A program made the position numbers and the translations under genes. The notes under the pieces are model-generated. The model had not been told where the DNA came from. It searched no databases and was given only the letters and a program-made list of their open reading frames with translations. From Sphagnum compactum (Eukaryota): 64,000 nucleotides of DNA. Below are positions 1 through 64,000 of this stretch, piece by piece. The DNA is taken from the NCBI GenBank assembly GCA_965153455.1, contig OZ234494.1, forward strand, positions 1,426,001 through 1,490,000. Direction: 5' to 3'. Position 1 is the first letter of the stretch. The number at the start of each line of letters is the position of its first letter.

Positions 1-193
1 GTCCATGATGTTTTATTGTGAGGGTGCTGGTATGCTCTATCCAGAAATACATTGCTTGCTGTAGCCTTGTGACCACAACACCTATGCCAAGTCTGGATGT
101 AATTGTGGAGAGGGAAAAAGGGATTGACCATGCAGGGAGAGTCACCACCATATAGCTGACAGACTTTGAATGTTGACTGCTTTTGTTTGCCAG

Positions 194-1941
194 ACATATC
201 TACAGTCTCTGACAGTGAGGCTTGAAGAGATGAGAGTGAAGCGTCGTGACACAGAGCAATGGATGAAACATCGACAACTGCCCCATGAGTTAGTGGAGCG
301 TGTGCGACGTTTTGACCAGTACAAGTGGGTGGCAACCCGGGGAGTAGATGAGGAGGTCCTAGTGCAGAGCCTACCATTGGATCTTCGGCGTGACATCAAA
401 CGCCATCTTTGTCTGGATCTTGTCCGACGGGTAAGGCCATTTGTGTTTTTTTAGGTTGTTGACTGTGATGTACACATCAGTGCATCAAACTGTAGAGTAT
501 GTCTGCAGGGGAGTGTAGTTATGTAACAGTTTGCTGAGTAGTGTTCTAAAGACGGTGCTCCATATCAACAGTTAGGTCTATGGGCTCTCCACTACTGTTA
601 TTTCCAAAAAGTTTGTCCCTCAGATGGTGAGTTGAATCACTTACTCAATGACAGAGGTGGTTCTCTCAATCAGGTCTTCTTACAACACAGAGATTGAGGG
701 TTTTCCAATTTTAAGTGGGGATGTTTTTTAAAGCCTATGTACATCAAGAAGTTCACTTGCCTTACCTTCTTCATCCTTTCCTCCTCCATCCTCCTCCATC
801 CTCCTAGTCAGAAAGGATTTGTTATAACACCTTCCTCCAAGTCAGAAGTTGTTCCTTCTTGTCATTTGTATGTCACATCTCTTTGTCATGCTTCTTTCAT
901 TCTTGTCAATTTCAACTGCTCATTATAAGGTCATCTCAGCTTTACTAGTTTGGTTTCCTCAATTTGGTAGCATTTTTGATACTCATGGGGCTGTATTTTG
1001 CCTTCTCTTGTGTGTCCGTGTTCAGGTTCCCTTGTTTGATCAAATGGATGACAGTCTCCTAGATGCTATGTGTGAGCGGTTGAAGCCTGCTCTGAACACG
1101 CAGGGTACCTACATAGTCCGTGAGGGAGATCCAGTGAATGAAATGCTGTTCATCATCCGGGGCCGCTTGGAGAGTGTGACAACCAATGGTGGTCGCACTG
1201 GCTTTTTCAACTCTGGGATCCTTGGACCAGGAGATTTCTGTGGAGAAGAGCTGCTTACATGGGCTCTGGATCCCAAACCTAGCAACAATCTTCCTATCTC
1301 TACCCGTACTGTAGAGGCATTGGTGGAGGTGGAAGCCTTTGCCCTGTTTGCTGAGGATCTCAAGTTTGTGGCCAGTCAGTTCCGGCGCCTGCATAGCAAG
1401 CAATTGCAACATACATTCAGGTTTCTGCTTTTGTTTTCTCTGTTTTTGGTGTTCTGTGAAAATTTCACATTCCCTTGTCTAAGATAACAGCAGTGTCTGG
1501 TGTGAAAATCATTTGCAATCAAAACATTGAGTTCCCTGAGTTGGAGCACCCTGTGATTCATCATTCTTTATTTCCCATATGAAAGATGAGAGCTTCCATA
1601 TCATTCTTTCATCAAGATTGGTTGCTTTCTATTCCTGCAGGTACTATTCACATCAGTGGCGCACATGGGCAGCCTGCTTTGTCCAGGCAGCATGGCGACG
1701 TTACTGCAGACGCAAGATTGCAGAGATGCGGCGCAAGGAAGAAGACCTCAGTCTGCAGGAAGCAATGGCTGCGTCTGATGCATTGCTTACCAAGCCAAGC
1801 CTTGGAGCCACATTACTGGCGTCTCGTTTTGCCACAAATGCAATGCGAGGAGTTCGAAGGTTACGAACCATGCATGCGGCAGAGATGATCCGCATATCCA
1901 ACATTCCTAAGCCCACTGAGCCTGACTTTTCACTTGAGTAG
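194..1941 (+). CDS. CNGC: Cyclic nucleotide-gated ion channel, last three coding exons (gene starts upstream of the window)
   Basis: Exons 194-430, 1026-1420 and 1641-1941 have GT-AG boundaries and splice in frame. They encode the C-linker (TYLQSLTVRLEEMRVKRRDTEQWM), CNBD (GDPVNEMLFIIRG...GDFCGEELLTWAL) and IQ motif (FVQAAWRRYCRRK). Stop is TAG at 1939-1941. Confidence 0.95.
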
Positions 1942-4103
1942 GTGGGATCTTGGTGAAGTTAGGGTTTGTATCATAGCAAGGTCTAACAACAATGTGCAAA
2001 ACCAACCCATAGACACTCAGTGATCAGAGTTGTCCTTGCCCATCAGTATTGATGAGTTGTTCAGTAAGTATGGGTAAAGACATGAAAAAGAGTAAAGGAC
2101 ACAAGGATGCAAGTTCCCTTCTGTTAAAATATGGAACTGATCCAGGATATTACACAGTGAGACTGTGCATCCTGTTGAGGCCCTGGGGATATATTTTAGA
2201 CTGGAGAAAACTGAGCATCATGTCAGGAACTTGTTCTACAGAAGCACTGGACGGAGCTAGGAACTCAGGAAGTCAGTGCTGGAATATTGACCCTGACTGT
2301 TGAAAATTATGTTACGAAGGCCAAAGATACTTTTTACCAGGTATTTCTTGCCCTGCAGACTTTAACCTACTTCAGATTTTTAAGGTATGGATGCATATGT
2401 CTGGTAGGACATTCGTAACATAATATTGATTAGTGCTAGTCTTCATTTCCTCATGGATTTCTTAATTGAGTTCAACTAAGGTGTTCACATTTCTTTTATT
2501 GTGGTTGGTTAATAAAGGAGAGTTAGTGTTCAACTAACTGTGCTTCATGCAATGAACTAATATTTCCAAGAGGACATGTCTGCCCACAAATGCAGACTGC
2601 TTCACATTGTTACTACTTGAAGATGGCAGTCAAGGGGTGTGAGTGTCCTGCCTGTTCTGTTGCATTCCTTTATATGGAAATTATCTTCTAACTTTGATCA
2701 TATTTAATGCAAATTTACTAGTCCATACACTTTATGACTACTACTTGAAGAAGGTGAAATGTTGACAAATAGAGTCCACTAGTCGGGTAATTTTTAGCTA
2801 TAGACCTGTGCTTATAGTAATCTTGCTACACTGACTGTTGCCTGCATGGCAAGGCTTCAATTTGTGCGACCTCATCCTTCCTGAAAGGACCTGCACACTG
2901 ACAGGACTGTGGCTTTAATCTGTATGCTGGAGTGTGCAAACTGACAGGGGCGTGGCTTCAATCTGCGTGACCTCATCATTGCTGAAAGGGACAATGCACA
3001 CTGATAGGGCTGTCTCAGTGATGACTGATGGTACATCCCACTCACCCACACCTAAAATCTGCTTTGGTCATTTGTTGAGCAGTTCTGAAATATTCCTTCT
3101 CCCAAATGCTTCAAAACTTAATTCAAACACTGATATCAGTTTTTTGTTGATATCTACTAGCATTCACTGTGCCAACAATGACTGCACATGAAGAATCTGT
3201 TTCTTCAAAACCTAAGCCTTCTGTGCAGAGTTTGGGTGTACAAACCGGGTGCAACCACCATTGGGTGGTATGTGCAGATCTATCTATGAAGGAGGGTAGT
3301 TTGTTTTGTTTTGTAGTTTTGAGATCCACCGAACCGGGATGCTTCAGATCATGTTCATGGTGTCTTTGGAAAGCTCTCGACGAGGAGGGGTGAATGGGCT
3401 TGGTTCAATGACGATTGGACTTGCGGTGCAAAAGTTCTTGAGTATTGAATGATTTCTTCACTGAAAATTAAATTAAATCATAGCTGAAACATAGCTCCCA
3501 ATGTTAGAGTTATGATTATGGTGGACTGAAGATGGAGGCTACTTGGTTTGGATACATTTTATCTCCAGATGTGGGACATTTGGCTTAGGGTTTTGCTAAT
3601 TTTTCCTTTAGGGTTTTACATATACTATTTGACCTACAGTTGCATTGTCAAAAGTTGTCTTGAAAAATATGGGAAGTTTGCCTTTCAAAAGCAGGACATC
3701 AGGTTTAGGTCCTAAAGATTCAGTGCATCAAAATATCACAAAATTTATTGGATCTATAGTTTATAACCAGCCGGGGAGATTAAGCAAAATCTGCACATCC
3801 CATATATGATCAAATAGTAATTATGGGAATTCATTATCTTAGTAGTAATAATGAGAAATGTAATGAAGGTTTTGAGGTGGATATTTAAGTGTCTGCTTTT
3901 TTATGTCAATTTTTTCAAGTAACAAATATTAGCAATATTGGAATTTTGTCCAGAAATCATATTCATTTTATGCAGACGGTGGTTTTTTGTCCAACATTTT
4001 GTAGCTAATCCAAATACTCAATTTTAAGCTAGTTGGCTGGTTCCCTTTATAATGAGTTTTGGAATTGTCAGTCAGTACAAGTCTAAGGCATTGTACAGCA
4101 TTA

Positions 4104-4715
4104 GGGTAGAACTGCCCATCACCAATCACTACCCTATCACTGAACACTTCTTTAGATCTTCCTCATCTGTGCTTCATTTTGAGTGATTTAAAATGCTATG
4201 GGAGCGTTACCTCAAGCTCTAGAAACCATGTTTGAAGTGCAAAGGAAAAAGAATAATGAAAAAATAACAAGAAAAAAAAAAGCTTTTTAACTCACAAAAC
4301 TTGTTTTTTTTTTTTTCCTTCTCTTTAGACCCCTCCTATTTTCAAAGGTTTCTAACTTTCTCATTTTTTGTTCATTTTAAACAATTTAAAGTGCTATAGG
4401 AGTTCCACCTTCAGTTCTACAAATTATCCTTGTACTTTAATAGCAACAGATCAACATACAAGGAATGTTTTGGATGTTTGGGAACTGGCTTTGTAACGTT
4501 TCGATGGTTTAGTGGTTTATGTCTTTTGAGTTCTTGACCCCCTCTACTTTGGGGGGCAGTAACTTTTTCAATTCTATTTTGCTTTTTGTGTTTTAAGTGT
4601 GTCAGATGCATCAATAGGAGTTGAAATTTTGTTTGGACACCAGAAATAACAGAGTCTTCCCTTGGATGCAGCCTGCCCTGAGCGCTTAAGTGTTCGCTCA
4701 CCAGCCATTCGACTC
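4104..4715. mobile_element. ~610 bp MITE-like element with degenerate TIRs and TA flanks
   Basis: Left end TA|GGGTAGAACTGCCCATCACCAATCACT; right end reverse-complemented TA|GAGTCGAATGGCTGGTGAGCGAACACT. The body is homologous to ~34460-34975, and the ends resemble the termini at 45179 and 51799. Confidence 0.55.
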
Positions 4716-5544
4716 TATATCATAAATACTTTCCTTTCAATTTTATTCATCTGTTTTTCCTGATCGAACTTGTCCCTGATATTAGTGCAGTTTTTTTCCA
4801 CCAATTTCACCTTTCCAGTTTTCCCAGTTTGTTCACAATAGTTCAGATGTTAGTGCATTTTCTTTCCACCAGTTATACCATCCCAGTTCAGTTGTCAGTG
4901 TTCGATTTAAGAGCATTGTAGTTTGGTTAGGGTAGAGAAAATTTGCCTTATGGATTTGATTGCAATTTCTTGCTGTTTTATGCTTTTCAATGAAAATACT
5001 GTTCTGTGAAATGAAACATCTGTGTTTTGTACATTATAATAAGCAAATCTTCACAATCATAAATTCATTTGATTGTAATACTTAGTATGTGGTAGATTTT
5101 TTATCAACAACTTTATGTGTGTAGAATTTAAAAGTTCAAGTGATGGTTGTGTACTTCTCTTCTTCAATTTCAGTTCTTTTCCTTCGGACATAATTTTTAA
5201 TTGGTTTGGTAACACAAACAAACAACAAAAACAACTATTTAATACAAAATTCTTCAAAAGAAAAATCTTCCAATTTCAATGAAACATATGTAATGAAATG
5301 ACAGATTTTTCTAACACATTACCCACATTGTGATATCTACATTATCTTTCTCCCTTCTGAATATCTTTCAATAGCAAAAAACGTTCAAAGTTCTAGATTA
5401 CCATTAAAAGTCTCTCCAGTGAAAGAAGGAACCACAATGGTCAAAAAACCTTATCAAAGGTCAGACTGCATTCAGGTAGTTAGTGAATGAATGAACACCA
5501 AAACTTTTTCCCCAAAGGCTACATAGCTCTTCCAACTGCAATTT

Positions 5545-8500
5545 TTAGTCCACCTCCTCCATGCGGCTACCTTCATCTACATCCTCTTCTAGAGTGGGCA
5601 TATCACCTTCATCATCCACAACAGCTGAAGGATCCTCATCAATACTTAAACCCAGCTTAATCATGCGATGGATTCGTGTGCCGAAGGTATTTGGATCATC
5701 CAGACTGAAGCCAGATGTCAACATTGCTGCATTCATCATAACAGCGTGTTATTAGAACTCACAGAACAGGAAGGTGAAGTGAAATTAGACAGACACTGCT
5801 TCTCCCCAATTGGATTGAAAAAACCCACATTTATAGGTGGGACAAACTGCTGTAATTAATAAATGTGCAAACAAAGAAGCTTACTATTGGTGTAGACTTA
5901 AAACAACAAAAGTATGCGGTACATACCAGTTTCAAATAGCAGTAAGACAAGATCCTTGACTGTTTTGTCTGACTTGTCTACATCAACACGCTTGCGCAAC
6001 TCAATCATAACTGAGTTCTCTGGGTTGATTTCAAGAGTCTTCTTGCTGCTCATGTAACTGCCCATGCTTGTGTCTCGGAGTGCTTGTGCCTTCATGATAC
6101 GCTCCATGTTGGCACTCCAGCCATATCTGCATCATGTTGATTCAGCAGAAACTGTAAGTCCACTTTTTCAATCCAGTTTCTACAAAAATTATGATAGCTG
6201 CTATCAGGGAATCAGATATAAGTTCCACATGATTTCATATAGGTTTGAGATGTAGTTTCGCAAAAAATTGAAGACTTGTTACAGTGAAGGAATAAGCTAA
6301 ATCAAAATGAAGGGACAGAAACTCACTCGCCAGTCACCAAGACACAAGGTGAATCCACAATGCGGTCAGATACCTGCACCTTCTCCACCTTGTCCCCAAG
6401 AATTTCCTGCTCATCCAGGGCTCACTGTTAGTTATCAGGGACGTACTAACAGCAAAAGAAACCTAAGTGAAAATTTAAAAGTACACAACTTACCACGTGT
6501 AAAGAAACAACATTAAATAACTATATTATACTACTTATACAGACCTTTATGACTTTGCAAAGGGGTTCAAACTGGGCTTTGATCTCCTCTTTCTTCTTTT
6601 TCTCATCCTCAGTCTCATCCAATTTCAGCCCTTCCTTTGTTGCGGAAACCAGCTTTTTCCCATCATACTCCTTCAATTGTTGCACTGCATATTCAAAGCA
6701 GGGCAGAGCATGAAAATGCATTTTACACATCACCATAAATTGTAGCCCCCAAAGGCTTCAAGCAGAAATAGATAACTCCTCACAGAAGCCCAATAGAGAT
6801 GTAAACACTACATGTCCTACTTGCAAGGGGAGAACAGGCAAAAAAATCTACCTGCATACTCATCAATAGGATCCACCATAAAGAGGACTTCAAGACCACG
6901 CTTCTTGAGCTTCTCCAAGAATGGAGAGTTCTCAACAGCTTTGCGAGATTCGCCAGTTATGTAATAGATGTCCTTTTGTCCATCTTTCATGCGTGTCACA
7001 TAATCCTTGAGAGAAGTCATCTCTTCTCCTGACTTGGTGGATTGGTACCTCAACAAATCTGCAGAGAAACAAGATCAAACAATCAGGAAACCACAGAAAA
7101 ACAAGCATCAACATTTCCAATGAGAAACAAATGGAAATTAGTGCAGAGCTGAGATTGCAAGACAATACCAGCAAGCTTTGCACGATTTTGGGAATCCTCA
7201 TGGATGCCAAGCTTCAAGTTCTTTCCAAAGGCCTCATAAAACTTGGCATAATCTTCCTTGTTCTCTGCAATCTCATTGAACAGCTCTATGCACTTTTTCA
7301 CAATGTTCTTTCGGATAACCTGCAATTTCACAAAAAGTACTGTGAAACTTCATTCTAGAACCCACAAGCTTGGACAGATAAATCATTGCACATCCATAGC
7401 ACATACTGCACAAGACAGGCTGATAAACTCAGAAAGGCTGCTGAATTAGATTGAAAATTAGTCGATTTGAGTCTACAGTAGCATATGTACAACGCATCCT
7501 CCATCACAAAATGGTCACACAACCAAGAAGTAAAATACAGTGAGAAACACACCTTCAGAATCTTGTTTTGCTGAAGCATTTCTCGTGAAATGTTTAAGGG
7601 GAGATCCTCAGAATCCACAATGCCCTTCACAAAACCTAGGTATTCAGGGATAATCTCCTCACAGTTGTCCATGATAAATACACGGCGCACGTACAGCTTA
7701 ATGTTGTTTTGCTTTTTACGCCCATCAAACATGTCAAAGGGAGCCCTCTTAGGAACAAACAACACGGACTTGAACTCCAGCTGAAAGGCCAACAGCACAC
7801 CTGTCAGAATTCTATCCGAAACTTGCCTTGCAAAGCAGTACACTTCTGAGCACAGATAGCTTCACCTAGAGGCAGGATGCCTTCACATTACCTGACCCTC
7901 CACTGAGAAATGCTTCACAGCCAAATGCTCCTCCCAATCGTTGGTCAAACTCTTGTAGAATGCAGCATACTCCTCTTTGGTGATCTGGTCTGGTGCCCGC
8001 ATCCAGATTGGTTTTTGCTTATTTATTAGTGCCCATTCATGCGATACTTCCTTCACCTGCACAGGCAGCAACAGGGTAAAAACTGTAAGCAGAGGTGAAG
8101 ACACTCATTCAAGTAGAAGTCTGTTTAATGTTTTGACAATAAAGTCTGTTTAATGTTTTGACAATAACATTTGATTTCATAGGCAATGACCCAGATTTGA
8201 GCAAAGCAATCCGTCAGACAAGCACCTTCTTCTTCTTCTTTGCTTTATCTTTCTCATCATCATCCTTGATCTCTTCAATTTTTCCCTCCTCCTCATCCTT
8301 GTCCTCTTTGTCCTCATCCTCATCATCTGATACCTCCTTCTCAGTTGTCTTCTCAGTCCATAGAGAAATAGGATAACTGATGAACTCTGAGTGTTTTTTC
8401 ACCAAATCCTTCAGCTTCCTTTCCTCCAGGTACTCCAGCTGGTCTTCTTTGAGTTGCAAAAGAATCTTTGTGCCCCGGCCCAAGTCCTCACCTGCAGGTA

Positions 8501-10039
8501 TGCCACACTCACTTGAACACTCACTCACTGTCCTAAATAACAGAGTTTGCCATGCCAGATAGAGGAGACAAATGAGAGGTGAAAAAATGTGCTGGAAGAT
8601 GTTCAACCAACATCCAACTCTGCACAATTACATGAGACATTTTATAGCTCTAACAACCATTCACCAATTGCCAGGTACAATAAGATGAACAGCCAAAATG
8701 CATTCACGAGACAAACAGAACATACTACAATAATGCCAACACCCTTACATCCTTGACCTACAGGCAAGAAATTTGACAATGCATTTGAGTTTCATCTGGA
8801 CAGTATAAGCAATACTGGCATTGGGTTGCAAGTGTTTCTCATCACAATGGGAGAGTGCCACCAATGTGATGAAGAGTTGAGATCACATACCAGTATCTCT
8901 TCGGACCGTGAAGGAGCCTCCAGCCTGAGACTCCCAAACATACTGCTCATCATCATTATGTTTAGTTGTGACAACAACTTTGTCAGCAACCAAATAAGCA
9001 GAGTAGAACCCCACACCAAACTGCCCAATCATGCTGATATCAGCTCCAGCAGAGAGCGCCTCCATGAAGGACTTGGTTCCCGACCTTGCAATTGTTCCAA
9101 GGTTATTCACCAGGTCTGACGCACACAGGGAGCCAAGGTAAGCCATCATGATGAGAGGAAAAGCACAACCACAGCACAGTGACATCTGATGGTTTAAGAT
9201 AAAGCACCAGCTAATATGACTTGATCGGTCACAATGAAATCCACTTGTGCCACTAATTTACAGACTCTCAAACCCTTGCTGTTCAGTTCAATAATGTTTA
9301 CCAGCCTTAGTCATTCCAATTCCTGAATCAATAATCGAAATTGTGTTGTTGGTTTTGTCGGGCACAATGTGAATAAAAAGCTCCGGCTGACTCTCTAGCT
9401 TGCTCTTATCGGTTAGACCTTCAAAGCGAATCTTGTCCAATGCCTGCACAACATAACACAGAACAATTTAGTAGAGGCTACATGCGTCCAGCAGTCTCAA
9501 GTGGAGATAATGGAAGGGAGTAAGGGGAAGCCAAAAAACCACGCACAAAAGCTTCCAGGGAGTCTCTTCAGAACCGTATTCATCAAACGAGTATGTAGCA
9601 CGTAAGATGTCGAAACAAGAAGAGCTCTGAAAATTTTGGAGTTGATCGGAGTAGGGATAGCACTCCGGCAGAGAGCATTGTGGTGGCACAGCATACGAAG
9701 AAGAAGAGTCTTATCGCACAAAGAAGGCGCAACGAGAGAGACATAGCTTACCGTTTTACTGACTTTCTCTCATTACAACAACGGCTTTCATCGCGTAATT
9801 CTACTACTGTACGCAACAAAGTGTGCAAGAGATGTGGCGAGACTTACATCGGAGGCGTTGGAAATAAGCTCCCGAAGAAAGATCTCCTTATTGCTGTAGA
9901 ACGTGTTGATGATAAGACTAAGGAGCTGATTAATCTCAGCCTGGAAAGCGAAAGTCTCCACCTCTCCTCCCTGCTGCGGCTCTTCCACTATCATCTCACT
10001 TCCCTGCTGTTGCTGCTCATCCTCAGAGACGATCGCCAT
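5545..10039 (-). CDS. HSP90: Cytosolic heat shock protein 90, 12 exons, ~725 aa
   Basis: Exons (minus strand): 10039-9848, 9443-9302, 9115-8891, 8491-8226, 8056-7892, 7780-7553, 7319-7169, 7058-6852, 6684-6545, 6406-6327, 6126-5927, 5726-5545. All GT-AG and phase-compatible, 2178 nt in total. Motifs: [50 protein letters not shown]-terminal MEEVD. Confidence 0.96.
8117..8166. repeat. Perfect 25-bp tandem duplication in an HSP90 intron
   Basis: AAGTCTGTTTAATGTTTTGACAATA x2. Confidence 0.9.
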
Positions 10040-10753
10040 CGCTTCCAACCCCTCAAACACGAGGACGTAACCAAAACAGATTACCCGAAATCGGACCAAA
10101 TGTGGACTAAATTCAACAAAGTCACAAACAAAAAGTGCGCAAGAAAACCACCTACGATACTCTAGAGATAGAGGAGCACAATACGCACAAGATGATGAAG
10201 ATAAAAGCACAATAACAACGAGCACAGATCCAGCAAGCAGCGAAAGCAGAGCACGAATCGCGCGAGCGAGAGAGTCGACACAGAGCTCAGGAGGGGGGCC
10301 TTTGAAGGGAGGCGCTCTGGAACGGGAACGACCTAGGCCCAGCTCTAGCCGTCCGATTCATCGGAATAGCAGAATCCTGACCGTTCACAGCTTCCCTGTC
10401 CAAGGAGGTAGCATGGTAAAGACGGACGCACCGCTTCTAGTAGTTTCCATCAATTTCGCACCGTCCGATCACATAACTGCTCATATCGAACGGCCTCTAA
10501 ATCGCAGAAAACTCCCAGAAACTCGGCCAATTTTTAGTAATTCCCCGAATCAATCTTACACGTTCCCCAACCACATTGCGTACGTTCCCTAATCATGTGT
10601 CCTACGTTCCCAGAGCACGTTTCCTTACGCTCTACTGACTTTCTCCAAGTTCAAAAACGTTCACAGTGAGTTCTCTGCGTTCCATTTCTATGATTGCTTT
10701 GTGCTACTGGTGGGGAACAGGGCACCATTCTCTTTGTTCTCGATCCAATCCTA

Positions 10754-10797
10754 GTTCTAGAAAGTTCCCGCCCACTTCCCACCCTCTAGAATGTTCC
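10754..10797. promoter_or_regulatory. Heat-shock elements upstream of HSP90
   Basis: gTTCtaGAAagTTCc (10754-10768) is a perfect 3-unit HSE; cCTCtaGAAtgTTCc (10783-10797) has one mismatch. A further imperfect TTCtaGTAgtTTC lies near 10435. Confidence 0.75.
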
Positions 10798-10974
10798 CCG
10801 ACACCCTTGTTCCTGTTCCCGTCAAAAAGGGGAACATCTTCTTCAAAAACAAACAATCAGCAAATTTTAACTTTTAACCCTTTTTTAAAAAAAGTTACCA
10901 GTTCCATGTAAACTCTTCTCTGCTATTCTCTTTTCTTTTCTTGAATTGAATTATGAAATTTGATACCATGGATG

Positions 10975-12003
10975 AAACAAAAACCTAAAACAAAAAATTC
11001 ATGATGGAAGTATATACCCAAATGGATGAAACATGGTTCATGTATGAAATTGACCACAAAGATGTAAGAAATTGGTCATATGGGTCAAATTATTCCTATG
11101 GATGAACTTTGATAACATGGATGAAATTGAACTTGAAATTGATTAAAAAGGTAAAATTAACACACATGAATGAAATTGATGGCACACATAAAACATACCA
11201 CATGGATGAAATTGAACTTGAAATTGATTAAAAAGGTAAAATTAACACACATGAATGAAATTGATGGCACACATAAAACATACCACATGGATGAAATTGA
11301 TGCACAAAGGAACCATACCATGCATGGATGAAATTGCACATGGAAGAAGATGATGAACAAAATTATACAAATGTTGTCCAAGTAAGTGGATTAAGTGGAC
11401 AACTGGGAAAATGAAATATTATCCCATGGATGAAATTAACCAATTGATGATATTAAAAAATATGGATGAAATTATAATCATTGATAAAAATGATCATTGA
11501 ATTTCCATCTAATGTAAGGGCCAATAACATAAAACAAAAACCTAAAACAAAAATTCATGATGAAGTATATACCCAAATGGATGAAACATGGTTCATGTAT
11601 GAAATTGACCACAAAGATGTAAATTGGTCATATGGGTGAAATTATTCCTATGGATGAACTTTGATAACATGGATGAAATTGAACTTGAAATTGATTTAAA
11701 AGGTAAAAAATAACACACATGAATGAAATTGATGACACACATAAAACATACCACATGGATGAAATTGATGCACAAAGGAACCATACCCATGCATGGATGA
11801 AATTGCACATGGAAGAAGATGATGAACAAAATTATACAAATGTTGTCCAAGTAAGTGGATTTTGAAGTGGACAATTGGGATAATGAAATATTATCCCATG
11901 GATGAAATTAACTAATTGATGATATTAAAAAATATGGATGAAATTATAATCATTGATAAAGATGATCATTGAATTTCCGTCTAATGTAAGGGCCAATAAC
12001 ATA
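10975..12003. repeat. Tandem duplication (557 + 472 bp) of an ATGGATGAAATT-rich repeat
   Basis: 10975-11531 and 11532-12003 are near-identical. The first copy carries an extra internal 85-bp duplication (~11116-11285). Confidence 0.9.
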
Positions 12004-15000
12004 TGTGGAGTTGATATTATCCAAAATTAATTTCATTGAATATAGTTAATTGCATTTGTGTAATTACTGTAATAATAAGGGTGGTGGAAAAATAACTTGC
12101 ACATTATTTCGGATGTGGTATGATTCTTTTAGAAGTCCACATATCTAAATGTGAATGAATTTCTTATTAGTCAATTTGTATAAATTTAGTTCTAGACTTT
12201 GGAAAATACATTTTTCATTTTTTTATTTTATTCTCCACACCATGCATTCCAAAAATTGCCTCCAAATCACAATTGCATTTCTAAAACGCATATTTGTGGT
12301 GGTCTTATGCAAGATAATGTTTGAAACTAATTGGTCCTTACATCCTTTACCTTTTTTGCATTTTTCAAGTCCACAAAATCACATTTCAAATCATAATATA
12401 TATTTGATTTCAATGAAAACCGTATAAAATAAGGCAGTAAGAACCTATTAAGCAAAATTTCAATGTTCGAATGTCATTTCACATAATTTGTAATTCCAAT
12501 ACAAATCACAAGTGTTATAATTTTAATGTGGATTTATCAAGCAAGGGGATTTGCATGTATTGTGATGTGATTCAACCAAATCTCTATAGGGGTCTTAATA
12601 AATTGCAGTTCATGTTGGTGTCTAGAACCAAACAATCAAACATGAAATTCAAAAAAAAAAAATCAATTATTTTCCCAATAATACTTGATGTGAAGCAAAA
12701 AGTTTGAAATTTGAAGAAAGTTGAGGTCATCTCAAGCATTTGCCACTACATTTTGAAAACCTCAAAATGGGGACTTCATGTCTCTTCTTTCATGAATGGT
12801 TAGAGAAGCCAAAAAAAACACACATGATTGAAAAATACCTTTTTTATGACATCAAAAGTTTCGAAGCCATGAATAACACAACCAAAAATTGTGTACAATG
12901 TTAAGCAAAACATTTTGATGTTAAGCAAACACATTTTGATGTTAAGCAAAACATTTTGATGTGTTTGCTTAACATGTGTAATAAAAAAAAAACTCTCATT
13001 TGGATTGACCAACAATTATTGGCCATTGACAAAATGCCTTTTGCATTATGTTGCACAAATGAATCCAACATTAGATGAACAACACCACAAAACAATGATA
13101 GTCGATCAACAACTTCTTGCTTTAACATGAGCATGTCTTGTCTTGTTTTCAACCAAAAATTGAAATGTTTAAAACCTACATTTTCATTTTTTATACCTAA
13201 AACCTTGTATAATCCAAAAGGGAAGTACACAATCTTTGACAAACCAAACACACATAGATTATTTTATTTTTGAACTCAACAAACCAACTTCAAACTAAAC
13301 TAGACCTACAATTTATTGGCACAAGAATTACATAAGAGACTTGGATGTTCATTAGTTTACCAACAATCCCTCCAATCACAAGTACTATCACCTTAATCTT
13401 TTTATTCGATCCTAAATATAATATGCAAAATCACAAAATGTGGAAAGTTGCCTTTGGATCAAAACACACAATGTTCAAAGGTTTTTTGAACTTTTAATTG
13501 AACCATAGAATGCAATGCATCTTCACCCTAATCTCAAGATTTCTCAGGTAACACATTGACCTACACTCATTCCCACTATTACATCTTGTTTCACAACCAA
13601 ATATTAGCAAATCTCCTCCAATGTTTCATCATTTCAACTTTTGCATCTCCATTACAAATTTTCACAATTCCATTCTATAATTAAAAGTTGTTACTAATCT
13701 CATCAATAAAATCCTTCTACGAGCACTCAAGGTAGAACTTGGTGATTCCTTCCCATTCACTACTTCTTACTTTAGTCCACCTTCTAACGTATTCCTTAGA
13801 TTTTACAAAAAATCAAATGGCTCAAATTATTATGCATAATGATGCACCTACACCTGTAATACAACTAAAGTCAAACGTCTTCACATTTTCATAATCTCCA
13901 ACAACATTTCCTTCTTTATTCATGGTTACAAAGGTTAGGACATTAAATTTAGATTGTTAATATATTGGAAGATAATTTTAATAATGATTCTAGCTTTTTT
14001 TTAAAGTAAGATTCCACACAAAAGCTCTTGAACACTTTTATGCAAAACAAACTAATTTTTTTACACAATGTCCTTTGATGGTTCCACCAATTTAGTTTCT
14101 CAATATATGTTTTGAAATTAGTAACAACCATGACAATTTCCAAGTGAAGATCTCACAACACCACACACATTACTTGCAAGTTCTTCACATGCCATTAATC
14201 TTATCTTCATCACCTTGTCCTTAACATCCACCAAAATGACACACACCTCCTACAAAACACATAGTTCAAATGCAAAAGCATGACTGCACTTGAAACAAAT
14301 TAACTTTATCACTCCATTACATCCTCCATCAGCATTGCGTAATTACCAAATTAGGAAAAATGACAACAACAATGTCTCCATCCTTCTCTTTTGTGAAAAG
14401 TGGATTGCAATTGTCAACAACTTGAATTCATGAACTTAGTTCATATCACATTAAATTTCCAACGTCTTCATCAACAAATATTTCTCCTTTCACATCAATC
14501 ATGGCTAAACACACACTCCAATACATAGGAGTTTTCTTCTTACAAGGAATCATGCTTTTTAAATTCTCATTATGTCTATTCAACATAATTAATAGTTATT
14601 ATTTTGATGATGGATTGATATGGAGATAACAACATGGGAGGACATGCAACGAAGTAAAACAAGATTTGACAAACTTACTTATAAGGAATAAGAGTTTTAC
14701 TTTCAATGATTCACAAATCTCATTGTTGAATTTACGACCCTTGCCATTACCACCACAACCAATACTCATAAGATGACCACCTTGTATGATGAAACCCTTT
14801 TATGTTAGAACGAACACACAATATATACACACACTAATAATATACTTAAAACAAATATTACTATACAATTAATCACAAAAAACACCATGTGGCATGGAAC
14901 TCACACCAAAAGTTGCAAACCTTTGAAACTATGTTTCATTTTTTCCTTCACTACCATGGATGAACATGAATTTGATGTGGACCCCATGTAGCCTACATGG

Positions 15001-15268
15001 AATTTCATTAATTTGTACCTACATTTGCAACAACCTTATGGATAGTTACATGATGCCAAATGTCATAGCTACCTAACCTAACCTAATTTTCTACCTAGCC
15101 TAAAATATATAATTACCTATTTTTAACCTACCTAGGTAAAATAATAAGTAGGTACATAACAAATGCTTATATTAACTTAGCTAATATAACATAACCTAAT
15201 TTATTAAATCTACCTACTTAATTTAGCCTAGCCTAGCTTATCCTACTTTAAATTAACCCCTAGGGACG

Positions 15269-15339
15269 TGCAAGTATAAGGACTTGAACCCTTCACCTCC
15301 ATGAAAATCAACTAAGCCTTTAACCACTGCACCACGCCA
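15269..15339 (-). other. tRNA-like fragment with Pol III A/B boxes (not a functional tRNA)
   Basis: Minus strand reads GGCGTGGTGCAGTGGTTAAAGG...GAGGTGAAGGGTTCAAGTCCT. A homologous copy is at 59299-59368. Confidence 0.5.
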
Positions 15340-15659
15340 TTCTATGATGATAAATTTTGTCTACTTATTTATTTCACATCTTGTCACATACATTAGTTAC
15401 ATGATGTACATCATAGGTAGTTGGGTAGATAAGTAGGTAAAATATATTACTAATTATTTACTTACCAATAAGCTACATACTTACCTACTTACATGCCTAT
15501 ATATCTACATACCTACCTATATATTACCTACTTACATACTTACCTACATACCTACCTACTTACCTATTTACCTACCTACCTAGATACAAAATAGGTAGGT
15601 AAGTAATAGGCGTTTATCATAACCTACCTTATTAAGCTTACTTAGTTTAACCTCATGGG

Positions 15660-16425
15660 TCAAAATGCACTCAAAAGAGCCACAAGCATTACTTTACATT
15701 AAGACTAAATGTCCTTTTTCCCCAAAATACATTTTTCATGCAAATGGTTTTTCGAATGATTTTTTTGGCAACTTTTTAGGAAAATTGCCCCAATAAGTCA
15801 AAAAAATTGAATCATTTCTTAATAAATATGAATTTGTCAAAATGTGTAGATTTTTTGAAGATTCTATGTTTCATCTTGAAAAATGATGATAATTTGAAAT
15901 CATACCAAAAATGTTCATTTTTAAAAGTTCAATGTAATGTAATATAAACTACAACTTTGTTTAATACATCATGTACATTTACCCAATTTTATATGTGGTA
16001 AATCATTTTTCAAGTTTTGAAATTCTAAATTTTTAGATGTACATACTTTGAATTTTCAAAGTTTTAGAATTTCACATTTTTGAAATTGTGATTTTTTTTT
16101 AGAGTGCCTAATAGGTTATTATCATTTCATATTTTTACCATCAACTTACTTTATTATATGAATCCTTTGAAAGTCCTATGTAAAAATGTCCTTTTTCAAT
16201 GATAAAAAGTTTTACTTTCAAAAGTCATTAACTAAACCAAAACCTAAAATTGAATCAAATGGATTTTACATTTCAGTTTCTTGACATTCATGTGTGTTAA
16301 AAAATAATAATGTGCCATAATTACTATGGTTTCAAATTGAAAGAAAAAACAAAAAAAAACCTTTAATTTTTTATGATAAAATTTAACATCTAATGGCCTT
16401 TGTGGCTCCTTTGAGTGTGTTTTGA
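15660..16425. mobile_element. ~770 bp non-autonomous TIR element (MITE)
   Basis: TCAAAATGCACTCAAAAGAGCCACAA vs reverse-complemented right end TCAAAACACACTCAAAGGAGCCACAA (23/26). Possible TCAT 4-bp TSD at 15653-15656 and 16429-16432. Confidence 0.65.
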
Positions 16426-17633
16426 TGTTCATAGCCTAACTTATCCCCATAATTTAGCTAACCTATTTGGCCTACTTAAGTTATTTAGGCTACTAGATGC
16501 CTTACCTAGCTAAATTTACTTAACCTACCTAATGTAGCTAAACCTAAGCCTACCTAGCCTACTTATTAGATAATAATAGCATTTTGTAACCTACCTACAA
16601 ACCAATAAATGAACTTGTACATTTCAAATTGTAATAATAGTTTAGGTGCCATGTGTCATCTAATCATTTATATATAGTTGTTAATGTAGTTGTTTTAATA
16701 CACTTGTCAACCATTAATGGATGCCATTAATAAATAATGGATAACATATGTTCCATTTTTGATCAAATTAGGGTGACATGTAGGCTTGCTACAAGTGTAA
16801 TTGCAAAATGAATTGATTTGTACATAAATCACACACTAGTCCCAAACATAAGATCAAAATGGACAAGATATTTTCTAATGATTGACCATAAAATCAAATT
16901 TTGTCATCATCATAGTTTGGATCCACTCCCACTCTTTGGCCATCACCTTGATTCCAAGATCTACCACGATCATTTTGTTCACTATTGTTTTATGCAAGGT
17001 ATGTTGCCATTAGTTTGTCCAATATATTTTTCGTAACTATTATAATTGCAAAACCACCTGGAGGAATTACATCAAAAGCATAACCTTGAATAGTTTCATG
17101 GTACAACACATTTTAATACACCGTCATATACACCTAATTTTTGTCGCCTACCTTCCTGTGTGACTATAACATTCATATGTTTAAAAATTAAGACAAATGA
17201 TTACATAAACATTTGTAACATGAATTTTTACCACATTTTAAAAATTAATGGGAAGGATTAATTAAATATTGGCTTGCACTCAAAGTGGCATAGTGGGTGA
17301 AAAAAGTTATGGTGCTTCATTTATGTTATGCAACAATCTTGGAAAGGTCATTCTATTGATAAGTGAACATCTAAGCCATGGAAAAAGTCTACATAAAAGG
17401 GGCAATGGTTTTTGGGCCTCTTGCACTTTAAAATATTTTATACAGACATGTTATCCTTTAAGAAATGGAAGGGTGACATTGCATAAAAATGTGGAAGTGC
17501 GAACAAGTTTGGTAAGCCTAGCAATCAAGATTGAAATTAAGATAAATGATAAGTCAAGGAGACATCAAAAACATATATAATACAATACAAAACCCAAAGG
17601 AAAAACAATGGAGACACAAAATTAGATAAGAGA

Positions 17634-18064
17634 CTAGTGTGGCCTATGCCGTTGGCCCAAGTGTTAGCACGTCCTCAATTGATTTTTCCTTCCAAAACCT
17701 GGTTTTTGGAGAATTTGTATCGGTAGAAATCACTTAAAAATCAATATTTCCCACGATCTGAATCCAAATCTTACCAAATAAATTCCATTAAATCCTGTTC
17801 ATCAAGATTTTTCCAAGAAAACCAAAGGCACATTCTAATTCCTTGAAATTTTCAGCTACGATTTAATTTAGTTTTCAATGAAGAAATCATTCAATATTCA
17901 AGAACTTTTGCACCACAAGCCAAACGTCATGGAACCAAGCCCATGCACCCCTCCTCATTTAGAACTTTCCAAAGACACCAAGAACACAATCTAAAGTATC
18001 TCGGTTCGCTGGATTTCATAACTACAAAACAAAACAAAACAAACTACTTTTTTTCATAGATAGA
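17634..18064 (-). mobile_element. Non-autonomous Helitron, ~430 bp
   Basis: Minus strand 5' end A|TCTATCTATG; 3' end GGGCCAACGGCATAGGCC-ACA-CTAG|T, i.e. a GC-rich hairpin followed by CTAG. Inserted between A and T with no TSD. Confidence 0.7.
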
Positions 18065-21000
18065 TAATCATGTGGGTTTCATAAAACTAAATTGTATATA
18101 AAGAAAAGAATTAACAAAGGAGATCTATTTATCATCACACCCAAATATACAAACAAAACAAAAACAAAAAAAGGACAATACAACACAAGTGAAAATGAAA
18201 CCAAATGTGACACATAAAATAACTTATTGTAGCCTTGTGAAATTAAACAACAACAATAATAATTAAACACAAAGAGAAGAGGGAGTGTTAAGCACAAAAC
18301 TTAATAGTTTTAGGGACTTCATAAAAAAAAATTGCATTTGATTTTTCCCATTATATGTATATATTGTGTATACATGTATGATATTGATTTTCACACCTTA
18401 CAAGCTTCACATTTTAGTCCACCATGGGCATTACCTTATAATTTAAACACAAGATGACAAATAATAGGCTTTAACATCTTCAAAAATAGCCAAAACACCA
18501 ACATGTAACTAATCATTTTGATTTATTAATGTTATAACTCCTTATTCTCCATCACCAATTGTTTTTAAACAAATAATTCTTGTTTGTAAAAAAATTTATC
18601 TTTCAAAAGACCACAAATAATTTAAGGTTTCAAAAAGGGTAAGAACACACTACAATGGACTTTTTTGGAAGTCACAGTGGCAATTTTCTTTGAATGAGTC
18701 AAGTATTGTTGAATTATATTCAAATCTATTTGAAAAACTTGGCAAAAATGAGATCTAAAATTGAAACTTACGTTCTAATCTTTCAAATTTTTTTAAAAAA
18801 TTACCAACAGGATAAATGTTTAATTCAAGGTGGACTTTACAAAAGATGGTACATGTAATGTCACATTCCAAACTACCCCAAAAAAATTATCATTACGGAC
18901 TTTTTTCTTCTAGTGGAGTTGGAAACTAAACCTATGACATTTTACCACCACACATTGAAGTACCATAACACTTAAGATGGAAAAATCAAGCAAGAAAAAG
19001 TCTCTAAAAAAAATTTAAGATTTAAAATGAAAATTTCAAATTCATAAAGTTCATTTTGATATCTAAATTGATTTTTTCAAGGCCCATATTTTTAAAGGTT
19101 AAAAAAAAGGTTTAAATTATGGTGGTATGAACTTGGAAATGGGAAAAAAATGTGAACTTCAACATCATTTAAATGTTATTTTTGAAAAATCATTATATTT
19201 GGACTGACTTTCATCCACCCTTTTTGGGTGAGTGTAGCGTGCATTTACCCAAAACTTGTGTGCATAAGAAATGCATGTCGGTTATTATTTTTGTGATTGA
19301 TGAACATTTGTAGACTCATATGAGCTACATGAAACTTCATCTTGCCACTGTAAAAAAAGATGAGAAAAATATATATATGCGAAAGATTGGTAAATTGAAA
19401 AATGAACATTAGAATTGTAGCAATGGTGTTGTTGCAATAGGTAATACTGATGCCATAGCTCAAGGGAGCAAACTTGAATAAGATATTGGGGGTGGGGGAC
19501 ATTGCTAAATGTTGTAACAACAAAATCTTTTGTGTTATTTTCATAGTATCCTTGAAACTATAGTTTTTCAAATTTTGTTCCTGTTGTTGTGGTGGTGGTG
19601 ATCATTGTAAAAATAACCAGAGCTTCACAACAAGCAAAATGCTTCAGAGTTTGAATGCTTGAGGGTGTAGTAACACTAACATGTACCACAACAAGTGTAA
19701 GTAGTGTTTGGTTTTGTGTATCGAACATTTTAGAATAAAATTTAAAATTCCAAATGGAATTGTTTTTGGGTAAAAATATAGTCAAAGGAGTCATTCAAGT
19801 GAATAGAAACTCCTTAAAATTGCATTTTGTACTTTTGAATGATCACAAGGGAAACATGATAATTTAAATTTTTATAAAAATTTTGGAATGTTTTTCATTA
19901 ATTTTTTAAAGTTTACATGTTCAAAGCTTGACATAAATCAAAAATGTTTTTGCATATTCCAAACACTCAAACTTCAAGAGTGAACATTCCTTTTTCTTTT
20001 TTCCAATGTCCTTTTTTTCTACCAAATGTGTACCATTCCTTTTGAAAATTGAAGAGGATTTTAACGTTGATGAGTAGAAGGGCAAAAGGACAACTAATGA
20101 AAATTGTTATCATAACCAATTTGAGCACATTTGGTTCAAACTTGTTTTTGACCTTGAAAATGTGGCCTTAAAAAATTGTTCATATTTATGTGATAAAGGG
20201 CATGAATGCATAATATATATGACATAATATCAATTTGTAATCAAAACGTATTTATATCTAACATGTAATGTTAAATTCGATATCCAAAATATAAAATTTT
20301 AAGTTATAAACTAACACATAAATGACATGTCTCATGTGTAGTCCTTGGAAAAGGACTTTTACCTTAGTGCCCCTACCTCCTTTTACCATGTTTGCACCCT
20401 TTTACATAATGTTATTTTCAGTGTAAATTAATATATATTGTAAAATTTTGAAATCAATCTAATAAATGAAACATACCCAAAAACACTTTGAAAACAATGT
20501 AACTAGTGAATTTAAACAATAAAAAGACTTTAAAATTGATTTGTTTTTTTTTGAAAATGACATATTTTTAGCAGATTTTTTATGTAAACCATAATTGAAT
20601 AGTGTGATGAAAATTTTCAAGATTTTCAAGATTTTTAAAAATATTTTTGTTCAAAATATTTCAAGAATATTCCAAAATAAGCACCCAATAAGCAATCACC
20701 CAAGGGGGCAAGTGTGGTTCATGTTATCCTATTTGCACCTTTGAAGATTTCAGTTTATTTAGATTTAGGATCTTTTTTTAGTTACTTTAATTTCTATTAT
20801 ATCCTTGGAAATATGTTTCTCAAAATTTATTTATTTTTGAATTAGTGATGGGATTTGGAAGTTTAAGGAACTAGCTTACATTTCATTGAAAGGTAGCAAA
20901 TGTTTATGGTTTCCATCTTTGAATAGTTATGTTGTACATTTGGTGTGTATTGGTTATAATGCATTGGTATTATAGAAGTTAAGAAAAGAGCTTTATATTG

Positions 21001-24000
21001 CACTTTTTAGACTACTTAAACTTTTGTTCATGGGTTATCTTGATATGCATTTGGAACGTGCAAAAATCTTTCAAATGTGATCAAACAAAGCTTTATAATA
21101 AGGATACAACATCAAGAGGAATTTAAACTTATTTCTTCCATTCTCTCAAATTTGAACAAATGCGAGGAAGGAAATTGTTTATTAGATCTATAGATTAGTT
21201 TTGAAAAAATTGTGGAGTGACACAAGATAGATTGAGCAACTAGTGAATAACTTTACGTGTTATGTGATATGTAGCCATGGGAATTAAAGACCTTTCATTG
21301 CACAACAATAGAGCTTTAATGATTTTTGTTTTGCGTTTACAACAAAAAAACCATGGCTTTAAAGAAAAATGTGAAGCTCATGAAGGATTGGTGAAATTCA
21401 AACCAAAAACTAGTGATGTTGTGTGAGAAGATTCGGGAACATGCATGATGTTATAAAAAGAACATTAATGCATTTCCACAATGATGTCAATGTTAGAATG
21501 GAAAAAATACTTTGAAACTTGTGATTGATTTTGTTGTTTGAATTGAACTTCTCTTTGTAGGCAAATGGGTGGAGGACTTTGTGCAAAAGCTATTTTTTTC
21601 TAGTATTATTTTCATGCCCATTGCCCGTGTTGTTTTGAAAGTTATCAATGTTTCTATAAATCAAAGGTTGAATTAAGAACAATGTTGGGCAAAGAGGGGT
21701 GAAAGCCTAGCCAATTTTAGGTTGTTTATTTCATTAAAAATTGGTGGGTATTAGATTAAATGATACATGGCTTAATAATTAGATCATCAATTTACATTAA
21801 CTAATAATCAATCCTTAATAATCAATTTTATTCAAGATTTTTCAAATTCTTGGTACCCAAAATAATGCAATTGACATGTTTACTTAGGTTTAGTTTTCAA
21901 CATCATTTTTTTTTCAAAAAAATTCCAATGTCAAAAATACCATATATTTATTAAGGTTAGGCTTTACGGGTGGAAAGGTCATTCAATGAAGGGGCAAAAA
22001 GAAGACACACATAAAACTTATCCATAAAGTTGTGGCCAATCTTTCAGCTTAAATTTCACCCTTTATTTGTAATTCACCCCCAAATGAAGGGTATGTGTAA
22101 AGTGGGAAAATTTTGGGGAAGACTGTTAATATTGTGGGTGAAGTTTATAGGATTTGAAGGTTGGGGCAAAAAATATGTAAAAGGACATAAGACCATTAAA
22201 ATTTTGATAATGAAATCACAATATTAACACATTGGGATAAATAGTAAATTAAAATTTGAAGCACAAAACTATTTTTAGCATGAAAACTAATGATATAATG
22301 AATTTCAAGCCCCATTTTATGCATGTGTATTTATTTGCCTCAATTTTCAATAATAGTTTCAATTTTAACCAAATTTATTACCCATTGTTTATGATTCTAC
22401 AAATAATTCTATTTCATGGGAATTAGTTCCAAAATTGGTTTAGGTATAATGTACCTTATATTTATTAGGGTTAGGAAAAACAGGTGGAAATGCAATTCCA
22501 AGAAAGGCCCCAAAAAGACACAATTTAATGATAGTTGAAGTTTTCCATTGATCGAATTCAAGAACTAAATCCTGTTAAATGTGTGCTTTATCTTTGACAA
22601 AGGAGTTAGTGCAAAATATTAAAAGAAATTAAAAGTGGCTTGAAGCAAAGATGAATTGTGAAATTATGAAGTTTTGGAAAGAATTTCATTTTGTTTCATT
22701 CTCATCATCGTTAAGTAAATAGAAAAATGAACTTCAACAAAGAAGTTGTGAAAATTATCTTTTTTGACCAAGTTTTTTTTAATTTATGAAAACTAACATT
22801 TTGAAAGACAATTTAGTAAAAAAAGTTTCAAAAGCCTCATACCTTGGCCGGTTTCTTAGAACTTGAAATATATATTTATATAATTGGGATGGTTTTTAAA
22901 ACCCAAGTTCAAGGGTTGGAAAAAAAAATGAGAACCACCTATAATCGGTTAAGAATTATATACATATGATGTCAACAAGGTGTCCATTTGTTCTGAATAT
23001 GCTTTAATGATGATATTAAATTTTTAATGAAACCATGAGTAATTTAAATCATTTTTGTGAGAATGTTATTGGCCTTTTCAAACATCTAAGTTGCAAGCCA
23101 AAAACTCCTATCTTCTGTCATTAAACACAAATTTGAAATGCTTGTACAACATGGATTAGATTTAATTGTCCATGATCATACCATTAAAAAGGCACATGTG
23201 AACAAAATTTGAACCTTTGGTAGTAATAATGTCCGCACAACCATTATCCAATGCTAATGGATCTTATGTGGAGAATGGTGTAAGGAGGAGGTGGAATTCT
23301 CTAATGTTGGTTATTATCATCAACAATGCAAATTTTGGCATGGAGTTGATGAACCACCTTATGGCCCTCACTTAGTCACAAAGTCATTGAAATGCAAGCA
23401 ATATGCATGGTTGCATGGTGTCTTCTAGGAATTGAGGGAGATCTATTCAAATTTCATAAGCAAGTTTCTCATTATTTGAGTCTCCAAAGATTGTGCTTCA
23501 AGTTCTATCTCTTCTTTCTACTATTTTTTTTGAATTTTTTTCTTTTCCTTTGCATGCTCATTTCGAATCATATGGGAGGAGGGGGAGGATGGCACTTGTG
23601 CAAGGTTTTTGAATTATGACCTTCATCTCGTTTTCAATGGTAGTGGGTTCAATGACATACCTAAAAATATTTATGAGTGACAAACTATTTTAACCTCCTT
23701 TTGTATAGGAAAAAGGTCAAATTTGTGTACATACATTTGTTTGCATGTGAAAATTAAAAAGGAAATGAGTTTAAATATAAACATTCACCCATTCGTAGCC
23801 CATTAAAAAAGATACTTGGGTATCATTAGGCTGTGAATGTGAGATTGAAGGGTAAGACGCACTTTGAAAATGTATATGTACCTTTTTTTCCAAGTTCATA
23901 CATGGGTTATATTGATATTTAGTTGTATTTTGGAAGTGTCCACATAATATCATATACCATGGTTTATACCCATATGGTAGATGTGTATTGTCAATTTAAT

Positions 24001-24955
24001 ATATGCAAACATTAAAGTTCTTTCGATCTTGTTCTTACTAATGATATTGTATCATGCGTAAGGAATGCCCCAATGTAAGCAATTAGTATACTCAATATGG
24101 TATCAAAAACCTACCAAGTTAATATACATGATCAACTTGGTACCCTTTCCTATGTTTTGTGAAATTCTATGTATGTATAGGTTCATCATAATGTTCATTT
24201 CAAATTTTATGATGGATAAAACCCACATGTGAGGGACATTTCGAAAATGTAAGATTGAACACAATTGTTGCTTCACCTTTATAAGCTTTTAATCTAGGAA
24301 TGTCTTCACCTTAAGGTTTTACCCTATAAGAAAAACCAATACCAAAAAGACCCAATTGGTATGCACAAAGGCCAATACCATATACCATATGAATACACAA
24401 AGTGAATCATAAAGCCAACTAGAAGATCAATTATGAAATTGAAATATCCAATTGGGTAGGTCATGGATGACAAATGAAGGGGTGGGGTGGGGTGGGCGTC
24501 ACTATTTGCAAACACTTTTGGGCAAAACATGGGAACCATTTTAGGATATGTGACTGTTGGGGGATGTGAAAAAATGGTAACACATGAGAATCCACAACCT
24601 TCCTTCGGTGGGGGAGGGGGAAAAGGTCGGAGGTAGGTAGGAAACTTAATGCATAGGAATTTCATGAAATATTATGGACAATAATCAACAACATGTTGTT
24701 GCTTTTATGAAACTAATTTCTTTTTTCTTGAAAGAATGATGTTAGATGGAACATCAGCTGTAGCTGAACAAGATGGTGTATTCTTGCTCAACCTAGAGAT
24801 TGAAAATTCTTATCACTTGTTTACAAAATGGATTGCTTCATGCACTACTTCACACAAACATCTAACATCCTCTTCAACTCATGGAATCCAACAACAACTC
24901 AAACACAAATTCAATTGATGTATATTGGAAGGAGAAGAAAAAATAAGAACTCTAA

Positions 24956-27900
24956 ATGGGACAAGCAAAGTCATGTATGCATCAATGGAAGACAGAGAAA
25001 GAAGAAGAAGACCCATCATCATCAACTCCTCCCACCACCACCCCAAATAGCCCAATTGTGGAAGTAAGTAATTTGTGAAAAAATGTTTATTAGCCAATAA
25101 TATTTCAAAACCATTTCAATCCTTTGAAATAAATTCACATATTTCAAGTGTGTTTCAATCTTAAAAGAATCCATAATATTTCAACATTATTTCAGTCCTA
25201 AGAAAAATCCACAATATTTGTGAAGGAATGACCAAAGTAGAAATAGATCAAATCAAAATATTCTAGAAATGAACATGTTTGGCAAAAAATTGTGACTATT
25301 TTTTTGAAAATTGGTAACACATGATTGATTCTCAAGCTTTTGTTGCTTTTGGTGTTATGGCAGAATTCATGGTTTCAAACAAGTGAAGTAAGTTCTTTAA
25401 ACGAAGGCTTTTCTTTTGACGAAGCAAAATTTTCCTTAGAGGAAAGGAGTATTTTCAAGACTAGTGAAGAAATAGAAAAAGAAGGATTTTCCTTAGAAGA
25501 AAAAAAGACAAGTGAAAAATTTGAAAAATCAGAAACAAAAGGATTCATGATGACAAAACAAGAAGGTGAATCCCATGAGGAAAAACCCAAAATTGCATAT
25601 CATATTGAACCAACAAAAACATTTGCAAAATCATCACCTCATGGGCAAAAATTTGCAAACGAAGATTGTCTAGTTGTTGCACCTCCAACAAGTGTGATAG
25701 GTGAAGGACCACATGTGACCAAGAACATGGACAAGGTAGTAATTTGTGCTGCAAATGTAAGGCAAAGAGGAGTAGCGATTGAAGAAAAAACATTAAGTCA
25801 ATTGCAAATTTCCAAGACTACACCAGATAAGGAACAACAATTAGAAGAACTTATGAACTTGAGGATTGCATTGGCAAATCAATGTTATCACTCCAAACTT
25901 CATAAAGTCCATCTCACTTCTCTCCAAGGAAAACAAGAGTATATCTATCTTTTCCATCTTCCTTTTTTCATTGCTTTTATGAATCACATATTTGCATTTG
26001 GTATCCAATTTGTTAATAAAAGATATCATTTCTTTGTTTGCTATATGTTGCAAAAATGTTATATTAAAAATTAAAAATGCTAAAAAAATTTATTTTTTTT
26101 TGGAGATTTTCAATAACAAATTTTTTACCAATGTAGTCGAAAATGGTTTAGGGTTTACCCTAAATAAACCCTAAATGCCCATACATGGTTAAAGATGTAG
26201 TTGAAAATATAAAAGAATGTTTTAAAGTTTTATTTTCATATTTGTCTTGAAGCCAAATTTGGCTATCTTCTTGTAGATCATTACCACTTTGGCTATAATA
26301 ATAAAATACCAGAAAAACTTTGTTTAAAAACATTAATTTTGTGCATCACATATTGGCATTGGGTGTGTGCCCAATTTGCTAAATACATGATTAAAAAAAC
26401 ACAATGTTCAATCAACATTGTATTTATAAATCACATATTTTTGCATTGGGTTCAAGCCCAATTTGCCAAAACATGATAACAAAACACAAAGGATCCAACA
26501 TTGCATAATGAATGCAATTTTCAAATGGAAAACTTTGATTCATAGAGGGAAGGTTGCATACAACTTTTGGTTTGGTAGTTAGGACTTGAAAGAAGTGTTA
26601 TAGGCAAATCTTTTGAAATCAACTTTTGCATTGGTAGAGATTTGGAGAAAAGGATTGCAGACTTGGAAGCTCTAAATGGTTACGAAGCTCCTCGAACGGG
26701 GGGCGAAGCTCGTCTGAACACTAAAATATCAGGCTTGTTTCTCCACTACCCTCGTAAACAAATTTTTGTGTGATAATCACCATCGAGCAACTTATAGTAA
26801 ATGAAATTGTAATTGTCTTTCTTTTTTCCTGTGTGCTTCCATTGTTGCTATATAGACTTTCAATGCTCCTGCCTACTATACACCTACTATAATTCCTTTC
26901 GAACCTTGTGCATTAAATGCTGAGATTCAACATTTCGCACTACATTTCAACATTTCATACTGAGATTTCATAAAATTTCCTTACTTTACGGATACAACTA
27001 AACCAAGGGTTAGGGGTTGAAAGGAGGCCTAAAGACAGGGTGAATACAGACAGGGTGACTTTGCAGATTTTTTTATTGATTGCAAATGTGTTTTACAAAA
27101 CAAACATGTTTAATGCATTTGTGTAAAGTAAAGCCTATGAACAGTGGGGCCATTCATAGAAGCAAGGACCTAGGCCTCATCTCTCTAAGCCCCGTATTTT
27201 GGAAATGTCCCTCATCCATGAGCTTTATGCATCCTAAAGCATGAGACAAACATTATTATGAACCTAAACATACTTAGATCATGAGGCATGGGGGAGAAGG
27301 TTGTTCACATACTCATATTTCTCTTAGAAAAGAGTAAGGATTTTAAGGTTTCCCTCCTATTATTCTTAAGGAGTTAGCATTACTTTTTGTCTAAGAGGAA
27401 TATGATCCTCCCTCCTACCTTTAAAAAATAGTTGTAAGATGATAGATCCCTCCTCTTTTATAGGAGGAATACGTTTCCTCCCACTTTTAAGGCGTTGGCC
27501 TAAAGTCTTTCGCCTAGCTTGTCCCCTTTTCTAGGAGTCATATTTATGGACATAAGTTGGCCTCCAAATACATTAAGAATATTTTTTGATGGCTTTCCGA
27601 GCATGTAGAATTGCTAAGCAAAACACTCACTAAATGGAATGAAATTTTGTAATCAACCTTGTAATTGACAATTCAAATTCTTGTGTAGGGATGCAAGCAC
27701 AACTTCAAGAATTGGAGGCACTTAATGTTAGCCAAATGCAAGAATTAAAGGAGTTGAAAGTTAAATTCCAAGTTTGTTGCACAAATGTAAGGTTATTTCA
27801 TTGACCTTTTGGTCATTGGGTGATAAAACTCTCTACTTATCAACTTATAATTATCAAAGGTTTTCTTAAAAAATCAACCTTTTTTTTTAATGATTGTAGG

Positions 27901-28827
27901 AAGTTTTAATAGAGCGACAAATTTTTGGGGGTGAAGTGTTGAGGCAACAAAAATTGGTGCGTAAATACAAAAAATTGTCAAAACTAATGAAAGCCCACAA
28001 CACGAGATACTTAGAGCTAAAAAATAACATCATTCCTGAACTTGAGAAATCAATCGAGGACAACAATGAATTCATTCTTGTAAGTGGTATCCCCTTTTCA
28101 CCTCCTTGTAACCCTATTATTTGTATTATGTACATTGATCGGTTGCTCAAATTTTTTGTTGCATACAATTGTTGTGGGTTGCCTTATTAGTGAATTAATT
28201 AATTCTCAAAATGTTGCATGTCTTTTGCATGTATCCCATGCAAAAGAAATGCAAGATTGAAGGATCCTTTCACAAAGAATTTGGAATTCTCAACACATGA
28301 TACTTTAATTTTAGTGAGAGGTGCACAAACCCTAACATTTTGTATATAATTTTGACCTTGCTTGCAGCCTCTTCCTCTTCCTCCTACTAATAATGGGGAT
28401 TTTGGCACGTAACTCAAGTGCTATTTGTTTTAATTATTGGGGAGAATAACATTATGTGACATGTATGACAAAATGCTGATGAAAATTTTCTATGAGGCTA
28501 CAAAATTACTATTATGCAAAGGATGGTTTGAGTTTCGTAATTGTGCTCTCATATTCTCCATACATACAGTCAGGGGAAAAAAGAATCAAAGCAAATGAAT
28601 CCGACATTAAACTCTTCAAAGCACAAGTTCAAGAGGAGGTAGATTCCACAAAAGCAAGAGCAACTAAGATTTCCAAAATGGCACAACAAGCAAAAGCTCT
28701 TTTGAACCAATTGAAAGACATCCGCGGCGCAAAACGCAAGACATTGCAAGAGATTTGGGGTTTCGATTCTGAAACGAGATTTTACTTGAAGGAAAAGAGA
28801 GCCAAGAACAAATCTAGGGCCAAATGA
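24956..28827 (+). CDS. Putative 6-exon hypothetical protein with an acidic low-complexity N-half and a coiled-coil C-half (~414-432 aa)
   Basis: Exons 24956-25063, 25364-25938, 26638-26678 (GT donor; or to 26732 with a GC donor), 27689-27771, 27900-28079 and 28570-28827 join in frame. Heptad-like stretches: DLEKRIADLEAL, MQAQLQELEALNVSQMQELKELKVKF. Start codon uncertain. Confidence 0.6.
27170..27320 (+). repeat. Dispersed repeat copy in an intron, homologous to 43640-43790 in the opposite orientation
   Basis: TTTGGAAATGTCC...GCTTTATGCAT...AACCTAAACATACTTAGATCATGAGG matches the reverse complement TTTGGGAATGTCC...GCTTATGCAT...AACCTAAACATATGGTAGATCGCGAGG. Confidence 0.6.
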
Positions 28828-29772
28828 AATGAAGGGCATGGACAATGATGAAATTCTAAAACCCCCGCCCCCACATTTTAAAGAATTACATGGGGAGGGG
28901 GGGGAGGAGGGTAATGGAAAAACCAAACTATTTCTTCAAGCACAATAAAAGATAAAACCAATGGTGGGACAAAATTTGATTATTAAATAATCACTAATTT
29001 TGGTTAGTTTAAAAATAAAAATCCTGGATTTTTGGGATTTTTATTGTTCTCACCATGTTCTCAATGAATTTTCAACATGTTTCCCAAGTTCCCAAAATGT
29101 TCCAATATTGCCTAACTTCTATCTCGCATTGTTTTATTTGGGGAATGTGGGGGAGGTCTTGGATTATTGTTCACAATGTGTTCCCACCATGATCCCAATG
29201 AATTTCCAATGTGTTTATTAAGTTTTCAAGATGTTCCCAATAACACTTCACTTTTATCCCATATCATTTTTTGAGGAAAGTTGGGGGTGGGGTCTTGAAT
29301 TTTTTGGACTTTTATTGTTCATAAAAATGTTCCCATTATGTTCCCAATGAATTCCCCACATGTTTTTCAAGTTCCCAAATTTTTTCCAATAGCACTTCAA
29401 TTTTACCCCCGCCCCCCTTTTTTTTTCTGGGGAAGGTGGGGAGGGGGCACCTTGGAATTTTGTTGTCCACAATATGTTTTGCACTATGTTTGCAACATGT
29501 TCTTTAAGTTCTCAATATGTTCCCAATATCACCTCACTTTTATCCCATATCATTTGAAAGGTATGTTCTTGTAACTTATGTAAGGAGGCCATAGTGAAAA
29601 ACTTAGAACTATAATTCTATTTTGAAAGTAAAAGCTTTTGTTTAGGTGAGGATTCAAAATCTTGAAATTTTTGTGTTGCATTAGTCATCAAGGCCTATTA
29701 CAAATAAATGAAATAAAATAAAGTTGAGGCACACATACAACTAATTAATAGTTATCATAATAAATATTTACT

Positions 29773-30413
29773 CAATATAGCCTATTTTAAAGGTACCCAC
29801 ATTTTTAAGAAGGGGCATTAGCCCAAGTTCAACGTGGTGACCAATAGTTTTTGAAAATAAAAGTTTCATGTAGCCAATAAGAAAGGTTAGCATAATGAAC
29901 ATTTAGCCAATATAGCCTCATAGGTACCCACATTTTTAAGAAGGGGCATTAGCCCAAGTTCAATGCGGTGACCGATAGTTTTTGAAAATAAAAGTTTCAT
30001 TAGCCAATAAGAAAGGTTAGCATAATAAACAATTAGCCAATATAGCCTAATAGGTGCCCACATTTTTAAGAAGGGGCATTAGCCCAAGTTCAATGCGGTG
30101 ACCGATAGTTTTTGAAAATAAAAGTTTCATTAGCCAATAAGAAAGGTTAGCATAATAAACATTTAGCCAATAGAGCCTAATAGGTACCCACATTTTTAAG
30201 AAGGGGCATTAGCCCAAGTTCAATGCGGTGACCGATAGTTTTTGAAAATAAAAGTTTCATTAGCCAATAAGAAAGGTTAGCATAATAAACATTTAGCCAA
30301 TATAGCCTAATAGGTACCCACATTTTTAAGAAGGGGCATTAGCCCAAGTTCAATGCGGTGACCGATAGTTTTTGAAAATAAAAGTTTCATTAGCCAATAA
30401 GAAAGGTTAGCAT
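29773..30413. repeat. 130-bp tandem array, ~5 copies
   Basis: CATTTTTAAGAAGGGGCATTAGCCCAAG recurs at ~29800, 29931, 30061, 30191 and 30321. Copies 2-5 are almost identical. Confidence 0.95.
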
Positions 30414-31621
30414 GCATTGTGAGGGATTGATTTTTTTTCCTTTTGGTGTTGTGGGTAAGAGGGGAAGTTGTTTTTTAAAACTTTGTTTTCCCCATTATGT
30501 TTTTAGACCAATGTGGCTCCTTTAAAAAAAACAAGAAAATAAAACTATTAGGGCACCCATGAATTAATTAATTAATAAAAGGAACAATAGGGAGTGTTTG
30601 TTTGTAGGACTATATTTTATCCCACGTCCTTTGTTCAAAATTGAATTATCATTTTTGTAACTAGGCAAGTCACCGAACACTTAATGTTAGATAAACACAA
30701 ATCAATAATCATTCCTCTATTATTTTTAGATTTGAAAGAGATGTTGTAAGCCTTCACCTAATGCATTCAAATATCACAAAAATTGTTGAAATCCATCCAT
30801 CCCAAAAAAATGATGAAGATATGTCCTTTGAAAGTGAAGGGGGTAATTGTTTAGTGATAGTAGTTAAAACAATTTAAAATGTTCATTCATTTAAAGAAAT
30901 GCTAGTAATATTTTTTCAAAATATAATAGCTAGTTAAATTTTTCTTTGTTTTGCAAATTTAGTTTACCTTAGTTTAGTTTAGTTTTATTTTTTTTAAATT
31001 TTAAAATTTTTTTTTTTCCCTAGCTAGGTTGAAAGCTTTGGCACCCATTAAATGGATTTTCTTTTTAAAAATTTGCTAAGGAAAGTTTTCTTTTTCACAA
31101 TTAAACCACCTAAATTTCAAAATTGAATGCACTTATCACCATTAGGTGGTTTGCTTGCATTACGTGTATGTATTCTATACATTTCATAGGAATAATTTAG
31201 AATGTTTTATTTCTTGATTAGGGGAACCGAATTAAAAAAACACATTCAATTGTGTTCCATGTTTTTTGGGGGAAGGTGGGAGAATATCTATATATATATA
31301 TATTCAAAATATTTGAGAATCAATATTTTTTAAAAATGAATTTTTAAAAAAATCTTAATTTAATTTTGAAAAAATTGAGATGAAAATGAATAGGAAATTG
31401 TTTTATACCAACCTCAAAACAATCATCAATTACATTTTGAAAGTTTAACTGAGTGAACTTAAAAAAGGTTTTTCAAATGTTAAACATATATAATAATATC
31501 AATCGGAAAACATTTAGGAAGGGTTCAAGGTTTAACATTTTATTGTGAGGCATGAAGTGCATTGTTCAAACCCCCGCCATTAACTAAGTTATCACAATAC
31601 TTATTCAAAATATTAAAGTGT

Positions 31622-32582
31622 CACTATTACAAAAACATGATTTTTACATTAATAACATCACAACAAAAATGATTGTAAAATCAAGTTCATTTGTTTGAAA
31701 TGATTAATTATGTGTGATTTGATTAAAATTAAAACTCTATTATTTTATCAAAACAAACATTATGTAGAACACATGGCATATATGTTGTTCATATGGAATT
31801 GTTCAACTTGATTAATGTGATTAAAATTAGTCATTTAACTACAGTATGACTAAGTATGACTATATTGTATTTTTGATGATGCGACAATATTACAGTATTT
31901 AATTCATTTTTGAACTAAATTACTAAAAAAATTAAATATTTTATGAATGTCATGTTATCATTTGTTGTTTATAATGATTTAGATAAAAATAGGAAATAGG
32001 AAATATAGCATGTGAAAATATGGAGGATCAAACTAAATTGTTTTAAAAAAAATTATGAAAAAATTAATGTACATGCAACAATTGAATTAATTTAATGTAT
32101 ATAGACTTGAAATTTTGAATGTTTAATAAATTAATAAATTTAAAAACACGTTTTGATCATGACATCATGATGATGACATGTCATGGGTTTCTCGAACTAT
32201 AATCCACAATTTGTTTGAAAATAAATAAATAAATAAATTGGAATCACAAGTTCATTGTGACAATGTTTTGGACATTTTATTAGTTTAATCCCAAACAAAT
32301 CAACAATTTGAATAATTTTTAAATTTCATAAAAATTTAATAAAATTATATTAATATTTCCACATCAATTAATATTTTGAATCATCTTAATCATTTAAACA
32401 ACTCCCATGTCAACTAATATTTTTATTCATCTTGGTCATCTTTAGTCCTTTTAGTTAAAACAAATTTAAGATGATTGGTTTGTTTTGACTAAAACCATTT
32501 TTGTCGAGTGTTTTAATATGATTAAAAATATGACTAAAATTAGTCAAAAAATAATTACATAAAAAATGGTTTTGTGATAGTG
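31622..32582. mobile_element. Non-autonomous CACTA (En/Spm) element, 961 bp
   Basis: TGT|CACTATTACAAAAAC ... GGTTTTGTGATAGTG|TGT: CACTA TIRs with an exact 3-bp TSD (TGT). Confidence 0.8.
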
Positions 32583-32974
32583 TGTAAAAAATATTAAACA
32601 TTCCTTTACTTTGACCCCAATAAAAATAAACTTTGATTTCTTAATTTAAAGTTTAACATTTTGTTGTGAGCCATGAGTTCCATTCAAGTTTAGGGTCTAA
32701 ATTTTGGCCAAGTAATTAAACTTATTACTGTATTTGAAAGTATGAAAATAAAATGCAAAATATTAAAGTTTTAAAAGTGAAATCTATTCAACCATCCAAA
32801 TATTACGATTGATTTTTGGAAAAAAAACCCTATGAAATAAAGCCACATGATTTAAAAAGTCTTGACAATAATATTTTAATGTCCCATTACTAATTACTAT
32901 TAGATTTGTAGTAAATGGATGGATTCACTACAATAAAAAAAATATCCATGTACACCAAATGATTTCATTGGATT

Positions 32975-33123
32975 GTGAATGAATTCACTAGTTGTAGTGA
33001 ATGGGACCTTGTGGGGAAGTAGTGAATTCACTAGTTTAGTGAATGGGACCTCGTGGGGAAGTAGTGAATTCACTAGTTTAGTGAATGGGGATTAGTGAAC
33101 TGTGCTCGCATTTTGTAATAGTG
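32975..33123. repeat. Short tandem GTGAATTCACTAGT repeats ending in a lone CACTA right terminus
   Basis: ~40-bp unit AGTGAATGGGACCTYGTGGGGAAGTAGTGAATTCACTAGTTT, about 2.5 copies; the stretch ends TTTTGTAATAGTG. Confidence 0.6.
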
Positions 33124-33949
33124 ATTTCCAACAAATATAGCTAGTAGAACACAATTTTAAAAAATTAATAGCTTGTAAAAACAAATCACATCGTACAAAG
33201 ATCCTCGTAACATGGGTATATTTTTTCATAAATTTTGATGTTATTATACTTGTCAAATATTTAATACACTATTGTGACATGAATTTTTAACCATTGTATT
33301 TGGAGGGGGTTTTTGTTTCATAAGTAATTCGTGGACCATTGCCATGTGTCACAAAATCCCCCAAATAGGGGTAAATTGTTTTTCATGGAATGGAAGGGTA
33401 TTTGAATGTTGATGGAATATATTTGTCATTACTAAATGTTAAATTAATTATTGAGCTATATAATTTGTTATATTTGGAAGCAAATTGTTTGAAAGGAAAG
33501 AAAGGGTGGTAATGGTTTTCAAAAGTGGCCCATGGTCCATTACTAAGTGTTGCAAACCCCCTTTTGAAGGAATATTTTATTATTGAGAATAATGGAAAAA
33601 TAGTTAGAATACTTTCACTTAAGTTGAGGTTTAAAATGTTGAATGTCCATAAAATTTAATTTTGATTCCCCAAAGGTTTGGATTTTGTTGGAATTGGTGG
33701 AAATTAGGTCCATTTGTTCTAAGAGGTATTATTCATATGTGTTTGATGCCATTTGTTTCATCCCCCCAAGGTTTCATCCAATATTTGATTACGTTTCCAT
33801 GGAATCAATGATTTGAAATGGCTCCCTTGATATTTTCACTTTGTTGGATTGGGTGGAAATAAGGTGTGAATGGATTAAATTTGTTTCATATCCCACCCTT
33901 TCCAAAAGTTTCATTTTGTCCTTTGATATTAGAAGTTTAACCTTACATT

Positions 33950-35730
33950 CACTATGAAGAATTGCGTTCGTCGAAACCACATTACCTTGCAACTAAAACT
34001 CAAAAAACAACTTGTATACAACTATTATGCAATTATCCCTTGTATAGGGATAGTTACATCAATTAGTTGTATTATAGTTGCAAGTGAGTTGAAAATGGGT
34101 CTTTTATACAATAATTTAGTCACATCGTACATACATATATAGTAAACCATGTTTGAATTTTTAAAGACTTGCACTATAATTTGGCAACTACTTTAGAACT
34201 ATTATAAATGTGTCACTAAAACAACAACTATGTTGCAATTAATGTACAATGTACATGCATGCGATTATGCCACATGTTCACATTTGCACCACCCATTGTG
34301 GAATACATTTGCAACTAATTTTTTATTATGATTCACATTGATACAATTAGTATGGCCACTAGTGCACCACTACTAAAGTATTATTGTTCAATTATGTTAT
34401 GATTATAATACAAAACTTATAACTTAATAAGGATAGATATTCATAAGTTATTTATATCCTCATCATATGTGTTTCATTTTGAATAATTTAAAATGTTATG
34501 GGAGTGCTATCTAATTTCTAGAAATAATCTTTGAAGTGCAAAAGAAAATGAGTAATGAAAAAATAACAAGAAGAGAAATAAGTTTTGCAACTTACAAAAC
34601 ATGTTTTTTTTTTCCTTTTTGGACCGCTCCTACTTTCAAACCTCATAACTTTCTTATTTCTTATTAATTTTAAACGATTTAAAGTGTTATATGAACGCCA
34701 CTTGAAATTCTACAAATCATCTTTGAACTCCAATAATAATATAATAACATACAAGGAATTTTTTGATGAGTGTTTGGGAACTGGCCTTTGTAGCATTGGT
34801 GGTTTGTTTTTTTTGAGTTTTAAACCCCTTCTACTTTGAGCCATAACTTTCTCAATTATATGCCATTTTTGACGATTTTTATTGCATTAAACACTCTAAT
34901 AGGAGGGGTTCAAGTTTTGTTTAGACACAAAAAACAATGGAGCGTTCCCTTTTGATCTAGCCTACCTTGAGCATTTATGCTAATGAATAACTAAAAGATT
35001 TAACCCATATGTTTTGTTTTCAAATCCCATGTTATAAATTATATAAAAAAAGTTTTTTTTTTAATGTTCTCACATTAAAATACATGTGCCATTTTGGGAC
35101 GAACTAAAAAACAATTAACCTAAAGGTAAAACATAAAATAAAAACATGATTATTCTTTAGTGCACTTAGTCTTGTGCTTTCCTACTTACTTACCTACCTA
35201 GGTAAATAAGTAGGTAGGTCCTAGGTAAATACGTAGGTATGTAGGTTTTAAGACCTACCAACCTACCTTCTTCTGGTTATGTATGACTTTCTTAGCTACT
35301 AAAATAAATATTTTTATTTTTTTTCCAAAATATAATTAACATGCCATGTGGCAATTTTTTCTTGTGCCACATGTCATAATCTTGGACTGCCATTAACAAT
35401 CATAATGGATGATGGAGATCAATATTTGATTTTTTTTTGAATGTCCAAAATTTTTCATAATGCCATGTGTCATATTTTAATAAATGGATGACAATTAATG
35501 ATGTCAACATGACATCATAGGTGTAGTTATAATGGAGCTGAATTATAGTTGAAAATGAATTGTTTCGATTGAATTGCAATTGAGTTCCAATGAATTGCAT
35601 CGTATATATGGTGAATTGTAACTTTGCAACTCATGCAACTTCTTCGTTAACATTCACAATGTATAAATATAGTGAATTGCAAGTGTCTTTTGCAAGGCCA
35701 GTTGCAAAACACCTTTTTTTTCTCATAGTG
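33950..35730. mobile_element. Non-autonomous CACTA element, 1781 bp
   Basis: ATT|CACTATGAAGAA ... TTTTCTCATAGTG|ATT with an exact 3-bp TSD (ATT). TTGCAACT subterminal repeats occur at both ends. Confidence 0.8.
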
Positions 35731-36994
35731 ATTTTGAACAAGTTATTGCATTTGATTGGTTATACATAAATAATATTACAAAACCTTTATCTTGGAATGT
35801 ATGCATTAGTTGAAGAAATTAATTACAAACCTTTTTTTTGGGTTTAGTTGTGTGTAATGGAAATGAAAACATACCTTATCTTAAACCATACTAACTTTAA
35901 ATGCTTTATAAAAATGATTGCAATCAAATGTTTTTAAAATGTTCACTCATGAGTTTACATCACTGAAATGCCCACATGCCCATAAGTGCATAAAATAATA
36001 TTGCGAGTGCAATAAGACCAAAGACTTAATACTCATCTACTTAACACGTTGTGGGGTTTGTTCTCTCATTGAAATTTACCAAAGGGATGCGTCATGGATA
36101 TCCTATTACACGTACTTTTGATTTATGAACCTAAATTTTCTTTGTGATTGATGTTCCTTGATCACACCTTAGCTGTCATGTTGTGTTGTTTTATTGATTT
36201 TTTTAACCTCTTAATTGCAATTTCCCTAATGATAACCTCTTTTTTGGACCTTATTTTACCATCCCCATTGAATAACAACAATTACAACTTGATAAAATAA
36301 CTACCAACAACCACCCCCCACTCCACCTCATAATGCCTTCTATTTTTTTTATTTACCTTAATTATCTATTGAATTAACTTTCACCAAACTAAGATTAAAC
36401 ATGCAACATATTTTCCAAATTTTCTGAAACTTTCAACAATAAACACAACAACTAACTCCTACTTTGCACAACACTTAGACCACAACCACCCTTCTTTTTT
36501 ATATTACTCTTTTCAAAATCCAAATAACATTAGTTGTACCCAATATGTCAATCCCCCTTATTTTTCTTTAACAAGAAAATTAAAAATTCTTTACACTAAA
36601 AAAAAACCCCTAAATGTGCAACTACATTTTGAACCCATTTTCAATTATTGTAATTGAAAACAAACATATACAATTGCAAAATTTTTTTTTTGCAATTTGA
36701 AACATTTTTTTACATTTGCGCATGAAAAAGTTTAACAAATACAATTTGAAAACAACATTACATTTGAAAATTACAACATTTCAACACCATGGCAATAACC
36801 ACTTTAGTTACAAATGACATTAATCATTATAATCAAAGGTTGTTTTCAATTGTAACCCATTGGTGGATGAACTGCATTCATTAACATTGCATAATGTTAT
36901 CAAATCTTGAGTTGTAAGTTCAATTGTGTTGCAATTAAGCCATACACAAGGTTCAACCAAAAGTTTAGTGATATGTAGCACATCCCCACATCCA

Positions 36995-37510
36995 TAGGCC
37001 CTAGGCATGTGGCATTTAGGTTACACCACCTAAACATAGGGCTAAACTAGACCATGCAGTACCTAAACATTGGCCCCCTGAGTTAGGCTAGGTCACATGG
37101 CATCTAAACATAAGTCACTTAGATTAAATTAAGCCACATGGCACTTAAACATAAGGCTATGTTATGTAAGGCCACTTGGCATTTAAACATAGTCCACCTA
37201 GGTTAGATTAGGTCACATGGCACCTAAAAATAAGGCTATGTTATGTTAGGCCATGTGGCATTTGAACATTGGCCGCTTAAGTTAAGCTAGGGCATGTGGC
37301 ATGTAGGCTTGATCATTTAAACATAGGATTAGGCTAGGCTAAATCATGTAGCATCTAGGCTAAGCTATGTGACACTTAAGCAAAGTCAAGCCTTAATAAT
37401 CTAGATGGTTTTTAAATTATACCCAAGCCATGTGACATTTAAGTTGTGCTTAGACTTAGGCCACATGGTACTTAGGTTAGGTCTAAATCTAAGTCACATG
37501 ACACTTAACT
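36995..37510. repeat. Degenerate cluster of GCCACATGGCAC/TAAACATA motifs, probably TE subterminal repeats
   Basis: More than ten variants of (g)ccacatggca / ccatgtggca spaced about 35-45 bp apart. Confidence 0.6.
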
Positions 37511-37889
37511 CAGACAATCCTATTTCACTTTGAGTTTGACCTAAAAGTTGAACGTTATAAGTTCATCCCAAGTAACATTTGTTTTTTAACCTATTAACCT
37601 AGGTATTGTTTATTGGTAACCTATCAATTGGTTATAGTTTTTTGAAATTTACCCACTTGGTGCAGATCATTCCAAGAATTAACAAGACTTTTTATGGGCT
37701 AGGTTTTGAATTTTAAAATTTCAATTTAACCTACTTAGATGATTCAAATTTCATCTAGGTAAATTACCAATCCTAAAATCCTAAGCATGTTTAGGATAAA
37801 AAACAAAAAACGAAGAAATAAAATTAGAAAAAACCTATAACCTAGGCTACCTAGGTACGGCAGGGTAACCAGTGGTTCTCAAGGTTAGT

Positions 37890-38720
37890 ATTTGAGAACT
37901 GACCCTTATTGTTCATCATGAAGGTGATGATCTTCATCTCTTGCACACATCATAGCTAGTGAACCTTCGTTGCTAGTTGATTTGTGGAAGATGATGCCTT
38001 TTCAATTTACGATCTTCTATTTTATTAGTGTAAGAGAAGTGACCCTTATTGTTCACGATGAAAGTGATGATCCTCATTTTTTCCACACATCACAACCAGT
38101 GCATCTCCATCGCTAGTTGATTTATGGCCAATGCTTTTTTAAGTTTACGACCTTCTATTTTATTAGTGTAAGAGAATTGACCTTTATTGTTCACGATGAA
38201 AGTGATGATCCTCATTTTTTCCACACATCACAACCAGTGCATCTCCATCATTAGTTGATTTATGACCAATGTCTTTTTAAGTTTACAATCTTCTATTTTA
38301 TTAGTGTATGAGAATTGACCTTTATTGTTCACGATGAAGGTGATGATCCTCATTTCTTCCACACATCACAACCAGTGCATCTCCATCGCTAGTTGTTTTA
38401 TGACCGATACTTTTGTAGTTTACGGTCTTCTATTGAATTGATGTATGAGAAAAGACCCTTATTGTTCACAATGAAGGTGATGATCCTCATTTCTTCCACA
38501 CATCACAACCAGTGCATCTCCATCGCTAGTTGATTTATGGCCGATGCCTTTTTAGTTTACAATCTTCTAATTTATTAGTGTATGAGAAGTGACCCTTATT
38601 GTTCACAATGAAGGTGATAATTCTCATTTCTTCCACACATCACAGCCAGTGCACCTCGGTCGCTAGTCGATTTATTGCTGATGCCTTTTCAGTTTACCAT
38701 CTTCTATTTTATTAGTGTAT
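37890..38720. repeat. ~138-bp tandem array, 6 diverged copies
   Basis: GACC(C/T)TTATTGTTCA recurs at ~37901, 38041, 38179, 38317, 38454 and 38591; the units align along their whole length. Confidence 0.95.
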
Positions 38721-39493
38721 TAGTGGTGTCCTGATTGTTATGTTCTTTCATGACATAACATGTTCTCGTGCTTTTCTTTGGAGGGACCTTGTGACTGGCA
38801 CTCACAAGGTCATGACTGCACTGATTCTTGTTGTCTTTTGTTTTGTTTTGGTTGTGGAACTGGAACAGTCTTTACCTTCACCATATTATTGTGGAGTCTT
38901 TTGTGCAGTCTTGTAGATGTGAATTCGATCGGCTGGTGTATACTCTGATGGCAGAGATGTCAGCAGCATCATCTACAGGTGCTGTTCAGAGTTGGGTAGT
39001 CAAGCAATTTTTTTTTCTCTGAGTTAGTGGACACTGTCAAGTGCATGTGACAGCTTCTGGTTCAGTGCCACAGGGCTGGAGGAGCCTCAGAAGCAGGAAA
39101 TCTTTTGATAGGTGTAGCAGGTCCCACTCTCAGGTAAGCAATTGAGTAGAGACTTGTGAGTAGACAAATCACTTGTGATGTCCATCCTCAGCAGCAAAGT
39201 GATCCTCAGCAGCAATCCTCGTTTGTTTCCGATGATGCAATAGTTGTGGATCACCATCTGTATGTACTGTAGTCTTAGCTGCTTGATTTTGTGGGTATTT
39301 CTTATGAAATTTGATTGAAATTTGATTGGTGTGTTCTCGATCAACAAGGAGCTGTAGTGTGCAATTTCTTGAGTGTTCAGACATGATTTGATTGTTCAGA
39401 TGGAAGTAGATAAGTGGATGTACATTGGATGCATTGACAATCCGATTGCAGTGCCCATGAGGGTGTATGATATTTCAGTGATTCCCTTGGTTC

Positions 39494-41345
39494 ATGGCAG
39501 GCCAGAGAAGGATGGTTGAAAAACTTTGGCAGCAGTTTTTCTCAGATCCTTCACAGTGGTGGGGTCACAGGCCAGAGAATGTAAATGAAAATGGTCACCA
39601 TCAAAATGCTCTCTGTGGTGCAAGGAGTCAATGCATCATTTGTTGGCTGTGGGTTCTCATAGCCTTACCCTCCACCAGGCTATGCAGGACTGATTAGTTG
39701 GATGGAGGTTTGCTTGTAGGTAAATGAAAGCTACCCAGATTTCAAACATAAGGAGACAAATGATGCTCTGTGGCTCAATGACAGATTGAAGCCCCCATGG
39801 GTGGAAGCAGAGTTGGCAGCAGTGGCACCACGAACTTTACAATTGAGCATTTTTCATTGGAATGCAAGGCTTGCAAGATATGCTAAAACTGGGCAATATG
39901 AGAAGATAAGGCAACTTTTCCAACAAATGCAACAAGAGGACATACCTCCAGACAGTCTCACTTTTGTTCAAGTGCTCAATGCACGTGCAAATTTACAAGC
40001 ACATGAAGAGGGCAGACAAGTACATAAACAGGCCACCCAAAGTGGCTGGGAGTCAAATGTCTGTGTGGGTAGTAGCCTTGTTGACATGTATGCCAAATGT
40101 GGGAGTATGGATGAGGCTTGGAGAGTATTCCACAAAATGCCTGCAATGTTGTCTCTTGGAATGTCATCATTCTCAGATATGTGAAGTGTGGGCAAGGGCA
40201 CAAGGCATTGGATCTCTTTTGACAAATGCAACATGAAGGCATACAGCCAGTCCCTAGAACCTTTCTGGCAGTGCTGAGTGCATGTGTAAGTGTAGTTGCA
40301 ATTGAAGAAGGCAGGTGTGTTCATGAGCAAATCGTTCAAAATGGATACGAGCTTGACGTCTTTGTTGGTAATAACCTCATTGACATGTATGCAAAATGTG
40401 GGAGCATTGAGGATGAATGGCAATGTTGTCTCTTGGAATGCAATGCTTGGAGGGTATGCCATGCATGGGCTTGCTGGAGAAGCTGCTGAATTTTTCAAAT
40501 GGAAGTGTGAAGAAGGTGTAGAGTTGGATAGGGTGACGTTTTTTTCTCTTCTGTGAGCTTGTAGCTCTGCATGGCCAGTGGATGAAGGACTGCACTACTT
40601 TGAATCCATGACTTCAGTTCACAGGATTTCTGCAACAGTAGAGCACTATGTGTGGTTGGTTGATCTTTTTGGCCGTGCTGGTCATCTTGATGAGGCAGAG
40701 GATCTGGTCAGGAGGATGCCCTGCGAGCCTGATACTTCAGTGTGGAGGGCCTTGCTTGCTGCTTGCAGAGTTCACTGCAATGCGGAGATGGGAGAGCACA
40801 TTGCAAAATGAGTTCTTGAAATAGACCTTGAGAATGCTGTGGGCTATGTGTTCTATCAAACAATAATGCTGCTGCTGGCAAGTGGGATCTCAGGTCAAAC
40901 ATTCAATGACAGAGGTTGGAAAGGAGTGTGAAGAAGTAGCCAAGTCGCACCTGAATTGAGGTGAAAGATGTTGTGCATATATTTGTAATAGATGACCAAG
41001 AACATCCTCAGGTGATAGAAATCCATGCAGAACTTAAAAGACTGTCTGGACACTTGAACAGAGCTGGGTATGTGCCAGATACCCAAATTTGTTCAACATG
41101 ATGTAGAGGAGGAAGAGAAGGGTTTTCATTTCTGTTACCGCAGTGAGAAACTGGCCATTGCATTTGGGCTCATCAGCATGCCTCCTGGTACTCCACTCTG
41201 CCTTCTCAAGAATCTGCGTGTATGTGGTGACTGCCTCACTCCCACCAAATTCATCTAAAAGATTGTTGGAAGATCAATCATTGTAAGGGATGCCAATTGC
41301 TTTCACCACTTTGAGGATGGTCTTTGTTCTTGCAGGGATTATTAG
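39494..41345 (+). pseudogene. PLS-class PPR-E1-E2-DYW RNA-editing-factor pseudogene with an N-terminal OSB-like PDF motif
   Basis: Exon 39494-39580 (LWQQFFSDPSQWWGHRPEN), intron 39581-39719, then VNESYPDFKHKETNDALWLNDRLKPPWV. About 9 PPR motifs follow (P-L-S-P-L-S-P2-L2-S2), then E1/E2 and DYW (RSEKLAIAFGL, KNLRVCGDC, RDANCFHHFEDGLCSCRDY*). Several frameshifts and stops; HxE reads RSE, and the terminal W codon is TAG. Confidence 0.9.
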
Positions 41346-41898
41346 TGTTGACAGAATTTGGCTTTCACCCCAGTCCCTGGATGAGGCTCTGTGGACTCAA
41401 ATTGTTGCACATGATTGCCATAATTAAGACAAGGGTGTACTGGATTGGAAGTTCCTTGTACTCACTGGACCATGATTTTTAGACCTACATTTTCCAGCAA
41501 GACTGGTTAACAGGTTACCTTCTGTGCCAGATTAATCCTGGGCACGCTGATTTTGGTGTTCATACTTGTTGGATTGGATCCAAAAAATTGGATGGTAGTT
41601 GTGAGTTGTTCATAACCTCAAGACGAAAATGAAAGAAAGCAGTTGTAAGTAGACAAAGTTAGTTGGTAAGCTTACAGATTTAGCTCTTGGAGAACCTTGC
41701 CTTGGTGTGTTCCAGACATCTTAATGACTGTCATGTATTGGATACCCAAGAGGATGAAGTGTTTGTAGGGATGTGTTGCTTTTGTTTTGGGCACACCACC
41801 ATGCGTGTTTTGGTGTGTATATGGTGGGTTGTCAGATAGGAGAATTTCAAGCAGCTATGGAGGCAGGTTGCCCCTGAGAGAACCATTGGTGGAGAAAA

Positions 41899-44714
41899 AT
41901 GAGTAGAGGAGCAGGTGCTGGATATGATCGTCACATCACCATCTTTTCTCCAGAAGGTCGCCTCTATCAAGTTGGTGAGTTTTTTTGCTTTCCAATTGCA
42001 CATAGAAACACTCTTCATCATCTGTTCCTTGGTTTCACAAGTTTTTTCAGCAATTCCCCAAATGTGATGTGTCAGAGGATGTCACCTTGGAAGAAGACAT
42101 TATACTCATTTGTGTGGTATGTGATCAGAATATGCATTTAAGGCTGTGAAGGCATCAGGTTTGACATCTGTTGGAGTTCGTGGAAAAGATTCGGTTTGCA
42201 TTGTGACTCAAAAGAGAGTGCCAGTATTGCTTCCCTCATACTCCATTCATTTCTCCCCCAACAACATTTTGTACATATTATGTTATGATCAATGTGATCT
42301 AGTTATGTCCTACTTTTGGTTTGTGGGTGGGTGGAACTCATGATGTTGTTGAAAACCCTAACTATGTTTGCAAACTCCATCTTATACAACCATATCTACA
42401 ATCCAACGATTTGATATTTTGTTAAGGTTTATGGGTGCTTAATCTTGTGTATAATGGTGATGGGTAGTATGTGTGTTCATAATGTAGGAAAAGCTTTTAG
42501 ATCATGCAAGCGTGACTCACCTCTTCACCATAACCAAAACCATTGGTCTTCTTGCTACTGGAATGACCGGTATGCCATACACCCTCCTTTGATTTATTTT
42601 TGCAGTGCATTTCTTGTTAAACTTTGCTATCACATGTTATTTTCCTTTCATTGAAGAACTTTTTGCTTGAATCAAAGAGTTGTAGTTATGATGAGTACAA
42701 ATCTTGTTGATGTTTGGGAAGTACCCCAATCCTTGGATTATATTCCCACTTTTCTTCTCTTGTTTATCTTCAGTGTGTTGTCTTCATGGCAATCTTGGTG
42801 GGAACATGGGGTGTTGAAATGTAGCGGATGCAAAGTCATTGGTGCAACATGCTCAAGAAGAAGCTGCAGAGTTTCGTTTTAAACTTGGGTATGAAATACC
42901 AGTAGACTATCTTGCAAAACGGTAAGGTTTGCTTTGAATTCTCATGTTTCTTATAATTGTTTAAACCAAATAAAAGAGCATGGAATTGTGTGGGTAAATG
43001 AAAACATTGTACACAATTACAATGTTTGAAATATGAAATCTCTTCTTATGTGTGTGGATAGAAAAACTAAGATTTTAAATTTGTAAAGATATTAACAAGA
43101 TGTTGATGATGACAATGAAGTGGATTTATCAAGATGGTTGGGAATAGGCTTGCTGATAGATCACAAGTTTACACGCAACATGCATACATGCGACCTCTTG
43201 GAGTTTGTAAGTCTTGTTGAACATGTCTTGCACAAGAAACAAACTAATACTAGAGAAGGAATGATTTCTCAGTTGAACATGATAAGAAGCAATTTACCCA
43301 TCCTTTTGGAATGATAATAATGTGCAGCTGCAATGTTAGTTGGCATGGATAGTGAAAACGGTCCACAGTTGTACAAATGTGATCCTGCTGGCCACTTTGT
43401 TGGTTACAAAGTAAGACCACATCACCATCCATCTCCACATTATGTAGATGATAGATGTCACACAACAAGCAAAGCATAATGTACTCAAAGACACTTTGTA
43501 GTGAATTTGTAGTTATTTGTGTATATCCCTGTTTAGAAATAGAGGAGGGATATTATTCCTATTCCTTAAAAGTGTGAGAATTTTACACCTACGTATAAGT
43601 AGGTGTAAGATCTCGCAGGTGTGTGATCCATCACGCCTTCAAGGAGTAGGCATGAAGAACCTCCCTCTCCTACACCTCGCGATCTACCATATGTTTAGGT
43701 TATGATAACCTTCACCATGCATAAGCCAACGGGTCAAGGACATTCCCAAAGTGCAAGGTGGGACAAGGCTAATGTCTTGTCTTAGGCCTTTTATTTGTGG
43801 AAGGTCCTTACACTTTCACTAGGATTAAAAGTTCTTTGATTCCACAATAGATGAATATAATGTAATTACTAATGGGCAATTTATTTGAACTTCTGCAAAA
43901 CCTTTCATGGATGAAACAAATGGGTGTCTTGATGAGAGGGCTTCTAGATCAAAATGGAGACTTATGATTTGCTTTTATCTTGTGGTACCTTGAGATTGTA
44001 AGTAAATGATTGATTACTCTTCATGTAATCCAAGTCATAAGCAAATCATTTCACTACAACATTACAATGTTTAGTCATTAATACCCAAAGATAAAATGCA
44101 TCAATATTTTTTCATCATAAAATTGATTAGCCTACATGTAGGCAACAAGCTCAGGATTGAAAGAACAAGAGGCAATTCATTTCTTGGAAAAAAAGATGAG
44201 GAACAATCCTCTACTATCTTATGACGAGACTGTGCAAGTAAGGATGTCCCCTCCCCCATTTAGAAGTCATTGGTGCAAGTCTTTTTCAACAAGTGCATTC
44301 AACACTCATTTGAAAGGAATGGAAAACATGCAAATAATAAAATATTTTGTTAGTTAGTATATTGATTTGTGTTTTTGACCTGAATGCATTGATCAAATAT
44401 GGGGTTGAAACTAGCTTTTGGTGGGGTTTCAATAGACTGCAATTTCAGCCTTGCAATCGATTTTGTCAGAGGATTTCAAAGCTACAGAATTGGAGGTATT
44501 AATTTTATTTTCATTTTGATGCCATGTGTTTTGGCATTGAATGAACCATGGAAATTATCAGTTGGGCTAATTTGCATTATACTAGACTTATTGTGTTGCA
44601 TATGTGTGATTAATGTGTTAGGTTGGAGTGGTGAGTGTGGCCAATATAAACTTCCATGTTTTATCAATAGAGGAGATCAACCATCATTTGATTTCGATAA
44701 GTGACCGTGATTAG
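41899..44714 (+). CDS. PAA: 20S proteasome subunit alpha type-6 (alpha1), 9 exons, 246 aa
   Basis: Exons 41899-41974, 42129-42223, 42488-42569, 42825-42921, 43148-43206, 43328-43410, 44142-44237, 44436-44495, 44622-44714; all GT-AG, 741 nt. Motifs: [51 protein letters not shown]. Confidence 0.95.
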
Positions 44715-46949
44715 TGCTTATAACTACACTAAACCCATTATCAAATGACAAGGTAAAGTAATTTTATAATAAAGTAATGTTTATTTAATCCTTTTTATTC
44801 AAAATTCTTGAATGCACCTCATCATGCCCCCTCTTCTACAAATCATACATTGATTGCTGAAGTGTGAAGATATTTTCCTTTGTCCATGATTAGTTTGTGA
44901 ATAGCCATTTAATGGAAAATTAATATATTTAACACAAATTGTTAATTTATTCCAAGACATGGATTTTCAAGTTTCAAATTGAAAGCTTGTGAAGCAATTT
45001 GAAAATTGGTGAGCTCTCGTAGAAATGTAAAGTGGACAAATGTTTCATGAATGATGCATGCATACAATGTCATAATTAAATTAAATGGAATTTGTTCTAA
45101 CTAACTTATTTATCCTACTTTGAACAATATTGGGGAATTGTTGTCCACTTCAATACACCATTGAAATAGCTAGTACTAAGGTAAACTGGCCCATCACCAA
45201 ACAGAAGTTGGTCATCGAGCACCCATGTAGTGCAAGAACTAACCTATGTTAAAACAAAAAAAAATTTATGGGTGTTGTTTTTTTAACCCATTACCAAACG
45301 TTTGGTTTAGAAGAAAATTGTTCTTAATTTTTCATATTGGTGACCAGCCATCAAATTTTAGTGTTTGGTATTAGGGGTCTAGGTGGGCACATTTGTAAAA
45401 GAATTGAATAATATTACAAGGTATTAATTTAGTGATGGGCCATGAGTTGATTTTCATTATGCAAGGGGGGAAACATGAAGAGTATTTTTAATGTTTAGTT
45501 AGGAAAAAAAATGGTTCAATTTTACACCAACCCCAAGTTTGGAGTGGGAATGAGTGTTTGGTCATAGGCAATTGGAGTGCACATTAAAATGAGTATCACC
45601 ATGGTGATGGGGTGCAAATGTCATGTTAAATAGCACACAACTAACCATAAACAAGGATTAGGGTTTATGAGAATCCAATAATAGTAGGTACACATTAATT
45701 AAGACTTCCAATTTCCCCCCAAATCCAAGCATATCCAATTCCCACCAAAATTAATTTGCCAAATTCATAAGGCAAGGTTTGGATTCACAATCCTAACTTT
45801 CAAATTCACAAGCAAAATTCTTTCAACATGTCAAAGTTTTCAAATTGTGAGAGAGATACTTTAAGATCTTTCATCAACATTTTGAGAGCATATGGGTTAG
45901 ACCAACAAAAGGAAAGTAACATAGGAGTTGTAGAGAGTTTTAAATTAATAACAAAAATCTTAGCATATCAACCAGAGCAAAGAGGGCATCTTAAAATAGC
46001 CCAAAGAAAACTAGAAGAACTAAAGGTAGATCAGCAGAATCTAAATAGTAGAGTAGTCATTGAAGATCTACAACATCTTGAACATCAAGGATCAGATCCT
46101 AGTGTTATCAAATAAGGGATAGGAACTCATGATTCAGATGTGGATGTGAAGGGACAATTAAAAAAACTTGCAATATATCAACTTTACAACCAAAAGTTCA
46201 AGAAATTTCTACGTTACCATTGGGTATAGAGTTCCATAATTTGTAGATACAATCTAGGTAGTCATAAGAGAAGCAGATTTTATCCAACTCCAAAAAATTG
46301 TAGTTTGTTGTACACACCTACTACCTATACAAAAAAATAGACCATGATTTAATTTGGGATGACTTTGAATAGTTTTATGCATTGATAACTTCTTCCCAAC
46401 AAGTAGAAACATATGTATTTTAGACATACCTTGACTTGTCATATTTCCTTGAGAGTTAGGCAAAATTCAAAAAATTTAATTTTGTACATTATTAAAAATT
46501 GGCCAGAATGTAACCACTCTATTTGTGATTACATGCAACTATTAGTTATTTGCAATTACATTTGAACATTTTGGCAACTATTTCTTATGTTGGTCATATT
46601 TGCAATTACATTGCAACTAATTTGTGACTATTTTGGTGTTCATTCTTCCATGTGAACAACATTTGGTTTTGTTTTCATTCAAGAAAAACAATTTATGTCC
46701 CATTAAGTGCAAGTGTGACCAATTTAATTACAACCCTATGAATATAAAAAGTTTATTTTGTGAATTCAAAGGAATATAATTGCGTGTATTAAGATTTATA
46801 AATGTATATTTTGAATTTATATGAATAACCATATTAAATGTGTATTCAACTATTATTATTAGCATAAATGGCCTTGATATTATGGTTACACTAAATAGTG
46901 TATATTTTGGGTATATTAAAATTTTATGTAGGATATTTGTTAAATATAT

Positions 46950-48060
46950 TGTGCCCATATTACAAGTTTATTTAAACCATCTTATTATACTTCTTACAAT
47001 TATTTTAATTATTAGTATTTATATTATATTATATATTTATATTAATTACATGTAATACAAATTTAATTTCAATATTATCTTTGACTAAAATTTTAAAATA
47101 GTAATATTTTACTACATAATGATCATATTGTTGATGATGATGATATTAAAATGATAAGAAAAAAATTATATAATTACTGAAGTAATTATTTAAAAATTAA
47201 TATATTAATATATTGTTATTAAATTTTTTTATATGACTAATGGACTTATTAAGATTTAATTTTTGTTTACTAAAAATTAAAAATTAATTATAATAAATCA
47301 TAATAGCTTTAACAAGCGACATAATAATAATTATAATAATAATAACAACAACTAACCTATGATAACTACAAAATACAACATTATTATTATTATTATTATA
47401 AAATAATCAATTATGAATTATTATTAGATTAATATAATAATTACTAGGAAATATTAATATATAGTTTTAAGTTTTTATATTTCAAATTTATAATTGATAT
47501 TTATTAATTATTAATAAATAATGATTATAATCAATTATTGATATATAGTTTTTATTTTCAATTCTATTATTTTATTATTTTGTAAGTAATATTGTATTGG
47601 TTAGAATGGAAATCTGATAAATTATTATACAAACCTAGAAATTATTTTCGAAGGAAAAAATATACTTATTAAAAATATAAAATATTTATTGTAATGGTTC
47701 ATAAATAACTTTAATGAGTGAAGTAATAATATGAATAATAAAAATAAAATAGTTAACCTTGGCTACCAATTAGGTACAATAATAATTTAATTATTGTTAT
47801 TGTTATTATTAAATATTTACATTTATAAAATTTTATTAACTATATAAGTGAAAAATAATAATGGGAATAATTATAATAAAACAGTTAGCCTAGGCAGGTT
47901 TTAATTATATTATTAGATATTAAAAAATTAGTACTCAATATTAATAATTAATAATTATTAATTATTAAATACTAAATATTTCATTTATTTATTTGGTTAC
48001 AAAATAACAATTTATTAGTTAATTAGTTAGCTAATTAGTTGACACTTACCCGTTTAATTA
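46950..48060. other. Extremely AT-rich low-complexity tract
   Basis: About 1.1 kb of TTA/TAA-rich sequence with very little G or C. Confidence 0.8.
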
Positions 48061-48062
48061 TA

Positions 48063-48212
48063 TACTTTTCAAGATGAGAATGAAAGCCAAACATATGGCA
48101 TAAACTTTTTTAGTTACAAGCAATTTGCAACTAAAAATGTTGAATTGCAAATAACTTGTAATCAAAAATTTTATCTCATATGTTTTGGCTTTCATTCTCG
48201 TCTTGAAAAGTA
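48063..48212. repeat. 150-nt fold-back (inverted repeat), possibly a miniature TA-flanked MITE
   Basis: TACTTTTCAAGATGAGAATGAAAGCCAAACATATG pairs with CATATGTTTTGGCTTTCATTCTCGTCTTGAAAAGTA. Imperfect pairing continues inward to a ~14-nt loop. Confidence 0.85.
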
Positions 48213-48473
48213 CATAAACAAGGTGTTTTGTCTTACATTTTCATATTTAAAAACATGGGCATATGGGATGACTCAATAAAAATGACTTAACCCAAAATAA
48301 AATATAAATATTCACGTACTTGCACCTAACTACCTACTTCCTTAACTTACCTACCTACTTTTCTACCTACCTACTTACCTAAACATGTATTTGGCTTAGG
48401 TAGGTAAATAGGTTTTATTTAGATAGGTGTTTAGTCTAGATGGGTAGGTAGGTACCTAGTTCAACTAGGACCC

Positions 48474-49850
48474 CATGTCACCATTGAGGTAATTGAACAA
48501 GCTCAAGAGTTTGGATTGGATATGATTACTCTACCTTCACATACATCTCATGCACTTTAGCCCATAGATGTGGCTTGTTTCAAGCTTTTCAAAACTGTTT
48601 TCGAAAAGGAAAGAAACATAGCAATGGTTAAGAAGAATTACATAGAACTAGATAAGATAACATTGGTAAGGTGGGTAGACAAAACACTAGATTTAACATT
48701 TACAAGACAAAATATCATGTCAAGGTTCAAAGGTACATGGATTTGGCCACTTAACCCTAGGGCTATGGATTCAAAAATTGGCCCTAGTATTATGTACACA
48801 TTGCATAATCAAGCCAAGGAAGAAGAAGAACCACAACAAGATGATGGTGAAGAAGACTAAATAGAACATATAGTTACAATGGAGCTCATCAACATAGGCT
48901 CAACAATAAAAGTTCCAAATATTACTAGTTTATCTAAAGGTCAACCTAGGTATTATGTGAACATGCCTAGAATTCCTATAGTCACTAACCATGCATTTGT
49001 AATAGAGTCAAAGAACATGGTTGAAAATTTGGCACAACTTTCATTGGATGAAACTACAGAGTTTAGAAATTTTGAAAGTTCACTTCAAGTGGCATTAGCA
49101 TAGGTAGGGGTGTCATAGTTTGTTGTCATTACCACATCTACCTTCAAGAAGGACCAATGGAAGAGAACCATTGGTCAATTATTTTCAAAGCCATGTTATA
49201 ACATTAAAAAAATATTTGAGGATTATGCGACAAAAGGCAATGGATAGGGAGGTAGTAGAACATATATGAAAAAGCAGAAAGAAAGTAAGATAAGAAAAGC
49301 AAGTAAGAAAAACACTTACAATGTTGATTGCAACTAAAAAACTAGCTGAAAAATAACTTATAAAACATTCAACGAGCTAATTTCATTTTAATTTAGTCAT
49401 CCTCAGTAGTTAGAAAAGCAGGATACAGATTTCATTCCAATTTCAAGGCAGGTCTGCGAGTTCACCTTCTTGGATACAAGGGTGTGAATTTTAGTGAAAT
49501 AACACAGGTGTTAAAACAAGCTCAGCAATGAGCCTCGGCTCAAATTCGAGCTAGAAGGGAAGTTGCAACATCCTTACAACAACCACAAATGGACAAATGA
49601 ACTATTGGGGTGGAATAGTTAATGGGTGGAACAATTGTAGGTAAGGACAAATAAGATATCAAGAAAAGTAGCTAATGCTGGGGTGGAACAACTAAGAGAA
49701 GGAACAACAATTATTAAGGTGGAACAACTAGGAGGAGGAACGACTTATGTTGGGTTGGAATAATTAAGAGAAAGAACATGTGTAGCTGAGGATGAACAAG
49801 AAGTCAGGAAAAATAGTTGCTACTAAGGTAAAACAACTAGGAGGAGTAGC
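48474..49850 (+). pseudogene. Pogo-like DDE_1 transposase relic (5'-truncated, with stops)
   Basis: HVTIEVIEQAQEFGLDMITLPSHTSHAL*PIDVACFKLFK matches the DDE_1 LPxHTSHxLQPxDV motif, followed by NIMSRFKGTWIWPLNP. The 3' limit is approximate. Confidence 0.8.
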
Positions 49851-50874
49851 GGGTATTGCTAATGATTAATAATGTTTTTTGGTGATGTTAAGATTGAAGG
49901 ATTTCCAATGATCCTGTAATTGCAGATGTGATACAAATTTACATGCAATTTTCCATATAGAAGTGATTGTTTTACAAATCTTTCACTATAAACATAATAG
50001 ACTGGATTAGCAATTATGCATTTTTTGGTGATGTCAAGATTGAAGGATCTCCAACCTTGTAACTCTAGAATGTCAAATGAATTTACATGCATTTTTTTAC
50101 ATTGAAATAATCAAAGTAGCACCACTGACAACCACAACAATTTGATTCAATAGTAAAGAAACTTATTTATACATTCGTGGAAATGACTCTAGTCATTTAT
50201 TTGAAAGCTAGACCATTAGCATTATGTACGATCCAAATCATCACAACAATCCCCATTATAGAAATGTATTTTCTCCATTACATCTATGCTCATCTTCAAC
50301 CCAAATGTAAGTACATTACAATAGAAAGTAGACATTTTCAACTAGTGAAGATGAACTTTCAGTTGAAGAGTAACATTTCAGCCGAAAATGAAGGGCAAGC
50401 TTAAGTTCAGTTGCCACTAGTTTGGAAGATGTAGAAGAGCCTACTTCAAGCGGTGCACCAAGTTGCAACAAATAAAATGGGGAAAACTAGACCTGTAGCA
50501 AACAACAAGCAAGATCATCCATTACTAAACTACTTATCAGAAAACACACCATTAAAATTGAAAAATAATTCCATGTTGCTTGATCCACGATTACAAATGC
50601 AAAAGTTTTGACAAATTTTTTTACTATTGCAATGTGCTTTGATTTTGTTCCATTTCACTAACGTCCTAATTGGTAAAGGGACGTTAGAATAAAAGAACTA
50701 AACAACCAAGCTGTGCACTCCTTTTGCTACAAAAAAACTTCAGCAAAAAATTTGAACCAAGGAGGTACGACTCCTTTCAATTTCTGAAACTAGGCCTTGC
50801 CTTCTTGCAAGAGATTCACACATATGCTAAAGCTTCATGCTCATGTTCCTGCGCATAGGGAGGCCCACGGGATT

Positions 50875-51265
50875 TAAGTCGGGAGGAGCCTGACCCGTGT
50901 GTGGGCAGGAGATGTACAAGGGAGTGAAAGTTGGGTCGGGGGTAACCCGACCTGTGCATGGAGAGGAGACAGACATGGGAGCGAAAGTGGGGGGGATTCA
51001 ACCCGTGCATGGAGAGGAGACGGGCAAGGGAGCGAAAGTCAAGTAAGGGGGAACTCAACCTGTGCATGGAGAGGAGACGGACAATGTAGCGAGAATCGAG
51101 TTGGGAGGAGCCCGATCCATGCGCGAAGAAGAGACGGAAGGGGGAATAAACGTCGAGTCAAAGGGAACCCAACCCATGCAAAGAGGAGATCGACGAGGGA
51201 GTTGAGGCATGGGGGTCGCGCGTAGAGAGGAGACGAACAGGAGGAAAGCTTGGAGAGGTGACGGG
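50875..51265. repeat. GC-rich degenerate 60-bp tandem repeat, ~6-7 copies
   Basis: ...ACC(C/T)GTGCATGGAGAGGAGACGG... recurs with a period of about 60 bp. Confidence 0.85.
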
Positions 51266-53007
51266 CAACGCAATTGTGAAAATCTAACTCGCGCAAGAAA
51301 AAGAGACGAAAGTGGGCGAGGGGTAGGGGTTTCTAGGTTGATGCCGCATGGGAGATTGACGACTAATTTAAGGTTTAACAAACCTTTAGGGTTTGATAAC
51401 CAAAGATTGTTTTGCCTTGTTTTAGGGTTTTAATCTCAACCCTTGAATAAAGGTGTTTAGTTTTTTCAACGAACATGATTCCTTTGAGCATGAGATTGTT
51501 TGGTGATAGTGTAGATTTATGACATGTATCTCTGCAAAGGTGTTCGTTGATAGGATTTCCATTGCTTGAAGAGAGATAGAAAAAATGTTTGGTGACTTTT
51601 TTTTTTTGGACAATGAGACTAAGAACTTCCAGAGACCATATCTTTTTCATTTCTTGTCCAAATCCCTTGATTTAAAGTACACTCGGTGCGCCCAGAGCTC
51701 CTCTATAACTCATCTTTGGACCCAAGAGGCAACCGAGGTCTGCCCAGATCACAAAGTTCCTCTGTGTTTTTAAGTGTGCTATGACCGGCCAGTTTACCCT
51801 AGTTATTAAAAGGTTTCAGTCACCTTATAAAATTACTTTGAACATTCCCCCTGCTCTTTACAACACAACAGTTGAGTTATTGCCTAATCTTCTTGGCAAA
51901 AACTATGCACATCCAGATTCTTGAATAATAGAGTTATCCATAAAGTAACCCTGTCTTTGGTCCTCCTTTCCCACCCCTATCCCCTCTTTCAGTAGTATTT
52001 GCAAAGTAAGGAATTTTTATTAAATCTCAGTATGAAATGCACAAGGTTCGAGAATAATTATAGTAGTTGTACAAGTAGGAGCAGTGAAAATATATGTAGC
52101 ACCACTGAAGGTAGGCCTACTCAGGCAAAACGAAAGACAGGATGAAACTCAGTTTACCACAACAATTGATGGTTTTCTGAGTTTCACGTCCCATTAAATG
52201 CTAATGTACTTTTTTTTTGCAGGTTTTTTTTTGAACCTCACCCTGTGTGTGACCAAACTCAGGGTTCTGGTGCTGTGTTTTCAGTACTTTACGGATAACT
52301 CTAATAATGCTTTGACAAAACATGGGTGAATAATAATGTAGCTAAATTGTTGATTACCATATCATTTTTCAATTATCATAATTGCATGCATGTTGGATGA
52401 CTGCCACTAAATTTCAACTTAGTTTTGAATTAATTATATTTGCAAGTGACAAGCAAATTTTCCATAACTTCTACATCAATTTGCATCTTATTATTTCTCT
52501 TCAAATTAAATTTAAACTTAATTCCATTTAATTTCAATCAAATTGTAATTCAAATTGAATTGCAATGCAATGTCATTCAATATTTCCATTCAATTGGAAC
52601 TTATTAATTTCCACTTTCTTTTCATCATTTGATTGTCATTGATAGTGCACAACAACATGGAGCCCAAGTTGATAATTGACATAGGATGTGATGAACTTGT
52701 TTCTCTTTACATTTTTCTCTTCACTAGAAAAGAAGAATGTTGAGCTCAGCTTCAGCAGCCGGGGTGGAAAGAAAAAACAGGAAAAAGAAAAGCTAAACAA
52801 TTTATGAATGACAGAGGACAAATGAAAATAGAGAACTCGCATTTGTTCCCACTATTTCATCCATTTGGGGGCGGGGAGGAGGGGCGGGAGGGGGGAGATG
52901 GTTTTCCTTCATCCATTCCTTGGCCTTATCTCCTTCCCTCTCTCTGTCCTTCCTGCTTGTTTTGCTGCGTTTGCGTCTTGGTTGCGGAGAAGCGCTCCGC
53001 AGAAGCA

Positions 53008-56000
53008 ATGGCAGCGATGGTGGCGCTCTCGCCTGGTGTTCTCGCGCCTACTTCTCGTAATACACTTAATTTCGGTCCCACCTTTCGCTCCAAGTTGCTA
53101 TGCACCGGTCAAGCTCGCTCGCATCACCGGGTAATGTCTTTCTTTAGCTCCCTTTCTTTTCTTTCTTTTATCTCTCTCTCCCTTCCTCCTCTCCTCTTCT
53201 ACATATGCGTGCAATTTGTGCGGGCGTGTGTCTGTTTTTTTTTTTTTTCCTATTATCATTTTCTGTATTCCGAGAAAAGGGGGGGGGGGGGGGGGAAGTC
53301 CTCAGATTTTCCCTGAATCATGGCCATTTTGCAAGCAATTTTTACAATGGACCATGCAGACGAGGAAGTTTGTGCTTGGCTGTATCGTGCATACTTCGGT
53401 TGTTTGTGATCAGTTTTGAAGAACAGGGAATAAATTATTTTAAGCTTGTGATTATTGGGAACTGGATGTGCGTTTTTGCATTTCTCCTGTATTGAGGAAC
53501 GCTGAATGATTCTAGAGAAAAAGAGGACTTCTTGCTGTTAAATTCCGCCCAAGTTTTGATATATTACACGCCTTTGTATTTCCACATGTAAATCTTGTGT
53601 CTTTGAGGTTCCAGCATAGTTTGAATATGTGTTGATCACCAGTGCATTCGTCAGTGTGGAAATTGCTGCTTCTTGCAACATCCCTAAAGCAATGCCAAAT
53701 GTAACAAGGTTTGCCACAATTCTGCAAGATCAGAGTGCTCTTGATTACAGAGACTTCCTTATTCCTGAGTGGAGAGATATTCAATACCTCTTGATAGCTG
53801 GTCTATACCATACATGTTGCTATTGAAGGTCACAGAGCATAGGTGTGACTATTGCTGTTGTTCAAACCACTCCTCGGTCTTTTCTTTGTCTTCTAGGGTT
53901 GTCTCTGTCTGTTTCTTTTTTTCTTCTTTTTACGGACATGATCTGAAATCTCTATAACCTTATTATTGGGTCATCTCTTAATTCTATTCAGGTTGAATTA
54001 GATTGTAAGTATGGAGAAGATATAGTGACCACAGAGACATTTGGCTTCAGTGGTTGTATTCCACAATGTGACTGTCATAATGCAAGGTATTCTTAAGTAA
54101 ATTACAGATTTCCTCAACTTACATACCAAGTCTGGGAAGCTTTTTGTTGCAAGGATAGCTTGTAAAGTGCATATAATGTGACTGATTTTATTGTAGGTGT
54201 TGATCAATACGTGTTGAAAGCTATTCAAGGGGTACACAAGTCATGAGCTGATGTGGTTCATTTTTTCTGAAAGACTGTTTGGTTGTACAAGTATCAACAA
54301 TGATGTTTGGTGAAATATGCAGCGAAGAAGGTTAAGAGTCACAGCAGTAGAAGCTGAGCCATCATCAGTGCCTCCTCCAACTCCTGATGCAAACATCACA
54401 CCAGCTCCTAAGAAGCCTACCTGTATGTTCCTACTCTGCTCTCTTTTATGAATGCACAAGTTCCCTTTTGAGTGTCTTGGATTTCCCTTTAATATAATCT
54501 TGTGATTGCAAGATAGTCAAGTGTGGCCTAGTTTCTATGGTTAAGTTTCGTGTTCTAGAGAGATTCTTGCTTGCACAGCATTAAATTGGCAGTGACAGTC
54601 TGCTAGTTAAGCCAAAGTCAACTTTGGAGGTTGTGGAACCTGGGAACTTTGTGTAGTTTTTTGTCTTTTCCTAGACATGAAATTGGTGTACACATAGGGG
54701 TTTGAAATTCTCATTTGCTCTCATATGGTATTGTATGTTTGGTGGCAGTGACCAAAGGACAAATTGTAAGGGTTGATAAAGAAAAGTATCTTAACAGCAT
54801 AGAGGTACATGCAATATTCTCTACTCTCTCTTGAGCACACTGTGTGCTCTGAGCATAACCACATTGTTGCTTGTTTCAGTTTTGTTGACAACTGATTAGA
54901 TTGGGATTTTTTTGCTGTAAATATGCTTGCAGTATTTATCAGTTGGACATCCAACATATTTCAAAGGGCTGGACTACATTTATGAAGACCGGGGTGAGGT
55001 AAGCATGTTGTTTTCTGCTGAGATTCCAAATATACATAGGGTGGATGTGTTGAACATGCCTAACAAAGTCATGTTGCTGCAGTAACTGCAAATAAGATTG
55101 CATTAGTCTGTGTTGGATTTTCCACTTTGCCCATGTGTGTTCAGGGTGCTCACAAGACTATTTGAGGTTTTTCCTGGGGTTCAGGTTCTGGATATTAGAT
55201 TTTTTGACCATGGCGAGTATGCTTTGGTAAGGATTCAGATCCTCACATTTCTGACTTAAAGGGCTATTATTCTAGTATGGACACTGCATCCATCAGGCAC
55301 ATGAAAGGAAATGATGCAGGGAGATTGGGGGCCCTCTTGAAGGGTGTTCTGTGATTTAAGGACAGCCCAAGTGTTATGCAATGCCTGCCAAGCCAGGCTC
55401 CCTGTTGTGTAGAATCAGAGTAAACCATGCTGCTTCAAAGCCTTACAGTTCCAACCTTTCGTAACATATCTAAATGGATATGTGTGTTTGCACTTTACTT
55501 CATGACTACACAAGAATGTACAGAGAGAAAATGTACTGTTAGAACTTCTTCAGTGTATGGTACAAATCTGTGCTCTGATTGATTCGTTTGCCTTCCCAAC
55601 AAGCAGTATTTATGGCCTGTAATGAAGATGGTGATTCTAAAGAGTTGGCTGTTGTATTTTGGACATGTTTCACAGCTTGCATGGGCAGGTATACCTACAG
55701 CACCTGCCTGGCTTCCAACATATATGCTAATTAAGGTAGGAAATCCCTTGCCTTGTTATAAGTTATGGCACTTCAGTTTTCCTATTGTTACATGTGTCTA
55801 GGTGCACACTAAATGTTAAAGAAGAACAACATGAACTTTGCTGACTGACCAAGCATGGCTGAGTGTCTCTTCACATTTTAGGCTAATGTGTACATTTTCT
55901 GACTCTTACAACAGAAGAGTGTGGCTGCCCAATCTTTGCCCTAGGACTCAGAAACCCCTAGTCCCCACTTTAATTTACCCAGTAATCCCATCATGGCATG

Positions 56001-56274
56001 AGTAGACATCACTGTAATGTCTGCATGATCTAGTAGTGAATTGAACCATGAGCACTTGCAATCACAAGTCCTACTGATTTCCTTTTCATTTTGTTGTGTT
56101 TGTCCATTGATATGTTTTTTCTTTGGGTCACTAGATATTTCTGTTAGTGAGAGGGATTTCAATCTCCAGTCTCTGCTTGTTTTTTGTGTGGTCATGGTAT
56201 ATGGGTTTGAGTTGAACTTTGTAATATGGTGGAATTCTGTGCAGTCGGAGAAACTTTCATATCGGCGAATGTAA
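53008..56274 (+). CDS. ndhO: Plastid NAD(P)H dehydrogenase-like complex subunit O, 7 exons, 158 aa, with transit peptide
   Basis: Exons 53008-53130, 54323-54422, 54749-54804, 54933-54998, 55185-55226, 55676-55735, 56245-56274 (477 nt). Translation includes KGQIVRVDKEKYLNSIEYLSVGHPTYFKGLDYIYEDRGEVLDIRFFDHGEYALLAWAGIPTAPAWLPTYMLIKSEKLSYRRM. Confidence 0.93.
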
Positions 56275-58672
56275 TATGTCCTCAAGTTATGGTTTTCTGT
56301 TCTGAGCCCTTGCTTCTTGCAATCCAGTCGGGCTCCTTGTGTACATTAAATCGACAATTACATCTTGCTGTAACTCTATTGCTTAATTGTTGTTTAGCAC
56401 AAGTTTGAACATGGCTCAAGTACTGGAAATTGTAGGAATTCAACAAAATGAGTGTTTCTGTTGGATGTAGACCTTGTAAAGGATGCTTCCCTGCTGGTTG
56501 AATAGCTGTTCTTAGGATCAAATGCTTGCTTGAGGTTAATGAACTCTCTAGAGAATGGAGTTTGTGTAGATCGCATAGGAGAGGTTAAGTTATTGTCTTC
56601 AGGCCAAGAAGGAAAAGCAAGATGGAGCAATGACTTCGAACAATAGATTGGTGAAGTTGATAGTCACTTTTTGTTAGTCTTGATGCATCTATTTGGACAA
56701 AAGAGCAGCTTCATGAGGTCCCAGCTTCTTTTGAATTCAGAGACTATTGAGATGCAAGCATGGCCTTAATTTGATCTCACATGTTTGTGTTTACAGACTC
56801 CAAACACAGAAAAGTCATGATTCTGGTACTGTCAACTTGAACTCAAAACTCTATTCCATGTGGGTGTCCATATGACAAATGTTTGTTTTTCTTCAGTAAT
56901 ACTATCAGCATGAACTCCTGCAATACTCACCAGTGGAAAGATTTAGGCTTCAAAGTCAACTTTCTTTCAAACTTTACCCAAAAACACTTTCACTATAATC
57001 TCATGATGATGAATTGCACAAAAATTCAAAATTTTTACCCATGCACATTGCTTTTAAGAAATCAATTTGAACAACATTTTGAGGTGAGTCCTCATACACA
57101 AGTTTGTTTTTACCCCTATTCACTCTCAGGAGCATATGGACCTCATCAACCAGGTTGAAGAATGGTGAGTTAGTTTAAGACTAGTTGAGCTTATCAGAAG
57201 AGGTGACAGAATAGATACTACTGGAATTGTAATCCCACAACGTCATGCATATTTATCAGGCAGGAGCATGTTGGGGCTACTACCAGTTTTTACTTGAGAA
57301 AGAAGGGTACCTTTTGACTCAAACAGGACACAGATCTCTGCGATTTTACATTAGACATGTCACGGAAGTGATTCCAATCTACACAGGTGATTACAGCTTG
57401 CTGCCTAGAGAGTTGGCTTTTGAGAGTATCTTTGTCTAATTCCCAAAACCATATCGCTCTGGACATTATTCTAAGCTGACAAAAGCCAGTGGTTGGCAAA
57501 TGCAAACAACAATGCCAAGACTTGCAAAGGGTGCTAGTAGCTTTGCAGGTTGAGTGTGACGACTCAGCTACCTAGATCAAACCTCTTGACAGAGAAACCA
57601 TTCCTCACCACTCTCATTTTGCACATGAGCAGTTTCCTTGAGGTTGGGGAGCTATTTCGTGATGTTAGGAAAAACATGCACATCATTTTTGAAATTCAAA
57701 ATTTCAAAACTCAAAACATGTAAAGATGACCAAATCAAAGAAGACAAAACATATGAAGATAATTAGTATAGCCTTATTGGCTTCATATTTGCCTTCCAAT
57801 GAGATTTTAGAGAGTTTCAGATTTATTTTCCCGAAAATTCCCACAGTGTGAAAGTCTTGCAAGAATTAGATGAATACAAAATAAAAATATTCTCCTCAAA
57901 TTCACTATGCATTGCAAAACTGATTCATTCATATTATTACCTTGCAGAACTTATTGTTTAGAATGTCATTGAAGAAATCCATTGTTGCCCTTTTGATCTT
58001 GATGGGTAGAAGCAAGAGAAGTAATGCAATGTCAAGTTTCGACTCCTTTGACATGAATGACTTTCAACACCACTTTCAACACATGCTTTCTCCTGTTCTT
58101 GCCTCCCTTTCCCATATTTTTTTGGTTAAGGTAATTGTTTTCTATGAACCAATTTAGGCATCTTTCACACTTAGTTGCTTTAGACCCATAATTTTTTTGT
58201 CATCATTCATAACATATTAACATGTTTTAGACAACACATGACCAAAGAAAGTTCCTACATAAACCTGCAAAAGGTTTAATGACTCACAATGAATAATGGA
58301 GCAAAATGTTGTAGCCATCAATACCAAGTTGTTGCCCCCATCATTTACAAAAACAATTACTTGATGAATCAAACCAAATATTTCAAACAATGACTGCAAT
58401 TATCATGTTATGCAAAGGCCAATAATTTCATTTACTTCAAAGAACTCAATCACAATATGCATAGGCTCCCAAGTTTTAATAAAATAATTGATAACCAAAG
58501 CAAATGTGTTGACACCACCTTTGGACATCCATAAATCAAAAGAAGTAGAAACAATTGCTGCACTTACAAGTTTTGGCAAGCATGCATATCCATACACATG
58601 GTGATCATTGAAACACTTTTTCCAAAAGTTGTGAATGAGATGGGAAAAAACATGAAGGCATAAGTGTAAAGC

Positions 58673-60099
58673 CATTATGACAAAAGGTGATATCTATGAC
58701 TCTCTCCATGGCTAAAAACCTTAATCGTATATGCCTCAATGACTAAACAATTATGTAGTTGATTCAAATTCATTGTTTATGCCATTTAATCAACACCATG
58801 ACTATAATTGTTTATGTAAGATGGTGTTGTTTATGTCATTCTAGACCATTTTCACAACTACAATCATGGATGATCACAATTTCAAAAGATTATGTGATCA
58901 TGGTCATCAAATTTTATAATATTAAATCAAATAATAACATGCAAAAAAATCCAATGACTAAACCTTAATTTTTAAAATATAAGTTACAAATTTTTTAATT
59001 GAATTTTTTTGGTCATGTGGTAGCCTAGTTTAAACTTTAAAAAAATTGTCCATTTATGAATTGCCACGTGGCAACCTATTCCAAATTAAATAATTTATTG
59101 ACCATTTATAGGTTGCCATGTGGCAACTAGAGTTAGGAAGTGAAATTTTTTGGCCCAATTGTGTGATGCCACATGGTAATAAAGGCCTAGAAACCCTAAG
59201 CTAAGTGAGTTTGACCCAAGAGCTTAACCTAAGCCATCTACACTGAAATAAACCTAAAATAAGGTGTTAGGTAAACTATTTAAACAAGGAAGTTAGGTTA
59301 CAAGTGCGAGGACTTGAACCTTTCACCTCCATTTTGAAAGGTTAAGTCATTAACCATTGCACAACAACTTTTTATTTGTAGCATAATTGGTCACCATAAA
59401 GCTATAAACATTAGCATATTTTAATATAGGCTAATCTAGGTCACCTTAGGTTGACATTGGCTAATCAACATCACCCACCAAATCTAGCCTAGGTAACCTA
59501 GACTAAACTTAGGGTAAACCTAGGGTAAACTTAAACTAAATGTAAAGGTTAAACTTAAGTTAAATTTTTAAAACTAAACCTAGGTGAAACCTAAACTAAA
59601 CCTAAGTTAAACCTCAAAGCCAAACCTAGGCAAAACCTAGTGCAAATGTATTTTAATATTAGTTCCAAGGAGATGAAAAATTTAATGGCCTAATGTTGGA
59701 TTACGTCTATTTGTGATTTGTGTGCAAAATCACAATATTTAAAATTATTGACAATTCATTGATGATCATGATTAATTGTTTTTTGGGGTTATTTTTAGAA
59801 ATTTTTAAATTATATAAAATTTATTTTTCTTTTTATAATTATGAACATATTATTTCTAAGTGCATGCACTTAATCGACACATTTTTATATTATAATTTTT
59901 TTTCAACTTTTGGACATTTTATTATTTGATTGAACATGGTTTTGAAATCAAACCAGATGTGTTAAGTATGTAGTTGTGAGCCTCATCACATGACTTAGTC
60001 ATGCAATCATAAACATGATTAAGGACATGACAACATAATTAAAGCCTAGTCATAGACGCAAAAATGTTCAAGTCATAGATGTCACCTTTTGGTATAGTG
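58673..60099. mobile_element. Non-autonomous CACTA element, 1427 bp
   Basis: Left CATTATGACAAAAGGTGATATCTATGACT vs reverse-complemented right CACTATACCAAAAGGTGACATCTATGACT (25/29). TSD AGC/AAC. Removing it rejoins the hAT reading frame. Confidence 0.8.
59299..59368 (-). other. Second tRNA-like A/B-box fragment, inside the CACTA element
   Basis: Minus strand reads GTTGTGCAATGGTTAATGAC...GGAGGTGAAAGGTTCAAGTCCTCGCAC; homologous to 15269-15339. Confidence 0.5.
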
Positions 60100-63000
60100 A
60101 ACTAACCTTTGTAATCAAATGTTTTCACAAGTGGAAAGCACCTTATTTAACCTTTGTAAATATACAATACCAAATCTTCAAAAAACTTTTGTTGGGTTCA
60201 TTATGTTGTTTATAAGAATTTGAAACCCCAAGAAAAATGTGATTGCATTACTAGTAACTCCAATGTTTTTTTTTGTTATTTGTCAAATATGTTTTACTTG
60301 AACCACCTTTAAAGCAAAAGCTACAACTTTTTAGTAGTGACCAATTTGGGGTGTGTAAACTCAATGTGTGTTTTTAGAGGAGTGATCCCATTACATTTGT
60401 TGTACTTTATAAATCCCTACTTAATAATAAAACAACTTTTGTTCAAAACATTACAAATTGTTTGTTTGGGTTTATAGATAATGCATCTCAGCATAACGAG
60501 TTCACAATGTCAACATGGAGGTTATCATTAACAAAAAAAACCCTAGCAAATGGAGGAACAATGGTGAGGCTTTCATAATGTAGTTTGAATTTTTATAATT
60601 ACAAGTTACACAACTTCTACTACACCCACATTTGTAGGTTCAACAAACAAACATGTTTTTGACATTGGACACACTACCATTAATATTTGAAGTTGTCAAA
60701 TCAAAGAAGTTGGAGTTGATTCCACTCACATTTTTGACAACACTGTGCAAGATGGAGTTTCTTCTAGCCATTACATAACACAATTCCAACACCTTCCCTA
60801 CATCAAGAAACCTAAACCCCATCTTTTATCACACACAAGGAACAAAAACAATTTTCTTGAAAAGGAATGCAAAGGGTTAGAAGTTAGAAGGATGTTCACT
60901 TACTGTATTACATGTATTGAATAATTGATAGCTTCAAAAACAAGTTTAGACTTTAGATTTAGTAAGAGTTTAATGTGCAACACAAAAACACAAAAGCTTT
61001 CAATTGAGTAAGAGGACAATACATAACACAAAAATGAAAAAAATTCTAATTCGACAATAGGTCAATGCATAACACAAATTTTTAAAAAATATGATTCAAT
61101 AAGAGTGTAATGCACAATACAAAAGCAAAAAAAACCTGATTTTGATTCAATAAGAGTACAACCCACAAAAAAGATTCAATGTTTGCTTTTGATTTTGATT
61201 TGACAAGAACAAAATTCACAACAAGTCATTTTGAACTTTTGATTCCAATTCAACAAAAGTGCAATGCATAACAAACTATTTAGATGTTTTGATTTAGATT
61301 TGGCAAGAGCACGATGCACAACAAAATAACTCAAAACACAAAAAATAAGCCTTGGAGCTATTCATCAATAATAAAAAAACAAAACTAGATCCTTTACATT
61401 CATTAAGAGTTTACACAACACATCAAAATGAAAATGAACAAGTGGAACTCATACTTTAGCAAGGATAGGCACAAAAAGTTGAAAGTGTAACATCCCATAC
61501 AATTTGCCACACTTAGCTTATCAAATTTCATCATTACACAATGAGTGACAATGATCACAAAGCAAAAACAATTTGCACCTACCCTACATTTTTGCCATTA
61601 CTTTGTGTACTTGGGCCATCAAAACACCAAAAGCTTGAAAAATCTCAAGGTGCGTATGCATATCTTCAACCCTAAAAAGTTATAACCTTAACTTCTTGAT
61701 ATGCATAATGTCCAATTATGTCAAAATTTGTTCACAATCAACATTCTCAAAAAGGAGCTTCTTCGAATGGAGTTTTGAAAAAATGTGTTTGGTTGACTTT
61801 GAATGAGGGTGATCATGCTGCTAATGTTGGAGTTTGTGCATGCATCATGAGAATTTTTTTGACAACCCACTACTAAGTTTAAATATTTATTTTCATTGTA
61901 CTAAGTGGAAGCCCTAACATGTCCTTTGGTATTAAGCCTAACTTGGGGGTTATTGTCAATAACTTGTCGATTGCGTCTACTATTTTGTCCCCCAAAAAAC
62001 AAAAAAAACCCCCAACACCCAAATTCTTAATAGGAGATTAAAGGATTCACCAACATGTTTTAAAATCCAATTTAGGCTCACCCGCTAATTTTTTTGGTTG
62101 AAGTTTTTCTATAATTTTTTTGGAGGAAAAACTTAAGGAAGTCTTGTTTTAAAATATAAAACATGCATTTAACAAAAAGTAGCCACTTTTTCAAAATCAA
62201 GAAATAAAAAAAAGTACATTAGTTTCACCAAGGATTTTTTTCAAATCCATGGTTAATTTGAACTAAATCAAATAGTAGAAGGTAAATCACAATTTGCCCA
62301 AATGGTTGTCAATAAATTTTCACACACCACGGGGTGAAATCACACTATAAGGGGGCTGCTTTAGGCCAAAAAAAAAAAAAAAACTCTTTTTGAGTATATT
62401 TTGGGGGCAATTTTTCTTTGATTTCATCTAGCGTTTTGATAAACATATAAAATGGATTTTAATAAAAAGGCCTCCAACATAATTCTTGTCATCTTTCAAA
62501 TGAAAGTAATTATTCAACAAAATGTTTTTTTTCAACACATTTATGTTCGTTTGAATGAAAAACTTGTCTAGATGTTTTTTGTGAAATCACATGAGTTAAA
62601 ATTTTCAATTGTAATTGAAATGGTACAATCAATTCATATTCAATATATGACTAAGTAATTCTTTAAAATTTGCAATTATTTGAATCATTTTTAGAGAATA
62701 TTTGAACTTTGCAGTATATCATGACAACATTTAAATTCTCACAAATAATTTTTTTAATCATTTACTATTAATCAAAAAATATAGGTTCCTTTGAAATTTT
62801 CATTATTTTGCTATTGAACTACATTATTTTAAATATAATTTAGGAAAATCTCTTTTAATATTGGCTTGGTGGAAGTTGAAAGTTGCAAAGTTGTGAAAAA
62901 TAATATTTGTGACTACATTTTCTGGTCATTGTATTGTGCCTTCACCCTATGGATAACTCTTGTTTAAAATGATCAATGATTGTATTAATAATCAACAATA

Positions 63001-64000
63001 ACGTTAACATGAAAACAAATCATATACCTTGTTAATGAAACATAAGACATGTGCACATATGCGCTATGTATTTTGTTAATATCATTTATCAATGTGTTGG
63101 CTAAGTAAACCCATGTCAATTATTGTGGTGTATGGTTCTTCTTTTTTTTTGAAAGGTGTGGCCAAAGTAAGAAATAAGAAACTATTGAGCTTTCTTAAAT
63201 ATAATAAGCTTTAGTTTCATCCACCTTTTTAATTTAAAAAATGTATATGTTTTAAAAAAAATCCCTTGGTCACAATAAATTCTAATAAATTTTTGTCTTG
63301 AAGAATTCCATGTACATAATCAACTAAATAAATAATTTCAAATTTTAATGGTTAATTTTATGTAATGCTTTGAAAAAATGCTTGTTGAAAATTTCAAGTG
63401 TTGAATGGTAACCCAAGTATGAATATTTGTAATGTCATACAAAGTTAGAATTATTTCATGCATGCATTTCCACTTGTGGTGATTGTTGTGGATATAATAT
63501 TATACCATCCATGCTTGGTTCTAAGATTGCTCTTAGTAGGCGCTAGCTATTGCAAACCTCTTATGAGGGGTGCAAGGCTCACATTTGGGGGGAGCATGGC
63601 TTACATCTAGAATGCATGAATGAATTGAATGGGGTTATTGGAAAAATAATGGTTGACATAATATAACACATGTCAAGATGTTGCACCTACACGGCACCAC
63701 CATGGAACCCATGTGTCACCCACTTGGCACCTAAAATGACACCTACATTGGGGAAATGTTGGGGCGAGGGGGCGGTGATGTTTGAGATTGTTTGGGATTT
63801 TGGTGTTTTCAACATGTTCCAATAAAAACTCATGGGAACATGGAGTCTATCTATGGGACCCCCAAAATAGAAGGTTATGGAACATTTCCTTTGGTCTAAT
63901 TATAAATTTACAAGGGCACAATTTTGGGCAAAATATATCGGATAAATGTGGTGATATTGGGCACAATTTGGAGAATGGACACATGGGAACTTGGAGAGTA

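Follow-up and report, generated by a model that had tools for sequence, protein, structure and literature searches.

A decayed PDF-PPR-DYW gene in Sphagnum compactum and its intact relatives in non-seed land plants

Background

RNA editing in plant organelles has PPR-DYW factors at its core, and programmable RNA base editors are built on them. Approximately one RNA base is recognised per repeat of the PPR array, and the factors of non-seed plants are thought to act nearly alone, without the MORF helpers of seed plants. Outside the proteins described here, the PDF motif is, to our knowledge, restricted to organellar single-strand DNA-binding (OSB) proteins.

OSB proteins carry an N-terminal SSB-like OB fold and C-terminal PDF motifs, with neither PPR nor DYW. 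The PDF-PPR-DYW proteins examined here share with them the same motif, the same conserved residues, a variable copy number and, presumably, an organellar location. They differ in that the OB fold is absent and the PDF is N-terminal, followed by a PPR-E-DYW module. PDF motifs are described as approximately 50 aa long and responsible for ssDNA binding (PMC4166229, PMC6963530, PMC6451138).

Described PLS-class PPR-DYW factors (e.g., Physcomitrium PPR56 and PPR65; the synthetic PPR-DYW protein of PDB 9kfx) have a transit peptide alone before the array. Intact members of the present family resemble them in the PLS array, the E1/E2/E+ region and a DYW domain with HxE and CxxCH, and differ by the added PDF. 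A Physcomitrium catalogue gives RRM, LAGLIDADG, SMR, NYN, CBS and SAP as additional domains, with PDF absent, and moss editosomes are thought there to consist of one DYW protein and a few unidentified non-PPR factors (PMC9459714). A 2026 kingdom-wide survey of editing-factor fusions leaves OSB and PDF unmentioned in its main text, in which fusions of helper and PPR domains are already known (PMC13386178).

In editosome accessory modules (MORF/RIP, ORRM, RRM-PPR fusions such as PPR4, and OZ), a second, less specific binder aids a PPR protein on RNA, and a similar helper role may be proposed for the PDF. It is unrelated to MORF, RRM and zinc fingers, and differs from these modules in being fused to the N-terminus of DYW-type factors, in bryophytes and lycophytes and not in seed plants. 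No description of a PDF-PPR fusion was found in the full-text literature searched (subscription journals and supplements lay outside its reach), and the family is apparently undescribed.

Results

The window, i.e., the whole 64,000-nt stretch of Sphagnum compactum DNA that was analysed, contains the following features (positions are those of the window; a caret marks a splice site):

39494-39500, + strand: 3' end of an upstream intron of phase 1 (...ATGGCAG^), placed from homologous acceptors in paralogues
39501-39580, + strand: 80-nt exon with the first PDF half (helix, W..FF..P.QWW.HR..), placed with the OSB-only profile; equal in length to exon 2987-3066 of the paralogous contig L029
39581-39719, + strand: predicted 139-nt GT..AG phase-0 intron splitting the PDF motif, placed from same-site introns in paralogues
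39720-39824, + strand: second PDF half (..YPDFKHK...ALWL....PPWVEAEL..), placed with the OSB-only profile
39825-41065, + strand: decayed PLS-type PPR array and E1/E2/E+ region, placed by Pfam PPR matches and frameshift-aware alignment
41066-41345, + strand: decayed DYW cytidine-deaminase domain, placed by Pfam DYW_deaminase, alignment to the intact homologue P0080, and sequence

Removal of 39581-39719 (139 nt, GT..AG) rendered frame 2 of 39494-39580 continuous with 39720 onward. The joined peptide (W..FF..P.QWW.HR, then ..YPDFKHK...ALWL....PPWVEAEL) contains PDFKHK, QWW.HR, ALWL and PPWV, and is followed directly by PPR motifs. A profile HMM of OSB motifs only (136 PDF instances from 43 non-PPR, OSB-like proteins) was searched against 2076 window ORFs of at least 20 aa plus the joined peptide. 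The joined peptide was retrieved with 75.1 bits (E 2.9e-22) over profile positions 4-59 of 62, and the runner-up window ORF was at E 0.26. Each half was also matched separately by this profile (first half, 23.5 bits, E 3.6e-6; second half, 44.6 bits, E 9.5e-13). In the reverse direction, a profile of five PPR-linked motifs retrieved proteins named OSB1 and OSB3 by their source (E 1e-67 to 1e-28). The first 40 residues of the second half were 68-78% identical to intact PPR-DYW proteins of Calypogeia and Sphagnum. A Pfam scan of 39482-39697 (the PDF part) returned no families, the PDF being without a Pfam model. The sequence-only reading had claimed an OSB-type PDF motif, split by an intron and in frame with PPR motifs, and had set alignment to PDF motifs beforehand as a refuting test; the claim is borne out, with highly significant similarity in both profile directions.

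No SSB match (PF00436) was obtained in the window frames or in L001, an intact transcribed relative. The control L059, a classical OSB protein with Pfam SSB and one PDF from the same moss source as the loci, gave SSB at 1.1e-17. Because the SSB-like OB fold is absent, window-type genes are not OSB genes and have the motif alone in common with them. PPR-linked and OSB-linked PDFs separated almost cleanly in a tree of 188 motifs (FastTree on 62 columns, weakly resolved), in which the OSB label changed 3 times versus 62.5 times when shuffled.

The first 10 nt of the 139-nt piece (GTAAATGAAA, at 39581) recur at the very start of the next exon (39720). Such a repeat would be left by a late insertion, e.g., of a short mobile element that duplicated 10 nt of its target, in place of an intron; most paralogues are uninterrupted at this site, and RNA-library contigs retain the piece. 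These metatranscriptome contigs (X15, X16 and X18; ~97% identical, from a close relative) are colinear with the window through the 139 nt and may be DNA or unspliced RNA. Against an insertion, ten loci of four paralogue groups (L028/29; L053/54/55/80; L072; L073/74/78) are interrupted at precisely this codon boundary by 141-150 nt that likewise begin with GT and end with AG. The second exons are open in all ten loci and reach GDYW in two of the four groups, and transcripts L001 and L013, which derive from L029 and L072 respectively, have the same-site intron spliced out. Furthermore, blastn aligned the window straight across the piece to L080 and L029, and the piece is therefore older than the divergence of these three copies. 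The 10-nt repeat could itself be a relic of intron origin and not the mark of a recent event, and a late insertion is very improbable. Intron-bearing copies were basal, with a clade of 26 intron-less genomic or transcript rows nested within them (support 90); as several of these rows are transcript contigs, the nesting says little about gain versus loss of the intron. One X15 contig, joining 39563 to 39722 with 23 other letters, was rejected as a spliced paralogue distinct from the window locus.

The ATG at 39494, taken as a start codon by the sequence-only reading, lies within ...ATGGCAG^G, where an upstream intron of phase 1 has its conserved 3' splice acceptor. Homologous acceptors were identified in L028/29, L053/55, L072 and L073 as ..(T/A/C)(T/G)GCAG^G, with ATG in only some copies. 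In L029, intron 2713-2986 ends at the homologous acceptor and is spliced out, in phase 1, in transcript L001. Since the ATG belongs to the acceptor of the upstream intron, M39494 is not a start codon, and the exon begins at 39501. The lack of a targeting peptide before M39494, remarked on in the same reading, is explained by an upstream exon: the L001 product has a 112-aa presequence before its PDF. When window positions 36500-39500 were compared by blastn and tblastx with the regions lying upstream in L029, L053, L055, L072, L073, L008 and L001, neither an upstream exon nor a targeting peptide was found. A candidate donor for the upstream exon between 39133 and 39134 (CAG^GTAAGC) was discarded, its phase being wrong for the phase-1 acceptor.

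Downstream of the PDF, Pfam PPR_2 was matched on 39720-40181 (E 1.6e-14), with Pfam PPR at 2.2e-11, and DYW_deaminase (PF14432) was matched on 41058-41255 (E 4.8e-16, profile 7-63 of 93). Decay was mapped by frameshift-aware alignment of the window to eight intact homologues, and identical lesions were obtained with seven of the eight as reference. The copy contains 4 frameshifts (near 40144, 40415-40421 and 40852, and in the DYW domain at 41084) and 7 in-frame stops (40220, 40554, 40809, 40907, 40937 and 40952, and in the DYW domain at 41256). Approximately 105 codons (one PLS triplet) are absent near 40235-40250 relative to P0080. The window and P0080 are identical at 373 of 568 aligned codons, and the closest intact PLS-DYW proteins are at 62-66% identity. 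The E1/E2 stretch also aligns to P0080, and holds one frameshift and four stops. In the DYW domain, the catalytic HSE has become RSE and CGDCH has become CGDCL, leaving neither an HxE nor a CxxCH site, and a terminal TAG replaces the W codon of relatives (DYW to DY-stop).

Window 39501-41345 (+ strand) is thus a pseudogene, a dead PDF-PPR-DYW paralogue now without function. It had been described from the sequence as a decayed member of a family combining PDF with a PLS-PPR/E/DYW module. This is supported, with heavier decay than the wording implied; the PPR array and DYW domain are still recognisable by Pfam, and the catalytic motifs and the terminal W are lost. In a poly-A RNA run of the same species label (X22, of which 12% was examined), 269 of the 270 placed reads fit the window only partly and therefore derive from paralogues and not from the window copy. 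No full-length read of the window copy was found in the examined 12% of that run.

The combination of PDF and PPR was found in 145 of 201 fetched proteins, and 41 retain DYW active-site motifs. PDFs were N-terminal to the first L-motif signature in 143 of 144 proteins. The architecture was seen in annotated proteins of Sphagnum, Ceratodon, Calypogeia and Diphasiastrum; for example, Ceratodon P0200 contains PDF, PPR, E, E+ and a full DYW. Diphasiastrum PPR proteins made up 108 of 120 among the matches listed, and this clubmoss has more than 100 family genes, with two or three PDFs per protein. Fern evidence consists of one atypical protein (P0082: two PDFs, few PPRs, no DYW). A search with a 314-position OSB-plus-PDF profile gave 1405 protein representatives at E <= 0.001; the best 150 of these were nearly all OSB-like, and 2 of the 136 that other searches did not retrieve look PPR-like. 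As that profile is not PDF-only, it says little about the spread of the fusion.

Pattern matches on metagenome contigs were confirmed in 519 of 600 cases. At most genomic loci the PDF and the PPR array lie in one unbroken frame (L012 and L020 encode 872 aa ending in MDYW). Short open frames were observed in many family members among the metagenome loci, and a large part of the family may be dead, as the window copy is. Transcript contig L001 is 100% identical to genomic contig L029 with the introns removed. Its 788-aa product (presequence-PDF-PPR-E-DYW) is open to GDYW, with Pfam matches to PPR, E, E+ and DYW (1-93 of 93, 154 bits). An intact, expressed PDF-PPR-DYW gene, which had been asked for as a check on the sequence-only reading, therefore exists in L001/L029, alongside many annotated proteins. 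The presequence is rich in Ser and Arg (S 20, R 13, D+E 4), a composition from which we infer that family members are targeted to organelles.

Among 18 paralogues, the PDF had a median dN/dS of 0.13 and the PPRs next to it one of 0.28; judged by these ratios, the PDF is under purifying selection. In 45 aligned PPR- and OSB-linked motifs, W11, F14, F15, P18, W21, W22, D23, R25, K28, P34, D35, F36, K37, H38, K39, L45, W46, P53, W55 and V56 were conserved in at least 90%.

PDF-PPR-DYW genes form a family in the nuclear genomes of land plants other than seed plants, and are common among mosses, liverworts and clubmosses. The best explanation of the locus (probability about 0.88) is that it is a dead paralogue of a presequence-PDF-PLS-PPR-E-DYW family whose intact relatives are most likely RNA editing factors. 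A one-off juxtaposition without a real family (an OSB fragment beside a PPR-DYW pseudogene, or halves joined by a convenient GT..AG) would fit the dead window copy, the retention of the 139 nt in RNA-library contigs of a relative and the single such locus in 64 kb, but is refuted by the same order and spacing in hundreds of proteins and loci, by the unbroken frames at most genomic loci (L012, L020) and by a spliced transcript (L001) spanning presequence, PDF, PPR and DYW.

The model of the PPR part matched 9kfx_A, the crystal structure of a synthetic PPR-DYW protein with RNA (E 1.2e-14, rmsd 0.9 over 194 columns). The linker between the PDF and the PPR array is short and conserved, and was of low confidence in the AlphaFold model (pLDDT 57-67, residues 61-80), so the model does not fix where the PDF sits with respect to the RNA groove. 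The PDF modelled alone was compared with the PDB by using Foldseek (best E 3.6; 11 matches, none reaching E <= 0.001, with weak WW-domain hits at E ~9) and VIA-align (97 chains at Z >= 2, none >= 5, best 3.5), and its sequence profile reached a best E of 0.1 against the PDB. Without a match among solved folds, the structure offers no hint on function.

Discussion

An intact family product would consist of an organelle-type presequence from the upstream exon, an OSB-type PDF, a PLS PPR array with E1/E2/E+, and a C-terminal DYW domain. The array would bind a transcript of the mitochondrion or plastid on the 5' side of the C to be edited, and the DYW domain would convert this C to U, as in other PPR-DYW factors. 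The PDF module, predicted as a small helix and three short strands rich in conserved W/F/K/H/R, probably adds a sequence-independent grip on single-stranded nucleic acid directly 5' of the PPR footprint. Such a grip would raise affinity or dwell time where editosomes lack the MORF helpers of seed plants. A role for the PDF as a nucleic-acid-binding accessory of editing is somewhat better than an even bet, and within this reading RNA is favoured over ssDNA by roughly two to one. For intact members in general, we infer organelle targeting, editing activity and the PDF ligand.

The PDF could bind ssDNA (the non-template strand, R-loops or nucleoid replication intermediates) and hold the factor at the transcription site for co-transcriptional editing. 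It is reported as the ssDNA-binding part of OSB1, and AtOSB1 and AtOSB2 are reported to prefer ssDNA over dsDNA or RNA (PMC4166229, PMC6963530), which favours DNA over RNA as the ligand; OSB-conserved residues are also retained in the fused motifs, under purifying selection. However, the PDF stands directly in line with an array that binds RNA, at its 5' end and joined to it by the short conserved linker, and this placement is likewise compatible with a contact to the same RNA. Tethering to ssDNA is a possible but unlikely alternative. The sequence-only reading had tentatively put forward tethering to nucleoids or R-loops, and action on ssDNA.

It is still less probable that the PDF no longer binds nucleic acid and serves in protein contact, as a folding cap for the first PPR, or in oligomerisation. 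Many of the conserved residues are aromatic and could build a hydrophobic core, the fold is without a solved relative, and AtOSB2 is reported as tetrameric (PMC6963530). Basic residues (R25, K28, K37, H38 and K39) are nevertheless retained with the aromatics in both contexts. Clubmoss proteins carry two or three PDF copies, which mirrors the link between OSB PDF copy number and the length of ssDNA bound (PMC6451138).

A speculative extension, to which we give long odds, is that PDF-PPR-DYW proteins make up an editing-factor class of their own, clamped by the PDF to organellar ssDNA and coupling bryophyte and lycophyte editing to the nucleoid. In its boldest form, some members would deaminate the displaced DNA strand. 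If true, strand deamination would offer a programmed path by which RNA editing sites become C-to-T changes in the genome, and the two or three PDFs in more than 100 clubmoss genes would be an adaptation of a hyper-editing lineage. That the fused proteins deaminate cytosines of single-stranded organellar DNA, as the presence of a cytidine deaminase beside a motif that binds ssDNA and the ability of a designed PPR protein to bind ssDNA (5orq) might suggest, is most improbable, since E, E+ and DYW are ordinary full-length RNA-editing modules and the nearest structure to the PPR part is that of a PPR-DYW protein bound to RNA, with no sign of a DNA substrate.

Conclusions

The window locus itself is a dead copy, and its value is as a pointer to the family, which spans mosses, a liverwort and more than 100 genes of one clubmoss. 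The PDF motif, for which there is no solved structure and no Pfam model, gains a second biological context. Should editing activity be raised by the PDF, designer editors could be fitted with it. A large, selected and conserved class of editing factors that carries its own single-strand-binding motif is a candidate answer to how affinity is attained without MORF.

The pseudogene locus

Once 39581-39719 is removed, frame 2 (39494-39580) reads on in frame from 39720, as the sequence-only reading had proposed. The joined reading is W..FF..P.QWW.HR followed by ..YPDFKHK...ALWL....PPWV and passes directly into PPR repeats.

Features of the pseudogene (window coordinates)
39581-39719, + strand: GT..AG piece of 139 nt, from reading of the sequence
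39720-40181, + strand: PPR_2 (Pfam, 1.6e-14)
41058-41255, + strand: DYW_deaminase (Pfam, 4.8e-16)

No Pfam family matched the frame of the first half-motif, nor the N-terminal parts of two intact relatives (transcript contig L001 and protein P0013); Pfam has no model for the PDF motif. When intact relatives were used as tblastn queries, no further PPR-DYW locus was found in the 64-kb window besides the pseudogene. Just upstream lies a tandem array at 37885-38720 (137-bp unit, 6.1 copies, 87% matches), with repeated peptide pieces visible in the ORF list, and a short array occupies 37089-37301 (period 79, sub-period ~40, 2.3-3.7 copies). A proteasome alpha-subunit gene begins ~530 bp downstream of the pseudogene end, with its first exon at 41878-42138 (+) and continuing onward (Pfam Proteasome_A_N, 9.3e-10).

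The window copy was compared with eight intact relatives using frameshift-aware protein-to-DNA alignment. The same lesions were obtained with 7 of the 8 references: frameshifts near 40144, 40415-40421, 40852, and 41084, and in-frame stops at 40220, 40554, 40809, 40907, 40937, 40952, and 41256. With P0001, the remaining reference, two more frameshifts and one more stop appeared at the N-terminus, which we take as an alignment artefact. Relative to the best reference, P0080 (Diphasiastrum complanatum), 373 of 568 aligned codons were identical, ~105 codons (one PLS triplet) were absent, and the DYW catalytic motifs HSE and CGDCH were changed to RSE and CGDCL. Instead of the terminal W of relatives, the window copy has a TAG codon. 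With 4 frameshifts, 7 stops, and catalytic substitutions, the decayed state suspected earlier was confirmed, and the window copy is, judged from these lesions, a dead, inert pseudogene. Using 12% of X22, a poly-A RNA run with the same species label, 269 of the 270 reads placed fit only partly and piled up on conserved L-motif stretches, and these reads are therefore attributed to paralogues.

Identity of the motif

Against the joined window peptide, a non-PPR PDF profile (136 motif instances from 43 proteins without PPR signatures) scored 75.1 bits (E 2.9e-22), the match spanning positions 4-59 of the 62 in the profile. The two half-motifs also matched when taken separately (44.6 and 23.5 bits), and the next-best window ORF reached E 0.26 (2076 ORFs). 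In the reverse direction, profile A1, derived from five PPR-linked PDF motifs, matched 569 proteins at E <= 1 (1807 candidates); among the 120 matches listed were proteins named OSB1 or OSB3 by NCBI/UniRef (E 1e-67 to 1e-28). The proposed PDF identity was thus upheld by an OSB-type profile that finds the window motif and a reverse profile that finds named OSBs, and the agreement of two independent search directions places the motif, by similarity, among PDF motifs. When 45 PPR-linked and OSB-linked motifs were aligned, a common set of 20 positions was conserved in >= 90% of rows.

PMC6963530, PMC4166229, and PMC6451138 describe the PDF motif as 50 aa long and named from Pro, Asp, and Phe; OSB proteins carry one to four copies after an OB-like domain, their ssDNA binding is attributed to the motif, and for OSB1/2 a preference for ssDNA over dsDNA and RNA is reported. 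Long PDF arrays without PPR or a recognisable Pfam domain were also observed (P0009, 1160 aa, 13 PDFs; P0010, 908 aa, 11; P0202/P0203, 9 each). One predicted protein, P0211 (1526 aa), has three PDF motifs and then a kinesin motor domain, and is probably a merged gene model.

Gene structure and an expressed member

In most genomic loci a single frame runs through presequence, PDF, and PPR array, as in L012 and L020 (872 aa, ending MDYW). Ten loci in four paralogue groups (L028/29; L053/54/55/80; L072; L073/74/78) contained a GT..AG piece of 141-150 nt exactly at the window's position. This PDF intron is in phase 0 and follows the codon just before V-N-x-x-Y-P-D-F; the second exon was open up to GDYW in two of the four groups. 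Transcript contig L001 was identical to genomic L029 minus its introns, which were located by comparison of the two.

Features of L029 (L029 coordinates)
2713-2986: upstream intron, phase 1
2987-3066: exon, 80 nt
3067-3207: PDF intron, 141 nt, phase 0

L013 is likewise a spliced form of L072. From its first Met, the L001 product is 788 aa and comprises a presequence, PDF, PPRs, E, E+, and a complete DYW domain (154 bits); the 112-aa presequence contains 20 S, 13 R, and 4 D+E. L001 is an intact, expressed, spliced family member.

The window exon at 39501-39580 is 80 nt, as in L029. The ATGGCAG| preceding 39501 aligns with the upstream-intron acceptor in all intron-bearing paralogues, the ATG being present in only some of them. 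M39494, presumed earlier to be the start of a protein with no visible targeting peptide before it, is therefore not the start; its position is the 3' acceptor of the upstream phase-1 intron. The presequence should, by analogy with these paralogues, lie on an upstream exon; no such exon of the window copy was found by similarity. In RNA-library contigs of a close relative (~97% identity) the 139 nt are retained, and the window intron is a predicted one.

The first 10 nt of the window intron (39581-39590, GTAAATGAAA) are repeated at 39720-39729, the start of the next exon. Nearly the same repeat occurs at the same places in L053/L055 and a shorter one in L029, and intron-less paralogues read AAG|GTAAAT at this site, a perfect proto-splice site. 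Such a repeat could remain from an origin of the intron by a short duplication. Another possibility is that the intron-less copies are retrocopies; in a tree of the copies, 26 intron-less rows, genomic and transcript, form a nested clade.

Extent of the family

A query of 40 residues from the start of the window second exon already matched intact PPR(-DYW) proteins, from Calypogeia fissa and from Sphagnum, in 8 of 10 candidates (identity 67-78%). PDF and PPR signatures were found together in 145 of 201 fetched proteins using a local PDF profile, and 41 of these 145 also contained the HSE and CxxCH motifs of active DYW. PDFs preceded the first L-motif signature in 143 of 144 proteins. Moss and liverwort proteins had one PDF and those of D. 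complanatum one to three. A search with the P0015 PDF region, restricted to proteins of 581-1850 aa, returned 190 matches; 108 of the best 120 were Diphasiastrum PPR proteins (~100 locus tags), and Ceratodon purpureus P0200 carried PDF, PPR, E, E+, and a full DYW domain. A family with PDF-PPR-DYW architecture, earlier proposed from the window, thus exists as intact annotated proteins and the spliced transcript L001. Since PDF-PPR proteins occur in Sphagnum, Calypogeia, Ceratodon, and Diphasiastrum, the fusion spans Bryopsida, Sphagnopsida, a jungermannialean liverwort, and a lycopod. P0082 was the single fern example and atypical, and no seed-plant PPR protein was among the 120 matches listed in each of the A1 and P0015 searches.

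In JGI metagenome contigs, at least 519 pattern matches, of the 600 listed, encoded the motif, and the 80 loci kept comprised no fewer than 35 variants of it at < 92% identity. Many of these loci had short frames and may also be pseudogenes.

Many Diphasiastrum PDF-PPR proteins (for example P0028, P0053, and P0060) had no DYW and shared a similar short tail, ..W.QLD. P0080 (783 aa), the closest intact relative of the moss-like pseudogene, has a single PDF and moss-type repeats. The majority of the other clubmoss members carry two or three PDFs, and their repeats are of another flavour. P0080 could belong to an ancient shared subfamily, or it could stem from horizontal transfer or contamination.

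Selection, motif tree, and structure models

Across 18 paralogues, counting only pairs with dS of 0.05-3, median dN/dS was 0.13 in the PDF (115 pairs) compared with 0.28 in the 204 residues that follow it (152 pairs); the PDF is more strongly constrained than the neighbouring repeats. In a weakly resolved FastTree motif tree (62 columns, 188 instances, 233 before near-duplicate removal), OSB-linked and PPR-linked motifs were separated with 3 label changes; shuffled labels needed 62.5. The window motif belongs to a group with branch support that comprises 26 PPR-linked, 11 fragment, and 2 'OSB'-tagged rows. This topology fits, and is not proof of, one or few fusion events.

An AlphaFold2 model of the PDF with six PPR motifs (18 sequences) had a mean pLDDT of 88.6. 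In this model the PDF forms a helix at residues 5-20 and then three short strands (block pLDDT 81-90), with an uncertain linker to the first PPR (pLDDT 57-67), and the PPR part matched the synthetic PPR-DYW/RNA structure 9kfx_A (E 1.2e-14). The PDF modelled alone (45 sequences, pLDDT 80.1) gave no convincing match among solved structures.

Putative role of the PDF

The PPR-E-DYW part of intact members is taken to be an ordinary organellar C-to-U editing module. The fused PDF keeps the residues of ssDNA-binding OSB PDFs, is under stronger constraint than its neighbouring repeats, occupies the 5' side of the array that reads RNA, and is multiplied in clubmoss. The most economical reading is that it would serve as an added sequence-independent single-strand grip, raising the affinity of the factor for its substrate. 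Such a built-in helper would fit PMC9459714, in which moss editosomes are described as a single DYW protein with a few unidentified non-PPR factors, and a 2026 survey (PMC13386178), in which the MORF tree covers angiosperms and gymnosperms. Tethering of intact factors to nucleoid ssDNA by the PDF is a serious rival to the grip, since OSB PDFs are reported to prefer ssDNA. DNA deamination by the fused proteins would be a remote rival.

No description of a PDF-PPR/DYW fusion was found in the open full-text literature, and none of the papers there that name the PDF motif deals with PPR proteins. The main text of the 2026 kingdom-wide survey of editing-factor fusions (PMC13386178) contains no occurrence of OSB, PDF, or single-stranded, and the Physcomitrium PPR catalogue (PMC9459714) does not list a PDF-like domain. 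The fusion may be recorded somewhere outside the literature covered. As a local feature the window copy is ordinary; the interesting part is the family that this pseudogene revealed.
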